This document shows, piece by piece, positions 1-64,000 of a stretch of DNA of 64,000 nucleotides. Source of the DNA: Lachnospiraceae bacterium (GTDB lineage Bacteria; Bacillota; Clostridia; Lachnospirales; Lachnospiraceae); assembly GCA_024403515.1 (NCBI GenBank), contig JAKSRS010000002.1, forward strand, positions 22,388 to 86,387. Reading direction: 5' to 3'. How positions within the stretch are numbered: the stretch's first letter is position 1; each line of letters starts with the position of its first letter. The position numbers and the translations under genes were made by a program. The notes beneath the pieces are model-generated. The model ran no database searches. It was not told the DNA's origin and saw only the letters and a program-made list of their open reading frames with translations.

Positions 1-1330
<1,330 letters not shown>

Positions 1331-1397
1331 TACTAGTAAAAATCTTTTTAAGTGAAGGATTTTTGTTTATTAAAATCAGGCCTATATTGTATAATTG

Positions 1398-1437
1398 TCT
1401 CGAAATCGGGTAATACTGCCCGGTTTCGGGATTTTTA
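1398..1437 (+). other. 13-bp RNA hairpin with T-tract between the esterase and aldo/keto reductase genes
   Basis: tctcgaaatcggg-taatactg-cccggtttcggga (two G-U pairs), followed by tttttatt. Confidence 0.55.
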
Positions 1438-1455
1438 TTATGTAAGGAGAAAACG

Positions 1456-2577
1456 ATGAATAAGAAACTTGGATTTGGTTTAATGAGACTTCCTATGCTC
1501 GATAACGGCAAGGTTAACTTTGATGAATTCAATAAAATGGTTGATGAGTACCTTGAAAGAGGATTTACATACTTTGATACAGCTTTAATGTACTGCGATG
1601 GACAGAGTGAGGCTGCAGTTAAAAAGGGTATTGTTGAACGTCATCCTAGAGAGAGTTTTACAATTACCACAAAGATGCACAGCGGATACTTTAAAAATCC
1701 TGAGGAGATGGAGAAGGTTTTTGAAGGTCAGCTCGAAAGAACGGGAGCAGGATATTTTGATTACTATCTTGTTCATGATGTTAACTCTCACAGTTACCCT
1801 CACTACACTAAGTGTGGAACCTTTGAATGGCTTAAGGATAAAAAGGACAAAGGACTTGTTAAGTGCATGGGATTTTCTTTCCATGATGGTCCCGAACTTT
1901 TAGACCAGGTATTAACAGAGCATCCTGAAGCTGAATTTGTACAGCTTCAGATTAACTATCTAGACTGGAACAGTGTATCTGTTCGTTCAAGAGAGTGTTA
2001 CGAAGTTGCCGTTAAGCACGGCAAGAAGGTTATTGTAATGGAACCTGTAAAGGGTGGAACACTTGCAAATGTTCCCGCTGAAGTATCCAAGTTGTTTAAG
2101 GATAAAGATCCTAACGCATCAATTCCTTCATGGGCAATTAGATTTGCGGCTACTCCTGAAAATGTAATGCTTGTACTTAGCGGAATGAGTAATCTTGAAC
2201 AGTTAAGAGACAACACAGGTTACATGCAGGACTTCAAGCCTCTAACTGATGAAGAATTTGCTATGGCACTTGAAGCTGCCAAGATTATAAATAAAGAAAT
2301 TGCAATCCCTTGTACCGGATGTTCTTACTGTACAGGTGGCTGTCCTGTTGGAATGCCTATACCTACTTTCTTTTCACTTTACAATACTGATAAGAAGGAC
2401 ATTAATGCCAAGAACTGGACACCTCAGCAGGAATTGTACTTTAACGTAGCCAAGACAAGCTGCAAGGCGTCTGACTGTATCAAGTGCGGTATGTGTGAAG
2501 GTATCTGCCCTCAGAGCCTTAAAATCCGAGACTTACTTGATGAAGTTGCCAACTACTTTGAAGTAGAAAACGCATAA
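1456..2577 (+). CDS. Aldo/keto reductase with C-terminal 4Fe-4S dicluster domain
   Basis: LGFGLMRLP, YFDTA, TTK and GFSFH AKR motifs; C-terminal CTGCSYC...CP and CIKCGMCEGICP; AAGGAG RBS. Confidence 0.9.
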   Translation: MNKKLGFGLMRLPMLDNGKVNFDEFNKMVDEYLERGFTYFDTALMYCDGQSEAAVKKGIVERHPRESFTITTKMHSGYFKNPEEMEKVFEGQLERTGAGYFDYYLVHDVNSHSYPHYTKCGTFEWLKDKKDKGLVKCMGFSFHDGPELLDQVLTEHPEAEFVQLQINYLDWNSVSVRSRECYEVAVKHGKKVIVMEPVKGGTLANVPAEVSKLFKDKDPNASIPSWAIRFAATPENVMLVLSGMSNLEQLRDNTGYMQDFKPLTDEEFAMALEAAKIINKEIAIPCTGCSYCTGGCPVGMPIPTFFSLYNTDKKDINAKNWTPQQELYFNVAKTSCKASDCIKCGMCEGICPQSLKIRDLLDEVANYFEVENA

Positions 2578-2588
2578 TAGGAAAGATT

Positions 2589-2628
2589 AATTTACTACCT
2601 AAAAATGATAAATTTTAGGTAGTAAATT
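2589..2628. terminator. Bidirectional intrinsic terminator
   Basis: aatttactacctaaaa/ttttaggtagtaaatt inverted repeat between convergent genes. Confidence 0.8.
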
Positions 2629-2640
2629 TTTTTATTTTCA

Positions 2641-2937
2641 CTATTTTTTAATTTTAGCTGTATCTTCTTCAACGGTAAACTTAATCCTTTTCTTAATGTC
2701 GTCGCTGAATTTTCTAAGCAGAAAGCTTATGCATATAGCTATAATTGATACTGTAAGAGCTGTATAGAATTTAGGCCTGAAGATTGCGGCAAACTCATGA
2801 ACATCAAATATTTCCATAGAGTAGAGGTGGAAATTCCAATAAATCCAATATATAGTAGCGGCCAATGCAATAATCCACATGCAGATTCGGGCCATAAATA
2901 ATTTCTTTACTTTCTTTAATAAAGCTACCTTATCCAT
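2641..2937 (-). CDS. Small two-TM membrane protein (98 aa), unknown function
   Basis: Start moved to MDKVALLKK (ATG at 2937, GAAAGGA RBS); two hydrophobic stretches. Confidence 0.65.
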   Translation of the reverse strand: MDKVALLKKVKKLFMARICMWIIALAATIYWIYWNFHLYSMEIFDVHEFAAIFRPKFYTALTVSIIAICISFLLRKFSDDIKKRIKFTVEEDTAKIKK

Positions 2938-3043
2938 AAAAAATCCTTTCAGTAATATATGAAAATGAATATATATATACAACTTCGTATTAATATTATA
3001 TGCTAGAATCAAAAGAAAATAAATGAAGATGTGAGGCATCGGT

Positions 3044-4186
3044 ATGAATTTCACTAAAATTTCACAGTATCTTGATTCACTCGAGGAAATGGGTATTCCT
3101 TCAGTTGACTGTATTATTTATAAGGACCACGAACAGGTCTATAGGCATATGAATGGAACTGTAGATGAAAAAAGAACAGTTCCTGTAACTGAGAAGCAGC
3201 AGTATCTTATGTTTTCCATGACTAAAATTCAGACAATGACAGCTATCATGCAGCTTGTGGAGAAAGGCCTTATTTCTTTGGAAGACGAAGTTGGGGATTA
3301 TCTTCCTGCATACAAAAATCTGATGGTTAAAGAAACCATTGATGGTAAAGAAGTGGTAAGACCTGCGAAGACTCCGCTTAAACTTAAATACCTTCTTTCG
3401 ATGCAGTCAGGTCTTGATTATGATCTTGAGCGTCCGGGGATTAAGCGAGTTTTACAGGAAAAGGGAATGAAGGCAACTACAAGAGAACTTGTTGATGCTT
3501 TTGTTGAATCACCTTTACTTTTTGATCCCGGCACACGTTTTAATTATAGTTTAAGCCACGATGTTGCTGCTGCGATTATTGAAGTAGTAGCAGGAATGTC
3601 ATTTTCAGAATACTTAAAGAAGAATATCTGGGAACCTTTAAAGATGACCAGAACCTTCTTTGCCAAGCCTATGAATGACAATGTTGAAAATCTTGCCAAG
3701 CAGTTTATCTATAATGACCCTGATGGTTCAATTACACCTATGGAATCATCCTGCTGCTATCAGCTTTCAGACTGCTATGAAAGTGGCGGCGCAGGACTTA
3801 TAAGCTGTACAGAAGATTATTCACTTTTAGGAGAGGCCCTTGCAAACGGCGGAATCTCCAAGGATGGAGTTAGAATATTAAAGCCTGAGACGATTGAGAT
3901 AATAAAAGAAAATCTTCTTGGCGAAGAGTCTTTAAAAGATATTGCCAACAACATGGGACGTCCACAGTACGGATATGGCTGCGGTATGCAGGTATTTATG
4001 AAACCTGAACTTAGTAATTCGCCTGCACCGGTTGGTGTATTTGGCTGGGACGGAGCAGCCGGAAGCTGCCTTATAATGGACACCAAGAACAAGGTTTCAC
4101 TTACATTTACAATGCACGTAAGAGGTTGCGGCCCTGCTTACGGGGTTATCCATCCCAAGTTACGCGATATGCTTTTTGAGGACTAA
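3044..4186 (+). CDS. Serine hydrolase, beta-lactamase/class C esterase family
   Basis: FSMTK (SxxK), LLSMQSGL, FNYSLSHD (YxH-type), FGWDGAAG. Confidence 0.85.
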   Translation: MNFTKISQYLDSLEEMGIPSVDCIIYKDHEQVYRHMNGTVDEKRTVPVTEKQQYLMFSMTKIQTMTAIMQLVEKGLISLEDEVGDYLPAYKNLMVKETIDGKEVVRPAKTPLKLKYLLSMQSGLDYDLERPGIKRVLQEKGMKATTRELVDAFVESPLLFDPGTRFNYSLSHDVAAAIIEVVAGMSFSEYLKKNIWEPLKMTRTFFAKPMNDNVENLAKQFIYNDPDGSITPMESSCCYQLSDCYESGGAGLISCTEDYSLLGEALANGGISKDGVRILKPETIEIIKENLLGEESLKDIANNMGRPQYGYGCGMQVFMKPELSNSPAPVGVFGWDGAAGSCLIMDTKNKVSLTFTMHVRGCGPAYGVIHPKLRDMLFED

Positions 4187-4196
4187 TGACTATGAT

Positions 4197-4236
4197 ATAA
4201 AAACAACCAAAGCCTGATGACCTTGGTTGTTTTTAT
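4197..4236. terminator. Bidirectional intrinsic terminator
   Basis: ataaaaacaaccaa/ttggttgtttttat inverted repeat between convergent genes. Confidence 0.8.
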
Positions 4237-5558
4237 TACAGTTTTGAAATTTTAAGTGGTTTGGTCTTAAAGTAGTAAATCGTAAAGATTGTAGATGACA
4301 TAGTCCATGTGATGGGGTAAGCCCAGTAGATAGTTCTAATCGTATGGAAAATGTTAACTGCAATCGTGATATATGTGATTCTAAATAAGCACCAACAGCC
4401 GAGCATTACAAACATTGGAACACTTGTCTTGCCGGCACCTCGGATAATTGATGCCATACAGTGCGAGTAGGCAAGCATGAAATAAAATAAACTTTCAGTT
4501 GCTACCTGAAGCTTACCGAAGGCAAGAACCTCAGGATCTTTACTAAACATCATTAAAAATACCGGTGCTCCGATAAAAAGAATGACACCTATAAGTTCTG
4601 AGCAGGTTGCTCCAAACAAAACACCGAAGCGGGCACCTTTTTGGGCACGCTTGGGATTACCGGCACCGAGGTTCTGGCTGGTGAAAGTAGTAAGAGCACT
4701 ACAAAAACTGTTGATAGGAAGGAAAGCAAAGCCTTCAAGCTTGGCATAGCTTCCTGAACCCGCCATGGCAATTGAACCAAAGGCGTTAATGTTGGACTGA
4801 ACGATTACATTGGCAATAGCAATAACTGAGTTTTGGATTCCTGAAGGAATACCAATTTTAAGTTCCTGTTTGAGAACTTCCCAGTCGATTTTAATCTTTT
4901 TAAGTTCAACGCGATGATAGCCATCAATTCTTGTAAGCTTAAAGAAAGCAAGCGAGGCTGAAAGATACTGTGCAATAACAGTTGCAGCAGCAGCGCCACC
5001 GATACCAAGACCAAGAACGATAACAAACAAAATATCAAGGATGGTATTTATAATCGTACTTGCGATCAGGTAGTAAAGTGGATGCTTACTATCGCCTACA
5101 GCCTGGTATATACCGCAACAGGTATTGTACATAACATTTCCAAGTCCGCCCATAAAGAAAATTCTTAAATAAAGGACTGAATTGGGATAAACGTCCAGTG
5201 GAGTACCCATCCATCTTAAGATTACAGGGGCTCCGAAGACACCAACAAATGTCATGAAGATACCTGATAGTAATCCAAAGCCAATAGCAGTGTGAACAGC
5301 AGTATGTACCCTATTATAATCTTTGGCACCGAAACGGTTACTAATAATAACACCGGCTCCCATAAAGAGACCGTTAATAAAACCTACAACTAAGAAGATA
5401 AGACTACCGGATGAACTTACGGCAGCTAAGGCTTCTTTACCTAATGTATTACCAACAACTATAGAATCGACTACATTATATAATTGCTGCAAAAGCTGTC
5501 CTAAGAAGACCGGAAGTGCAAAAAGTAGGATTTTTTTGGAGATTGAACCCTCTGTCAT
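4236..5558 (-). CDS. MATE family efflux transporter
   Basis: LLQQLYNVVDSIVVG, GDSKHPLYYL, LNTILD and IPSGIQ MATE motifs; about 12 TM segments. Confidence 0.92.
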   Translation of the reverse strand: MTEGSISKKILLFALPVFLGQLLQQLYNVVDSIVVGNTLGKEALAAVSSSGSLIFLVVGFINGLFMGAGVIISNRFGAKDYNRVHTAVHTAIGFGLLSGIFMTFVGVFGAPVILRWMGTPLDVYPNSVLYLRIFFMGGLGNVMYNTCCGIYQAVGDSKHPLYYLIASTIINTILDILFVIVLGLGIGGAAAATVIAQYLSASLAFFKLTRIDGYHRVELKKIKIDWEVLKQELKIGIPSGIQNSVIAIANVIVQSNINAFGSIAMAGSGSYAKLEGFAFLPINSFCSALTTFTSQNLGAGNPKRAQKGARFGVLFGATCSELIGVILFIGAPVFLMMFSKDPEVLAFGKLQVATESLFYFMLAYSHCMASIIRGAGKTSVPMFVMLGCWCLFRITYITIAVNIFHTIRTIYWAYPITWTMSSTIFTIYYFKTKPLKISKL

Positions 5559-5696
5559 ACCTATTACCTCCGCCTAGTGGCACAGTTTATCATAAGAATA
5601 TTAAAAATTCAATGTTAATTATCGTTTTATCACTTGTTAATACTGCGTTACATGGTGTATTGTATTATACAGATACGAAATGAAGGAGGAGCGAAA

Positions 5697-5909
5697 ATGG
5701 CAGTATCTTATAACAAATTGTGGAAATTACTTATCGACAGGAAAATGTCTAAGGCAGATTTGAGACATGAGGCTGATATCGCACCTAATACTATGACAAA
5801 ACTGAATAAGGAGCAGTCTGTATCTTTGGATGTCCTTTGTAGAGTTTGTGAAGTATTAGATGCAGATTTTGCTGATATTATCGAATACATTCCTGACAAA
5901 AGAAGATAA
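5697..5909 (+). CDS. Small XRE/Cro-like HTH regulator (HTH_26 type, 70 aa)
   Basis: MAVSYNKLWKLLIDRKM...VSLDVLCRVCEVLDADFADIIEY; GGAGG RBS before ATG 5697. Confidence 0.88.
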   Translation: MAVSYNKLWKLLIDRKMSKADLRHEADIAPNTMTKLNKEQSVSLDVLCRVCEVLDADFADIIEYIPDKRR

Positions 5910-5966
5910 TTAAAAAGAATCATAGTTCACCACAGGTGTACTATGCCCAAAACTGAATTATCGATC

Positions 5967-5997
5967 AAAACACCGTGAGCAATCACGGTGTTTTTTT
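5967..5997 (+). terminator. Intrinsic terminator
   Basis: aaaacaccgtga-gcaa-tcacggtg followed by T7. Confidence 0.8.
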
Positions 5998-6406
5998 GTG
6001 GCATCGTATCGAGAATTATTCATAAAGGAATAAGTGCGCATAGTGTATTTGGAAAAACACATACTGTTGTCGCATTGTTACTTGGAGAAACAAGATCCGT
6101 TCGTATATCCATTCTCATCTGCAGTTGATATAAATTAGAGCCGTATTTTATCTTGAGTTGAAATATAAATATTAGATGATGATTGGCCGATAAAGATAAT
6201 AAGGGTATTTTTATTTTTTAATTTGCCTATTGAAGTTAATTAAATAGAAATAAGCAATGAATATTTTGACTTAGAAATCTGTTGCGTGGATATGTAATGT
6301 CGAGTGCTAGTGGAACTGAATAGTGCTTGAAGATTAGAGGATAAGAAATTTGTGAACCGTAATCAGTAAACTATCAAAAGGGAAGGGACAGAAACAATAA
6401 CAATAC

Positions 6407-6817
6407 ATGGAGAGTAAATATAACATAATAAAGGAAGGACGAGGCATATTTGTTGATATCAAAAATAAGTATTGCCTGAATGAAAACGATTATATCATTC
6501 TATTTCCGGATGACATGGATGAACTGAGTAATATGGTTATTGACAATATTGAAGTGTTAAAGAGAAAAAAATATGTAAAGAGGTTCTTTTTTGTATGTTG
6601 CGATCAGACTAATCTTCATGTTGAGAAAAGAAACGACACAATTTGGATATGTTGCTCTCAAAAAGAACTGGATGCGTTGATGGCATATTATACGCTTGTC
6701 GATTTTTTTTCAAATATTATAGTCGCTTCTTATGACATGCCTTTTGGATCAAAAGGTATCATAGGGAAGAATGGGATTTCATTGAGAGATTACGTTGTAG
6801 ACGTTTTGTTTGTGTAG
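6407..6817 (+). CDS. Hypothetical protein (136 aa), small partner of module copy 1
   Basis: C-terminal half resembles the ORFs at 8119 and 18404; 7 nt upstream of the large paralog. Confidence 0.7.
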   Translation: MESKYNIIKEGRGIFVDIKNKYCLNENDYIILFPDDMDELSNMVIDNIEVLKRKKYVKRFFFVCCDQTNLHVEKRNDTIWICCSQKELDALMAYYTLVDFFSNIIVASYDMPFGSKGIIGKNGISLRDYVVDVLFV

Positions 6818-6824
6818 GTAGGAT

Positions 6825-8117
6825 ATGTTAGTAAATGAAAAGGACAAAGAAACTATAAATTCATTAATCCATAATAGAAGAAAGTTTTTTTTAGATAAAA
6901 AAACTATTATTTTTGGATGTACACCATATGCGAGAGATATTTATCAGGCACTAGATGAGCATGACATAGGTCTTTCGTTGATAATAGATAACAATCCTAA
7001 AAAAGCGGGAAGTGGAAAACTCTGCATGGGGATTCCTACAAAAAATCCGAATGATTTAAACGATGATGAAATAAGGAACGGGATATATATTATTTGTTCA
7101 AAGTATCACTTAGAAATGACATCTCAACTAATAGAGTTGGGAGTCAATGAGAACAATATTTTATGTATTCATGTGGGTGAAAGTAAAAAACTGTTTGAAG
7201 ATGATATAGAAAAAATGGAGTCGGCATGGGAGGAAGTTTGCTTAGGTAGGAATCTTGTTGATAAATGGAAAAGAGAATATGGTAGAGATTTTTTTTTCTT
7301 TTTGTTGCCTTATCCTGGAACCGGAGATGCATATATGGCATGCAGATATTTGCCATACTTTCTAGAACAGAACAAAATTGAAAACATCATGCTAGTAGCG
7401 ACTAGTAACAATAGTTTGAAGGTTGTCAAACTATTTGGATATGATACCTTGCTTGTTTCACATGAAGAAATGTCGATAGTATTACGTTCGTGGGAAGTTT
7501 TTGAAGACTTGAGGGCGTTCGTTAAACCACTTCTCCACTGGGGATGGAGAACGAAACGCTTTATAAGTTCAGATAATCATCCACAAATTACATTTAACGA
7601 AATGTTTTTGTATGATACCTATGCTTTTGACAGGCCACATGAAGGGTATCTGCCCAAACAGGCTAAGACAGGTAGTTGGGTTGGTTGTTTTGCCAGTCAT
7701 GGCTTGAAGCAGGGAAAGACAGTTATTTTCGCACCATATGCGGGGTCTTTTACTTACAATATCTCTGCACAAGATATGGAAAATGTGGTTATTTTCTTAA
7801 AAAACAAGGGATACGATGTATGTACTAACTGTTTTGGAAAAGAAAAGCCTATTAGAGGAACTGTGCCTATTTGTTTTCCGTATGAGGAGGCAATAGGATA
7901 TGTGGAATATGCAGGTGTGTTCGTGGGTGTACGCAGTGGATTGTGTGACATAATAAGCTCCGCAAGGGCAAAAAAGATAATTATTTATGAGAGCGGATTT
8001 AATGCGACGAGCATCGATTACTTTGGGTTAGTAAATATGGGATTATGCGAGGATGCAATCGAGATAGTGTATGACAATTTCGACAAATTTGTAAGTGATA
8101 TTGAAAATGAGGTGTGA
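6825..8117 (+). CDS. GT-B fold (GT9-like) putative glycosyltransferase with N-terminal Rossmann-like domain, copy 1
   Basis: IIFG..IIDNNPKK N-domain; PYPGTGDAY, VIFAPYAGS, GYDVCTN, FVGVRSGLCDII. Confidence 0.65.
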   Translation: MLVNEKDKETINSLIHNRRKFFLDKKTIIFGCTPYARDIYQALDEHDIGLSLIIDNNPKKAGSGKLCMGIPTKNPNDLNDDEIRNGIYIICSKYHLEMTSQLIELGVNENNILCIHVGESKKLFEDDIEKMESAWEEVCLGRNLVDKWKREYGRDFFFFLLPYPGTGDAYMACRYLPYFLEQNKIENIMLVATSNNSLKVVKLFGYDTLLVSHEEMSIVLRSWEVFEDLRAFVKPLLHWGWRTKRFISSDNHPQITFNEMFLYDTYAFDRPHEGYLPKQAKTGSWVGCFASHGLKQGKTVIFAPYAGSFTYNISAQDMENVVIFLKNKGYDVCTNCFGKEKPIRGTVPICFPYEEAIGYVEYAGVFVGVRSGLCDIISSARAKKIIIYESGFNATSIDYFGLVNMGLCEDAIEIVYDNFDKFVSDIENEV

Positions 8118-8118
8118 G

Positions 8119-8529
8119 ATGACTTTTGATATCGAGCAAGCTAATAGAGGTCTTATGACTCTGAGTTTCATATTTGCAAAATGCAATTATGGAGCAACTG
8201 ACATGATATGGATATACAAAAAAGGTGAAAGTGACGTTTTGGAAAAATGCATTGCTTTCGCTGATGAAAAAATGAAGAAGGAAAGAGCAGAAAGAATAAT
8301 ATTGCTTACAGATGACGATGAAGTAGATGTCTTTCAAGAATTCATATGCAAGGTTATGTGCAGCGAGCAAGATATCGAAGATTTGATAGCCTGGTATATG
8401 GTTGGACATCCATATAACAACATAATGATTATTTCGTTAATCTACCCTGAGGGAAGAAATGGAAGAAAATGGATTGGCAAAGGGTATTCGTTCGAATCAA
8501 TATGTAAACATGGGCTATTGAGGATATAG
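8119..8529 (+). CDS. Hypothetical protein (136 aa), small partner of module copy 2
   Basis: ATG at 8119 after a GAGGTG RBS; CSEQDIEDLIAWY...NNIMIIS...PEG...IGKG aligns with copy 1 CSQKELDALMAYY...SNIIVAS...PFG...IGKNG. Confidence 0.7.
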   Translation: MTFDIEQANRGLMTLSFIFAKCNYGATDMIWIYKKGESDVLEKCIAFADEKMKKERAERIILLTDDDEVDVFQEFICKVMCSEQDIEDLIAWYMVGHPYNNIMIISLIYPEGRNGRKWIGKGYSFESICKHGLLRI

Positions 8530-8531
8530 AA

Positions 8532-9800
8532 ATGAATGTAGACGACGTTTTACGAGCTGTACTAAAAAAAATTAAAAAAAGCGAGTTACTTGAGGGAAAA
8601 AGTATTGTTATATTTGGCGTAAATAATTACTTGCCGATAATACTTAATGATCTTTATAAATACAGTATTATTGGAATATTTGATAACTCAGTTAGCAAGC
8701 AAGGCAAATATTGGGATTATAAAGTAATAGCGCCTACTGCAGAAAATATAGATGTTGATAATACAGTTGTTTTGATTGCAAGCAAATATTATGAACAGAT
8801 GAAAGAACAGCTTTTGTCCCTTGGGTACAAAATGAAAAACATCATCCAATTGCTGAATTTTATATATGTTAACTGGTTGGTATACGACTTCAATACGTCA
8901 ACAACTAGATATTATTTAGGGAAAAGTATTTATGACAAATACAAAGACGAGAACAAAATCCTATTGTTTCCAAGTAAGTCTTTGGGTGATGCGTATTTGC
9001 CACTAAGATACATGAATATTGATAACTATGTAGATTACAAAGTTTTAGTGTGTTCAGGTGTCATTAAAAGAATGCTATCCGCTGTTGGATTTTACAATGT
9101 AGATGTTTTGGCGGAGGATGAAATACTATGTCTGCAAAGATATTATGCTTTGCATAGAGCGGAAATTGAGAATATATGCTATGTTCACCCTGTTTTGAGA
9201 GATGGAAGACTAATTGATATTGACTTAGAAGTCATGGTTTCTAAAGAACATGCATTCTGGGAGTATTATGGAGATGTTGTCTTAAACAATCATATATTTC
9301 TTCCTTCGAAAGAAGAAATCAGTTTTAATGCAGATAAGAAGCGTGTAGAGAAACTATTTTCAGATCTTTCGTTGATACCAAATAAGACTGTAGTATTAGC
9401 TCCCTATGCAAAATCTTTAAGAGAATTTCCTATTTGTTTTTGGGTTAAACTCAGTGAGGAGCTAAAAAAGAGAGGTTATTCTGTATGCACAAATATTTCG
9501 GGGGATGAGGCGCCAATAGAGGGAACGATACCTTTGAACTGCAAAATCGAGGATTTTAAAGAAATAATGAAAATGGCTGGAAATGCGGTTTTCATTAGAT
9601 GCGGCTTGTGTGACATTATATCGGATATAAATGTAAAGAAAGTAGCAATTTATAGAGAACGGCCTTTTCCATATGGCCTTTGCAGCTTCTTCGAAATAAA
9701 CGATATGCGGAAAGGCCATGTTGATGATGATGTGGTTCAACTATTGTTTGACGAAGAATGTTATGAGAACACTATAAATGAAATATTGACAAATTTTTGA
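8532..9800 (+). CDS. GT-B fold (GT9-like) putative glycosyltransferase, copy 2
   Basis: IVIFG..IFDNS; PSKSLGDAY, VVLAPYAKS, GYSVCTN, IRCGLCDII. Confidence 0.65.
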   Translation: MNVDDVLRAVLKKIKKSELLEGKSIVIFGVNNYLPIILNDLYKYSIIGIFDNSVSKQGKYWDYKVIAPTAENIDVDNTVVLIASKYYEQMKEQLLSLGYKMKNIIQLLNFIYVNWLVYDFNTSTTRYYLGKSIYDKYKDENKILLFPSKSLGDAYLPLRYMNIDNYVDYKVLVCSGVIKRMLSAVGFYNVDVLAEDEILCLQRYYALHRAEIENICYVHPVLRDGRLIDIDLEVMVSKEHAFWEYYGDVVLNNHIFLPSKEEISFNADKKRVEKLFSDLSLIPNKTVVLAPYAKSLREFPICFWVKLSEELKKRGYSVCTNISGDEAPIEGTIPLNCKIEDFKEIMKMAGNAVFIRCGLCDIISDINVKKVAIYRERPFPYGLCSFFEINDMRKGHVDDDVVQLLFDEECYENTINEILTNF

Positions 9801-9820
9801 TTTTTGGAGGAATAAAGAAA

Positions 9821-11416
9821 ATGATTAGTGTGATTATTCCGGTTTACAACGGTGAATTAACCTTGAAAAGAGCAATCGACTCAATTCTTAGGCAAACATA
9901 TGAAGATTTTGAATTGATTATAGTTAATGATTGTTCGACTGATAATACTGAAAGTGTATGCCAGGAGGCCGCAGAAAACGACAGCCGCATTATCGTAATA
10001 AACAATACTTCAAATGTGGGTCAAGGAGAATCGCGAAATATCGGACTAAGAAAAGCAAAAGGAGAATATATCTATTTTTGTGACTCAGATGATTACGCTG
10101 AAGATAAGATATTAGAGGTGTTGTTGGATAAAATGATGAGTGCAGATGTCGATATAACATGCTGTGACTACTGGCAATATAACTGGAGAGCAGACATTAG
10201 ACAGTATGAAAAAATACTAATCTGTAGCGAGTGTATTGATGATGACGAAATACTGACAATTGATAAACGACCGGATATGCCAGACTTTTTTCCTTGCATT
10301 ATGTGGAATAAACTTTATAAGAAGGAAGTGTTCCAAGAGATAGAATTTCCTAGAGAAAAATTATTCTTTGAGGATTTTTATGTGAATTGTATGGCTATGC
10401 TAAAAAAGTATAGATTCTTATATTCGCATCATGTTTTATACCACTATTTTGCTTCTAATGAAAATAGCAGTAATAGCAATGCTAATGTTAAAAAGATGAC
10501 TGATGACTTGAAAATAATATTTAAGCAATTAGATGAACATTTCCGAACATCAGAAAACTACGAAAGTATAGCATGCGCATTTATGAATCATGCTAGAAGG
10601 TCTTTGAAATACCATCTGTCGAAGACAGATAATACTGATAGATTGTTGAATGAGCAAGCAATTAATCGAAGTATAGAAGAGTATTTTGGACAAACATACA
10701 CCATATACAACACTGATACAAATATCTATGCATTTGGAAGTTTTAATGTTCGTCGAGTTTTACAGTTATTGCCATATAAAGCTCAGCACATTTCCTATTC
10801 AAAAATCGATAGTATGATAAAAGATACTAGCATGCTTGAGGAAGTAAAAGTAATAGGACGAAATCCTTTCCGTACGAGACTTTTAGATATAGATATCAAT
10901 CATAATATTGTGGATATATGGGGCGCAGAGAAAAAAGATGAATATTTGATTTTGGATCTTTTAGACGAGAGAATGAAAACAATTGTTTTCAATAATCGTG
11001 TTATAACGGAGAATGAGTTTTTTGACGAATATTCTTATAGAAATTGTGTCCATTATGAGGAAATAGAGAGTGGACCCGAAGAATGGAAAGAATCTGTTCA
11101 TAAATTTGCAGAATGTCTACGAACTATGTTCGACGAAAAAAAGATTATTTTGATTAAAAATAGGATGTCAAGGGGATATGGTTTCTTTAAGCAGGAATGC
11201 ACATTTAACGAAATTGATATCATCGATAGTACAAATGAGATGATAGCGGAAAAAGAACAGTTTTTGCTAGAAGAGTTGAAGGATATTCAGGTAATAGAAA
11301 TCCCGGAGAAATTGAACTATACGTACTGCAGACACAGTTTTGGAACGAGACCGTTTTACCATAATTATCGATGGTACTATTATGTTGCAGAGGAAATAAG
11401 GAAGAGGATTAATTAA
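9821..11416 (+). CDS. GT2 glycosyltransferase fused to a C-terminal DUF6270-like domain
   Basis: ISVIIPVYN, VNDCSTD, RNIGL, FCDSDD (DxD), WNKLYK; C-terminal AFGSFNVR...YLILDLLDER; GGAGG RBS before ATG 9821. Confidence 0.85.
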   Translation: MISVIIPVYNGELTLKRAIDSILRQTYEDFELIIVNDCSTDNTESVCQEAAENDSRIIVINNTSNVGQGESRNIGLRKAKGEYIYFCDSDDYAEDKILEVLLDKMMSADVDITCCDYWQYNWRADIRQYEKILICSECIDDDEILTIDKRPDMPDFFPCIMWNKLYKKEVFQEIEFPREKLFFEDFYVNCMAMLKKYRFLYSHHVLYHYFASNENSSNSNANVKKMTDDLKIIFKQLDEHFRTSENYESIACAFMNHARRSLKYHLSKTDNTDRLLNEQAINRSIEEYFGQTYTIYNTDTNIYAFGSFNVRRVLQLLPYKAQHISYSKIDSMIKDTSMLEEVKVIGRNPFRTRLLDIDINHNIVDIWGAEKKDEYLILDLLDERMKTIVFNNRVITENEFFDEYSYRNCVHYEEIESGPEEWKESVHKFAECLRTMFDEKKIILIKNRMSRGYGFFKQECTFNEIDIIDSTNEMIAEKEQFLLEELKDIQVIEIPEKLNYTYCRHSFGTRPFYHNYRWYYYVAEEIRKRIN

Positions 11417-11417
11417 T

Positions 11418-13124
11418 ATGAACGTTTTGGTGTTAACTCATTTAGATGCAACTAATTATTCAATAGCTCAGATTGTTCGTGAGATGATTGCACGTGGGCA
11501 TCGGGTAGAAGCATACGGGAGATTTACTGATGAACATAATATAAAGATGTTTGAAGATCTCATTGAAGTTCATCAGTTATCTGAATTGACAGATGATCAT
11601 ATAAATGAATTTGATTTCATTTTTTCTGCTATAGATGTTATTGACAGAGTACGCAACATAAAGAAGTATATTTTTTGCTATAATTTTCTGTTTTGTGGCA
11701 ATTTAATTGCCGATTGCGGTGATTTTATGTTTACGCAATGCGACAACAGAATGCTGGAGTACTCAGAAGAATGCGCTACTATGGCGATAGGAAATCCGAA
11801 GTTTACAGAGATGGTGACAGACAAAAAGTCGAGCCATAAGCAATTTTTGTTCATCGATAGTGGTCATTACCCATTCGGAATCGAAGGAAGGGTAATCATT
11901 GCAAATATTCTGTTGAATATTGCGAGAACATATACAGATTATAGATTGGTTATAAAGCCTCGTTTTCTCGTAGGAGATAAAAATGTAACTCATAGAAACG
12001 ATGACCACATATATAATGTGATTGAGCGTGAGGCGAATGGAAATATACCAGAAAATCTTATAATGCTCCAAGAACATTTGGATATGAACCAATTAATTGA
12101 TGCCAGCGATTTAGTACTTTGTTTATATACTACAGCTTATATTGATGTCATTTTGCGAAACAAAAAGCTGATAATAATCGACGGGCTACCCAGCGAAGAA
12201 ACTTTCGATCAAAGATATGAAACTATATGGAAAAAGCAGAGAAGTGTGTTGGCTGATAGCGGGTGTATGTGTCACTATTCACAGGTGATGAATCATATGC
12301 CTAATGGCTTTTGTGCTACCGATGAAAGTATTAATCGTGTGGTGAAATATAAAGGGGATGCCGCAAGACGAGGGGTAAGCGCAATGGAATATGTGTGGGA
12401 CGAGTATTTGCGGAAAGGTCTATTCCCTTCAATTAAGAACCATATTTTCGAGAATGTAAATGTTAAACTTGAAGTCGATCCCGAACTGAATTGGGAACGA
12501 ATAATAACAAAAAGATATAAGAACAAACTCAGGTACAGAAGCAGATATATAGATTATGTGTCTGCAGATGTAGCCAAAAAGCCATTCATGAAAATGATAG
12601 ATGAATTGGAAGACAGGGGGTTGATTTCTCCGTATACAATAAACGAGACTATCCGATTAGTTGATTATTACAAAAATGAACTTTGGATAAAGAACAAAGA
12701 AGCGCTATGGGATGACGCTATTAATCAGTCTTCTGTAGTACAGGCATTATTCGAAAACCATAAATATGATGAACTGAAGCAAATAGAGGAAAAAGACATA
12801 GAATGCCAAAGTCAGTTTTACTACTTTATGGGAAGAGTCATGTGTGATGAAAAGAAATATGATAAAGCTATTTCCTTTTTTAAAGACTTTTTGAAAGCGT
12901 CTCGGGAGAAACCCTATGCTCAATTTTGGGTAGATCAAACAAGCAAGCAGGTCTCTGGTGAATATTTTATGGGATATGCTTATTATATGCTGAAAGAGTA
13001 CGAAGAGGCATATAGAAGGTTTGAAATATGTGAAGAACTTACTGATAATTGTCACAATATGGCTGCAAAACATATGAAAGAAATTGAACAAATATGGAGT
13101 AGCACGGGCCATACAGCTGGTTAG
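11418..13124 (+). CDS. Putative GT-B glycosyl/phosphotransferase with C-terminal TPR-like helices
   Basis: MNVLVL...RGHRVE N-lobe; LVIKPR and LIDASDLVLCLYTTAYIDVILRNKKLI C-lobe; YYFMGRV...YDKAISFF and YFMGYAYYMLKEYEEAY TPR-like repeats. Confidence 0.55.
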   Translation: MNVLVLTHLDATNYSIAQIVREMIARGHRVEAYGRFTDEHNIKMFEDLIEVHQLSELTDDHINEFDFIFSAIDVIDRVRNIKKYIFCYNFLFCGNLIADCGDFMFTQCDNRMLEYSEECATMAIGNPKFTEMVTDKKSSHKQFLFIDSGHYPFGIEGRVIIANILLNIARTYTDYRLVIKPRFLVGDKNVTHRNDDHIYNVIEREANGNIPENLIMLQEHLDMNQLIDASDLVLCLYTTAYIDVILRNKKLIIIDGLPSEETFDQRYETIWKKQRSVLADSGCMCHYSQVMNHMPNGFCATDESINRVVKYKGDAARRGVSAMEYVWDEYLRKGLFPSIKNHIFENVNVKLEVDPELNWERIITKRYKNKLRYRSRYIDYVSADVAKKPFMKMIDELEDRGLISPYTINETIRLVDYYKNELWIKNKEALWDDAINQSSVVQALFENHKYDELKQIEEKDIECQSQFYYFMGRVMCDEKKYDKAISFFKDFLKASREKPYAQFWVDQTSKQVSGEYFMGYAYYMLKEYEEAYRRFEICEELTDNCHNMAAKHMKEIEQIWSSTGHTAG

Positions 13125-13129
13125 AAAAT

Positions 13130-14245
13130 ATGATGAAGAAGTTACCGTTTTCGTTCTTTGATATTTTGGTTGATGGTGTAGACGTGTGGTTTGTTCACAA
13201 CACGTTGCCTGTACTTATTCATGGCAATATTACCTCGGATGTGTATCATATAGAAACTGTTCTTCCATTGGCTTGGGGGAATGGCTTTGCTGCATATGGT
13301 TGTGTAAAAAGATATTTAAATACTATTATTATCGCGCCTAAATCCACACCATGGTTATTGTTGTATGATATTGAAACTAAAAATATAGAAAAAATAGAAG
13401 TAGACTACAAATGTATGGTGGGGTTAGGAACCTATAACTTGTTTGATAAGATGTATATTGTAGATAAACATGCTTATCTGATACCGGGAAGGTATCCATC
13501 AATTGTAAAATTGGACTTAGAAACAAGACAACTTGAATACATTGAAGTTTGTAGTTCAAGTTGGCTTGAATCATTGAATCGAAATAAATTCCTTTTTTAC
13601 AATTCAATCCTATTAGATCGGCATATATATGCTCCGTGTTATCAAACGGGAGATATGATGAAGTTCTCCATTGATAGTGAAGACTATGAGTTGATGCCAT
13701 ATATAAATGGCGCATCATTAATTGCTGTAGCAGAATCAAAACGAGGACTAATTTGTGCGTGCAAAAATAAAACATTAATGGTTGGGAAAGATACTATTAA
13801 ACTTCCAAGTGATTTTGATTCGAATATTAATTTTTTGGTGGTTTATGGTGACAATGTTTATGTTATACCAATTAATGGGAAAGCTATTTTTTATTACAAT
13901 ATGGTTCAGTGCAAGTGGACTGAACTAGTAAAACTTCATAAAGAATATAACGCTCTATCAAGGAAAAACAGAGAATATGGAGCTGATTTTTGGAGTGTTC
14001 ATTGTGCGAATAATAGTATTTTTTTGTCATCAAATCATGAAGGAACATTAATGGTTATTGATATGATTTCTAATGAAGTAATATCAAAAACTTTGGAATT
14101 ACCCCTTGATGATTTAAACATGTTGTTTCAGTCAGAACCTGCAGATATAGTAAATGAGACTCGACAGAACAGTTTACAGAATTATATAAAAAAAATTGCT
14201 TATTTTGCAGAACTAAGAAGATATGTGTTTGAGGGAGAAGACTAA
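13130..14245 (+). CDS. Hypothetical protein, probable beta-propeller
   Basis: Repeated beta-rich blades (IIIAPK..LLLYDIET; YLIPG..IVKLDLET; VYVIP..IFYYN). Confidence 0.55.
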   Translation: MMKKLPFSFFDILVDGVDVWFVHNTLPVLIHGNITSDVYHIETVLPLAWGNGFAAYGCVKRYLNTIIIAPKSTPWLLLYDIETKNIEKIEVDYKCMVGLGTYNLFDKMYIVDKHAYLIPGRYPSIVKLDLETRQLEYIEVCSSSWLESLNRNKFLFYNSILLDRHIYAPCYQTGDMMKFSIDSEDYELMPYINGASLIAVAESKRGLICACKNKTLMVGKDTIKLPSDFDSNINFLVVYGDNVYVIPINGKAIFYYNMVQCKWTELVKLHKEYNALSRKNREYGADFWSVHCANNSIFLSSNHEGTLMVIDMISNEVISKTLELPLDDLNMLFQSEPADIVNETRQNSLQNYIKKIAYFAELRRYVFEGED

Positions 14246-15267
14246 TGAAATATGGATTATACTACTTTAAAGAAACACATAATATAGGGGATGACATATG
14301 GGCGTTTGCGCAGAGTTTGTTTTATCCGCACATTGATTACTTGATTGATAATCAGTCGGTTTACAAATTTCAGACAGATCAAGACGAGATAGTAGCCACA
14401 ATTATAAGCGCATTTGTAGAATCATGGAACAATGAAATACACTTCCTACTTCCAGAATCGATATTACCGTTTTTTATTGGGTCATATTTCAAGCCAACAA
14501 TGTGGGACTATCTGAAAAATGAAGCAATGGTAAGATATTTGAGACAATTTCAGCCCATTGGTGTAAGAAGTACAAGTAATGTAGAGCGATTAAGTGCAAT
14601 GGGGGTGAATTCTTACTTTTCGGGATGCATTTCGTTAACATTACCAAGTTTTAAAAATGATTGTACAAAGAATAAGTATATATGTTGTGTTGACGTTAAT
14701 GATGAAGTGGTCCAGTACGTTAAAGATAAAACCAGAGGGGAAAACATAGAAATAAAAAGGTTTTCGCACGATGTTTTACGGTGGAACGAGACAGAAAAAG
14801 AAAAATATTTTTCGATGAACCAGATAGAGAGATTTGAACTGGTGAAAGAATATATTGATTTATATGCTAACGCCCATTGCGTAGTTACGTCAAGATTACA
14901 TTGCGCATTACCTTGCCTTTCGCAAAAAACACCCGTCCTACTAGTGTTGCCCAGAGATGGGAGGGGCGTATCTGACATGGAAGATCGAATGAGCAGTTAC
15001 TATTCGATGCTTCACGTATGTTATGACGATAACTTCGCTAATCATACAGTAGAATATGACTTTAAACAGCCTCCGTTAAACAGTGATGATTATGTAAAAT
15101 ATAGAGACTTGCTAAATAACAATATACAGCAGTTTATTAATCAATGTGAGAATGGAGAAATAAATAAAACATACGATAGTCGAATTCAGGATACAAGAAA
15201 GAATGAATATATAGATTTTCTATTGCAGATGATAGATGATTTGAAGAAAGAAAAAATAACAAAATAA
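14245..15267 (+). CDS. Polysaccharide pyruvyl transferase family protein
   Basis: HNIGDDI, IGVRS, SGCISLTL, VVTSRLHCALPC. Confidence 0.85.
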   Translation: MKYGLYYFKETHNIGDDIWAFAQSLFYPHIDYLIDNQSVYKFQTDQDEIVATIISAFVESWNNEIHFLLPESILPFFIGSYFKPTMWDYLKNEAMVRYLRQFQPIGVRSTSNVERLSAMGVNSYFSGCISLTLPSFKNDCTKNKYICCVDVNDEVVQYVKDKTRGENIEIKRFSHDVLRWNETEKEKYFSMNQIERFELVKEYIDLYANAHCVVTSRLHCALPCLSQKTPVLLVLPRDGRGVSDMEDRMSSYYSMLHVCYDDNFANHTVEYDFKQPPLNSDDYVKYRDLLNNNIQQFINQCENGEINKTYDSRIQDTRKNEYIDFLLQMIDDLKKEKITK

Positions 15268-15303
15268 AAAGATATTAGACAAAAATGAAAGGATGAAGGA
15301 ACT

Positions 15304-16083
15304 ATGAAAGTATTAGGAGTGATAGCTTCGAGATATGGATCATCAAGATTGCCGGGAAAGGCGTTAAAGGATATATGTGGAAGGCCTATGATTTGGTGGG
15401 TGTATCATAGCATAGAGGGTGCTGAGGGACTGGATAAATTGATTGTAGCAACTGATGACCAAAGAATTGTTGATGCTTGTAACGAGTATGGAATTGAAAC
15501 AGTCATGACTCGGTCTGATCATAGAGAGGCCGCTAATCGTTTGCAAGAAGTTTCGCAAACTATTGAGGCGGATTATTATATCCAAATTAATGGGGATGAA
15601 CCTCTTTTATCGCAAGACTATATAAAAGCTATTATTCCAAGAACAATTGACCCAAGCATAGAATGTGGTGCAAATCTGATTACTAAAATGACTAATCCGG
15701 TTGAAGTAATGGATCCATCCAATATAAAAGTAGTTTTTGACGATAATTACAACACTTGTTATATGTCGAGAACGCCTATTCCTTATCCATATAGAAGTAT
15801 AGAATTCGATTACTATAAACACATAGGTATTATAGGGTATACCAAGAAAATGCTTGATTTCTATGCAACACATGCACCAGGTAAGTTTGAAAGAATTGAG
15901 GGAATAGCTACTTTACGATTTACAGACTACAGAAAAGAACTGAAATGTATCGAAGTTAAGGATATAGACTCTTTGTCTGTTGATACCCAGATGGATTTAG
16001 ACCGCATACGTGAAGTTATACGTGTGAAATTAGACGCAGGGGAATTGCAAAAGCATTTAGAGTTAATGAATAAAGGAAAGTAG
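15304..16083 (+). CDS. KdsB-like CMP-ulosonate synthetase (cytidylyltransferase)
   Basis: SRYGSSRLPGKAL, VATDD, NGDEP, VKVVFD, KHIGI, SVDTQMD. Confidence 0.88.
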   Translation: MKVLGVIASRYGSSRLPGKALKDICGRPMIWWVYHSIEGAEGLDKLIVATDDQRIVDACNEYGIETVMTRSDHREAANRLQEVSQTIEADYYIQINGDEPLLSQDYIKAIIPRTIDPSIECGANLITKMTNPVEVMDPSNIKVVFDDNYNTCYMSRTPIPYPYRSIEFDYYKHIGIIGYTKKMLDFYATHAPGKFERIEGIATLRFTDYRKELKCIEVKDIDSLSVDTQMDLDRIREVIRVKLDAGELQKHLELMNKGK

Positions 16084-16086
16084 TAT

Positions 16087-17712
16087 ATGATTAGTTTGCT
16101 GGATTGTACTTTGAGAGAGGCTCCAATTGAAAATATGTGTATGGGTGAACATACAAGTGGCAGATTATTATCAGGGCTGTCTAAGGCGGATGTTGATATT
16201 ATTGAATGCGGATACTTGAAAAACGCGTCGCACATAAGTGGAAGCACAATCTTTAACACTGTGGAAGAAATCAGTTCGTTTATAGGTTCCAAAAAGAGTA
16301 ATGTATCGTATGTTGCACTAGTGGATTATGGGCGTTACGACTTGAAGTATCTTTCAGATAATCCAGGCAATAGTATAGATGGGATTAGAATCTGTTTCAA
16401 AAAAGGCGAACAAAAAGATGTTATTTCATACGCAGAAGAAATAATCAAGCGAGGTTATAAAGTATTCATTCAGCATGTAGACACTGCTGATTATTCAGAC
16501 CAGGAAATATTGGAATTTATCGGTTGGATAAATACTATAAAGCCATATGCGTATTCGATTGTTGATACTTTTGGTGCAATGTATACTGATGATGTGAGGA
16601 GAATTGCACATTTAGTGGATTATAATCTTGATAGGAGCATTAAATTAGGATTTCATGGACACAATAACCTTTTGATGGCCAATGCTAATGCTCAAGCCTT
16701 GGTTAGTGAATTGTTTCATAAAAGAGATGTTATTATAGATGCCTCTCTTCTTGGATGCGGTAGGGGCGCGGGAAATGCGAATACCGAACTAATAGCATCT
16801 TTTTTGAATTCACGATATCAAACAAACTACGATTTGAATGTACTTTTGGATATTATTGATGATGATATGCCTTCGTTATCAAAACTTTGTTCGTGGGGAT
16901 ATAGCATGCCTTATGTTATTTCCGGACTGCATTCTACACATGTGTTTAACGTGAATTACTTGTTAAAAAAGCATAATATTAAATTGAACGATTTACGTAG
17001 TATTATTGAAAGTCTGGATGGCATTCAAAGGAAAAAATATGATTATGAACTGTTAGATGAGTTGTACATGAACTATTTTGGAGAGCGTGTTGACGATTCA
17101 GAAGCCAGATTTTATATGCAGGGCATATCGAATAGATCAATTTTATTGCTTGCACCGGGAAAAACATTGGTAAAAGAAAGAGACAAAATAGAATCATTTA
17201 TTGAAAAAAAGAAGCCATTTGTCATAGCTATAAATGGTAAAATGGATAATTTTAATGAAGATGCTGTCTTTTTTGGGAGTTGCAAACGATATGACTACTA
17301 CACCGAGACATACAAGAATGCTACAGCAAAATGTATTGTTAGCTCGAACATAAAGAGGGAGAGTGGAGAAGAAGAACTAATTGTTGATTTTCAAACGATA
17401 GCGAAAAAGGGATGGGTTAATTATGACTCGTCAGCTGTTCTTCTAATTAGATTTTTGCTGCAGAATAAATGTAAAGATATATATATTGCGGGAATGGATG
17501 GTTTTTCGAGAAATAAAAGTGAAAACTATTTTTCGGAAACATTTGTAAATGATGTTTTACCGGATAACCTGATTTTGTTGGATAAGGAATTAAGAGAAAT
17601 GTTAACAGAATTAAGAGAAGAATCGCATATGTGTGGTGGTAAAATTAGACTAGTCACACATAGCCATTATGAAGGCGTGTTCGACATATTTGATGGAGAC
17701 GAGGATATGTGA
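16087..17712 (+). CDS. DRE-TIM metallolyase (4-hydroxy-2-oxovalerate-aldolase-like) with extra C-terminal domain
   Basis: LLDCTLRE, IIECGY, SIVDTFG, GFHGHNN, GCGRGAGNANTE; C-terminal LLLAPGKT...IYIAGMDGF. Confidence 0.85.
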   Translation: MISLLDCTLREAPIENMCMGEHTSGRLLSGLSKADVDIIECGYLKNASHISGSTIFNTVEEISSFIGSKKSNVSYVALVDYGRYDLKYLSDNPGNSIDGIRICFKKGEQKDVISYAEEIIKRGYKVFIQHVDTADYSDQEILEFIGWINTIKPYAYSIVDTFGAMYTDDVRRIAHLVDYNLDRSIKLGFHGHNNLLMANANAQALVSELFHKRDVIIDASLLGCGRGAGNANTELIASFLNSRYQTNYDLNVLLDIIDDDMPSLSKLCSWGYSMPYVISGLHSTHVFNVNYLLKKHNIKLNDLRSIIESLDGIQRKKYDYELLDELYMNYFGERVDDSEARFYMQGISNRSILLLAPGKTLVKERDKIESFIEKKKPFVIAINGKMDNFNEDAVFFGSCKRYDYYTETYKNATAKCIVSSNIKRESGEEELIVDFQTIAKKGWVNYDSSAVLLIRFLLQNKCKDIYIAGMDGFSRNKSENYFSETFVNDVLPDNLILLDKELREMLTELREESHMCGGKIRLVTHSHYEGVFDIFDGDEDM

Positions 17713-17713
17713 A

Positions 17714-18370
17714 ATGGCAAAACTTAAATATGAAGGAATTCTATTTGATTTAGACGGAACATTACTTGATACTAGAGAAGGTGTAAAAGACGCAGTTGCT
17801 TTGACACACAAAGAATTGGGTATGGAGATTCCTAATGAAGAAACTCTGCAACGCTTTGTAGGACCTCCGATGCAAGATTCATTTGTAAGAGAGTATGGTT
17901 TTTCAACCGACGAGGCACAGCATGCTGCTGATATATTTAGAAGTACTTATATGCATAAAAGCCTATTTTTGGCAGAATTATATCCTGGTGTTATCCAACT
18001 ATTGGGCATATTAAGAGCAGAAGGATACAAAATTGGTGTTGCGACATATAAGAGAGAGGATTATGCAATCCGATTGTTGGATCATTTTGGGATTTCAGAT
18101 TATTGCGATGTTATTCATGGCGGAGATAATTTTAATCAACGTAAAAAATCGGACATAGTTAAAATGTGCATCGCCGCAATGAATATAAAAGGTTCTGGTC
18201 AAGTTATTTTAGTGGGTGATAGTGAATACGATGCTATTGGGGCGGAAACGGCCGGGATTCCTTTCTTCGGATTAACGTCAGGTTATGGTTTTAAAGATGA
18301 ATCGTATTACGATAAATATAAAGCTGTGGGTTGGGGAAAATGTATAATGGAATTGATAAACTTCTTGTGA
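17714..18370 (+). CDS. HAD-superfamily phosphatase (phosphoglycolate-phosphatase-like)
   Basis: FDLDGTL, VATYK, K, LVGDSEYD motifs; start refined to MAKLKY. Confidence 0.9.
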   Translation: MAKLKYEGILFDLDGTLLDTREGVKDAVALTHKELGMEIPNEETLQRFVGPPMQDSFVREYGFSTDEAQHAADIFRSTYMHKSLFLAELYPGVIQLLGILRAEGYKIGVATYKREDYAIRLLDHFGISDYCDVIHGGDNFNQRKKSDIVKMCIAAMNIKGSGQVILVGDSEYDAIGAETAGIPFFGLTSGYGFKDESYYDKYKAVGWGKCIMELINFL

Positions 18371-18403
18371 TGAAAGTTGTTTATCGGCGAAGTAGGTGAA
18401 AAG

Positions 18404-18808
18404 ATGATGGAGAGAAAACTTGCGATTTTCGGTGGGGGGAACGAAGCCGCAAAATATTATACTGATAATATGGTAGTTAATATTAGGCGGGAAAAGTTGG
18501 ATACATTAAGAAAGTTCATTTCTGACGGGAAAAGAATACTGCTTATAGATAGCAATGTTTTTTTCCCATCATTTAAGGAAAGGCTTTCTGAACATTTGGA
18601 AAGCCAGCACGCAAAAGATGATTTTATCATTATTGAGTCTGATAGTCCAATCTATGATACTGCTGTACGTTTGTATAACTGCTATGAGTATGATAACAAC
18701 ATTCGACTACTGACTAATTCCTCCGGATATGCGTCTTTAGTGAATTACTATTTGACTGGAATTATTACTGAAAAGCAATTGATAGAAATGATTGTTCATG
18801 GTTTATAA
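18404..18808 (+). CDS. Hypothetical protein (134 aa), small partner of module copy 3
   Basis: ATG 18404 after an AGGTG RBS; C-terminal LYNCYEYDNNIRLLTNS...G..TEKQLIE resembles copies 1 and 2; 2 nt upstream of the large paralog. Confidence 0.65.
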   Translation: MMERKLAIFGGGNEAAKYYTDNMVVNIRREKLDTLRKFISDGKRILLIDSNVFFPSFKERLSEHLESQHAKDDFIIIESDSPIYDTAVRLYNCYEYDNNIRLLTNSSGYASLVNYYLTGIITEKQLIEMIVHGL

Positions 18809-18810
18809 GT

Positions 18811-20067
18811 ATGGAAAAGAAACTGTATTCTGAAATGTCTGCTAATGTCGAGAAACTTAATGATGAAATCCAGTTGAATGCAAATAATCTTTTTGTATTT
18901 GGATATTGTAAGGCATCGATGGAACTTATAGACTTGCTTGCTGAGAAAAATATAGAAATTAAAGGGATTCTTGATAATAGTGAGGATAAGCAGTTAAGAA
19001 ACTACAAAGGTGCTAAGGTCTATTACCCAGATGATATACTAAAACTTGTTCCAAAAAGTGACGAGAAAAACTCTGTAGTACTAGTTGTATCCAGATTTTA
19101 TGAGACTATGGCGAAGCAACTCCGAGGATTAGGATACAAGGGGAGAATTGAGAAAATAGTTAATTACAATACTTATTCTGATTATTCGCTCTCTGATGAG
19201 ACATTAAATCGGATGATAGGGAGAGAACAAAGTGGTGAAAGACTAATCAAGGAATTAGAAAGCAAATATCAAAACGCTTTTAAAGTGTTCTTCCCATTTA
19301 ACGCGCTAGGTGATGTTTATATAGCAATGTCGTATTGGTACGCGTTTGCTAAATTGAAAGGCATAGTTAATCCGGTGTTTTGTGTTCCTTCAAAGGCATT
19401 GAAGGAAGTGGTTCTTTTATTTGGAAACTTTCAGGTTGAGGTGTACAATCAGGAAAATTTGGATTCAATGGTTCAAGCTGCAATCTGCATGCGGGATGAT
19501 AGATTTTTTATTGCACATCATGATAGGCCTTACGTTGTTTATCTTCATAAGGCATTATATTTTAAGATGATTCCGCTGGATATGATTTATCGCTGTGGTG
19601 TTTATGGATTATCTGTGGATGCAAAACCAATGATACCACGCATAAACAATAAGGTGTACAAAGAAATAGAGAAGATTCCTAAGGGGAAGGCAGTAATCTT
19701 TTCTCCTTATGCAAAATCAATTACAACATTGTCAGAAAATGTATGGAACGATGCAGTTAACTATTACAAATCTATAGGATATAAATGTTACACAAATGTT
19801 GTTGGAGATGAACAACCCCTAAAAAATACAGAGGCTATTTCACCATCTATATCTGAGATTAGGGCTGTGGTAGAGCAGGCGGGATTGTTTGTCGGAATAC
19901 GTAGTGGTCTTTGTGATGTCATAAGAGAAGCAAAGGCGAAGAAAATAGCATTATATCCAGATTATAATTACTGTGATACAAAATGGAAAGCTATTGATAT
20001 ATATTATATTGATCAGTTTGATTACAATATTCTAGCTAATGAGAATATAAAGTGGGAGATACTTTAA
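18811..20067 (+). CDS. GT-B fold (GT9-like) putative glycosyltransferase, copy 3
   Basis: LFVFG..ILDNS; PFNALGDVY, VIFSPYAKS, GYKCYTN, FVGIRSGLCDVI. Confidence 0.65.
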   Translation: MEKKLYSEMSANVEKLNDEIQLNANNLFVFGYCKASMELIDLLAEKNIEIKGILDNSEDKQLRNYKGAKVYYPDDILKLVPKSDEKNSVVLVVSRFYETMAKQLRGLGYKGRIEKIVNYNTYSDYSLSDETLNRMIGREQSGERLIKELESKYQNAFKVFFPFNALGDVYIAMSYWYAFAKLKGIVNPVFCVPSKALKEVVLLFGNFQVEVYNQENLDSMVQAAICMRDDRFFIAHHDRPYVVYLHKALYFKMIPLDMIYRCGVYGLSVDAKPMIPRINNKVYKEIEKIPKGKAVIFSPYAKSITTLSENVWNDAVNYYKSIGYKCYTNVVGDEQPLKNTEAISPSISEIRAVVEQAGLFVGIRSGLCDVIREAKAKKIALYPDYNYCDTKWKAIDIYYIDQFDYNILANENIKWEIL

Positions 20068-20241
20068 CATTAGCGGCATTTATGGCTTGGATATTTGATT
20101 AGAACAGGACAATATTAAAATATATCGGATAAAAAACTGAGATAACATGATTCTTCAATAGATTAAGAAGTTCGATGTGGTTTTTAAGAAGTAATTACTA
20201 ACAAGATATAATACAAACGTAAGTTAAAAGCAGGGGAAAAT

Positions 20242-20904
20242 ATGAAATTTGAACTAAACGCCTCAATGATGTGCGCAAACTATGGTCACTTGGCCAGGGA
20301 AATAGAAAATCTTGAGAAGGGTGGAATCGATTCTTTCCATATCGATATCATGGATGGTCGATATGTACCTAACTATGCTATGTCGCTAAATGACATGAAG
20401 TATATCGCTCATGCGACCAAGAAGCCCTTGGATGTGCATCTTATGATTGAGCACCCCAATACCAACATAAAACTTTTTCTTGAGAATCTTCGTAAGGGCG
20501 ATACCGTATACATTCATCCTGAAGCTGAGTATCATCCATCGACAACACTTCAGAAGATCATAGATGCGGGTATGGTTCCCGGAATTGCAATCAATCCCGG
20601 CACAAGTGTTGAAACGGTAATGGAAATGCTTCAGATTGTTGATAAGGTTCTTGTAATGTCTGTAAATCCCGGTAGCGCGGGTCAGATGTATCTTCCTTAT
20701 GTCGGAAGTAAGGTCAAGAAGCTTATCAGCTTAAAAGAGGAACTTGGATTTAAACTCTACTGGGACGGCGCATGTTCAGCCGATAAGATTTTGGAGTTTG
20801 CACCTCTTGGTGTAGATGGTTTTGTCCTTGGTACTACCATATTGTTTGGAAAGAAAGAATCTTACGCAGATATCTTAAAGAATGTTCGCGAACTGAAGAT
20901 TTAG
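20242..20904 (+). CDS. Ribulose-phosphate 3-epimerase family (Rpe/AlsE-like)
   Basis: FHIDIMDG, LDVHLM, VMSVNPG..GQ, WDGA metal/phosphate motifs. Confidence 0.9.
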   Translation: MKFELNASMMCANYGHLAREIENLEKGGIDSFHIDIMDGRYVPNYAMSLNDMKYIAHATKKPLDVHLMIEHPNTNIKLFLENLRKGDTVYIHPEAEYHPSTTLQKIIDAGMVPGIAINPGTSVETVMEMLQIVDKVLVMSVNPGSAGQMYLPYVGSKVKKLISLKEELGFKLYWDGACSADKILEFAPLGVDGFVLGTTILFGKKESYADILKNVRELKI

Positions 20905-20946
20905 TAAGGCACATAAAGGGAATTTTCTTTTGAAAGAGGAATATAA

Positions 20947-21633
20947 ATGGCAATAGGAATTTTACTTTCCGGTGGAACCGGAGAGAGAGCGGGCTTTGAC
21001 CTTCCGAAGCAGTACATGATGGCTGGCGATAAGATGGTCATTAGCTACTGCATTGAAACGCTTGAGGCAAGCGAGGATATAGAAGCTTACATTATTGTTT
21101 CGGATCCTTCCTGGCAGGACGAGCTAAAGAAAGTTATCGGTGATAGTAATAAGTTTGAAGGCTTTGCTAATCCCGGCAACAACCGTCAGTTATCGATTTA
21201 TAACGGGCTTAAAACGCTTGAGGACATTGCAGATGAAGATACAATCGTTATGATTCATGATGCTGCAAGACCTATGCTAACGGTGGCTGACATTAAAACT
21301 TATGTTGAAGCCTGCTGTGGCCATGATGGAGTACTTCCTGTGCTTCCTATGAAGGATACTCTTTATTATAGTGAAAGTGGTTTGGAGGTTTCGGGGCTTT
21401 TAGACAGAAGCAAAATCTACGCCGGTCAGGCGCCCGAATTCTTTTCTTTTGACAAGTACTTAGATGCCAATGAAAGCATTTTCATGGATCTAAATAAGAT
21501 AAATGGCTCGACCGAGCCTGCGATTATGGCGGGGATGGATATCTGCATGGTTCCCGGCAATGAAATGAATTTTAAGATTACTACAAAGGCGGATTTTGAG
21601 CGCTTTGCAGATATCGTAAGTAAAAGGGGTTAA
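20947..21633 (+). CDS. IspD/TarI-family alditol-phosphate cytidylyltransferase
   Basis: LLSGGTGER..PKQY, IHDAARP, GQAPE, KITT. Confidence 0.9.
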   Translation: MAIGILLSGGTGERAGFDLPKQYMMAGDKMVISYCIETLEASEDIEAYIIVSDPSWQDELKKVIGDSNKFEGFANPGNNRQLSIYNGLKTLEDIADEDTIVMIHDAARPMLTVADIKTYVEACCGHDGVLPVLPMKDTLYYSESGLEVSGLLDRSKIYAGQAPEFFSFDKYLDANESIFMDLNKINGSTEPAIMAGMDICMVPGNEMNFKITTKADFERFADIVSKRG

Positions 21634-21636
21634 TTT

Positions 21637-22704
21637 GTGAAAGCCTGGACTTTGAATTCTGTTAAGGATATTTCATATGGTGATGTCAGTAAGCCTGTTC
21701 CTTCTAAGGGAGAGGTTTTAGTTAAGGTTGCTGCTTGCGGGATTTGTGGTTCGGATATTCCAAGAATTTACCAAAACGGCGCCCACAAAATGCCCCTAAT
21801 TCCCGGCCATGAGTTTTCAGGAAGGGTTGAGGCTGTCTCGGATCCTTGTGATAACGATCTTTTAGGCGCAAAGGTTGGTGTTTTTCCGCTGATTCCCTGT
21901 ATGAAATGTTCATCGTGCCAAAAGAAAATGTACGAGATGTGTAAGTCCTATAGTTACCTCGGTTCAAGATGCGATGGTGGATTTGCGGACTATGTTTCGG
22001 TTCCTAAGTGGAATCTTATAAAACTTCCTGAAAATGTGTCATTTGAGGCGGCTGCTATGCTTGAACCAATGGCTGTTTCGGTTCATGCTATGAGAAAGGC
22101 TGACATTAAAGAATCCGATAGAGTCCTTGTATGGGGGGCCGGAACGATTGGGTTACTACTTACTATGTTTTTAAAGGATGCAGGGGTTGAAAGACTTATT
22201 CTTGTTGGAAATCATGATTACCAAAGGGATTATGCGACTCTTGTAGGGATTTCTCGTGAAAACTTTATTAATGTAAGTGACCGTGATCCGATAGAAATGA
22301 TTAATAAAGCAACTGATGGAGAAGGCGTGGATGTCTTCTTTGAATGTGTTGGTAAAAGCGAGATATTAAAAGATGCCATTAATGTTACTTCGATGGGCGC
22401 AAGCATTGTAACTGTTGGAAATCCCTATGGTGATGTTTCTTTAGCAAGAGATGATTACTGGAACATATTAAGGCATCAGCTTAAAATCTTTGGAACCTGG
22501 AATTCTTCCTTCTTAGGAGAAGAAGACCCGGATTCTTTGAATGATTCCTGGCACTATGTTTTAAAAAGGCTTGAAGAAGGGGCCATCCACCCTGAAAGAC
22601 TTATTAGTCACAGGCTTGATAAATCTGAGTTAGCAAAAGGTCTTGAGATAATGAGGGACAAAAGTCAGCCATACATTAAAGTAATGACGACGTGGGAGAA
22701 ATAA
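21637..22704 (+). CDS. Zn-dependent alditol-phosphate dehydrogenase (GatD/TarJ-like MDR)
   Basis: GTG start; CGICGSD, GHE, C..C..C...C structural Zn site, LEP, GAGTIG. Confidence 0.88.
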   Translation: MKAWTLNSVKDISYGDVSKPVPSKGEVLVKVAACGICGSDIPRIYQNGAHKMPLIPGHEFSGRVEAVSDPCDNDLLGAKVGVFPLIPCMKCSSCQKKMYEMCKSYSYLGSRCDGGFADYVSVPKWNLIKLPENVSFEAAAMLEPMAVSVHAMRKADIKESDRVLVWGAGTIGLLLTMFLKDAGVERLILVGNHDYQRDYATLVGISRENFINVSDRDPIEMINKATDGEGVDVFFECVGKSEILKDAINVTSMGASIVTVGNPYGDVSLARDDYWNILRHQLKIFGTWNSSFLGEEDPDSLNDSWHYVLKRLEEGAIHPERLISHRLDKSELAKGLEIMRDKSQPYIKVMTTWEK

Positions 22705-22708
22705 TAAT

Positions 22709-24961
22709 TTGGCACACGATTATTCATATTACGAAGATGAAGTGAGAGACAACTTCTACATACCGAGTATGGGAAAGCGTTCATGGGCTATGCAGATGGA
22801 CGTTTTAGATAAGGTGCGCGAAATTTGCGATAGACATGGCCTTAAGTGGTTTGCGGACTACGGAACTCTTCTTGGCTGCATTCGCCATGGTGGTTTCATT
22901 CCTTGGGATGATGATCTTGATATCTGTATGTTAAGAGATGATTATGATAAATTCATCGAGGTGGCGGCATCTGAGCTTCCGTCTACATATTTGATTTTAG
23001 ATTCTTTTACTGATTTCAGGCACACAAACTTTGTAACCAGAGTTGTTAACTGTGGAGAAATCTCCTTTTCGAGTGATTTCCTGGCTGAAAACAACGGTTA
23101 TCCTTTTGTAAGCGGAATTGATATATTCCCCCTTGATTATCTTTATCCTGATAATGACAGGGAAGAAGAAAGAAAGAAACGCGCCAAGGACTTATTCGAC
23201 TACGCTGAACGTGTTAAATCTGATAAATCCATAAGTGCACATGAAGCATATTCCACTGCACGAAAGATTGCAGGCGTTGAACTTGATAAGTCGATTCCCA
23301 TTGAAGCTGCTTTTATAAGGGCAATAACTAAGATTTATAAAGAGGCGCCCAAAGAAGGTGCAACTCATGTCGGTTCCATGTTCTTTTGGACACGTTATAA
23401 CTTTCAAAAGTATAATATTAAATTTTTTGAAAAGGAGGCCATAATGCCATTTGAGGACGGCTTTGTTAACGTTCCTCTTGGATATACAAGTAAACTTCAA
23501 ACTGATTATCGTGGTTGGGAAAAGATTTACAAACAAGGCGGTATGCATGAGTATCCCTGCTATGGATCCCAGGAAACGATTCTTGAAAAGCACTATAAAG
23601 GTAAGCTTCCCTATAGGTATTATTATGATGAAGCTATCCTTAGTGAGGATACTGACCGCGAAAAGAGTAATAAAGATAAATGTCTTGAGTATTTAAGTCT
23701 TATGCTTAAGGCTCACACATATTTTATGGGCATGTACGAGACCGGCAAGATAGAAGAGGCTGCAGAAATCTTGCAGGCTTGCCAGAACATGGCCATCTCA
23801 GCCGGAAGTCTGATTGAATTTTGTAATGGTGAAGGCAGCGATGAAGTTAAACTTTTAGAAAGCTACTGCGAGGCGATTTACGCTATTCACTCCAAACTTT
23901 TAGGAGGGGTGAATCTTTCTATTACAGACACTGATATAGATTCTTTAAACCAGCTTATTAACTATGTCTTTAACAGTATTCAAAATAACTTTTTGAAAAA
24001 GACCATAGTTTTTATACCATATAAGGCTTCAGATTTTTCATATATTCGTGGAATGTATAATCGTTACATAAATGATCCTTTGTGGAATGTAAAGGTTATG
24101 CCGGTTCCATATTTTTACAAAAATTTCGACGGAACCAACATTGAAGAACATTTCGAATTCGATGAGTTTCCTAAAGACATTACGCTTACAAATTATAACG
24201 AGGTTGATCTGGCGTCCCTGCATGCCGACGTAATAGTCACCATGAATCCTTTTGATGAGTTTCATAGTGCTGTTACGCTTTATCCTTTCTTTTATTCCAA
24301 AAACCTCAAGGCCAAGACTGAAAAGCTGATTGTAGCCTATAATCTTTCTTTTGACGCACCTTCATTAACGGATGAAAAGATGTGCTCAAACTGCTCGCAG
24401 TTTGTCATCTCATCCGGTGTAATGCGTGGCGATGAGGTGGTGGTAAAATCGCAGGCCTGGAAGGACTTTTTCATAGGTCTATTGGATGATAAGTGTGGAA
24501 CTATTACCCATGATATCTGGGATGAGAAGATTGTTGTGATGGAAGAAACTGATTGCACGTTTAATCAGTGCGATGACGGAACTTCTGATGCGCATAATGG
24601 TCTCAAGGAGCTTCTTTTCTACATAAACTTTTCGGAGTTTTTCCTTGGACCTACGAAAATGATGGATAAGATTTCGCGCGTTTTAGACGATTTTGAGAAG
24701 AATTCTCATGATATGAGTTTTATCTGGAAGGCTGAAGAAACTTTACTTGATAACGTAAAACTTGCCTGTCCTGAGCACTACGATAGATTTAAAGGTCTTG
24801 TCGACAGATTCAAGGCTATTGAAAATGCCAGATGGGATGAAGGTCGTTTTAACGAGTTGGATTTTACAAATATACGAGGTTACTATGGAAACAAGGGGCT
24901 TTACATGCACCTTTGTGAGGAACGTCACTTACCGATTATGTTACTAAATGCTGACGTTTAA
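22709..24961 (+). CDS. LicD-family phosphotransferase with long C-terminal extension
   Basis: TTG start; YGTLLGCIRHGGFIPWDDDLDI, IDIFPLD; C-terminal helical region plus IVFIPYK...MPVPY...VTMNPFD domain. Confidence 0.88.
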   Translation: MAHDYSYYEDEVRDNFYIPSMGKRSWAMQMDVLDKVREICDRHGLKWFADYGTLLGCIRHGGFIPWDDDLDICMLRDDYDKFIEVAASELPSTYLILDSFTDFRHTNFVTRVVNCGEISFSSDFLAENNGYPFVSGIDIFPLDYLYPDNDREEERKKRAKDLFDYAERVKSDKSISAHEAYSTARKIAGVELDKSIPIEAAFIRAITKIYKEAPKEGATHVGSMFFWTRYNFQKYNIKFFEKEAIMPFEDGFVNVPLGYTSKLQTDYRGWEKIYKQGGMHEYPCYGSQETILEKHYKGKLPYRYYYDEAILSEDTDREKSNKDKCLEYLSLMLKAHTYFMGMYETGKIEEAAEILQACQNMAISAGSLIEFCNGEGSDEVKLLESYCEAIYAIHSKLLGGVNLSITDTDIDSLNQLINYVFNSIQNNFLKKTIVFIPYKASDFSYIRGMYNRYINDPLWNVKVMPVPYFYKNFDGTNIEEHFEFDEFPKDITLTNYNEVDLASLHADVIVTMNPFDEFHSAVTLYPFFYSKNLKAKTEKLIVAYNLSFDAPSLTDEKMCSNCSQFVISSGVMRGDEVVVKSQAWKDFFIGLLDDKCGTITHDIWDEKIVVMEETDCTFNQCDDGTSDAHNGLKELLFYINFSEFFLGPTKMMDKISRVLDDFEKNSHDMSFIWKAEETLLDNVKLACPEHYDRFKGLVDRFKAIENARWDEGRFNELDFTNIRGYYGNKGLYMHLCEERHLPIMLLNADV

Positions 24962-24980
24962 TAGTGTTTAAGATATTACC

Positions 24981-25024
24981 GGGGAGTATGTCAATGCGCG
25001 CGCTATAACATTGACAAACTCCCC
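24981..25024. repeat. Palindromic element A (hairpin), related to the element at 58347
   Basis: ggggagtatgtcaatg...cattgacaaactcccc inverted repeat; core 24989-25020 matches the reverse complement of 58347-58378 at 24 of 32 positions by manual count. Confidence 0.55.
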
Positions 25025-25065
25025 CTTATAATGGTTTAATTACTTTAGCACTTAAAAGCGCTAAA
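25011..25065 (+). promoter_or_regulatory. SigA-type promoter with downstream palindromic operator candidate
   Basis: TTGACA (25011), 18 nt, TGg-TTTAAT (25035); TTTAGCACTT-AA-AAGCGCTAAA palindrome at 25044-25065. Confidence 0.5.
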
Positions 25066-25092
25066 ACTAAAACAATTCATAAGGAGAAGGTA

Positions 25093-26676
25093 ATGAATAC
25101 TATTGTTTTGTGCTCGATTTTACTGGTTGTGTTTTTCACAATCATGATCGGGGTAGGGGTTTACACAAGAAAGAATGCAACTGACGTAAACGGATTTGTT
25201 CTTGGGGGACGTTCTGTTGGTCCGTGGCTTACTGCTTTTGCATTCGGTACATCTTATTTTTCGGCTGTAATCTTTGTAGGTTATGCCGGACAGTTTGGCT
25301 GGTTATACGGGGTTTCATCTACATGGGCAGGGCTTGGAAATGCCTTTATCGGTTCCCTTCTTGCCTGGAACATTCTTGGCAGAAGAACGAGAATCATGAC
25401 ACAAAAGCTTGATGCCAAGACTATGCCTGATTTCTTTGGTAAAAGATTTAAGTCTACACCCTTAAAGGTTGCGGCTTCTATTATCGTCTTTATCTTTTTG
25501 ATTCCATACACAGCATCACTTTATAACGGACTTTCAAGCTTGTTTGGCCTTGTTTTTGATATGCCTTACTGGGTTGTTATCGCTATTATGGCTGTCTTAA
25601 CCGGAATCTATGTTATTTTTGGCGGATATATGGCAACGGCTATAAACGATTTCATTCAGGGTATTATCATGCTGGTCGGAATTGTTGCTGTAATCGGTGC
25701 AGTTTTAAGCGACAATGGTGGTCTTGTAGCCGCAATGCAGAAGCTTTCAGCTGTTGAAGCTGACGGCTGGGCCGGCGGTGCATTTTCATCCTTCTTAGGA
25801 CCCGATCCCTTGGCTTTATTATTCGTTGTTATTCTTACATCACTTGGTACCTGGGGCCTTCCACAGATGGTTGGTAAATTCTATGCTATTAAAAGTGAAA
25901 AGGATATCCACAAGGGTACAATTATTTCAACAGTGTTTGCTATTATCGTAGCCGGCGGTTGCTACTTCTTAGGCGGCTTCGGAAGATTATATGCCGACAA
26001 GATTAAGTATAATCCGGTAAACGGAAAGCCTTTATTTGATACTATAGTACCTGCAATGCTTTCTACACTTCCTGCAGTGATTATCGCAGTTGTTATTGTG
26101 CTCGTTCTTTCGGCTTCAATGTCAACTCTTTCATCTTTGGTTTTAACTTCAAGTTCAACCTTTACGCTTGATGTTATAAAGCCTTCAATGAAGAAAGAAA
26201 TGACTGAAAAAAAGCAGGTTTTTGTTATGAGAATATTCATCGTATTCTTCATTATCGTATCTGCTGTTATTGCAATCTTTAAGGATGCCAATCCAAGCGT
26301 AACTTTCATTGCTCAGATGATGGGTGTTTCATGGGGCGCTTTGGCCGGCGCATTTTTAGCACCGTTTTTGTATGGTCTTTACTCCAAAAAGGTTACTAAG
26401 GCTTCAACTGCTGTATGTTTCGTATGGGGCTGCTCAATCGCAGTTTTACAGCTTATCGTTTCACTTGCAGGCGTAAATGTAGCTTCCTGGGGACCTGTAC
26501 TTGGATATATTTTCAAGTCATCAATAAATTCCGGTGTAGTTGCGATGGTTGGTGGGCTTATCATTGTTCCTGTCGTAAGCTTATTTACCCAAAAGCAGGA
26601 TGCTGCACAGGTTGACGAAATGTTTGAATGCTTTGATGAAAAGGTTTCAGTACCCAAGAAAGAAGCACTTGATTAA
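25093..26676 (+). CDS. Sodium:solute symporter (PutP/PanF family)
   Basis: FVLGGRSVGPW, TSYFSAVIFVG, TMPDFF..RF, GLPQMV..FYA, ASMSTLSS; about 13 TM. Confidence 0.92.
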   Translation: MNTIVLCSILLVVFFTIMIGVGVYTRKNATDVNGFVLGGRSVGPWLTAFAFGTSYFSAVIFVGYAGQFGWLYGVSSTWAGLGNAFIGSLLAWNILGRRTRIMTQKLDAKTMPDFFGKRFKSTPLKVAASIIVFIFLIPYTASLYNGLSSLFGLVFDMPYWVVIAIMAVLTGIYVIFGGYMATAINDFIQGIIMLVGIVAVIGAVLSDNGGLVAAMQKLSAVEADGWAGGAFSSFLGPDPLALLFVVILTSLGTWGLPQMVGKFYAIKSEKDIHKGTIISTVFAIIVAGGCYFLGGFGRLYADKIKYNPVNGKPLFDTIVPAMLSTLPAVIIAVVIVLVLSASMSTLSSLVLTSSSTFTLDVIKPSMKKEMTEKKQVFVMRIFIVFFIIVSAVIAIFKDANPSVTFIAQMMGVSWGALAGAFLAPFLYGLYSKKVTKASTAVCFVWGCSIAVLQLIVSLAGVNVASWGPVLGYIFKSSINSGVVAMVGGLIIVPVVSLFTQKQDAAQVDEMFECFDEKVSVPKKEALD

Positions 26677-26700
26677 TTGACTTATAAATTGGAGATATAA

Positions 26701-27240
26701 ATGAAAGAAATATTATTGTTAGGTGACTCATTAAGAATGGGTTATGAACCGATTGTTCGTAAAAATTTAGAAGGTATAGCCGGAGTAAGTGGACCCGAGG
26801 AAAATGGAAGATGGGCAGGATATACATTAAACTCGCTTCGTTTCTGGATTCCTTCCCTTCCTAAGCCTGATATTATTCACTGGAATAGCGGTTTGTGGGA
26901 TTTGGGTGACGACTATAATCTTGGCCGACCTTTTTCACTACCCGAGGAATATGAATCAGCATTAGAAAGAATGGTTACCGTGTGCGGTAAACTCTTTCCT
27001 GAAGCCAAACTTATTATGGCAACTACGATGCCTACTGATAATCCGGATTCATCGGATATTGAGGCTTATAACGAGATTTTTAAGGCTGTAGCTAAGCGCC
27101 ACAATATTGAAGTGAACGATCTGTTTCCTATCGTGAAAAATGATCCTTCCTTAATCGGACCTGATCATATTCATCTTACGGAAGAAGGCTTTAAGATTGT
27201 TGGAGATAGAGTCACAGAAGTGATTAAAAAATATCTGTAA
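26701..27240 (+). CDS. SGNH/GDSL hydrolase
   Basis: LLGDSL, WNSGLWD, DHIH. Confidence 0.88.
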   Translation: MKEILLLGDSLRMGYEPIVRKNLEGIAGVSGPEENGRWAGYTLNSLRFWIPSLPKPDIIHWNSGLWDLGDDYNLGRPFSLPEEYESALERMVTVCGKLFPEAKLIMATTMPTDNPDSSDIEAYNEIFKAVAKRHNIEVNDLFPIVKNDPSLIGPDHIHLTEEGFKIVGDRVTEVIKKYL

Positions 27241-27244
27241 ATAA

Positions 27245-27292
27245 AAGTACCGGTACAAACTGATGCAGCGCATCACATTTGAATCGGTACTT
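27245..27292. terminator. Bidirectional terminator hairpin
   Basis: aagtaccg...caaa.tgatgc/gcatca.tttg...cggtactt nested stem between convergent genes. Confidence 0.7.
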
Positions 27293-27315
27293 ATTTGTTA
27301 ATATGTTTAATTTAC

Positions 27316-27504
27316 TTATTTGGTTGAAGAGAGCTTCTTGACTTCTTCTTCGTCACATTCAACTATCTCGGAGATCTCTGCAGTGGAGAAACCTTTTAAA
27401 AGAAGCTTTGTGATAATATCGCGACGTGCTTGTTCCTGGCCTTGCTTTGCACCATCATCAAAGCCCATTCGATATTTCATTCGATATTTCATTTCTAGTG
27501 TCAC
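27316..27504 (-). CDS. Predicted intragenic small protein (RpnS-like antitoxin, 62 aa), in frame with Rpn
   Basis: On the minus strand, tGGAGGgacaaccaaGTG puts a strong SD 9 nt before an in-frame GTG at 27504. Confidence 0.55.
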   Translation of the reverse strand: MTLEMKYRMKYRMGFDDGAKQGQEQARRDIITKLLLKGFSTAEISEIVECDEEEVKKLSSTK

Positions 27505-28158
27505 TTGGTTGTCCCTCCAATCTCTGTCGTTATTGTATTTCATTACTTCCTGGTGCAAGCCTCTGGTAAAATCATCAGTGGTCTTGCCTGTACGTAAGTA
27601 TTCTAGCACATTAGTAAGATTATTATCAATACACTCATTATCGCCATTAATGTTAAGAAATACTGACGAAACTCCGTCGCCGAGCCTAAGTTCAGCGTGA
27701 TTTACACAACAAGATTCAAAAGTATAAATACTCTCACCCAGACCAAAAGGGTCGAACGTGCAGATAAAGATAACTATATTTTTTCCGAGTTTTTCGAAGT
27801 CCACCCCCTTCCTAAGTAAATACCCATCCATCTCCGAATGATAATACCGCGTTCTTTTTGCTAGAAATGGTTCATAAGCTGTCTGCATCTCGATATCGTA
27901 GGAATTTCCGTCCGTATCCTTGACGTAGATGTCAAGGCGTACTCCTCGCGATTTGATTCTTCTTCGGATACTTTTTTGTGAGGTGACAACCTCGATCTCG
28001 GAGATCTCAATCTTTAGGACACGTTGCAGAAATTCTTTGCACCTGTCCCTGTCTTCCATTACCGTGCAGAACATAAAATCGTCAGTAATGGGGATGAAAC
28101 CGTCATTAAATTTTGTTTTTCTCAAATTACCTCCTTGGAGACAGATATTCCCTGTCAT
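27316..28158 (-). CDS. Rpn-family (PD-(D/E)XK, recombination-promoting nuclease/putative transposase) protein
   Basis: DDFMF..VM, GVRLDIYV, YDIEMQ, KRTRYY, IFICTFDPF; C-terminal G..G...helix-turn-helix tail. Confidence 0.9.
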   Translation of the reverse strand: MTGNICLQGGNLRKTKFNDGFIPITDDFMFCTVMEDRDRCKEFLQRVLKIEISEIEVVTSQKSIRRRIKSRGVRLDIYVKDTDGNSYDIEMQTAYEPFLAKRTRYYHSEMDGYLLRKGVDFEKLGKNIVIFICTFDPFGLGESIYTFESCCVNHAELRLGDGVSSVFLNINGDNECIDNNLTNVLEYLRTGKTTDDFTRGLHQEVMKYNNDRDWRDNQVTLEMKYRMKYRMGFDDGAKQGQEQARRDIITKLLLKGFSTAEISEIVECDEEEVKKLSSTK

Positions 28159-28297
28159 ATTTAAAATTTAGGAATTGAAAGCAAAGAATAAAAGAATAAA
28201 GATAAATAGATTATTTGTTGAATATATATAGAAATATTGCTTTCAAAAGAAATATTATCACAACATCTTCACCCATACAACTTAGTTTTCTAATCTA

Positions 28298-28326
28298 TTG
28301 ACCGCAAATGCTCAAACGGGTATGCT
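28298..28326 (+). promoter_or_regulatory. SigA-type promoter
   Basis: TTGACC, 17 nt, TATGCT upstream of the OYE gene. Confidence 0.55.
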
Positions 28327-28378
28327 CAATCTATGGGTTGAAAAACTATATGAAATTCACAAGCATAATGGAGGATAT

Positions 28379-29464
28379 ATGGTTACATTAGATACACCAA
28401 TCAAGATAGGAAATTTTACAGTTAAAAACAGAATAACATTTGCACCGACAGTAAAGTTTGATTTTACAGATGATTCGGGTTTGGTTACAGATAAACTAGT
28501 TGAGCATTACAAAGAAAGAGCACTAGGCGGAGCTGGATTGATATGCGTTGAAGCTACAGCTGTTTTACCGGGTGGACGCTTTGGAAAGAACCATATGGGC
28601 CTTTGGTCGGATGAACAGATAGAAGGTCATAAAAGAATTACAAAGGCTTGTCATGATGCCAATGCGGTAGTGATAATTCAGCTCAATCACGCAGGCTATG
28701 TATGTAACGGTGACTGCGGACCGCATGTAGGACCTTCAGAGATTGAAATTGATAGCTATGCCGGGAAATATACAACGCATGCTCTTACACTTGATGAAGT
28801 GCATGAATACCAGAAAGCTTATGTTGACGCGGCAGTAAGAGCTCAAAAGGCCGGTTACGACGGAATACAGCTTCATGGTTGCCATGGCTATCTTATTAAT
28901 CAGTTCGTATCACCTACCAACAATTTTAGAACGGACGAATATGGTGGAAATGCCAAAAACCGCGCAAGATTTGCCAGTGAAATTATTAGTAGTATCCGAG
29001 ACCTTTGTGGACCTGATTTTCTTATTTCAGTTAGAACCACAGGCTTTGATAAAACAGTAGAAGATGCAATAGAGGTTGCCGAAGAATATGTAAACGCGGG
29101 CTGTGATTATCTTCAGGTATCTGCCGGAATGACTTCTTTTGACGAGATAGATGATTTTAAGGACCCTCAGATCGATAAATTCCCAAGCCTCGGATGCAGA
29201 TTTAAGGACCATTTCAAGGGAAGAGTGCCGGTATCCAATGTCGGAGGTATCTTAACACCCGAGCGTGCCAAGTACTTCATTGAAAATGAATATGTAGATA
29301 CAGTTGACCTTGCAAGGGCTATACTTGCAGACCCTGATTTTCCTAACGCAGCGATAACTGGCGGAAACTATACAAAATGTTTCCAGTGCAAGGCCTGCCA
29401 GTATGGACCATTTACTAACCATGTTTGCCCTGCAGAAATGGTTAGAAAGAAAGCGGAGGTTTAA
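28379..29464 (+). CDS. NADH:flavin oxidoreductase (Old Yellow Enzyme family)
   Basis: KNRITFAP, GGAGLICVEA, IQLNHAG, GYDGIQLHGCHGYLINQF, RTDEYGG..NRARF; GGAGG RBS before ATG 28379. Confidence 0.92.
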   Translation: MVTLDTPIKIGNFTVKNRITFAPTVKFDFTDDSGLVTDKLVEHYKERALGGAGLICVEATAVLPGGRFGKNHMGLWSDEQIEGHKRITKACHDANAVVIIQLNHAGYVCNGDCGPHVGPSEIEIDSYAGKYTTHALTLDEVHEYQKAYVDAAVRAQKAGYDGIQLHGCHGYLINQFVSPTNNFRTDEYGGNAKNRARFASEIISSIRDLCGPDFLISVRTTGFDKTVEDAIEVAEEYVNAGCDYLQVSAGMTSFDEIDDFKDPQIDKFPSLGCRFKDHFKGRVPVSNVGGILTPERAKYFIENEYVDTVDLARAILADPDFPNAAITGGNYTKCFQCKACQYGPFTNHVCPAEMVRKKAEV

Positions 29465-29465
29465 G

Positions 29466-30464
29466 ATGATTAACTTACAGGAAAACATCTGGAAAGATGG
29501 CGAATATAATTATGAAGCAGCTTATGGCTTTACTCCCAATGTTTATTCATATTTACATGACGATGACAAAGTCAGAGCATGCATGATGATAGTTCCCGGC
29601 GGCGGATACTGCATGGTATGTAATGTCGAAGGTGAACCAATGGCCAAGGTTGCTTATGATGCAGGTATGAACGTCTTTGTTCTCACCTACACAACGGATA
29701 TTACAATGTCAGTGCCGCTTAAGATGCAGCCGTTGAATGATATTTCACGTGCTATAAGATATATAAGAGCCAATGCTGAAAGATTCCATATTGATCCTAC
29801 GAAGCTTTCAATCTGCGGTTCTTCAGCAGGTGGTCATCTTTGTGCCAGCATCACTACCCACTTCGATGACGTTAAGGACATTGATCCTTTATATAATCAG
29901 TATTCCAATAGACCCGATGGAACAATTCTTTGCTATCCTGTTATCACATCAGGTCCCAAAACTCATATCTATTCCATGCAGGCACTTTTAGGATATGAGC
30001 CTGCGAAGGAAGAACTTGAATACTTTTCATGTGAAAAGCAGGTATCAGAAAACACACCACCCTGCTTTATCTGGCAGACGGTTGAAGATGACGCAGTTCC
30101 TGTAGAAAACTCAATGATGTTTGCTTCAGCCTTAAAAGAGAAAAATATTCCATACGCGTACTATGCATTTCCTCATGGAGGACATGGTCTTTCACTTAAT
30201 AATGCGGAAACACGTTCGGGAATATTTGGAGGCCCCTACACCTTTGAACAGGTTGATAAGGCAGTTGAGGCAGTACGTCTTGGTAAAGGAATCAATGTTT
30301 CAGCCCAAAGAAAGGATGAACTCATGATTCAGTTCTTTGGAAATGTTGAAGGCATTAAAGATGAGAACGCAGAGCCTGTCATCTACACTCATCCCTACTT
30401 TGAAGACGTGGCTATGTGGCCTAAACTTTGTGAAATCTGGCTTAAGAGAATGAATCTTTTATAG
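29466..30464 (+). CDS. Alpha/beta hydrolase (acetyl or feruloyl esterase-like)
   Basis: IVPGGGY, GSSAGGH nucleophile, DDAV, HGGHGL. Confidence 0.88.
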   Translation: MINLQENIWKDGEYNYEAAYGFTPNVYSYLHDDDKVRACMMIVPGGGYCMVCNVEGEPMAKVAYDAGMNVFVLTYTTDITMSVPLKMQPLNDISRAIRYIRANAERFHIDPTKLSICGSSAGGHLCASITTHFDDVKDIDPLYNQYSNRPDGTILCYPVITSGPKTHIYSMQALLGYEPAKEELEYFSCEKQVSENTPPCFIWQTVEDDAVPVENSMMFASALKEKNIPYAYYAFPHGGHGLSLNNAETRSGIFGGPYTFEQVDKAVEAVRLGKGINVSAQRKDELMIQFFGNVEGIKDENAEPVIYTHPYFEDVAMWPKLCEIWLKRMNLL

Positions 30465-30482
30465 CTTTTGACTGGCATAATA

Positions 30483-30533
30483 AAAAGGGTGAATCCCACA
30501 TCAACGTTGTGTTGACAGGGGATTCACCCTTTT
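30483..30533. terminator. Bidirectional intrinsic terminator
   Basis: aaaagggtgaatccc/gggattcaccctttt 15-bp stem between convergent genes. Confidence 0.85.
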
Positions 30534-30550
30534 AATTTACTTTTTAAAGA

Positions 30551-32503
30551 CTAGTGAACTCTGGGATCGATATTGTAGGTAAAATCAAACTTAAGCTCTG
30601 AGAAGGGGCCGGGGATACGGTCTTTGTGTCCATGCTCACTTCCGTAAAAGTCCTGAGTTACATGCTCTTTATAGGGAACAGGAGTAATCTTAGAAACATC
30701 GTATTTCATAAGTTTCTGCTCGGGATTTGGAGCAAAATAGAAGGGCTTATTTAAAGCAGGTTTCATGGTAAGGGTAAGATTTTTAGTATCAATATCTATA
30801 TCAAACCATGCAAGCTGTGAAAACTTGTCAAAACCGTAAAACTCCTGCCATGAATGAAGGTCTAAGCATTCTTCGGGCTGAGGGAAGAGGATTCTTAAAA
30901 ATCCACCACTTTCCTTAACGAAGAGGTTTCCTTCTGATTCATTATCTTTAGTAACCATCTTTATAGCTGCTTCGCCACAGCCATAGAAGATATTGTCGAT
31001 AAACTTGTTGTCTCTTGCAGTGCCACCTCGCTCAGTAGGTGTCATTCTAAAGGATACGGGCTTAGCGAAGTATCCGGCTGAACGGCACTTTCCAATAAGG
31101 TTATTGGCGATATGCATTCTGTCAGTACCTTCACCATATATAGCATAGCCGTTTACAATATCGTGTTCGCCCATCTTGTACCAGCCTGTTGAACCGGGTT
31201 CAACGGGAATCTTTTGGGGATCAAATCGACCCTCAACATTCCAGAAAATGTTGTTATCAATAAGGTTTATTCCGTCTCTTGTGCACTCAATAAAGAGGGC
31301 TTCTCTTTGTTCAATTCCATCCAAAAAGAGGTTCTGTGTAAGGCGGTTATTGATGTTACCGCAATCAAGCCATACATGGTCGGCTCTGTAGGTTCTTCTA
31401 AAGACGTTACGTCTGAAAAGACCATTTATTGAATTGTGAAGCTTCATTCCGGCAGCTTCCCAGGATAATTCCATTTTCTGCCAGCCTGTGCCTTCAATGA
31501 GGTTATCTTCAACTAATAATTCCTGCGCAAAAAGTCCTGCGATACCGCATACACCGGCATCGAGAATCTTACATCTTCTGATTACACTAAAACCGGTGGG
31601 TCCTTCGTTATCCTTGGTATGATGCCAGCATTCATCTCCTACATCAATACCTACGGCGTTTGCCCAGTCAACAGTACAGTCTTCAATAACCCAGTGGTGG
31701 CCTCTGAAGGCTGAAATGGCACCCCTTTGAGGAACAGGTGCACCCATTGTGGCGTGTGCACATACAAGGCCTTTAACCTTTATGTAAGAAAGGAAAGGAA
31801 CTTCGGGCGCGAAGCACTGTTCACGAACTGAGATCTCAATCTTATGATTTTTAGGATCATCATCGTTATCAAGTCTGAAGTGAACCTTCATGCCATTGGC
31901 TTCAACCCAGTAAGTTCCTTCTTCATCGGAAAGATTGTTTGAAAGAGGAACCTGCTTGAGGGGCTTGCCGTCGCAGAAGACCATTCCTCGTCTGTTTAAA
32001 AATGTGGTCATGTCAGTCTTATCATACTCAATGAAAAGACGGTCATGAAGTAAGTTTATGGCACAGAAAGGATTGTAGCCTTTAAACATTTCAGGTGATA
32101 ATTCGTGGCACCATACAGATAAGCCTTTGGGAGCTTCGGTGCTCATAAAGCCTGTAAGCTGCCAGCCTACAGAAGGCGTAAAGTCTGTTACTTCTTCGGA
32201 AGCTTTGATTATTACGTGCCCTTTAGATACTGCCTCATAGCAAATCATGGCATCAGGGCCACTTCCACCCATTCTCGGGCGAACGCATTCGTGGTATTCG
32301 CCGGGATAAATCCAGACTCTTGTACCGGGTGTGGCAACATCTGCCGCAGCCTGAATGGTTTTAAATGGGGCGTCCTTGCTTCCATCGTTAGAATCGCTTG
32401 CATTAGAAGCATTGCAGTCTACAAAAAGCTCCTTTTTGTAGAAAGTATCCTGCTCCCAGAAGTTAAAGCAAGTGCCATCAGCTAGTGTGTCTATTGGTTT
32501 CAT
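30551..32503 (-). CDS. Right-handed beta-helix protein with DUF1565-type N-terminus (GH120-like glycoside hydrolase candidate)
   Basis: SDSNDGSKDAPFKTIQAAAD..PG..V.I..G.YHE; HWVIEDC and repeated beta-helix coils; no signal peptide. Confidence 0.7.
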   Translation of the reverse strand: MKPIDTLADGTCFNFWEQDTFYKKELFVDCNASNASDSNDGSKDAPFKTIQAAADVATPGTRVWIYPGEYHECVRPRMGGSGPDAMICYEAVSKGHVIIKASEEVTDFTPSVGWQLTGFMSTEAPKGLSVWCHELSPEMFKGYNPFCAINLLHDRLFIEYDKTDMTTFLNRRGMVFCDGKPLKQVPLSNNLSDEEGTYWVEANGMKVHFRLDNDDDPKNHKIEISVREQCFAPEVPFLSYIKVKGLVCAHATMGAPVPQRGAISAFRGHHWVIEDCTVDWANAVGIDVGDECWHHTKDNEGPTGFSVIRRCKILDAGVCGIAGLFAQELLVEDNLIEGTGWQKMELSWEAAGMKLHNSINGLFRRNVFRRTYRADHVWLDCGNINNRLTQNLFLDGIEQREALFIECTRDGINLIDNNIFWNVEGRFDPQKIPVEPGSTGWYKMGEHDIVNGYAIYGEGTDRMHIANNLIGKCRSAGYFAKPVSFRMTPTERGGTARDNKFIDNIFYGCGEAAIKMVTKDNESEGNLFVKESGGFLRILFPQPEECLDLHSWQEFYGFDKFSQLAWFDIDIDTKNLTLTMKPALNKPFYFAPNPEQKLMKYDVSKITPVPYKEHVTQDFYGSEHGHKDRIPGPFSELKFDFTYNIDPRVH

Positions 32504-32575
32504 AGTGTTTCCTCCATAAGATTTACCTTCTCATTATTTTAAGCATAATTGTCATTCTGTCCCCCAACAGAAAAA

Positions 32576-34612
32576 TCATGCCAAGGTTACAAATACATCA
32601 TCAACAAAGAAATCAGAAGCACCGTCTGTTTCGATATAGAGTTCTGCAGACTTAAGATCTGATGATAAAGAAACCTCTGCAGTAATCTCAGTCCAGTCGC
32701 CGGTAGATTTTACTTCGTTTAATTTTAATGGTTCAGTACCATCAAGTCCGATTCTTATTAAAGAATCAGTTGTTTTAACATAAGCCTTAGCCTTAATACT
32801 GTGTCCAATGTAAGAGGATACGTTAAACTTAACGGTAGCATCCTTTTCATGTCTTGTTACATGTAAAGAATGTCCGCCAACGCTGCGGGCTTCCTTATCA
32901 GTAACACTTATGAAAGGAAGGTGTCCCATTCCTCGTATTGCGAAGATGTAGTTTTCTTCTTCAAAACCTTCTTCAAGACCTACAAGTTCAATGCTGATAT
33001 CGTCTATGTATACAGGACTGAACTTATTGGCAACAGGTTCATCGGTTGAGAAGAAAAGATACATTGAATGCTCATTTCCGGGAATCTTAAAGCAGCCTTC
33101 GAGTAAAGCCCAGTCATCAGAGCCGGTCTTAGTGGATGCAACAACCGTTCCAAACTCACTGTTGAAACGAAGATTAACCGCATCAGCAGGGCTTGAAACA
33201 AAGGCTTTGAAGCGAATACTCTGTCCAAGGAAGTCCGAAACATCAACTCTGACCCCGGTCCATGCTCCAAAACGCATTCCGCTTGAAAGCGCATATTTAC
33301 CGCTATGAACCTTCTTATCAGTAATTTCAGCGCCGTGGTCAACCTTAAACTTAAGGCTTAATGCGTCAAGCGAAGGTGCGCTTCCGTCTGAAAGAGGCTC
33401 GAATGATACGTATCTGTCTGAAAGGTCGTAGGTGATAGTAAGAGGCTCACCTAAATCGCCACCGACAGCTGCAAATACTACTGCGTCAAAAGAAGGCTTT
33501 GGCATCAAATCCTTATCAAACAAAAGGGGATTGGCTCCCTGAATCCAGGAGTTGTCATCTGTAAGTCCCCAGAAGGTTACACTAGTGATGTTTGCACCTT
33601 CTTTTTTACATTCAAGGAGCATCTCAAAGAACTTCTTGTAAAAAACAGCCTGATAATAAAATGCATTGGCATTAGAACAGGTGCATTTAACGTCAAGTTC
33701 AGTTACGTGAAGTTCTTTAACGAGCTTACCGTACTTTAAAACAGCGGTTTTATATTCTTCAATATCATTATTGTCGCTTAAATGTCCCTGAAGACCGATA
33801 CCGTCTATAAGACCTTCTGAAATAACACTTCCGTGACCGTGGCCTTCTCTTTCAAGAGCGGCGATGATTGCTGCCTGTTTTTTGGGTTGGAATTCATTGT
33901 AGTCATTATAGAAAAGAAGCGGCCTGGGAAGACTATACTTAGCTGACATCTCATTAACTGCATCGTATGCATATCTGAATGCCCAGTAAATAAGGTCATC
34001 ACCGATAATCTGATACCAGTAGGTGTTTCTAAGACCCGTTTCAGTACGATCATCAAGTTCAATAGCTTCATTTACAACATCCCAGGCGTAGATAGTATTT
34101 GCAAAACCTTCTTTATACATAAATTCCATTAATGAAAAAATGTAGCTTCTAAGTCTTTTAAGCAAAGTATCGCGATCTACATAGCATACGGGATTGAGCT
34201 TTTCAAAGTACTTTAAAAAGGGCTTTTCTTCAAGTTCTTTGGGGTCTGTAGGAAATGTTACTGCCTCGTAGTTTTTACAAAAGATCTCTTTAGGACACTG
34301 TGAATGCCACAAAAGAACGTGACCTCTTACAGGCATCTTGTTGTCTCTTGCCCAGTTAAGCATCTTTAGGGCGTTTTCATTAATGACAAAAGGAAGGTTT
34401 TCTTCAGTAGCCTCAGGGGATTTAAAACCCATATTGTACATAGGCTTTAATTCGTTAGCAAAGGTCATACTGGAAAACTGTCTTGCCATAAGACTTTCCT
34501 TGTCAGGATTTCCTATTTCGTGACAGGTGAATTTCTCGGTGATTCGCTCGCAGGCGACACCTACTTTAAAAATGTCCTTGTAGACATCCTTTAAAATATA
34601 CTTTTCAGCCAT
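32576..34612 (-). CDS. GH10 endo-1,4-beta-xylanase with two C-terminal CBM4/CBM22-like modules; no signal peptide
   Basis: NELK, RGHVLLWHSQ, WDVVNEA, YNDYN, GIGLQGH, VTELD, TFWG. Confidence 0.92.
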   Translation of the reverse strand: MAEKYILKDVYKDIFKVGVACERITEKFTCHEIGNPDKESLMARQFSSMTFANELKPMYNMGFKSPEATEENLPFVINENALKMLNWARDNKMPVRGHVLLWHSQCPKEIFCKNYEAVTFPTDPKELEEKPFLKYFEKLNPVCYVDRDTLLKRLRSYIFSLMEFMYKEGFANTIYAWDVVNEAIELDDRTETGLRNTYWYQIIGDDLIYWAFRYAYDAVNEMSAKYSLPRPLLFYNDYNEFQPKKQAAIIAALEREGHGHGSVISEGLIDGIGLQGHLSDNNDIEEYKTAVLKYGKLVKELHVTELDVKCTCSNANAFYYQAVFYKKFFEMLLECKKEGANITSVTFWGLTDDNSWIQGANPLLFDKDLMPKPSFDAVVFAAVGGDLGEPLTITYDLSDRYVSFEPLSDGSAPSLDALSLKFKVDHGAEITDKKVHSGKYALSSGMRFGAWTGVRVDVSDFLGQSIRFKAFVSSPADAVNLRFNSEFGTVVASTKTGSDDWALLEGCFKIPGNEHSMYLFFSTDEPVANKFSPVYIDDISIELVGLEEGFEEENYIFAIRGMGHLPFISVTDKEARSVGGHSLHVTRHEKDATVKFNVSSYIGHSIKAKAYVKTTDSLIRIGLDGTEPLKLNEVKSTGDWTEITAEVSLSSDLKSAELYIETDGASDFFVDDVFVTLA

Positions 34613-34784
34613 TTATTATTCTTTCCCTTCAAAAGTTTTTCTGTTATATTAGTCAGTGAAATATGCGTTAATTATACCAAATAACAACTTTTGATTCATT
34701 CGCTTTCGAACATTTTGCACAAAAAGTTGTTGGGTTTTGTAAAAAAATAGTACGCCATACTTATTAAGAAGTTGAGGATAGTAA

Positions 34785-35840
34785 GTGAAAGAAAAAATGA
34801 AAAAAAGGAATTTACTTGGGATATGGGTCACTCTTGCGGCACTAATCTGTGTCTCTGGCGTTCTTATGTTCATTTTCGTCTCCTACAGTAAATCTCTCGG
34901 CCAACAGGAAATATCCAAAGAATATGATAAATACTATGTAATGATAGCAGATGATCCTAAAGCCTCACTCTGGCAGTCAGTTTATGAGTCTGCCTTCAAC
35001 GCAGGATTGGATCAGAATATCTATGTGGAAATGCTTTCCGACCGCTTTTCTGAAAACTATACCAAGTACCAGCTTATGGAGATTGCCATAGCATCCAAAG
35101 TCGACGGAATCATTCTTTCGGCTGATGAATCTGATGAGATGACCCAGCTGATAAATTCAGCAATGAAAAAGAAAATCCCCGTCGTAACGGTATTTTCGGA
35201 CAACGCAAATTCAGCAAGAATAAGCTTTGTAGGAATTGGAAATTATAATCTTGGTAAGGAATACGGAAATTTAATATCTGAACTTAGCGAAGCGGGAAAT
35301 TCCCAGTACAGGACCATAAAGGTTTCGGTTTTAGTCGATTCCAACTCAAGAGATTCAAGCCAGAACGTTTTATATGCCGCAATCCAGGAAGCCGTGGAAG
35401 AAGATAGCAGAAAGCACCCCTATTCACATTCTCCCATAAGCCTTTCTTTATATTCAGTAGATGCAACCAACAGGTTTTCGGTAGAAGAGTCAGTACGTGG
35501 TCTTCTTCAAAAGAAAGACGACCTTCCTGATGTAGTTGTCTGCTTAAATGAAATTGATACTACAAGCGTTTACCAGGCAGTTGTCGACTACAACGAAGTA
35601 GGTAAGATTTCAATCCTGGGTTACTATGATTCAGAGGCAATTCTAAAGGGGATTGAAAGAAACGTTATTTACTCAACAATTTCAGTTGATACTGCACAGC
35701 TTGGGCAGTTTTCGATTGATGCTTTAAATGAATATCATGAAATGGGCAATACCAGTCAGTATTTCACTGCTGATGTTTCTATTATTAAAAAGAGTAATGT
35801 ATCAGCCCATTTGAAAGAAGGTGCGACCGATGAAGAATAA
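34785..35840 (+). CDS. Membrane-anchored sugar-binding (periplasmic-binding-protein fold) sensor subunit
   Basis: GTG start; N-terminal TM; KVDGIIL, IPVVTV, FVGIGNY..G; overlaps the kinase start. Confidence 0.8.
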   Translation: MKEKMKKRNLLGIWVTLAALICVSGVLMFIFVSYSKSLGQQEISKEYDKYYVMIADDPKASLWQSVYESAFNAGLDQNIYVEMLSDRFSENYTKYQLMEIAIASKVDGIILSADESDEMTQLINSAMKKKIPVVTVFSDNANSARISFVGIGNYNLGKEYGNLISELSEAGNSQYRTIKVSVLVDSNSRDSSQNVLYAAIQEAVEEDSRKHPYSHSPISLSLYSVDATNRFSVEESVRGLLQKKDDLPDVVVCLNEIDTTSVYQAVVDYNEVGKISILGYYDSEAILKGIERNVIYSTISVDTAQLGQFSIDALNEYHEMGNTSQYFTADVSIIKKSNVSAHLKEGATDEE

Positions 35841-37317
35841 GTTTCGCAACCTTCCCATACAGCTTAAAATGACAGCCATTACCCTCATGGCCAATCTTCT
35901 GGTTCTTGCGGTAAACCTTGTTTTGCTCATAGGTATAAATGGTATGTCATCTCGAATCGATGGAGTTTACCAGGTAAACATGCAGTTAAACGAACTTTCG
36001 GCAATGCTTGATGAAGTTCAGATAAATATGGAAGAATACCTAAATACCAAGACAAGCGACTCACTTGAAACCTTCTATATATATGAGCAGGACTTTTCGC
36101 AGCTTGCAGACGAACTTTCGGATGATATTTCAAGTAATACTATCAAAAGAACGCAGCGTCTTATAAAGAACATGTCACAGCTTTACCTTGATAAGGCTGA
36201 CCAGACGATTGAAGCCAAGCGTGGTCGAAATGTTGAAAAGTATCGTGCAAGATACGAAGAAACAACAAAACTTTACGGCTACATTAAAAATATGATTGAT
36301 ACTTTAAATAATGAGCAGTTTAAGGAAAACTCCCAAAACTACAGAAGAGTTATTAACGCCTTTAGAACCTTTGAAACTGCAGCCAACTTTGTAATGGTAA
36401 TCGTTATTTTGATAAATGCCCTCCTTATCTTAAGGCTTACCGCATCAATCATAAGGCCTTTAAAGGAGCTTAAAGGACTGGCTGATGAGGTATCAAAGGG
36501 TAATTTTGAAATTGAACCCATCAAAGTAAGGGCGATGGATGAAATAGGTGTCGTATCCACGGCCTTTAACCAGATGGTTATAAGCATCCAGGAGTACATT
36601 GAAAAAATGCGTGAAAGCGCTGAAATTGAAAAAGAACACGAAGCCAAGGAACTTATGATGGAGGCCCATCTTAAGGATGCACAGCTTAAGTACCTTCAGG
36701 CTCAGATTAACCCTCACTTTCTTTTTAATACCCTTAATGCAGGGGCGCAGCTTGCAATGTTAGAGGGGGCTGACAGAACCTATGAATATGTTCAGGTTAT
36801 GGCAGAATTTTTCAGATATAACGTTAAGAAGGGTGACCAGATAGTTACAATAGGAGAAGAGATTGCCCTTATCGATAAGTACATCTATATTTTAAATGTA
36901 CGTTTTTCGGGCGATATCAACTATGTTAAGGAAGTTGATGAATCACTTCTTAAGGTTGAAATGCCCAGTATGATTTTGCAGCCTATCGTTGAAAACTGCG
37001 TAAATCATGGGATTCGTGAGATGATGGGCGAAGGCGTTATTACGGTTAAGGTCTTTACTCAGGGTGGAGATATCGCCTGCATCAGTATCGAGGATAACGG
37101 CGCCGGAATGAACGAGGAAACTGTTGAACGATTGAGAAAAGGAAAAGGTACTGAAAGAACCTCCAAAGAGTTCAACGGAATCGGAATGGACAATGTTATG
37201 GCCCGACTTAAGCTTTTTGAAAACAGCGACGATGTGATGAGCATTGAAAGCGAAGAAGGCAAGGGCTCAAGATTTACAATATATCTCGATATTAATGAGG
37301 ATATCAGGGAGGAATAA
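35830..37317 (+). CDS. Sensor histidine kinase (LytS/YesM type)
   Basis: Two TMs, HAMP (DEIG...FNQM), LQAQINPHFLFNTLN, LQPIVEN, DNGAG, GIG. Confidence 0.93.
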   Translation: MKNKFRNLPIQLKMTAITLMANLLVLAVNLVLLIGINGMSSRIDGVYQVNMQLNELSAMLDEVQINMEEYLNTKTSDSLETFYIYEQDFSQLADELSDDISSNTIKRTQRLIKNMSQLYLDKADQTIEAKRGRNVEKYRARYEETTKLYGYIKNMIDTLNNEQFKENSQNYRRVINAFRTFETAANFVMVIVILINALLILRLTASIIRPLKELKGLADEVSKGNFEIEPIKVRAMDEIGVVSTAFNQMVISIQEYIEKMRESAEIEKEHEAKELMMEAHLKDAQLKYLQAQINPHFLFNTLNAGAQLAMLEGADRTYEYVQVMAEFFRYNVKKGDQIVTIGEEIALIDKYIYILNVRFSGDINYVKEVDESLLKVEMPSMILQPIVENCVNHGIREMMGEGVITVKVFTQGGDIACISIEDNGAGMNEETVERLRKGKGTERTSKEFNGIGMDNVMARLKLFENSDDVMSIESEEGKGSRFTIYLDINEDIREE

Positions 37318-38904
37318 ATGTTTAAGATAATGTTAGCCGATGACGAGGGTATCGTTATTGACTCTTTGAAATTCATAATAGACAAGGAATTCGGCGACGA
37401 TTGCATAGTTGAATATGCCAAAACCGGCCGAAACGTAATCGAGCTTGCTGAAAGCTTCAGACCTGATATAGCAGTTATGGATATTCAGATGCCCGGAATC
37501 AACGGTATCGATGCCATGCGTGAAATCAGAAAGACCAACGACAATGTCATTTTTATCGTTATGTCTGCTTATGACAAATTCGATTATGCCCAGGAAGCCA
37601 TAAAGCTTGGAGCAATCGAGTACCTTACCAAGCCCATGGAAAAGAACAAGATGATTGCTGCTCTTAAAAGCGCAATGGAGAAGGTAGTTGTGGAAAAAGA
37701 ACGCCGCTCCAAGGATCTTATTGTTCGCGAGAAAATGGAAATCGTTGTACCCATTCTTGAAAACGGGCTTATCTATAACATTCTTTTTCATGAGTATTTT
37801 GAAGAGGATATTGATAACTATCTTACGATGCTTGAAATCAGCGAAAAGTACGCCTATATGCTTGTCTTGGTAAGCGGTGATTCCAAGGACGGAAATCATA
37901 TGACCAATGCCCTTGGTTCAAGCGTTAAACTACAGAAGGACTACACGCGCATAAGAGAGTATGTTAAAAGTTCTTTTGAGGGAGCTATTGTCGGAAACGT
38001 TATGGGTAACAAGATTGCGGTCTTAGTGCCCACTAAATCTACGGAAATAGAACTTTCTACCCGTGAAGACTTAATAAGATCTGCCAGAGAACTTGCTGAA
38101 AAGCTTTCTCTTCAGACAGGAAATTCCTACAGAATCGGTCTTGGCAAGGTAAATGAGCTTTCCAAGATGGATAATTCCTATAGAGAAGCGATAAATGCGC
38201 TTTTACTTACAACCAATACGGTAGCTCATGCAGATGACCTTCCTATCGGCTGTGAATACGAGGTTGACTATCCTGTAGCCTTAGAAAAGAGACTTTTTGA
38301 CGAAGTTGAAAAGGGTCGTACCGAAGCTGCGGTATCAGCGGCCAAGGACTATTTTGACTGGATAAGAACTCAGGATATGATGAACGCGAGGTTAAAGATC
38401 CTTGAGTTTGCCCTTTGGGCCGAAAGAATCGCCTATTCAAGCGGTGGTATGGTCTACAGCTTTGGCGTAAGACATGATTATCTTCCTACTATTATGGCGA
38501 TTGATAACATGGACGACTTATGGAACTGGTTTTCCAACAAAATTTCTTTTTCCTGCAATGCTATTTCCAATAAAAATGCTGACAGCTCCAACGATGTGAT
38601 TGAAACTGCCAAGAAATATATTGCAGAAAACTACACTAAAAACATCACACTTGACGATGTTTCCTATAATGTAAATATCAGTTCATACTATTTCAGCCGT
38701 ATCTTTAAAGAAGCTACGGGACAAAACTTTATTGACTACCTGACTGAGCTTAGAATTGAAAAGGCCAAAGAACTTCTCAGTTCAACCCAGTATTCAATGA
38801 AGGAAATCTGTACTATGTGTGGATATTCAGACCCTAACTACTTAAGTAAGTCATTTAAAAAGAAGGTCGGTGTCACACCTACAGAATATCGTGAGGGGAA
38901 ATAA
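37318..38904 (+). CDS. Response regulator with AraC-type output (YesN type)
   Basis: ADDE, MDIQMP, YLTKP receiver; C-terminal SSYYFSRIFK...YSDPNYLSKSFKK. Confidence 0.93.
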   Translation: MFKIMLADDEGIVIDSLKFIIDKEFGDDCIVEYAKTGRNVIELAESFRPDIAVMDIQMPGINGIDAMREIRKTNDNVIFIVMSAYDKFDYAQEAIKLGAIEYLTKPMEKNKMIAALKSAMEKVVVEKERRSKDLIVREKMEIVVPILENGLIYNILFHEYFEEDIDNYLTMLEISEKYAYMLVLVSGDSKDGNHMTNALGSSVKLQKDYTRIREYVKSSFEGAIVGNVMGNKIAVLVPTKSTEIELSTREDLIRSARELAEKLSLQTGNSYRIGLGKVNELSKMDNSYREAINALLLTTNTVAHADDLPIGCEYEVDYPVALEKRLFDEVEKGRTEAAVSAAKDYFDWIRTQDMMNARLKILEFALWAERIAYSSGGMVYSFGVRHDYLPTIMAIDNMDDLWNWFSNKISFSCNAISNKNADSSNDVIETAKKYIAENYTKNITLDDVSYNVNISSYYFSRIFKEATGQNFIDYLTELRIEKAKELLSSTQYSMKEICTMCGYSDPNYLSKSFKKKVGVTPTEYREGK

Positions 38905-38928
38905 AACTTCAAAGAGAGGGAATGGACT

Positions 38929-39972
38929 TTGAAAAAGGTTTGGAGTATTTTACTTATTTTTTCTTTCGTTCTTCTGACTGCTTGTTCAAGTGTTGAAAAG
39001 GACATTAAGCCCGGAAAGACCGCAGTTGAAGACAAAATTCAGATTGGAATGAGCTTTGACTCCTTCGTTATTGAAAGATGGCAAAGAGACAGGGATGTTT
39101 TTGTGTCTACGGCCAAAGAACTTGGGGCGCAGGTAAACGTTCAGAATGCTAACGGTGATATTGATAAGCAGATTGAGCAGATTGATTACTTTATTAAAAA
39201 GGATATGGATGTAATCGTTATTATCTGTATTGATGCAAAGCCTTTAGAGGATGTTGTTTCCAAGGCCAAGGCTGCGGGAATTAAGGTTATCGCATACGAC
39301 AGACTCATAACAAATTCAGATGTTGATTTGTATATAACCTTCGACAACGAAAAGGTTGGAACCTTGATGGGTCAGGCTATTGTTGACGCGGGAGCGGCCG
39401 GAGGAAATGCGCTTATACTTGGCGGTTCTCCTACAGACAACAACGTTCCTTTAGTTGAAAAAGGCTTTACCGATGTCTGCGAGGCCAACGGCATTACTAT
39501 AGTAGATACTATGCACTGCGATGGCTGGAGAGCTGAGCTTGCAAGCGAATATATATACGAGCACGAGGACATCTTAAAGAATATTGATGCCATTATGTGC
39601 GGTAACGATAATCTTGCTGTTCAGGTAATAAATGCGCTTTCTGAGAAAAGACTTGCAGGAAATGTTCTTGTAGTGGGCCAGGATGCCGATCTTGAATCCT
39701 GCCAGAAGATTGTTGAAGGAACACAGACCATGACGGTATATAAACCGGTGGAAAGACTGGCCAAGAAGGCTGCAGAGTGTGCTATAGCCCTTGCAATAAA
39801 CGGAAAACTTGATGGTAATGATGCCACAACGATAAATGACGGTAAATATGATATTCCATACATAGGACTTAACCCAAGAGCCGTAACCGCTGATAACATG
39901 ATTGATGAAATCATAGGAACCGGTTTTCACCTTAGAGAAGATATATATCTAAATACTGTACCTACAAATTAA
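38929..39972 (+). CDS. XylF-like sugar-binding lipoprotein
   Basis: TTG start; LTAC lipobox; ERWQRDR, IAYDRLI, FDNEKVG, GQDADL, MTVYKP. Confidence 0.85.
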   Translation: MKKVWSILLIFSFVLLTACSSVEKDIKPGKTAVEDKIQIGMSFDSFVIERWQRDRDVFVSTAKELGAQVNVQNANGDIDKQIEQIDYFIKKDMDVIVIICIDAKPLEDVVSKAKAAGIKVIAYDRLITNSDVDLYITFDNEKVGTLMGQAIVDAGAAGGNALILGGSPTDNNVPLVEKGFTDVCEANGITIVDTMHCDGWRAELASEYIYEHEDILKNIDAIMCGNDNLAVQVINALSEKRLAGNVLVVGQDADLESCQKIVEGTQTMTVYKPVERLAKKAAECAIALAINGKLDGNDATTINDGKYDIPYIGLNPRAVTADNMIDEIIGTGFHLREDIYLNTVPTN

Positions 39973-40009
39973 ATAACAACTATATCTTGGATATGGGTAA
40001 ATTATTGCG

Positions 40010-40055
40010 ATTAGCTGTTTTGGAAAACAAGAATTTCCAAGGCAGCTAATTTTTT
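40010..40055 (+). terminator. Intrinsic terminator
   Basis: attagctgttttggaaa/tttccaaggcagctaat stem plus T-tract. Confidence 0.7.
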
Positions 40056-40165
40056 GAGTAAATTTACGGCAAAATCTTTAAGATGCATAAAAATTAATTC
40101 CACTTAACTTGTGTTAGTATCTTCTTGTAACAAAAAACTACATATTTTTGTACGGAGGAAAAATT

Positions 40166-41227
40166 ATGAAAAAGAAATTTTTAGCTCTCGCACTCGCAGC
40201 TACTATGGTAGCATCTTTATTCGCAGGATGCGGCAAGGCAGCTGGCAGCGACAACAAAGTAGGTGTAGCAATGCCTACAAAGGATTTGCAGAGATGGAAT
40301 CAGGATGGTTCTAACATGCAGAAAGAACTTGAAGCTAAGGGATACAAAGTAGACCTTCAGTACGCTTCAAATGATATCGCTACACAGGTATCACAGATTG
40401 AAAACATGATTAACTCAGGATGCAAGGTTCTTGTAATCGCTTCTATCGATGGTGATTCACTTGGAACAGTTCTTGAACAGGCTAAAGAAAAAGGTATCAA
40501 GGTTATCGCATATGACCGTTTGATCATGAACTCAGACGCAGTTTCATACTACGCTACATTTGATAACTACATGGTAGGTACAAAGCAGGGCGAATACATC
40601 AAAAATTCACTTGCACTTGATACAGCAGAAGGTCCTTTCAACATTGAAATCATCACAGGTGACCCTGGTGACAACAATGCAAGATTCTTCTACGGCGGCG
40701 CAATGGACGTTCTTCAGCCCTACATCGACAACGGCAAACTCGTTGTTAAGTCAGGTCAGATCGACTTCGCTACAGTAGCAACAGCTAACTGGTCAACAGA
40801 AAACGCTCAGAACAGATTCGATGCTATTATCTCAGCTAACTACGCTGATGGTACACAGCTTGATGCAGTTCTTGCTTCTAACGACTCAACAGCTATGGGT
40901 GTTACAAACTCACTTGAAGCTAACTACACAGGTGCATGGCCTCTTATCACAGGTCAGGACTGTGACGTTGCAAACGTTAAGAACATGATCGCTGGTAAGC
41001 AGTCAATGTCAATCTTCAAGGATACACGTACACTTGCTGTTAAGACAGTTGAAATGGTAGACGCTATCCTTAAGGGAACAGACGCTCCTGTAAACGATAC
41101 AAAAACATATGATAACGGAACAGGTATCATTCCTTCATACCTTTGCGAGCCCGTATTCGCAGATGTAAACAACTACAAGGAATTACTTATCGATTCTGGT
41201 TACTACAAAGAAGCAGACCTTCAGTAA
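40166..41227 (+). CDS. chvE: Multiple-monosaccharide ABC transporter substrate-binding lipoprotein
   Basis: FAGC lipobox; VGVAMPTKDLQRW..DG, YYATFDNYMVG, GDPGDNNA, MSIFKDTR. Confidence 0.9.
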   Translation: MKKKFLALALAATMVASLFAGCGKAAGSDNKVGVAMPTKDLQRWNQDGSNMQKELEAKGYKVDLQYASNDIATQVSQIENMINSGCKVLVIASIDGDSLGTVLEQAKEKGIKVIAYDRLIMNSDAVSYYATFDNYMVGTKQGEYIKNSLALDTAEGPFNIEIITGDPGDNNARFFYGGAMDVLQPYIDNGKLVVKSGQIDFATVATANWSTENAQNRFDAIISANYADGTQLDAVLASNDSTAMGVTNSLEANYTGAWPLITGQDCDVANVKNMIAGKQSMSIFKDTRTLAVKTVEMVDAILKGTDAPVNDTKTYDNGTGIIPSYLCEPVFADVNNYKELLIDSGYYKEADLQ

Positions 41228-41248
41228 TTAAATAACTTTAAAAAATGT

Positions 41249-41275
41249 GTAGGCGGGAGCTTCGGCCCCGCCTAC
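41249..41275 (+). other. Intercistronic stem-loop with cUUCGg tetraloop
   Basis: gtaggcggg-a-gc-ttcg-gc-cccgcctac between the SBP and ATPase genes. Confidence 0.7.
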
Positions 41276-41312
41276 TTTTAAGGAATATGTGAACAAGACA
41301 GGAGGAATACAA

Positions 41313-42839
41313 TTGGCTAAGATATTATTGGAAATGAAAAGCATAACCAAAACATTCCCCGGCGTTAAGGCACTTGACAATGTCAATTTGAAGGTAGAAG
41401 AAGGCGAAATTCACGCTCTTGTTGGAGAAAATGGTGCTGGGAAATCTACTTTAATGAACGTTTTAAGTGGTATTTATCCTTATGGATCATATGAAGGAGA
41501 TATCATTTACGACGGAGAAGTTTGTAAGTTTAATACAATTAAGGACAGCGAAGCCAAGGGAATTGTAATCATACATCAGGAGTTAGCTCTTATTCCTTAC
41601 ATGACCATTGGTGAAAATATGTTTCTGGGCAATGAACGCGGAAGCAAATTTAAAATAAATTGGAATGAAACGAATGAACTTGCAGCCAAGTATCTTGATA
41701 TCGTTGGATTGAAAGAAACACCGCAGGTTCTGATTAAAGATATAGGTGTTGGTAAGCAGCAGCTGGTTGAAATTGCCAAAGCACTTGCCAAGAACGCCAA
41801 ACTTCTTATTCTTGATGAGCCTACAGCCTCTTTGAATGAAGATGACTCCAAGGCACTCTTAGAGTTACTTCTTAAGTTCAAGAAAGAAGGAATGACATCA
41901 ATCATCATCTCGCATAAGCTCAACGAAATTTCTTATGTTGCAGATAAGATTACAGTTATTCGAGATGGTAGTACCATCGAGACTCTTGATAAGAAAGTTG
42001 ATGATTTTTCAGAAGCAAGAATTATCAAGGGCATGGTTGGTAGAGAAATTGCCGATCGTTTCCCTAAAAGAGAAAAGAACATCGGCGATGTTAAAATGGA
42101 AATTAAGGATTGGACAGTTTATCATCCGCTTTACAGCGAAAGAAAAGTTGTTGATAACGTTTCAATCAATGTTAAGAAGGGTGAAATCGTTGGTATTGCC
42201 GGACTCATGGGTGCTGGTAGAACAGAACTTGCAATGAGCGTATTCGGTAAAAGCTACGGTGACAACATTTCCGGACAGATATTTATCGACGGAGAAGAAG
42301 TTAACCTGGAAACAGTTGCATCAGCAATCGATCATAAGCTTGCTTACGTAACTGAAGACCGTAAAGGAAACGGACTTATCCTTTCTAATTCAATTAAAGT
42401 CAACACCTCACTTGCTAACCTTGATGAGATTAGTAAAAAAGGTGTTATTAATAAGGACGAAGAGTACAGGGTTGGAACTGAATACCGTGAAAAACTTAAG
42501 ATTAAATGTCCTACCATCGAGCAGAATGTTGGTAACTTAAGTGGTGGTAACATGCAGAAAGTTCTTCTTGCTAAGTGGATGTTTGCAAAGCCTGACGTCC
42601 TGATTCTTGACGAGCCTACCAGAGGTATTGACGTTGGTGCTAAGTATGAAATTTACTGCATCATGAATCAGCTTGTGGCTGAAGGAAAATCTGTCATCAT
42701 GATTTCTTCGGAAATGCCCGAAATACTCGGAATGTGTGACAGAATCTATGTAATGAATGAAGGTAAGATGGTCGGTGAGCTTGATGCTTCAGAGGCTACT
42801 CAGGAAGTAATCATGTCACAGATTATCAAGACCAGCTAG
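41313..42839 (+). CDS. mmsA: Multiple-monosaccharide ABC transporter ATP-binding protein
   Basis: TTG start after GGAGG; [14 protein letters not shown] twice, LSGGN. Confidence 0.92.
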
Positions 42840-42849
42840 GAGGAAAAAC

Positions 42850-44049
42850 ATGAAAAAGGGCAAAAATCTTGATTTCATTAAGAAATACACAATGATTATC
42901 GTTCTGGTTTTAGTATATATCTTCTTTGCTATTGAGACAGGAGGATCAATCCTTCTTCCCATGAACGTATCAAGTTTGATTTCACAGAACGCATATGTAT
43001 TTATTCTTGCAACCGGTATGTTACTTTGTATCTTAACCGGTGGTAACATCGACCTTTCAGTAGGTTCGGTAGTTTGTTTCGTTGGTGCAGTTGGTGCGGT
43101 ACTTATGGCTAATCTCAAGGTTAACATGTTTGTCGCAATCCTCGTTATGATTATTGTAGGTACAGCAATCGGTGCTTTCCAGGCATTCTGGATCGCATAC
43201 GTTCGTATCCCTCCTTTCATCGTAACACTTGCCGGAATGCTTGCATTCAGAGGTTTAAGTAACGTAATGTTAAACGGTCTTACTGTTTCAATTAAAGACT
43301 GCACATCATTCGTTAAATTGTTCGGTGGTGGTGCTGACTGCTTCATCCCTGACCCTCAGATATTTGTAAAAGTTGAAGGCTTCAACGTAGTTTGCTTAAT
43401 CGTTGGTGCGGTATCAATTATCGTATTCATTGCAATGCAGCTTACATCAAGACGTACAAAGATCAAGAAGAATTACGCTGTTGAAGGCGCAGCTGCTTTC
43501 TGGATTAAGACAGTACTTATAAGTGCAGTTATCTGTGCATTCACAGTTCAGCTTTCACGTCATAAAGGTATCCCTACAGTTCTTATCTGGGTTCTTTTAG
43601 TAGTACTTGTATATGGTTACATTACATCAAATACAACAACAGGTCGTTACTTCTACGCAGTAGGTGGTAATGAAAAGGCTACAAAGCTTTCAGGTATCAA
43701 CACAAACAAGGTTTACTTCCTTGCTTACACAAACATGGGATTTTTAGCAGCTTTAGCAGCTATGGTTACAATTGCTCGTCTTACATCAGCTCAGCCTACA
43801 TACGGCCAGAACTATGAAATGGATGCAATTGGTTCATGTTTCATCGGTGGTGCTTCTGCTTACGGTGGAACCGGTACAGTTCCCGGCGTTATCGTTGGTG
43901 CGGTTCTCATGGGTGTTATCAACTTAGGTATGTCACTTATGGGTGTTGACCAGAACATGCAGAAGGTTGTAAAGGGTCTCGTACTCCTTGCAGCAGTTAT
44001 CTTCGACGTTGTTTCAAAACGTGGTGGAAAGATGATTTCTAAAGACTGA
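42850..44049 (+). CDS. mmsB: Multiple-monosaccharide ABC transporter permease
   Basis: IDLSVGS, IPPFIVTLAGM, GRYFYAVGGN, EMDAI..CFIGG. Confidence 0.92.
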   Translation: MKKGKNLDFIKKYTMIIVLVLVYIFFAIETGGSILLPMNVSSLISQNAYVFILATGMLLCILTGGNIDLSVGSVVCFVGAVGAVLMANLKVNMFVAILVMIIVGTAIGAFQAFWIAYVRIPPFIVTLAGMLAFRGLSNVMLNGLTVSIKDCTSFVKLFGGGADCFIPDPQIFVKVEGFNVVCLIVGAVSIIVFIAMQLTSRRTKIKKNYAVEGAAAFWIKTVLISAVICAFTVQLSRHKGIPTVLIWVLLVVLVYGYITSNTTTGRYFYAVGGNEKATKLSGINTNKVYFLAYTNMGFLAALAAMVTIARLTSAQPTYGQNYEMDAIGSCFIGGASAYGGTGTVPGVIVGAVLMGVINLGMSLMGVDQNMQKVVKGLVLLAAVIFDVVSKRGGKMISKD

Positions 44050-44076
44050 TCTCTTAACTAATTCTTCAGATATACT

Positions 44077-44114
44077 ATTGGAAAGGGGCATCCGAAAGGG
44101 TGTCCTTTTCTAAT
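44077..44114 (+). terminator. Intrinsic terminator with GAAA tetraloop
   Basis: attggaaaggggcatcc-gaaa-gggtgtccttttctaat. Confidence 0.75.
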
Positions 44115-44186
44115 GCCCGTTTAGGGGCTAAATTACGTATGTAAAATAGATATAAAGAAAAATCCCCGCCATATTGGCGAGGAGAG

Positions 44187-45035
44187 TTAACTATTCTTTC
44201 GGTACTCACGTGGTGACTGACCGTAAAATTTTTTAAAGGCGTTAGTAAAGTGCTCTGAGGAAGAGTAACCAAGCTTTTCAGAAATCTCTGCAATACTGTC
44301 AGGCGTTTCTAAAAGAAGTAATCCCGCGGCAGACATTCTGGCGTGGGTTTTCATTTCAAGGAAGGTCTTGCCGTAGTGATTCTTTAGTATTCGCTCAGTC
44401 TGTCTAAGGCCAGTATTTATGGTCTGTGAAAGCATCTGTAGACTGATATCTTTATAGTTATATAAAAAGGCTTCTTCAATGGTAAGGTACATTAAATCCT
44501 CGGGACTTATGGTCTGGGTAACTGCTTTTACCTTTAGAGGAGCTTTCTTTTTGTATTTTCTTATGATTAAAAGTGTTAACTGCTTTAAAAGTGCAGGAAG
44601 CATCTGCTCATAACCAAATGGTTTTTCCTCAATTTCAAGAAGAATGGTATCCATTAGTCTTGAACAGTCCTCGCCTATAGGACCAATCCAGAAGGGCTTA
44701 CTTAAGAAAAGCTTCACGGGACTATCAGAGGGGAGTTTTCTTTCAACATCAATCTGAAGGTATATTCCATATTCTTCCATGGGGTCATCAGGATTTGAAA
44801 TCTGTTCATGATCAATCCCTGGGCCTGTCATATAAAAAAGTCCGGGAGTCAGTTCATACTTTTCCCCATCAGCAATCAAAGTTCCCTGGCCCTGTGAAAT
44901 ATAGTGCATTTCATAGGAATTTTTACTGTGGCTGTGTCTTGGGATGGGACCATATAACCAGTCTTTTCCTATACTAATCGTAGAAAAACTTGCACCATCA
45001 ATCTCAAAAGATATTTTCAAATCTCTGTATTTCAT
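44187..45035 (-). CDS. AraC-family regulator (cupin plus double HTH)
   Basis: HSHS..SYEMHY cupin; EKLGYSSSEHFTNAFKKFYG.SP; GGAG RBS before MKYRDLK. Confidence 0.9.
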   Translation of the reverse strand: MKYRDLKISFEIDGASFSTISIGKDWLYGPIPRHSHSKNSYEMHYISQGQGTLIADGEKYELTPGLFYMTGPGIDHEQISNPDDPMEEYGIYLQIDVERKLPSDSPVKLFLSKPFWIGPIGEDCSRLMDTILLEIEEKPFGYEQMLPALLKQLTLLIIRKYKKKAPLKVKAVTQTISPEDLMYLTIEEAFLYNYKDISLQMLSQTINTGLRQTERILKNHYGKTFLEMKTHARMSAAGLLLLETPDSIAEISEKLGYSSSEHFTNAFKKFYGQSPREYRKNS

Positions 45036-45294
45036 ATTATCTCCGTTTCGCTTGTAAAAACGATGTCTCAAACCACATTTAGGGGGCAGTAAAGTACCCA
45101 TTCAAGCCTTCTTGATATGGCCTGGTGGTGGACTATCTTAAAATATAAACGGGCAAAAGAAAAATATCAAGAAAAATGCGAAAATGCGACATAAAAATAT
45201 GCCATACGTCATTGCTAAGTCTTGTTTGTGCAGAAAAAACGACTTAATGTAGACTTATAAAGTTTGTGTTTTATTCCACTTAGGAGGGTTAGAA

Positions 45295-46494
45295 ATGATA
45301 GTAAAAGCTACGTATTTTCAAAATGACAGTGAAAAGCCTTTGGTATACGGAGATGTCGAAATCGACAACATAAAAAGGCAGCGCCTTAAGGGCGAAGAAG
45401 TTAAGGAAGGCATCCTTTGTGAGCCGGTCATGGTCGGCTTTTGCGGCACTGACAATGAGCTTATGAACATGGGAAGCCAGGGTAAGCTTACAGCTAAGTT
45501 TCCGCCCGGAAAAAACAGATTAATAAATGGTCATGAAGGTATTGTCTGGGTTCCTTCACAGAACAGATTTGCAATTGTACTGATAAGAGGTGGCAACAGC
45601 TACGATCCAACAAGATATACAGAAGACGAATCATACTTTGAATATGGCTGCGATCAGGCAGACGGGTTATTTTCTGATAAGCAGTACTTTAATCCGGATA
45701 TGCTTTTGCCTATCCCGGATGGATATGTAAAGGATGGAAAGCTGGATCTTTCTTTTGCCAAAAAGATGGTATTTCCTGATCCCTTTGCCTGCATGCTTTT
45801 CCAGTTAGAGAGAATGGAAGACATGGGAAGTGCTCATAACTTCAGACGCACAATGAAAAAGTATAAATGCTCTGAAGAGCAGGCAAGACTGATTGCCAAG
45901 GACGAAATCTTTAATAATACAGTCATTTTCGGACTTGGAACCACAGGAATGTTTATTGGCGATCTTATTATGAGAAATCATAAAGACGCTAATGTTTTAT
46001 TTGTTGCAAGAAGCCCCAAAGAGTCCAATAAGGTTTCTTTTGCCTTAAAAAATACTAAGGCTAAGTATCTTCAGAACACCTTCGATAGCGAGGAAGAACT
46101 TGCCAAAGCTATCGTAGAAAAGCTTGGCGGCAGGGCAACAACATTTATCGGAGTAAGTGGAAGCAACGTTGAGCACAGAATAGCCTTTGAACATAAGGTT
46201 CTTGGCTGTAACGGGCTTTATAACAGTTTTTCTTTAGGACCGAAGATTACATTCGATACAATGCCTTTTGGTTTTGAAAATCATCTTATTATCGCATCTA
46301 TCAACTTCAGACAGGACCACATGGAGGAAGCGATTAAGCTTTTGGCTGAAAGCAACTACGATGAAATTGTTGAACTAATTGATAAGGATGAGTTTATTAA
46401 AGATCCGATTGATGCATATAAGAATAAAATTTACAGCAAAAACGCCCCTATGAAGACTGCGGTTATCTGGAATAAGCAGTATATAGACATGTAG
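45295..46494 (+). CDS. Zn-dependent MDR dehydrogenase, glucose-1-dehydrogenase-like (candidate L-galactose dehydrogenase)
   Basis: GFCGTD, NGHEG, GLGTTG; lacks the four-Cys structural Zn loop. The substrate is inferred from context. Confidence 0.65.
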   Translation: MIVKATYFQNDSEKPLVYGDVEIDNIKRQRLKGEEVKEGILCEPVMVGFCGTDNELMNMGSQGKLTAKFPPGKNRLINGHEGIVWVPSQNRFAIVLIRGGNSYDPTRYTEDESYFEYGCDQADGLFSDKQYFNPDMLLPIPDGYVKDGKLDLSFAKKMVFPDPFACMLFQLERMEDMGSAHNFRRTMKKYKCSEEQARLIAKDEIFNNTVIFGLGTTGMFIGDLIMRNHKDANVLFVARSPKESNKVSFALKNTKAKYLQNTFDSEEELAKAIVEKLGGRATTFIGVSGSNVEHRIAFEHKVLGCNGLYNSFSLGPKITFDTMPFGFENHLIIASINFRQDHMEEAIKLLAESNYDEIVELIDKDEFIKDPIDAYKNKIYSKNAPMKTAVIWNKQYIDM

Positions 46495-46552
46495 TGGCCA
46501 GGAAAGTAAGGAGGAAAAGTTCATGCTTTAGGGCATGAATTATGAGTGAAAG

Positions 46553-47575
46553 ATGAAAACAGTTCATATTAGTAAACCATTTGAAATTGAAGTTATTGAT
46601 ACCAAAGAACCTGTAGCCAAAGAAGGCGAGGCTCTTTTAAAGATTTTGTATGGGGGTATCTGTGGCGCTGATGTTGCAAGCTACACGGGAAATCAGCCCT
46701 TTACAACATACCCTCGAATTCCCGGACACGAGTTTAGCGCCCAGATTGTAACAATCCCTGAAAATGATAAGGGACTTAAACCCGGAGATATCGTAACCTG
46801 CAACCCTTATTTTAACTGCAAGACCTGCTATTCCTGCAGACGCGGTTTTGTAAACTGCTGTACTGACAATCAGACAATGGGTGTACAGCGTGACGGTGCT
46901 TTCAGAGAGTACATCTCAATGCCTGTTGAAAGAATCTATGATGGAAAGGGCCTTTCGGCCAAAGAACTTGCCTTGGTTGAACCTTTTACCATTAGCTACC
47001 ATGCACTTCACCGCGCATGCATATCAGCAGGGGACCGAGTTCTTGTTGTTGGCGCCGGTCCTATCGGTTTATTTGCCTTAATAGCTGCTAAGGCCCAGGG
47101 GGCTGAGGTTTATGTTGCTGATATTTTGGATGGAAGACTTGAAAAGGCTCTTCACTTTGGCGCAGATGGCGTCATTAATTCCAAGAAGGAAGACATTAAA
47201 GAAGCTGCTATGAGAATAACAAACGGCGATGGCTTTGACGTGTGTGTTGAAGCATGTGGCCAGTCAGTGACCTTTATGGCCTGCATCGACTGTGCAGCAT
47301 TTGCAGGAAACATCATTTTAATTGGAAATGGAAAGAAGGAGACGACTTTCCTTCACTCAATACTTCTTAAGAAGGAACTCAATGTCTTTGGAAGCAGAAA
47401 TTCCTTCCCTGTAGATTTTGAGGCAGTAATTGATCTTATTTCCAAGGGTGAAGTAAACGTCCTTGATATGGTAAGCGATATCTATCCGGTATCCCGTGCC
47501 GATGAAGCATTTAAGGCGCTTGTTGATAACGACGGAAGTCTTTGCAAGGTTTTGATATCCTTCGAGGAGGAATAA
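46553..47575 (+). CDS. Zn-dependent sugar-acid dehydrogenase, L-galactonate 5-dehydrogenase (YjjN/LgoD)-like
   Basis: GICGAD...GNQPF.TYPRIPGHE, C..C..C..C, GAGPIG, KKELNVFGSRN. Confidence 0.8.
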   Translation: MKTVHISKPFEIEVIDTKEPVAKEGEALLKILYGGICGADVASYTGNQPFTTYPRIPGHEFSAQIVTIPENDKGLKPGDIVTCNPYFNCKTCYSCRRGFVNCCTDNQTMGVQRDGAFREYISMPVERIYDGKGLSAKELALVEPFTISYHALHRACISAGDRVLVVGAGPIGLFALIAAKAQGAEVYVADILDGRLEKALHFGADGVINSKKEDIKEAAMRITNGDGFDVCVEACGQSVTFMACIDCAAFAGNIILIGNGKKETTFLHSILLKKELNVFGSRNSFPVDFEAVIDLISKGEVNVLDMVSDIYPVSRADEAFKALVDNDGSLCKVLISFEEE

Positions 47576-47576
47576 A

Positions 47577-48458
47577 ATGGGAAAATACATGGCAATAGAT
47601 TCGCATGTTCACCTGTGGGAAGTAGAGCATGGAATAGTAAATGATAGGCCTGTATATTCGATTGGAAACGGTAAGGTCGACTTTGGAGGTGAGATTCGCC
47701 AGATGATGCCTCCTTACATGGAAGACAATAAAAACACCGTTGAAAGACTCATTGCAAACATGGATTATGCAGGTGTCAATGCAGCTGTCATTACACAGGA
47801 ATATATAGATGGAAATCAGGATAAATACCTTCTTGAGTGCCAAAGAAAGTATCCCGACAGGATAAAGATTTTTTCTTTGTATGAAGAAAATGATGACTAT
47901 CTTCTTGATGGCTTTGACGGTCTTAAGATATGCGCCGCCAAGTTTAAAGACAAGGATTTAAAAAGGCTTTTGCCGGTATTTAAAAAGGTGGAAGCTGAAG
48001 GGAAGATCCTCGCAATAGAGCTATTTGATGGTGACAGTCAGGTTGAAGATATGAAGTATCTTATCGATAAATGTCCTGATCTAAAAATATCAATAGGCCA
48101 CTTTGGCATGGTAACAACCAAAGGCTGGCAAGAGCAGATAAAGCTTGCCTGCAATAAAAATGTCTACATTGAAAGCGGCGGACTTACCTGGCTTTTTCAT
48201 AAGGAGTTTTACCCTTATGATTCGGCAATCGATGCCATTAAAGAAGCAATCGATATCTGCTCTGTAGATAAGCTTATGTGGGGAAGCGACTATCCAAGGA
48301 CAATGACAGACATCACCTATATCATGTCCCTTCGATTTGTCGAGGAAACTAATAAACTTACCGAAGAAGAAAAGAAAGCATTTTTAGGGCTTAACGCCCA
48401 AAGGTTCTATGGATTTGGACCAATGAAGAAAATGGAAGATATTAAAAATATGCTTTAG
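47577..48458 (+). CDS. Amidohydrolase-family sugar lactonase (cog3618; L-galactono/L-fucono-1,5-lactonase-like)
   Basis: IDSHVHLW, GEIRQMMPPYM, NMDYAGV..AVITQEYIDG, IGHFG, WGSDYP. Confidence 0.8.
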   Translation: MGKYMAIDSHVHLWEVEHGIVNDRPVYSIGNGKVDFGGEIRQMMPPYMEDNKNTVERLIANMDYAGVNAAVITQEYIDGNQDKYLLECQRKYPDRIKIFSLYEENDDYLLDGFDGLKICAAKFKDKDLKRLLPVFKKVEAEGKILAIELFDGDSQVEDMKYLIDKCPDLKISIGHFGMVTTKGWQEQIKLACNKNVYIESGGLTWLFHKEFYPYDSAIDAIKEAIDICSVDKLMWGSDYPRTMTDITYIMSLRFVEETNKLTEEEKKAFLGLNAQRFYGFGPMKKMEDIKNML

Positions 48459-48501
48459 GGTTAACAACAAAAAATACGAATGATATTTGGGAGGAAAAAG
48501 A

Positions 48502-49947
48502 ATGTTTACACCGGATTTTAAATCACTTACAACCTATGAGTGCCCTGAGTGGTACAAGGATGCCAAGTTTGGTATCTGGAGTCACTGGGGACCTCAGTGC
48601 GTACCGATGGTTGGGGACTGGTACGCAAGAAATATGTATATTCAGGGGTCTGAACAGTACAATCACCATGTTCGTACATACGGACATCCTTCGAAGTTTG
48701 GCTACAAAGATATTGTAAAACTATGGAAGGCCGAAAACTTTGATCCTGATGCACTTATGGAGAAATATTATAAGGCCGGCGCAAGATTTTTCGTGGCTCA
48801 GGCTTCTCATCATGATCATTTCTTTAACTACGCAACAAAGTTAAACCGCTTCAATTCAGTAGAAATGGGTCCTCATAAGGATATCGTAGGACTCTGGCAG
48901 CAGGCGGCCAAAAAGTACGACCTTCCTTTTGGTATTACAGAGCATTTGGGAGCTTCTTTTGGCTGGTGGAGATCCAATAAAGGCCACGATACCTATGGCC
49001 CTTATAAGGGAGTACCCTACGACGGAAATGACCCTGAATACAGAGATTTTTATCATGATAATTATGAGCATGTAGCCAAGGAAGGCGAGGAAGATAAGTG
49101 GACCTGGCTTACACCAAACCCCAAGTTTAGAGAATACTGGCTTAAGGTTATGAAGGAAATTATAGATAATTATCACCCTGATATGCTCTATTCCGACAGT
49201 TTCCTTCCTTTCAGTGAAAAAGGCGACATTTCTGATGAACCGGAATATAAGCTGGGACTTGAAGCTGTTGCATATCTTTACAATGACAATATCCGTAGAA
49301 ACGGAAGCAATCAGGCCGTCTACACACAAAAGAGCCGTGATGAAGATATTTACAAGGTCGGAGTTTTGGACATTGAAAGAAGTCAGCTTCCTACACCGCT
49401 TCCCGTGCCGTGGCAGTCAGAAACCTGCATTGGAGAGTGGTTCTACAAAAAGCAGATTAAGTACAAGACACCAAGACATATCCTTGACATTCTTGTTGAT
49501 ACTATATCCAAAAACGGAACCATGCTTTTAAACATTCCTCAAAGACCTGACGGAACTATCGATGAGGAAGAAGAATGGATTCTTTCAGAACTTGCGGACT
49601 GGTTTGCAATAAACTCTGAGGCTGTATATAAGACCCGCCCTTACAAGATTGCGGCTGAAGGTCATGCAAGTGTAGCAATCTCAGGCTTTACCGAAGAAGA
49701 AGTAAAGTGGGATGACGACGACTTTAGATTTGTTACTAAAGATGGCAATTTGTATGTATATATCATGAAAACCAAGGATAGAAAGACTACTGTTGTAAAG
49801 AGTCTTTCTGAGGATGAAGCGGTTAAAAGCGCAACTTTACTTGGCGGTGGAGAACTTTCTTTTGCTCAGCATAATGGCGTTTTGACACTGGATTTACCTA
49901 ATGAGCTTCCTTCGGAATATCCTTGTGTGGTTAAACTTACTTTTTAA
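48502..49947 (+). CDS. GH29 alpha-L-fucosidase-family hydrolase (possible alpha-L-galactosidase)
   Basis: PEWYKDAKFGIWSHWG, HHDHF, LYSD nucleophile, WQSETCIG.WFY, GTMLLNIP; no signal peptide. Confidence 0.9.
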   Translation: MFTPDFKSLTTYECPEWYKDAKFGIWSHWGPQCVPMVGDWYARNMYIQGSEQYNHHVRTYGHPSKFGYKDIVKLWKAENFDPDALMEKYYKAGARFFVAQASHHDHFFNYATKLNRFNSVEMGPHKDIVGLWQQAAKKYDLPFGITEHLGASFGWWRSNKGHDTYGPYKGVPYDGNDPEYRDFYHDNYEHVAKEGEEDKWTWLTPNPKFREYWLKVMKEIIDNYHPDMLYSDSFLPFSEKGDISDEPEYKLGLEAVAYLYNDNIRRNGSNQAVYTQKSRDEDIYKVGVLDIERSQLPTPLPVPWQSETCIGEWFYKKQIKYKTPRHILDILVDTISKNGTMLLNIPQRPDGTIDEEEEWILSELADWFAINSEAVYKTRPYKIAAEGHASVAISGFTEEEVKWDDDDFRFVTKDGNLYVYIMKTKDRKTTVVKSLSEDEAVKSATLLGGGELSFAQHNGVLTLDLPNELPSEYPCVVKLTF

Positions 49948-49992
49948 GATGAGTCTAAAGAAAATGTTTAAAAAAGTACTAAGGAGAAATAT

Positions 49993-50430
49993 ATGTTAAA
50001 AGGAATATCACCCCTTCTTTCGCCCGAACTTTTAAAGGTTTTATGCGAGATGGGACACAGCGATACAATAGTAATAGCGGACGGAAATTTCCCAGCTGAG
50101 ACCATGGGAAAAGATGGGATTGTAATCAGAATGGACGGACACGGAGTGCCTGAAATTTTAGAAGCAATACTTGAAGTTTTCCCTTTAGATCAGTATGTTG
50201 AAAAGCCTGTAAGCCTGATGGAAAGATGCGAAGGCGATAATGCTGACGTATCAATCTGGAAAAAATACGATGCTCTTGTAGAAAAGTACGAAGAAAGAGG
50301 CACAAAGGTTATACAGAAACTTGAAAGATTTGCCTTTTACGATGAAGCAAAGAAGGCTTATGCAATTATTGCAACAAGTGAAACAAGTCAGTACGCAAAT
50401 GTTATTTTGCAGAAAGGTTGTGTGCTTTGA
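49993..50430 (+). CDS. fucU: L-fucose mutarotase (RbsD/FucU family)
   Basis: MLKGISPLLSPELL..L.EMGH.D.IV.ADGNFP, RFAFY..AK, Y.NVILQKG. Confidence 0.93.
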   Translation: MLKGISPLLSPELLKVLCEMGHSDTIVIADGNFPAETMGKDGIVIRMDGHGVPEILEAILEVFPLDQYVEKPVSLMERCEGDNADVSIWKKYDALVEKYEERGTKVIQKLERFAFYDEAKKAYAIIATSETSQYANVILQKGCVL

Positions 50431-52322
50431 AAAGTAGAGGAGAAGTAAAATTTGCTGGAGACGGATACGCAGGCTTTTATTCCTGCGGTCTTACAATGCA
50501 GGACAGCAATACCTTTAAAGCTTTCAAGGAGATTTCGTCAACAGATACAGAGACTGTCTATGAAAATCCGGATAAGGTAAGACTTGTGGTTTCACATGTA
50601 TACGACGAAGCGACTGATACGACAAGAATTGAAACCAGCATTACAAATAATTCAAATAAGGATGTAAAGCTTGAGATGCTTACTTCCTTTATGCTTGGTG
50701 GTATTAAGGCGGATAAGATTATCCGCTTTACCTCTTTTTGGAGTGCTGAAGGCAGGATGAAGACCGATACGATTGCGGACTTAAATCTCGAGCAGGCCTG
50801 GAATCATATGGCTTTTAGAGTCGAAAAGTTTGGTTCGGTCGGCTCGATGCCCGTTAGAAGATATTTTCCTTTTGTGGCAGCAGTAGACAGCGAAACAAAC
50901 ACTTATACTGCAGTGCAGCTTTACTGTCCCTCATCCTGGCAGATGGAAGTGACTGTTAGGCACGATGATAATTTAACACTTAGCGGAGGAATTGCAGACG
51001 CTGATTTTGGAGCATGGACTAAGGTTTTAAAGAAAAATGAAACATTCGTAGCTCCCCGTGCAGTTGCAGCGGTTGGTCACTCCATCGATGATGTCTGCCA
51101 CAAAATCGTAAGTGCACAAAAGCCCGATGTAAGCCCTGTCGATACTGATATGGCAATTGCATTTAATGAATACTGCACTACCTGGGGAGACCCTTCTACT
51201 GAGAATATGAAAAAGATTGCCGACAAGCTTGAAGGCAAGGGTATTAAGTACCTTGTCATGGATTCGGGCTGGTATGGTGAGGACGGTTTTTCGGGCTACT
51301 GGTTTGAAAATACAGGTGACTGGAGAGTAAATAAGGCCAAGTTTCCCGGTGGTATTAAGGAGATGACTTCTTATATAAGGTCCAAGGGAATGATTCCCGG
51401 TATCTGGTTTGAATTTGAAGTTGTAACACCTAAGTGTGATATTTTCTATATGGACGACCACCTGGTTAAAAAGGACGGCGTTCCATTAACTGTTGGCGAC
51501 AGACGTTACCTTGATATGGAAGATCCGTGGGTAATAAACCATCTTAAAGAAAAGGTAATTGACTTTTTAAAGGAAAATGACTTTGGATATATTAAGGTTG
51601 ATTACAACGATTCACTTGGTCTTGGCGTGGAAGGCCCCGACGGACTGGGTGAAAACTTAAGAAGAAAGATCGCAGCAACCCAGGATTTCTTTAAACTTAT
51701 GAAAAAAGAAATTCCTGACCTTGTTATTGAAAACTGCTCAAGCGGAGGACACAGATTAGAAGCATCCTTTATGGAAATCGCCTCACAGGCAAGCTTTTCG
51801 GATGCACATGAAATAGTGCAGCTTCCAATCATAGCAGCCAATACCCAGCGCCTTGTGAAACCTTCACAGACACAGATTTGGTCAGTAATGAGAAAAGAGG
51901 ATTCTGACAATAGAATTTACTATTCAATGTGTGCTACAATGTTAGGGCGAATGGGACTTAGCGGAGATATATACAATCTTTCCGATGACCAGTGGAAACT
52001 CGTCGACGATGCCATGGACTTTTACAGGAAGTCTTCGGATATCATTAAAAACGGAAAGACAATAGTAAATCTTTGTGACACAATAAGCTATAACAACCCT
52101 ACGGGTGGCCAGTTAGTTGTCCGCATCAAGGGAGATACCGGCTTACTTGTTTACCATCGCTTTGAAAAATCTACTGATCTTGAAGAATTTGTTGATAAAA
52201 ATGACATTCTTTCCATAGTAGCCAAAGAAAACGCTTCGTGGAAGGAAATGGACATTATCGAGGAGTATGGTAAGGCCCAAGATGACTTTAGTGCCATGGC
52301 CTGCATCTTTAAGATTCAGTAA
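50418..52322 (+). CDS. GH36 alpha-galactosidase-like hydrolase (start may be TTG 50427)
   Basis: YLVMDSGW, GDW, PGIWFEFE, YIKVDYN, IENCSSGGHR. Confidence 0.88.
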   Translation: MCALKSRGEVKFAGDGYAGFYSCGLTMQDSNTFKAFKEISSTDTETVYENPDKVRLVVSHVYDEATDTTRIETSITNNSNKDVKLEMLTSFMLGGIKADKIIRFTSFWSAEGRMKTDTIADLNLEQAWNHMAFRVEKFGSVGSMPVRRYFPFVAAVDSETNTYTAVQLYCPSSWQMEVTVRHDDNLTLSGGIADADFGAWTKVLKKNETFVAPRAVAAVGHSIDDVCHKIVSAQKPDVSPVDTDMAIAFNEYCTTWGDPSTENMKKIADKLEGKGIKYLVMDSGWYGEDGFSGYWFENTGDWRVNKAKFPGGIKEMTSYIRSKGMIPGIWFEFEVVTPKCDIFYMDDHLVKKDGVPLTVGDRRYLDMEDPWVINHLKEKVIDFLKENDFGYIKVDYNDSLGLGVEGPDGLGENLRRKIAATQDFFKLMKKEIPDLVIENCSSGGHRLEASFMEIASQASFSDAHEIVQLPIIAANTQRLVKPSQTQIWSVMRKEDSDNRIYYSMCATMLGRMGLSGDIYNLSDDQWKLVDDAMDFYRKSSDIIKNGKTIVNLCDTISYNNPTGGQLVVRIKGDTGLLVYHRFEKSTDLEEFVDKNDILSIVAKENASWKEMDIIEEYGKAQDDFSAMACIFKIQ

Positions 52323-52337
52323 TATTGGGAGGCTTAT

Positions 52338-53132
52338 ATGGCACATTTGAGTGGAACATTTTATTCCAAAACACTTGCAAGACCTGTACACTATACAGCA
52401 GTTCTTTGCAATGATAATGCATGGGGAACTGAGACAAATCCTCATTATAAAAGAGAAACCAAGAATGTATATCTTCTTCACGGATATTCAGGAACAGATA
52501 CAGACTGGTTTACAAATGCTCCTTTGGGAGATTTAGCCAACAGATTTAACGTAAACTTCTTTATGCCTGCGGGTGAAAACAGTTTTTATTTAGACAGACC
52601 CGAAACAGGATTTAAGTACTGCCAGTACACAGGAGAAGAGTTTATTGAATACACAAGAAAGACATTTGGCCTTTCAGATAAAAGAGAAAATACAGTAATA
52701 GGTGGCCTTTCAATGGGTGGTTTTGGAGCACTTCACACAGCGCTTGCTTACCCTGAAACATTCTGTGCTACCCTGGCACTTTCTTCTGCACTTATTACTT
52801 ATGGGGTTAAGGATATGACTCCTGATATGGACAACCCCGTAGCCAATTATGCATATTACAAGGCTATGTTTGGCGAGCCTTCTGAAATCGAAACATCGGT
52901 AAACAATCCCGAAGTTTTAGTTAAAAATCTTGTAGCACAAAAGCGTGAAATCCCTGCTATCTACATGGCGGTTGGAACCGAAGATTTTCTTCTTGAGCCC
53001 AACAAACGCTTTAAGGCCTTTTTAGATGAACAGAATGTACCTGTTACCTTCTTTACAGGCCCCGGAGTTCATGACTTCGTATTCTGGAGAGCCCAGCTTG
53101 AGGCAGGCCTTAAGTGGCTTTTAGGTGAATAG
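52338..53132 (+). CDS. CE1-type esterase
   Basis: YLLHGYSG, GLSMGG, GVHDFVFW. Confidence 0.88.
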   Translation: MAHLSGTFYSKTLARPVHYTAVLCNDNAWGTETNPHYKRETKNVYLLHGYSGTDTDWFTNAPLGDLANRFNVNFFMPAGENSFYLDRPETGFKYCQYTGEEFIEYTRKTFGLSDKRENTVIGGLSMGGFGALHTALAYPETFCATLALSSALITYGVKDMTPDMDNPVANYAYYKAMFGEPSEIETSVNNPEVLVKNLVAQKREIPAIYMAVGTEDFLLEPNKRFKAFLDEQNVPVTFFTGPGVHDFVFWRAQLEAGLKWLLGE

Positions 53133-54052
53133 TGGAGGAAGAAGTAGTGAGTGAAAATACAGAAAATAAGGAACTGAATGTTGAAGAAACTGTTGAAGAT
53201 AACTCAACTATTGAATCTACAGGAGAAATTGTTGAAAAGTGTCCTATAAGTGCTTCTGAGAAGAAATCGGGTGTGGCTTATGGTGAATATGGTCACGATA
53301 CATACTTTTCTAAGACCTGCAACATGGAAAGAGCCTACAGCTTTCTTTTGCCTGCGAATTACGATGAAAACAAAAAGTATCCCGTAATGTATCTTCTTCA
53401 CGGAATATTTGGAGATGAAAACAGTTTTCCTTCAGATTCCAACAATAAGATTAAAGAGATTTTTGGTAATCTATCAAGTGAAGGACGCACTAGAGAATGG
53501 ATTGTTATAATGCCCAACATGTTTGCCAAGGATAAACCTGAGCAGGCTCCAGGCTTTTCGGCTGAGGGAGTATGGCCTTATGACAATTTCATTAATGATC
53601 TTGTAAACGATTTAATGCCAACTGTTGAAGAAAGATATTCAGTTTTAACAGGTCGCGATAATACTGCTATTGCAGGCTTTTCGATGGGTGGCCGTGAGAC
53701 CTTATATATTAGTGTTTCAAGACCCGATCTTTTTTCTTTTGCCTGTGCTATTGCTCCTGCTCCAGGTGTTGTACCCGGCAAGGACAATTTCATGGTTCAT
53801 GAAGGAACCATTAGCGAGGAAGCGTTTGTCTACCCTAAAGAGGGTGATGAAAATGAACTTAAGCTTCTTATTGTCTGCGCAGGTGACCACGACAGTGTTG
53901 TTGGAAAGTTTCCTTTAAGCTACCATACTATTTTGGAAGGCAACGGTTCAAAGCATATATGGTTTGAAGTCCCCGGCGCCGACCATGATAATACAGCTAT
54001 TAAAAGCGGAATATATAACTTTTTGATTCAGATTGAAGAGTGCAGTAAATAG
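53132..54052 (+). CDS. CE1-type esterase (feruloyl/acetyl-xylan esterase-like)
   Basis: YPVMYLLHGI, AGFSMGG, GADHD; acidic N-terminal tail. Confidence 0.85.
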   Translation: MEEEVVSENTENKELNVEETVEDNSTIESTGEIVEKCPISASEKKSGVAYGEYGHDTYFSKTCNMERAYSFLLPANYDENKKYPVMYLLHGIFGDENSFPSDSNNKIKEIFGNLSSEGRTREWIVIMPNMFAKDKPEQAPGFSAEGVWPYDNFINDLVNDLMPTVEERYSVLTGRDNTAIAGFSMGGRETLYISVSRPDLFSFACAIAPAPGVVPGKDNFMVHEGTISEEAFVYPKEGDENELKLLIVCAGDHDSVVGKFPLSYHTILEGNGSKHIWFEVPGADHDNTAIKSGIYNFLIQIEECSK

Positions 54053-54064
54053 TGGATAAAAACT

Positions 54065-54451
54065 ATGGCTAATATCATTTTATGTACGGGAAAACTTAAG
54101 GTCTATGAGGACTTAAAATATCTGTGTGAGTTTACGGGAAAAGGCGATGACTTTAGAGACTCATTGTGGGAAGCTCTTTCTAACTGGGAAGAGCTTTATG
54201 ATGAGTTTGCCTATTACATAGATAATCATGCCCTTAAAGACCAGCTAAGCATTTTAGGATATTCGCTTACTGACTTATATATCCACATGATAGAAAATTA
54301 TAATCTTTTAAATGATACCGGAAAGAATACCTTCCTTTGCAATAAAGAGGCCATGGTCCTTGAAAGTTTCATGGGTATGTGGAAACTTAAAGAAAATCCT
54401 CAGGAATATGTTAAAAAGCTTGAGGCCGGCAGAGGAATGGATTTATTATAG
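54065..54451 (+). CDS. Hypothetical protein (128 aa)
   Basis: Operonic spacing and native-looking codon use; no motif recognised. Confidence 0.65.
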   Translation: MANIILCTGKLKVYEDLKYLCEFTGKGDDFRDSLWEALSNWEELYDEFAYYIDNHALKDQLSILGYSLTDLYIHMIENYNLLNDTGKNTFLCNKEAMVLESFMGMWKLKENPQEYVKKLEAGRGMDLL

Positions 54452-54493
54452 CCAAAGTGCCCAAAAGAGAAATACAGATATACAGGAGTAAAT

Positions 54494-56263
54494 ATGCAGG
54501 ATAGTAACAGATTAAAACCCATTATTATTGACGACAACAACTACAGATACGATTCTTTTAAGAACGGAAAAGTAGTTCTTGGTAAAAAGAAAAATCACCT
54601 CCCGGCAATGGGCTGGAACAGCTGGAATGCTTTTGGTAGTGGAAACACTGAAGCATTAACCAAAACTATGGCTGACTTAATTGTAGAACTTGGACTTGAT
54701 AAGCTTGGATATAAGTACGTAGTACTTGATGACGGCTGCTACAAGCAGGAGCGTGTGAATGACCTTCTTTCGAATGAAGAAGTAAAGTTCCCGTCTGACT
54801 TTAGATCACTTGCCGATTATATTCATGCCAAGGGTCTTAAATTTGGTATGTACAATGATATAGGAACCAATCTTTGTGCAGGTGCAGCAGTAGGAACCTG
54901 CGGTTTTGAAAAGGACGATGCCAATTCTTATACCAAGTGGGATGTCGATTTTTTGAAGGTTGATAACTGTTATTACCTTTGGGATAACGCTACATTTTCG
55001 GATGCTAATAATGCAAAGTATGTCTTTGCTCCCAATTTAAAGAGCCTTAAAGTAGATGGAAAAGTATACTCTGCCAAGGATGCTGTAATTACAGGAAGCA
55101 GAGCCGAGATTAAGGATGATTATGTGACATTTATTGGAACCTATGACGGAACAGGCCCCGGACCTTCACCTGTTGGAGAAAGAAGCTCCGAAGTGGTCTT
55201 CGATGTAGAAGTTTTAAAAGATGGTCAGTATGAAGTGTCACTTGAATATGCAACCGGTTCAGTTGAAGGCGTAGGACAGTGGCTTCAGCTTGCCGTTGAT
55301 AGTGAGATTTTCTATGATGATTTTGTAGAGGCAACTCAGTCTGAAGAAAGCTTCATCTGGGGTAAGCCCATACAAGTTACCTTAAAAGCAGGTGTTAACA
55401 AAATCAGAGTAATGAACCATAGAAGACAGGAAAATACTCTGTGCTCTTATGCTGCTTTGCTTGAAGGACTTAATATAGCAAATCCCGACCACGATGTAAT
55501 TCTTTCTATCTGTGAGTGGGGTAAGACAAATCCTCAGAACTGGGGATACAAGGTAGGAGACTCATGGAGAATCTTAAATGATATTACTTTCAGAGTTGGT
55601 GCCGATGGAGATCCCGGCTACGGAGCATGGCAGGCAGATTATACAACAAGCGTAATGGCTCAGTATAATAAGGCAGTAATCATGGACGAGTTTGCTGGCC
55701 TTGATAAGGGTTGGAATGACCCTGATATGTTAATGATTGGTATGACCGGTCTTGATATGACAATGAATAAATCTCACATGACAATGTGGGCTATGATGAA
55801 TTCACCCTTAATGCTTGGAATCGATTTAAGAAGAGTTAAAAAGGGCGATGAAATCTATAACATCATTTCCAATGAAAAGGTTATTGCACTTAATCAGGAT
55901 GCCCTTGGTGTTCAGGCCAAGAGAGTTTATTCTTCACTTTGCCAAGGTAAAGCTGACGAAGAGTACATTACAAACAATGACCGTGTAGATATTCTTGCAA
56001 AGCCGCTTTCAGACGGAAGCCTTGCGCTGTCATTTATTAACTGTAGTGAAGAGCTTAAAGATGCCGGTTACAGTATTACTCTTGATGAAATTGTTGAAAA
56101 GATTGGAAATAAAATGACAGATGTTGATAAGTTTAAAAATGCAGCAGCATATAAACTTACTGATGTCTGGACAGGTGAAGTTATGGAACTTTCAGGTAAG
56201 ACAATAGAAGTATCCAAACTTTCGGCCTGCGATAACGTAACTTATATTGTTTCAGCTATGTAG
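54494..56263 (+). CDS. GH27 alpha-galactosidase-family hydrolase with internal CBM-like insertion
   Basis: PAMGWNSW, VLDDG, FLKVDNC nucleophile, SICEWG, WRI..DI, GWNDPDML. Confidence 0.9.
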   Translation: MQDSNRLKPIIIDDNNYRYDSFKNGKVVLGKKKNHLPAMGWNSWNAFGSGNTEALTKTMADLIVELGLDKLGYKYVVLDDGCYKQERVNDLLSNEEVKFPSDFRSLADYIHAKGLKFGMYNDIGTNLCAGAAVGTCGFEKDDANSYTKWDVDFLKVDNCYYLWDNATFSDANNAKYVFAPNLKSLKVDGKVYSAKDAVITGSRAEIKDDYVTFIGTYDGTGPGPSPVGERSSEVVFDVEVLKDGQYEVSLEYATGSVEGVGQWLQLAVDSEIFYDDFVEATQSEESFIWGKPIQVTLKAGVNKIRVMNHRRQENTLCSYAALLEGLNIANPDHDVILSICEWGKTNPQNWGYKVGDSWRILNDITFRVGADGDPGYGAWQADYTTSVMAQYNKAVIMDEFAGLDKGWNDPDMLMIGMTGLDMTMNKSHMTMWAMMNSPLMLGIDLRRVKKGDEIYNIISNEKVIALNQDALGVQAKRVYSSLCQGKADEEYITNNDRVDILAKPLSDGSLALSFINCSEELKDAGYSITLDEIVEKIGNKMTDVDKFKNAAAYKLTDVWTGEVMELSGKTIEVSKLSACDNVTYIVSAM

Positions 56264-56275
56264 GTGTAGTATTCA

Positions 56276-57232
56276 ATGGAACACAATAAAGAAATTAATT
56301 CAAATAATTTCATAAGTGAAGAAGCCTTTGTAAAAAGGCTTCTTTCTGTGTTTATAAAGCTTCGACAGGCGGATGTGGAGGCTGGCAATTTAGACGGAAA
56401 TCTTTTGTATGATGAGAAGAGTATCGAAAAGTTTACCATTCTTGATTCTCTTGCAAAAGAAAGACTGCTTACAAAAACTTCCTGCGCCAAAATTGTCCAC
56501 GACTTTTTGAGAAAGGTTTTAAAAGAGGCGGAAAGTGATAATTGGGACCCGGCCAAGGAGCTTTTGGACCTTTATGACTGCAATACCTGTGTGGCTCATA
56601 TTGCCGAATGCTACGTCAAAGGAATAATGGATGAAAAGTTGGCGGATTTGGATGAATCCCAAGAAGGCGGGGTAACTGCCACACCCGTATCAGGGGTAAC
56701 GTCCCAAACTGTATCCTGGGCGACGTCTCAAACCGTATCCGGGGTAACTAAGCATGCTAACAGCCCGGCTGGAAAGATCTTTTTCGGTAAGGATTTATTA
56801 ACTATAGATGAGGTTGATGTAATAATTGAAAGAACTCTGAATGCTGATAAGAGGGTAAAACGGGTTAATGGGGAAGCGACCATAGACCAAAGTATTTCTT
56901 TGGTCCCCAGGGAAGACTTGAAAAAGTGGATTACAGACAAAGATTTCGTTAATATTATTGATGTAAGATATAAAAAGGAGAATTGCGAGAATAATAAAGA
57001 CAGTATTTTAAATCTCTTGGGTTTAAATGGTTTAAACTGCCGTATTAAAAGCTTTGACCTTGATTCGATTCTTAATAATCCCTATATTCTCGGGGATAGT
57101 CCTAAGAATACGGGCGAGATTTATCTTTTCATCTGTGAGGAAGGATATAAAAGCATGATGGCTGCAAAGGCAGCATACATGGCAGGATACAAAAAGGTCT
57201 ATTATTCTTGTCTGGTTTCTTCGGATAATTAA
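56276..57232 (+). CDS. Hypothetical protein with helical N-domain and C-terminal rhodanese-like domain
   Basis: IIDVR and FICEEGYKSMMAAKAAYMAGYKKV rhodanese-like motifs. Confidence 0.6.
   Translation: MEHNKEINSNNFISEEAFVKRLLSVFIKLRQADVEAGNLDGNLLYDEKSIEKFTILDSLAKERLLTKTSCAKIVHDFLRKVLKEAESDNWDPAKELLDLYDCNTCVAHIAECYVKGIMDEKLADLDESQEGGVTATPVSGVTSQTVSWATSQTVSGVTKHANSPAGKIFFGKDLLTIDEVDVIIERTLNADKRVKRVNGEATIDQSISLVPREDLKKWITDKDFVNIIDVRYKKENCENNKDSILNLLGLNGLNCRIKSFDLDSILNNPYILGDSPKNTGEIYLFICEEGYKSMMAAKAAYMAGYKKVYYSCLVSSDN
56669..56749 (+). repeat. In-frame 24-nt tandem repeat (about 3.5 units)
   Basis: ggggtaac at 56669, 56693 and 56741 and tgggcgac at 56717; encodes (T/P)VS(G/W)(V/A)TSQ. Confidence 0.8.
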
Positions 57233-57269
57233 AAGGCGTATGCCTTAAAAACGACTGTGGGGATTTGCG

Positions 57270-58331
57270 ATGGAACAATTTATCAATTTAGTACTTATTT
57301 TCTTTAGTTTTTCGCTTGTGGGCTGGTGTATTGAGGTCGTGCTTAAATACCGCCAGTATCACAGGTTCATTAACCGAGGCTTTCTTACGGGGCCCTGCCT
57401 TCCAATCTATGGCTCGGGAGCAGCACTGATCACCATTTCTATGTACATAGTTTCAAGGTGGGATGATTCGATAGGAACGACATTTGTGGTTTCTTTCATT
57501 ATCTGCGGTACCATAGAATATCTGGCAAGCTTTTTCATGGAAAAGAAGTTTCACGCCAGATGGTGGGACTACAGCCAAAGGCCCATGAACCTTAATGGAC
57601 GTATCTGGATTGGAAATCTTATTTTGTTTGGTCTTGGAGGACTAATAATTCATAAGGTTGCAAATCCCCTTCTTCTTCAACTTTTTTCAAATTTTTCTTT
57701 AGTGTTAAGAGAGATTGTGGCAGCAGTTTTATCTGTGATATTTGTAGCTGATTACATTCTTTCGCACTTTGTAATGAAGCTTGTAAAGCAGGGGATTGAA
57801 AAGTCTGAGGCTGATAATACCGAGGAAATTGGCCGTGAAATTAAGCTTCTTTTAAGTGATAAAGCAATCTTTTACAGACGTTTTGCCGACGCATATCCTG
57901 ATGTCATTTACCGAACAGAAAAGGTTATGGCCAGAATGGAAGCAATCAAGGCAGAGACCGAAAAACTCCGTGCCCAGGCCGAAGAAAAAATCGATGAACT
58001 CACCAGTAAACTCGATAACAGTATTGATGGAATCACAAGCAAGCTCGATAGCGGTTTTGACGAGATTGCAAGTAAACTCGATAGCGAAAAAGAGCAGCTT
58101 ATCGCAAGCCTTGAGTCTTCAAGCTCAATTAAGTCTACCATTATATCCAAGCAGGATGAGCTTATCGCCATGCTTTATAAGCAGGATGAAGCAAGCGACG
58201 AGATGAAGGAATTAGTAGCTTTTATCGATGAAAAAAAGCAGATCATTCAAAATCGCCAGAAACACTCACCGGCCCAGCTTGTTAATGCGTTTAAACAGGA
58301 AAAAGAAAAAAGCACATCGCAAGCACAATAA
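57270..58331 (+). CDS. Putative ABC-permease-like membrane protein (CmpB/TMEM229, DUF1113) with C-terminal coiled coil
   Basis: NRGFLTGPCLPIYG, RWWDYS..P.NLNGRI. Confidence 0.85.
   Translation: MEQFINLVLIFFSFSLVGWCIEVVLKYRQYHRFINRGFLTGPCLPIYGSGAALITISMYIVSRWDDSIGTTFVVSFIICGTIEYLASFFMEKKFHARWWDYSQRPMNLNGRIWIGNLILFGLGGLIIHKVANPLLLQLFSNFSLVLREIVAAVLSVIFVADYILSHFVMKLVKQGIEKSEADNTEEIGREIKLLLSDKAIFYRRFADAYPDVIYRTEKVMARMEAIKAETEKLRAQAEEKIDELTSKLDNSIDGITSKLDSGFDEIASKLDSEKEQLIASLESSSSIKSTIISKQDELIAMLYKQDEASDEMKELVAFIDEKKQIIQNRQKHSPAQLVNAFKQEKEKSTSQAQ
58005..58085 (+). repeat. In-frame 33-nt (11-aa) repeat, three units
   Basis: agtaaactcgata at 58005, agcaagctcgata at 58038, agtaaactcgata at 58071 (SKLD..). 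Confidence 0.75.
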
Positions 58332-58333
58332 AT

Positions 58334-58391
58334 GCGCGGGCAATATAGTATGACAAGGTTATAAAGCCTGCATTGTCAGGTATATAGCGCG
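58334..58391. repeat. Palindromic element B, related to the element at 24981
   Basis: Nested cgcg..tata..tgacaa/ttgtca..tata..cgcg; core 58347-58378. Confidence 0.5.
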
Positions 58392-58487
58392 ACGTTAATG
58401 CCTTGGTGCTAAGTTAGTAATGCTCTTGATTATTTGAAAAGAGTGTGTAAAATGTAGCCTATATGGTTTGAAGGGACATAAGTTTTA

Positions 58488-58940
58488 ATGGAGAACAAAA
58501 AGGTTGATTATACCTTACGTAAAAAGAACATTCTTAAATGGTATGAATATGTAATGACCTATCCGGATCAGGAAATTCCTGAAGAGATTAAGGAACAGAT
58601 TGCCGAAGACATACCTGAAATAAATGATTATACAGAAGATTCGCCTAAGGCAGCCAAGAAACCAAGCCACTTCTGGGAAACAAGTGATGGCAATGATATA
58701 GATGCTGAAATTGCTGCTAAGTATTCAACCGAGGAGGTTGACCTTGCTACAACCGGTTTGAGTGAAGCCGATCAGGCACTTGTAGCCGACATTATGGCGA
58801 GATTTGAGCAGGTAAAAAGTGCACAGGCCAATGTAGACAGTCTCTTTTCTACTACTGATGAAGATATCGTATCCTCCGTGTGTGCACCCAAACAGAACAA
58901 TGTAGATGACTTAATTAAAAAAGCTTATGACACTATGTAG
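58488..58940 (+). CDS. Acidic hypothetical protein (150 aa)
   Basis: GAAGGGA RBS; strongly D/E-rich. Confidence 0.65.
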   Translation: MENKKVDYTLRKKNILKWYEYVMTYPDQEIPEEIKEQIAEDIPEINDYTEDSPKAAKKPSHFWETSDGNDIDAEIAAKYSTEEVDLATTGLSEADQALVADIMARFEQVKSAQANVDSLFSTTDEDIVSSVCAPKQNNVDDLIKKAYDTM

Positions 58941-58956
58941 TGTCATAAGCTTTTTT

Positions 58957-59622
58957 TTATATATGGAACCTTCTATATAACTCTTCTTTAGTTCTTGAGC
59001 CACCAAGGATAAAGGTTGATGCAAAAAGAAACAAAGAGATTCCGATAGCCAGTATTGATACCAAAGGCTGTGTGACCTGCTTGGCCCAGAATAAGGGAAT
59101 CGCAGCGAGGCTTATGATTACCAGTAAAAGTTGAGAGGTAACGTAACTTTGCCAGCCGTGAGGATGACAAAGAATGAGAATAAAAATGATAAGGTTTGCT
59201 GATATAATAAGTGCGGGCTGGACATAATTTAGGGACCAACCGTAATCTCCAAGCATTTTATCCATAATATCTAACATTGTGATTAGCGCTATCATCGCAA
59301 GAACAATATCAGCTCCGTAGCTTGAACGGGTTCCGTTAACGAAATAGTAAAGTGTAAGATATACACAAGCCATAAGGCATCCGGGAATAACTGACCATAA
59401 AAACTGCGGATACAAGGATAGATTTAAATATATCAGTAAGGCTTCTACGACAAGTGCCAGCATGAGGTAGATTCGGCTGGCAAACTGAAGTTTTCTTCTT
59501 CTTTTAACTATATTGGGGTATTTCATTACCCCTTCGCCTTCTTTTTCAAGAACGCATCTGCAAAGTGGACAGATAGAAGTTTCATCTGTCACGGTAATCT
59601 TGCAATTATTACATTTACCCAT
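58957..59622 (-). CDS. Multi-TM protein with N-terminal Zn ribbon (DUF6320-like)
   Basis: MGKCNNC...CPLC, then about 6 TMs; ATG overlaps the upstream stop (ATGGGTAA) with a GGAG RBS. Confidence 0.75.
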   Translation of the reverse strand: MGKCNNCKITVTDETSICPLCRCVLEKEGEGVMKYPNIVKRRRKLQFASRIYLMLALVVEALLIYLNLSLYPQFLWSVIPGCLMACVYLTLYYFVNGTRSSYGADIVLAMIALITMLDIMDKMLGDYGWSLNYVQPALIISANLIIFILILCHPHGWQSYVTSQLLLVIISLAAIPLFWAKQVTQPLVSILAIGISLFLFASTFILGGSRTKEELYRRFHI

Positions 59623-60952
59623 AATATACTCCATTTGTTTCAAGAGAAATATCGATTCCGTCGGAAGTTAACTGCTTTACAAAACACTGCTGAATGTCGA
59701 CATTTCTAAGAATAGAACTGAATGTAACATTCATAGTATCATCGTAAGAGCATATAGTTGCTTTTATGTACTGGCCCTTTGACATGGAAAGGATGGCAAA
59801 GAAGTCACTTACATATTTTTTGTATGCTTCATCAACCTTGATATTACCGATGTTTGTCATTGTGGTTGAATTTGCAAGGGCTGATCTTGAATAAACAATT
59901 CTCATCGCGATATTTTTAAGGAACATTGGCATGCTCTTTAAAAAGACGTTCTTTTGATTAGAAACATTATATGAAAAAATTGATTCAAGATGGTCTTTAC
60001 TCATCTGAGCTCTTAAACCTTCGTTGGTCTTAGCAATTATTTCTTCAAAAGTATGATCTTCCTTCCATGTTGAAAATTCGGCTGAAATCATTACGAAGAA
60101 ATTTTTAACCGTAACAGATTCAAAGTAAGAGCGTAAATTCACCGGCACAGCAATACGGATGTCTTTTTTGGATAAAGCTCCGTGAAGGCAGGCACGGTAA
60201 ATACTGTACATGTATACGCCTACAAGGTATTCGTTGATACTTGAACCGTATTTGTGAGCAGCAGCTTTTAACTGCGCAAGATTCATCTTGCAGGTAATAA
60301 CGCCTAACTGGTTATCTCTTAGCTTTTCACCCTTAATTGTATAAGCCTTGCTGGTAACGTATTTGGGTTTGGAGCTTTTCTTGTAGTTTCTAAGGAAACT
60401 GTCTTCCTGATTCATACTGGTTCCGCTCGTAAGGCCTGAACCGGTCACCGCTTCAATTTCAGGATGAGCAAGCCTCAAATAGTGGTACACAAGTTCCTTT
60501 AAGAAGCTGATACCACCCATTCCATCGGCAAGAACGTGGAAAACTTCGATATTGATTCGATTCTTATAATATGAAACTGTAAAAAGATAGTCTCTGTTGA
60601 ATTTAGAATGAATAAAACGACAGGGATAACCGTTTTCGGCACGAACTGCAGGTGCTTTACGGCCATTCTCCTCAAAGTAGTTCCAAAAGAAGCCTTTTCT
60701 AAGACGAACATTAAAAGGCTCATATAGGGGAAGCAGTGTATCGAGTGCTGACTGGAGTAAAACAGGATTTACATCCTCGGTCAAGCTGGCACTGATTCTA
60801 TAGGTGTTACTCATTCTTTCACCTGCGATAACAGGGAAAAGATGAGCGGAGTTGTCGAGTCGCTGCCATCTTAGATATTTAAGTCTGACACTTTCTCCGT
60901 TGCGATTCTTCTGCTTTTTGTTTTTTGACTTAAGTTCTTTATCTTTTTTCAT
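59615..60952 (-). CDS. CoA-dependent acyltransferase (alcohol acetyltransferase/CAT-like fold)
   Basis: LDNSAHLF, FHVLADG (HxxxD), PVNLR..F. Confidence 0.8.
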   Translation of the reverse strand: MKKDKELKSKNKKQKNRNGESVRLKYLRWQRLDNSAHLFPVIAGERMSNTYRISASLTEDVNPVLLQSALDTLLPLYEPFNVRLRKGFFWNYFEENGRKAPAVRAENGYPCRFIHSKFNRDYLFTVSYYKNRINIEVFHVLADGMGGISFLKELVYHYLRLAHPEIEAVTGSGLTSGTSMNQEDSFLRNYKKSSKPKYVTSKAYTIKGEKLRDNQLGVITCKMNLAQLKAAAHKYGSSINEYLVGVYMYSIYRACLHGALSKKDIRIAVPVNLRSYFESVTVKNFFVMISAEFSTWKEDHTFEEIIAKTNEGLRAQMSKDHLESIFSYNVSNQKNVFLKSMPMFLKNIAMRIVYSRSALANSTTMTNIGNIKVDEAYKKYVSDFFAILSMSKGQYIKATICSYDDTMNVTFSSILRNVDIQQCFVKQLTSDGIDISLETNGVYYG

Positions 60953-61062
60953 GGTAAATATTTTAACATTTTACCCATATCAAATCAATTAACATAGACG
61001 GATGAGAATTCTTATTATAAAATTAACTTTGGCTTAACATGCCAAGTAAAGAGACGGAGCGA

Positions 61063-62649
61063 ATGATGAAAATAAAACTATTTAAGAATTTCAGGGAAAC
61101 GGCCTGTGTTCTTATATTTTCTTTCTTATTTTTATTTATTAATATAACGACTACTTGTCTTCAAAAATCCGCCCACCTTTCGGGGAAGACGGTCTTAATC
61201 TCTTTGCTTATAAGCATAGTGGCAGGTCTTTTACTTTCAGAATGCCTGCTAAGACTTAAGGGGCTTATAAAAGTAAAGAAATTTGAAGGCTTCAAGGATT
61301 CAGAAAGTGATGCACTTTATTTTCTTTTTGTAGGGCTGATAATATTTGTCCTTTGGATTCCTGTTTTTTTGGCTTTTTATCCCGGCTTCTTTGCATACGA
61401 TGTTATGGCGCAGATTGCCCAGGTTAAAACAGGAGAATATTCAACTCACCACCCGCTTTTACACACCTTAGGCCTTGGTTTTTTCTATGAAACCATTGGC
61501 GGAAAACTTTTAAAAGATTACACGAAGGGTATAGCGCTGGCATCAATATTTCAGATGCTTACCTTTTCTTTTCAGTTATCTTACATACATCTTTTCCTGA
61601 AAAGAGCCAAAACTTCAAAACTTATGCGGGGTATCCTGATTGCCTTTTGCGGCATTTGCCCTTTCTTTTCAATGCTTGCAATCTCCATGACCAAAGATAC
61701 GGTCTTTGCAGGCTTTTTGGGAATGCTTTTAGCTTCGGTAGCGTATTTTGAAATGGATTATGATTATTCGGTTAAAAGTAAGTCAGTCAAAATCCCATTT
61801 ATGCTATCATTTGTTGGAACTGCACTTTTTAGGTCCAATGGAAGAATTGCCGTCTGGGTTTTGACAGTCCTTCTTTTGATAAAATATATAAGTCAAAAGA
61901 AAAAGCATATAGTAATCCTTGGCATAATCTCGGTTTTGATTAGTGAAGCCTTGTTTTGTGGGATTAAGCTTACACTTAAAGCGTCTGCACCATCGCAGAC
62001 TGAGATGCTTTCCATCCCGCTTCAGCAGATGGCTTTTGTATATGAATTAAACTATGATACGCTTTCTTTAGAAGATAAAAATACTATAGAAATGCTGATT
62101 CCGGAGGTTATAAATTACAATAGAATCATAAGTGATCCCATAAAGTTTACTGCGGATTACCTTGATAATAAGGATATCTTCTGGAAGACATATTTAAAAC
62201 TGTTTGCAGGGCATCCGAGACAGTATGTGGAAGCCTTCCTTGAAAACAATTTAGGTTTTCTGTGTATTCTTGATAAAACAAATGCAACGGTTTACGGTAC
62301 AGGCTATGAAAGACGAAGAGGCTTTTTGATGGCCTACACCAGAGATGGCTACGGTGTTGAAGCTAAAAGCCGCCTGAAACCTTTAGAAGATTTGTATTTA
62401 AAGCTTTATTGTGAAAATGATTATCAGAAGAACCTACTGACATTTCTTCCCTGTTCCATGGGACTGTATTTTTGGTTAATTGTTCTTTCTGTATTTTTAA
62501 TGATAGATAAAAAAGCCAAGCGTGCGGCTTCGGTGCTTTTTATTCTTGCACTTGGGGCAACGACCCTTTTGGGCCCCTGTGCTATTATAAGATATATGCT
62601 TCCGTATGTTGTCTGCCTTCCGGTTCTTTGGACAGAGGCATTAAAATGA
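61063..62649 (+). CDS. Polytopic membrane protein (DUF6020-like, probable GT-C fold)
   Basis: YPG...YD..AQ......STHHP.LHT, TKDTVF, RSNG, RY..P; GGAG RBS before ATG 61063. Confidence 0.7.
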   Translation: MMKIKLFKNFRETACVLIFSFLFLFINITTTCLQKSAHLSGKTVLISLLISIVAGLLLSECLLRLKGLIKVKKFEGFKDSESDALYFLFVGLIIFVLWIPVFLAFYPGFFAYDVMAQIAQVKTGEYSTHHPLLHTLGLGFFYETIGGKLLKDYTKGIALASIFQMLTFSFQLSYIHLFLKRAKTSKLMRGILIAFCGICPFFSMLAISMTKDTVFAGFLGMLLASVAYFEMDYDYSVKSKSVKIPFMLSFVGTALFRSNGRIAVWVLTVLLLIKYISQKKKHIVILGIISVLISEALFCGIKLTLKASAPSQTEMLSIPLQQMAFVYELNYDTLSLEDKNTIEMLIPEVINYNRIISDPIKFTADYLDNKDIFWKTYLKLFAGHPRQYVEAFLENNLGFLCILDKTNATVYGTGYERRRGFLMAYTRDGYGVEAKSRLKPLEDLYLKLYCENDYQKNLLTFLPCSMGLYFWLIVLSVFLMIDKKAKRAASVLFILALGATTLLGPCAIIRYMLPYVVCLPVLWTEALK

Positions 62650-62671
62650 TACGGATATTTAGTGGAGTTTT

Positions 62672-64000
62672 ATGAAAGACGTTTTTATTTCTTTTTCATC
62701 CCAAAACATGGATGAGGCAGTACGAATATGTGACTTTCTTGAAAGTAGTTTATATTCTTGCTTTCTTGCATCAAGAGACATTACTCCCGGGGCGGAGTAT
62801 GCATCGCAACTAGTCGAGCAGTTAAGTGGCGCAAAGTGTCTTGTACTGCTTTTATCAGTTGCGGCCAACGAGTCGCCTCATGTGTTGCGCGAAATTGAAT
62901 ACTGTGTAAGCCACCGTATTCCCATAATTGTTTATCCTCTCGAGGAAGTTAAACTGAGTAAGTCTTTGGAGTACTTTCTTATGACTCACCAGTGGCTTTC
63001 AATGGATTCAAATAAGGATGAAAGACTTATAGAAAGTCTTGAGAGACTTTTTTGTGCGGAAAATAAGGCTTCAGGCGAAAACTCGAATGATACAAATGCT
63101 AAAAGCCCTGTGGAAAGCGTTTCGGTTTCATTAACTGATGACGAAGGTGCTAAAGATAAAAGCTTCTACGACGAGATGATTCGAAATACCAAGAAAGCTT
63201 ACGGCAAGGCCTTTCTTCTTATGATACTGGTGGTCATCCTTCTTTTTGGGGCAATGTTTTATAGGTACATTCTTCCTGATATTAAAAATTCAGGCGTAGC
63301 TTCCACAAACGATTCCGCCGTTACGTCAGGGACTGATAATTTAGCGGTAAAAGAAGTTAAACTTTCCGATACAATCACTTTCGGTCGATATAATGACGAG
63401 GATATCGATTGGAGAGTAATTCACATAAACGACGACGGCTCGGCAGTGCTGCTTTCATCGCAGATTCTTACAATTAAGGCCTTTGACACTGCTGAAGGCG
63501 GTAAGTACAACGACTACGATGGTGTCGACTACTGGTCATACGAAAATCACATAATAGACGATCCCGCCATTCGTATAATGGCAAGGGGCAACAATGACTG
63601 GAGCCTTTCCAATATAAGAACCTGGCTAAACAGCGACAAAGAGGTGGTTGAATACAATGACCAGGCTCCAACCAAATCCGCAAGCTGTGTCGGTGAAAAC
63701 TTCTACAGTAACGAACCGGGCTTTTTATTTGCTTTTACAGATGGGGAAAAAGAAGCAATTCTGGTTACTCATAATGAAACTATAGGAAACTGCTTTTCAA
63801 ATGATGGAAAGGGCGGTAGTGTCCTTAGCGATGATTTGGTGTATCTTTTAAGTGAAAAAGAACTTTCCTACTTAAAGGATGCAGGTATTTCAATATATGC
63901 TTCAGTAACGGATAAGGCGGCTTTGGCCGATACATCGGGCTCTGTTAAGTCATTTAATGATATACACGGAATCAGTAATTACTACTGGTGGCTAAGAGAT
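62672..64000 (+). CDS. TIR-domain, single-TM, extracellular DUF6273-like domain protein, 3'-partial (absent from the ORF track)
   Basis: Hand translation: MKDVFISFSS...RDITPGAEYA...SPHVLREIEY (TIR); TM FLLMILVVILLFGAMF at about 63212-63260; then ITFGRY....IDWRV..., W..SNIRTWLN, VYLLS..E, YWWLR. Open to the window end. Confidence 0.85.
   Translation, partial: MKDVFISFSSQNMDEAVRICDFLESSLYSCFLASRDITPGAEYASQLVEQLSGAKCLVLLLSVAANESPHVLREIEYCVSHRIPIIVYPLEEVKLSKSLEYFLMTHQWLSMDSNKDERLIESLERLFCAENKASGENSNDTNAKSPVESVSVSLTDDEGAKDKSFYDEMIRNTKKAYGKAFLLMILVVILLFGAMFYRYILPDIKNSGVASTNDSAVTSGTDNLAVKEVKLSDTITFGRYNDEDIDWRVIHINDDGSAVLLSSQILTIKAFDTAEGGKYNDYDGVDYWSYENHIIDDPAIRIMARGNNDWSLSNIRTWLNSDKEVVEYNDQAPTKSASCVGENFYSNEPGFLFAFTDGEKEAILVTHNETIGNCFSNDGKGGSVLSDDLVYLLSEKELSYLKDAGISIYASVTDKAALADTSGSVKSFNDIHGISNYYWWLRD

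Follow-up and report, generated by a model that had tools for sequence, protein, structure and literature searches.

Enzymatic TIR proteins, known from SARM1, AbTir, TIR-STING and TIR-SAVED, are turned on by self-association, and their conserved glutamate is needed for NADase activity but is not sufficient for it. To our knowledge, the characterised bacterial TIR enzymes all respond to intracellular cues. In animals, the Toll-like receptors are type I membrane proteins with amino-terminal LRRs and a carboxyl-terminal TIR that recruits adaptors. In phage receptor-binding proteins, DUF6273 has been described as adopting a C-type-lectin-like fold and can be a target of DGRs (PMC10743442), and a C-type-lectin-like core was also described by the authors of the work on the N-terminal domain of the IgA peptidase IgAse (PMC12237041). 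Sensors with a C-type-lectin fold that are diversified by DGRs belong to multi-gene systems of Chromatiales and cyanobacteria, mostly cytoplasmic, which combine STAND or MoxR-vWA proteins and a DGR with TIR or peptidase effectors (PMC10907252). Neither a TIR-TM-DUF6273 architecture nor a TIR-DHH module was found described in literature searches on DUF6273, on membrane-spanning or extracellular bacterial TIRs, and on TIR-DHH pairs.

The gene analysed here codes for a protein in which a TIR and a DUF6273 domain are joined through a transmembrane segment. It lies at the end of the window, that is, of the whole 64,000-nt stretch of Lachnospiraceae DNA that was analysed. The features of the locus are the following.

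61039..62649, + strand: upstream gene of a polytopic DUF6020 membrane protein of 536 aa (Pfam)
62662..62667, + strand: Shine-Dalgarno-like GTGGAG, 4 nt 5' of the ATG (direct sequence reading)
62672..64000, + strand: TIR-TM-DUF6273 gene, running on over nt 1-150 past the window end; contig C44:85059-86537 (ORF read)
62672..63076, + strand: predicted cytoplasmic TIR domain, residues 1-135 (Pfam, AF2, Foldseek)
62891..62893, + strand: codon GAA of E74, the catalytic-position glutamate of NADase-type TIRs, in the motif S68-P-H70-V-L-R73-E74
63077..63202, + strand: S/D/E/N-rich low-complexity linker, predicted cytoplasmic, residues 136-177 (AF2, entropy)
63203..63271, + strand: predicted single transmembrane helix, residues about 178-200, with KKAYGK just before it (Kyte-Doolittle, AF2)
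63272..63340, + strand: predicted extracellular stalk, variable and disordered, residues 201-223 (AF2, entropy)
63341..64000 and 147 nt more past the window, + strand: predicted extracellular DUF6273 C-type-lectin-like domain, residues 224-492 (Pfam, AF2, profile, Foldseek)

The sequence-only reading had reported an ORF that starts at 62672 without a stop inside the window, and had called for its downstream sequence. The window indeed holds 443 codons with no stop before 64000, and the source contig adds 49 codons and a stop, which places the end of the gene 150 nt beyond the window. The complete ORF, read from the ATG at 62672, codes for 492 aa and has no frameshift or internal stop, and this clean closure rules out a pseudogene or an edge frameshift. 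The stop of the upstream DUF6020 gene is spaced by 22 nt from the start of the TIR gene, and a terminator scan found no terminator-like site between them. A second DUF6020 paralogue (545 aa, 29% identical) starts 27 nt past the stop of the TIR gene, outside the window. Since no DUF6020 gene was found by tblastn beside the homologues in the long-flank loci L003, L005, L006, L027 and L028, the flanking pair is considered specific to the source genome and was rejected as a conserved partner. The rebuilding of an insertion event from relatives of the genus came to a dead end, the sole close DUF6020 orthologue (G170) not being syntenic.

Residues 4-116 match TIR_2 (PF13676; E 3.4e-14, 53.8 bits against a Pfam cut-off of 28) and are modelled by AF2 with a pLDDT of at least 93. 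The profile score above the curated cut-off and the flavodoxin-like fold of the model place the domain in the TIR superfamily. Its structural matches in Foldseek are the TIRs of SARM1, Hydra TRR-2, AbTir and SPARTA (target-normalised TM 0.7-0.8), with E of 1e-5 to 3e-4 for the first three, and the best single-sequence PDB matches of the protein are the TIR domains of MAL/TIRAP. Glutamate E74 is invariant in all 59 aligned relatives (38-63% identical to the query), as are S68, H70, V71 and R73 of the motif SPHVLRE, which reads SPHVLREIEY in the focal protein. E74 falls in the same alignment column as the glutamate that ends the S-x-W-x-x-x-E motif in the TIR-STING chain 6wt6, at a position where MAL carries Gln; His (H70) stands in place of the usual Trp of this motif, at position -4 from the Glu. 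The active-site glutamate of catalytic TIRs is therefore present, and the domain is a candidate NADase. Because the block 61-110 is the most conserved part of the whole protein (column entropy in the family alignment) and the SPHVLRE residues are invariant, catalysis appears more plausible than a decaying domain. The amino-terminal TIR with an intact catalytic glutamate position, as proposed from the sequence, is thereby borne out.

The linker that follows is S/D/E/N-rich and predicted to be disordered over residues 131-165, with pLDDT <50 at residues 138-161, and it varies in length and sequence across the family (column entropy of ~2.9 bits vs 1.2 in the TIR). It leads to the sole strongly hydrophobic stretch outside the TIR core, with a Kyte-Doolittle peak of 2.5, in a region modelled by AF2 as a helix at residues 163-205. 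The S/D/E-rich linker and the single TM helix that had been recognized in the sequence thus agree with disorder prediction and hydropathy. Exactly one TM segment is found in 58 of the 59 relatives; K+R are more numerous on its amino side in 48 of them and the bias is reversed in two. The focal protein has no signal peptide, and DUF6273 is found behind a signal peptide both in the IgA peptidase and in a second protein of the source genome. An N-in/C-out topology is deduced from the absence of a signal peptide, from the positive-inside bias and from the position of DUF6273 behind signal peptides in secreted proteins. As regards architecture and topology, the protein is thus very probably a type II single-pass membrane protein with the TIR inside and DUF6273 outside, the orientation that the sequence-only reading had assigned and that the charge bias (48 vs 2) and the missing signal peptide sustain.

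DUF6273 is recognized at residues 305-487 (Pfam E 4.2e-13, 50 bits vs a cut-off of 23.5). The ectodomain features the conserved motifs AFDxAEGGxYN, RGNNDWSxSNIRTWLNS, YYWWLRD and YGIRPA and, when modelled alone by AF2, reaches a pLDDT of 95.4 and a pTM of 0.92. The only solved structure matched comes from the IgA peptidase of Thomasclavelia ramosa, namely its N-terminal domain (PDB 9QA6), with E 1e-18 for the family profile and, in Foldseek, TMq 0.69 at E 2.7e-14. Foldseek against BFVD also yielded about 20 predicted structures, of phage DUF6273 proteins or of tail-fibre proteins. Domains of this kind serve phage tail proteins and secreted surface proteins in binding. Profile and fold, the latter being similar to solved and modelled DUF6273 domains, hence concur in assigning the ectodomain to DUF6273. 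Foldseek returned no canonical C-type-lectin domain for the ectodomain, and the C-type-lectin-like label of its core is taken from PMC12237041 and PMC10743442. The DUF6273-like ectodomain with a C-type-lectin-like fold of the earlier proposal finds its counterpart in the Pfam match and in the solved IgAse domain. The ectodomain is less conserved than the TIR (1.66 vs 1.23 bits of column entropy). Its core is strongly conserved across the family, and the stretch from WWLRD to YGIRPA is its most variable part between species. Such a conserved core gives no hint of an arms race against the variable proteins of phages.

The gene is patchy and accessory. It is carried by 7 of the 151 genera of its family and by 340 GTDB species, nearly all Lachnospiraceae; in its own genus about 5 of 25 species have it, and identity between species of one genus is 45-54%. 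Several hundred relatives look like surface receptors, with a putative sensing role. The combination of TIR, TM and DUF6273 is retained down to ~30% identity with very different stalk lengths and sometimes with two ectodomains, a persistence that argues for selection on the TIR-DUF6273 pairing. Members of the family abound in Lachnospiraceae of the gut and rumen and may therefore shape phage-host or host-microbe interactions there. The gene is also present in the records of an RNA-run search, which attest presence only, the runs being of unknown type and kept as contigs. Note that the sole full-length match in a phage collection, MT836910, is a mislabelled fragment of a bacterial chromosome, so that a phage-borne copy was discarded.

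The neighbours of the focal gene code for DUF6020 membrane proteins, GntR/ABC proteins and glycoside hydrolases, and the neighbourhoods of its homologues are of housekeeping type and differ in every genome examined. PADLOC found no defence genes near the focal gene, and in none of the more than 10 contexts inspected does a defence island, a mobile element or a known effector occur close by. The TIR itself has weak PADLOC matches to ThsB (E 6e-5), and its neighbours have none; the TIR also matches models of SAVED-TIR and ThcB4 weakly. Thoeris was rejected, no ThsA-type effector (SIR2/SLOG, Macro-TM etc.) adjoining the gene, and so were CBASS and Pycsar, the protein having no SAVED, STING or cNMP-binding domain and no cyclase being nearby. 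The locus also departs from the SPFH-associated membrane TIR cassette (Zn-ribbon/TPR-TIR-TM + SPFH + 4-TM): the TIR starts at residue 3 with no Zn-ribbon or TPR ahead of it, there is no SPFH or 4-TM neighbour, the five Band_7 (SPFH) genes of the source genome are all on other contigs, and the neighbour genes of 80 family loci contained no recurrent SPFH cluster.

When the genes around the TIR gene in these 80 loci were clustered, a single cluster recurred in more than 9 loci. It codes for an uncharacterised DHH/DHHA1 phosphoesterase of 500 aa. In the sister clade its gene is immediately downstream of the TIR gene, on the same strand, in 19 of 68 loci, with TIR-DHH gaps of -19 to +84 nt. In the family tree this adjacency sits in deep branches of one clade. 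Because the focal clade has no DHH neighbour, the inference of a DHH partner is indirect for the focal gene. The source genome has two DHH copies in trans, one behind a second, receptor-like TIR gene of TIR-TM-propeller type, and TIR-TM genes of two further kinds are also followed by this DHH. DHH is found in 6 of 7 TIR-positive genomes vs 24 of 151 overall, a statistic that ignores phylogeny. Where it has no TIR neighbour, the DHH gene also adjoins purine and IMP genes. The DHH/DHHA1 superfamily takes in c-di-AMP and nanoRNA phosphodiesterases and pyrophosphatases. The association offers a concrete two-protein system for reconstitution and suggests that a new enzyme may exist for the turnover of nucleotides made by TIRs.

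The mechanism that we infer for the focal protein, a receptor-like membrane TIR enzyme activated by clustering, is put forward tentatively and at somewhat less than an even chance. At the cell surface the ectodomain would bind a multivalent ligand, most likely one that carries glycans, for instance polymer of the wall, a phage particle or an adjacent cell. Ligand-bound receptors would cluster in the membrane and allow their TIR domains to self-associate, the passage of a clustering signal through a single TM helix being assumed by analogy. By comparison with the defence TIRs, self-association is expected to be required for NAD+ cleavage. The assembled TIRs would then cleave NAD+, either depleting it or producing a nucleotide derived from ADP-ribose. 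The DHH/DHHA1 phosphoesterase, which is translationally coupled in the sister clade, may process or clear this product, and the output would be phage defence or a non-immune surface-sensing pathway. A complete outside-in pathway, in which ligand clusters the receptor, the TIR makes an NAD-derived nucleotide and a dedicated DHH/DHHA1 enzyme processes or clears it, is a more speculative and rather unlikely extension. If true, signalling or immunity across the membrane would here rest on two enzymes, an arrangement without a described bacterial counterpart and convergent in function with Toll-like receptor logic.

An immune subset of the clustering mechanism would be a dedicated anti-phage abortive-infection sensor, detecting adsorbing phage or damage to a guarded receptor and responding by TIR-mediated depletion of NAD+. 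TIR NADases are typical defence effectors, and this role is in line with the weak matches to the ThsB, SAVED-TIR and ThcB4 models, with the patchy occurrence of the gene and its divergence between species of one genus, and with an ectodomain fold common to phage receptor-binding proteins. It is nonetheless doubtful, given contexts devoid of defence islands, mobile elements and known effectors, an ectodomain core that is highly conserved instead of diversifying, and a genome without DGR. That same conservation would fit a non-immune transmembrane signalling enzyme that recognises a conserved glycan, either environmental or its own (polysaccharide of plant or host, own wall polymer), and responds by making an NAD-derived messenger turned over by DHH, a synthase and phosphodiesterase pair like that of c-di-AMP signalling. 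Housekeeping or carbohydrate-related neighbourhoods, the enzymes of the superfamily to which the coupled DHH/DHHA1 belongs and the purine/IMP neighbours of DHH genes away from TIR genes point in this direction. However, neither a receptor nor an effector that would respond to this messenger was identified, the gene is missing from most relatives, which excludes a core pathway, and we know of no bacterial TIR in a non-conflict signalling role; this function is accordingly held to be of low probability.

Catalysis would be dispensable if the TIR served for oligomerisation or as a scaffold, like those of animal TLR, MyD88 and MAL, and the protein were chiefly a TM-anchored surface adhesin or lectin. 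The MAL/TIRAP matches, the H for W replacement in the active-site motif and the occurrence of DUF6273 together with LRR and Flg_new repeats in secreted proteins that resemble adhesins agree with this possibility, which is yet improbable: SPHVLRE and its glutamate are invariant, whereas MAL has Gln there, and an adhesin has no use for a conserved cytoplasmic domain of 135 aa, let alone one better conserved than its ectodomain. It had also been proposed from the sequence that such ectodomains are DGR targets. This is correct for DUF6273 or C-type-lectin-like domains of gut phages (PMC10743442), DGR-diversified C-type-lectin sensors are tied to TIR effectors in multicellular bacteria (PMC10907252), and the variability between species of the WWLRD-YGIRPA stretch would be compatible with it. 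The focal gene itself is a DGR-diversified surface receptor with only a minute probability. The 98%-complete genome gave no match to an RVT_1 reverse transcriptase in a search whose positive controls matched, and when the whole gene was compared with the genome by low-stringency blastn, no template repeat turned up for any part of it. Contigs from four gut metagenomes show scattered SNPs only, with no hypervariable or adenine-biased patch. The neighbours that Pfam annotates around three homologues include no reverse transcriptase, and DHH alone recurs in the 80 family loci. A DGR variable protein was consequently rejected for the source genome.

Returning to the clustering-activated membrane enzyme, its relation to described systems can be delimited domain by domain. 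The focal TIR shares its fold and catalytic-position glutamate with Thoeris ThsB, TIR-STING and TIR-SAVED of CBASS, PycTIR, SPARTA TIR-APAZ and AbTir, and, as in TIR-STING and TIR-SAVED, it is found in one polypeptide with a sensor module. Defence TIRs are cytoplasmic and sense intracellular nucleotides, nucleic acids or phage proteins, whereas the candidate sensor of the focal protein is predicted outside the membrane. Unlike in those systems, a cyclase, a ThsA-type effector, an Argonaute or SAVED/STING is neither present nor adjacent. The N-terminal domain of T. ramosa IgAse is likewise an extracellular DUF6273 with a C-type-lectin-like core from a gut-dwelling Bacillota species, but it is joined to an M64 metallopeptidase, whose cleavage of IgA does not require it (PMC12237041, PMC12402451). 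Its Zn ligands D78, H90 and C126 are not all kept in the focal family, which by alignment reading has D272, a non-His residue and D330. DUF6273 is widespread, the IgA peptidase included, and its ligand, once found, would be useful beyond the focal gene. The phage DUF6273 receptor-binding proteins named tentaclins (PMC10743442) have the same domain family, fold and surface-exposed binding role. They are tail components often hypermutated by DGRs, while the focal protein is chromosomal, TIR-linked and without DGR. With the DGR-diversified antigen sensors (PMC10907252), some of which are predicted periplasmic, it shares the concept of a C-type-lectin-fold sensor with a TIR output. It differs from them in being coded by a single gene of gut Lachnospiraceae, with neither NTPase nor DGR.

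The parallel with Toll-like receptors drawn by the sequence-only reading holds for the single-pass layout with a cytoplasmic TIR; it does not extend to the orientation, which is inverted, nor to the ectodomain, which is not LRR. Toll-like and IL-1 receptors also present an extracellular binding domain and a presumed ligand-induced clustering. The focal protein is type II with an amino-terminal TIR, its ectodomain is DUF6273 with no LRRs or Ig, and no adaptor proteins are known for it. Its TIR, which retains the catalytic Glu, is for that reason nearer to SARM1 than to a scaffold. The resemblance to Toll-like receptors is thus only an analogy of layout and not homology of the whole protein. If a TIR is truly wired across the membrane in these bacteria, surface events such as phage adsorption, neighbour contact or encounter with host or dietary glycans would be coupled directly to NAD+-based signalling or cell death, and the family would be a prokaryotic equivalent of the way in which receptors work in the innate immunity of animals.

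The ORF that leaves the window without a stop codon is a real gene. It begins with an ATG at position 62672, preceded four bases upstream by the Shine-Dalgarno-like sequence GTGGAG, and stays open for 443 residues up to the window end. The window corresponds to C44:22388-86387 of the source contig (C44). Beyond this edge the same frame adds 49 codons before a stop at C44:86537, and the complete protein of 492 residues is read without frameshift. The open ORF had been spotted in the sequence-only reading, which had also named a frameshifted pseudogene as a risk; the frame is intact, and the TIR-TM-DUF6273 architecture proposed there is borne out with the following organization:

Residues 4-116: TIR_2 (Pfam E 3.4e-14, above the curated cut-off)
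Residues 305-487: DUF6273 (Pfam E 4.2e-13, above the curated cut-off)
Residues ~178-200: TM segment, a single hydrophobic helix (sequence)
Residues 1-135: TIR domain (AlphaFold2, pLDDT 93 or higher)
Residues 138-161: disordered linker (AlphaFold2)
Residues 163-205: long helix enclosing the TM segment (AlphaFold2)
Residues 206-223: disordered stalk (AlphaFold2)
Residues 224-492: compact alpha/beta ectodomain (AlphaFold2)

The AlphaFold2 model, built from a 59-sequence alignment, is confident (mean pLDDT 89), and the ectodomain modelled separately reaches pLDDT 95.4 and pTM 0.92. The predicted topology is N-in/C-out because the protein has no signal peptide, KKAYGK lies directly N-terminal to the TM helix, the family shows a positive-inside bias and DUF6273 follows signal peptides elsewhere. 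Lysine plus arginine content is higher on the N side of the TM than on the C side in 48 of the 59 relatives (lower in 2, equal in 9), of which 58 have exactly one TM-like segment. DUF6273 sits behind a signal peptide in the IgA peptidase of Thomasclavelia ramosa (PMC12402451, PMC12237041). The sole other DUF6273 protein of the genome, encoded ~20 kb past the window end (C44:106515-108215, + strand), has the layout SP-DUF6273-Flg_new-LRR. Charge bias, single TM and absent signal peptide support the cytoplasmic TIR and extracellular DUF6273 first read from the sequence.

In the family alignment, conservation across the whole protein is highest at residues 61-110, and S68, H70, V71, R73 and E74 (SPHVLRE) are invariant. 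E74 occupies what we take to be the catalytic position, by reference to SARM1 (WVHKE, E642) and plant TIRs (SxWCLxEL). It aligns with the Glu of the S-x-W-x-x-x-E motif in TIR-STING chain 6wt6, consistent with the intact catalytic position noted earlier, while the non-enzymatic MAL TIR has a Gln there. A family-specific oddity is a His instead of Trp at position -4 relative to E74. Foldseek places the domain among the TIRs of SARM1, Hydra TRR-2, AbTir, SPARTA and plant NLRs.

Only one solved structure other than TIRs is matched by the family profile, namely 9qa6, the T. ramosa IgA peptidase N-terminal domain (E 1e-18); Foldseek also recovers it with the ectodomain (E 2.7e-14, TMq 0.69). That domain, named DUF6273 (PMC12402451), is an irregular alpha/beta structure with a C-type-lectin-like core whose closest structure is the Legionella Lcl C-terminal domain, and it is dispensable for IgA cleavage (PMC12237041). 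The fold recurs in about 20 phage proteins of BFVD; the annotation is DUF6273 for many of them and tail-collar fibre for one. DUF6273 is likewise C-type-lectin-like in the phage receptor-binding "tentaclins", which are targets of diversity-generating retroelements (DGRs) (PMC10743442). The lectin-like fold suspected from the sequence is borne out by these correspondences. Members of the TIR-linked family share a strongly conserved ectodomain core (AFDxAEGGxYN, RGNNDWSxSNIRTWLNS, YYWWLRD, YGIRPA) and vary in patches at 361-390, 421-430 and 443-470. At the level of sequence and model, the protein is shown to be of type II: its TIR, with a catalytically competent-looking motif, is inside the cell and its putative C-type-lectin-like binding domain outside.

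The suggestion that such ectodomains are DGR targets holds in general but not for this gene. RVT_1 has no match in the genome (98.4% complete), in a search whose positive controls matched, and the whole gene, compared with the genome by low-stringency blastn, finds itself alone. Locus-bearing contigs of four gut metagenome runs differ by a few dispersed SNPs that form no adenine-biased cluster, and the Pfam-annotated neighbours of three homologues include no reverse transcriptase. The gene is rejected as a DGR target.

At least 440 relatives have the same architecture (word-indexed search, 8,000 candidates scored). The few that bear names are labelled Lachnospiraceae and called merely "TIR domain-containing protein". 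When 50%-identity representatives were searched exhaustively, 169 scored E 1e-30 or better, and most of the matches listed contain both domains. Distant branches (~30-40% identity) retain TIR-TM-DUF6273, with stalks of up to 300 residues and, in some, two DUF6273 domains. A relative is encoded at 340 loci of GTDB species genomes; almost all of the best 80 come from MAGs of Lachnospiraceae living in the gut of humans, mice, horses, deer and goats. The gene is accessory: of 151 genera that sample the bacterial family, 7 have a TIR-family match. Within its own genus roughly 5 of 25 species carry the gene, in copies just 45-54% identical to the focal protein. One locus (L031, MT836910.1), labelled "Bacteriophage sp." in a phage collection, carries ilvN/ilvC-like, methyl-accepting chemotaxis-like, M23 peptidase and cation antiporter genes and is apparently a piece of bacterial chromosome, not phage.

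The focal gene is framed by two DUF6020 genes that are 29% identical, with a further pair of genes at lower coordinates:

58957-60952 (-): genes for DUF6320 and for a 445-aa protein bearing the motif HVLADG
61039-62649 (+): DUF6020 polytopic membrane protein, ending 22 nt before the focal gene
L002:2566-4203 (same strand as the focal gene): DUF6020 paralogue, beginning 27 nt past the focal stop

No terminator-like site lies between the focal gene and the two DUF6020 genes, all three on one strand, and no compositional anomaly was found across them. One DUF6020 protein weakly matches a putative glycosyltransferase family, and the genome has at least four paralogues. The 445-aa protein weakly resembles WS/DGAT acyltransferases and, together with DUF6320, looks like a small two-gene unit. 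Farther out, alongside DUF6320 and the WS/DGAT-like acyltransferase, are genes for GH36/GH27 glycosidases, for esterases and for GH43-CBM6, as well as a GntR-ABC module; PADLOC reports nothing specific around the focal gene. The focal protein has no Zn-ribbon, and no SPFH gene adjoins its own. Five homologous loci with long flanks, three from the same genus, have wholly different, mainly metabolic neighbours, so that DUF6020 is rejected as a conserved partner. The homologue of an Acetatifactor MAG is preceded, at a distance of 15 nt, by a gene for a 680-aa protein without Pfam match (L005:5903-7945, +), which may be a lineage-specific operon partner.

Clustering of neighbour ORFs in the best 80 of the 340 loci (L054-L133) gave one recurrent family, a ~500-aa DHH/DHHA1 phosphoesterase (Pfam) present at 21 loci, with motifs HDNPDADA and DHH intact in the alignment and without NCBIfam equivalog or PADLOC model match. 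Of the 80 loci, 68 extend far enough downstream to judge; in 19 of these, DHH lies directly 3' of the TIR-TM-DUF6273 gene in the same orientation (gaps -19 to +84 nt). Other relevant copies, with one adjoining TIR gene, are:

L031:2891-4414: DHH
L009:2961-4376: DHH
C55:118711-120192: DHH copy 1 of the same genome as the focal gene
C2:61-1584: DHH copy 2 of that genome, 507 aa, 11 nt downstream of a TIR-TM-propeller gene
C2:1596-4610 (-): this TIR-TM-WD40-like propeller gene (locus L053, outside the window)

The C2 propeller protein (~1000 aa) combines an N-terminal TIR (SEWVQKE) and one TM helix (~190-212) with a large beta-propeller that is WD40-like. Its orthologue lies upstream of DHH at one of 20 further DHH loci; another of these loci has a short TIR plus 3-TM gene in that place, and the remainder have housekeeping neighbours. 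DHH therefore follows two kinds of membrane TIR gene besides TIR-TM-DUF6273 (G032, G110). Directly upstream of DHH orthologues from two other genera are related proteins of 640 and 882 aa in which no TIR motif was seen (L174:3007-4929, -; L177:2976-5624, -). Full-length DHH occurs in 24 of 151 genera and is not a core gene; it is present in six of the seven genomes with a TIR-family match, three times on another contig (Fisher p about 6e-5, a value that ignores kinship). Three kinds of membrane TIR gene are translationally coupled to one DHH family, which in our view speaks for enzymatic TIRs and for a DHH that would act on their product or downstream of it. The link of the focal gene to DHH is indirect: in the maximum-likelihood TIR tree, adjacency marks the deep lineages of the larger clade, one derived subclade of which has lost it; the focal protein belongs to a clade of 17 members in which DHH is never adjacent.

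A multivalent ligand could bind the ectodomain and cluster the receptor, which would switch on NAD+ cleavage by the TIR; DHH might then process the product. The clustering steps are drawn by analogy, because the TIRs of SARM1, AbTir, TIR-STING and TIR-SAVED are activated by self-association. The sequence-only reading is supported in part: architecture, topology, catalytic residue and lectin-like fold hold, and its DGR component falls. The bold receptor reading we consider improbable. Patchy distribution and the precedent of other TIRs hint at a role in defence; housekeeping gene contexts and the conserved ectodomain weaken that case, and a non-immune surface-sensing pathway is the alternative.

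Our literature search found no description of a bacterial TIR-TM-ectodomain protein or of a TIR-DHH module, and a 2025 survey of TIR signalling systems lists no TIRs other than cytoplasmic ones whose effectors are separate. Closest among published ideas are the C-type-lectin "antigen sensors" of multicellular bacteria, which are diversified by DGRs and have TIR or peptidase effectors (PMC10907252). Those are, however, multi-gene NTPase systems with DGRs, whereas the gene described here has none. Enzymatic bacterial TIR proteins are already known; the new part is the candidate extracellular sensor.
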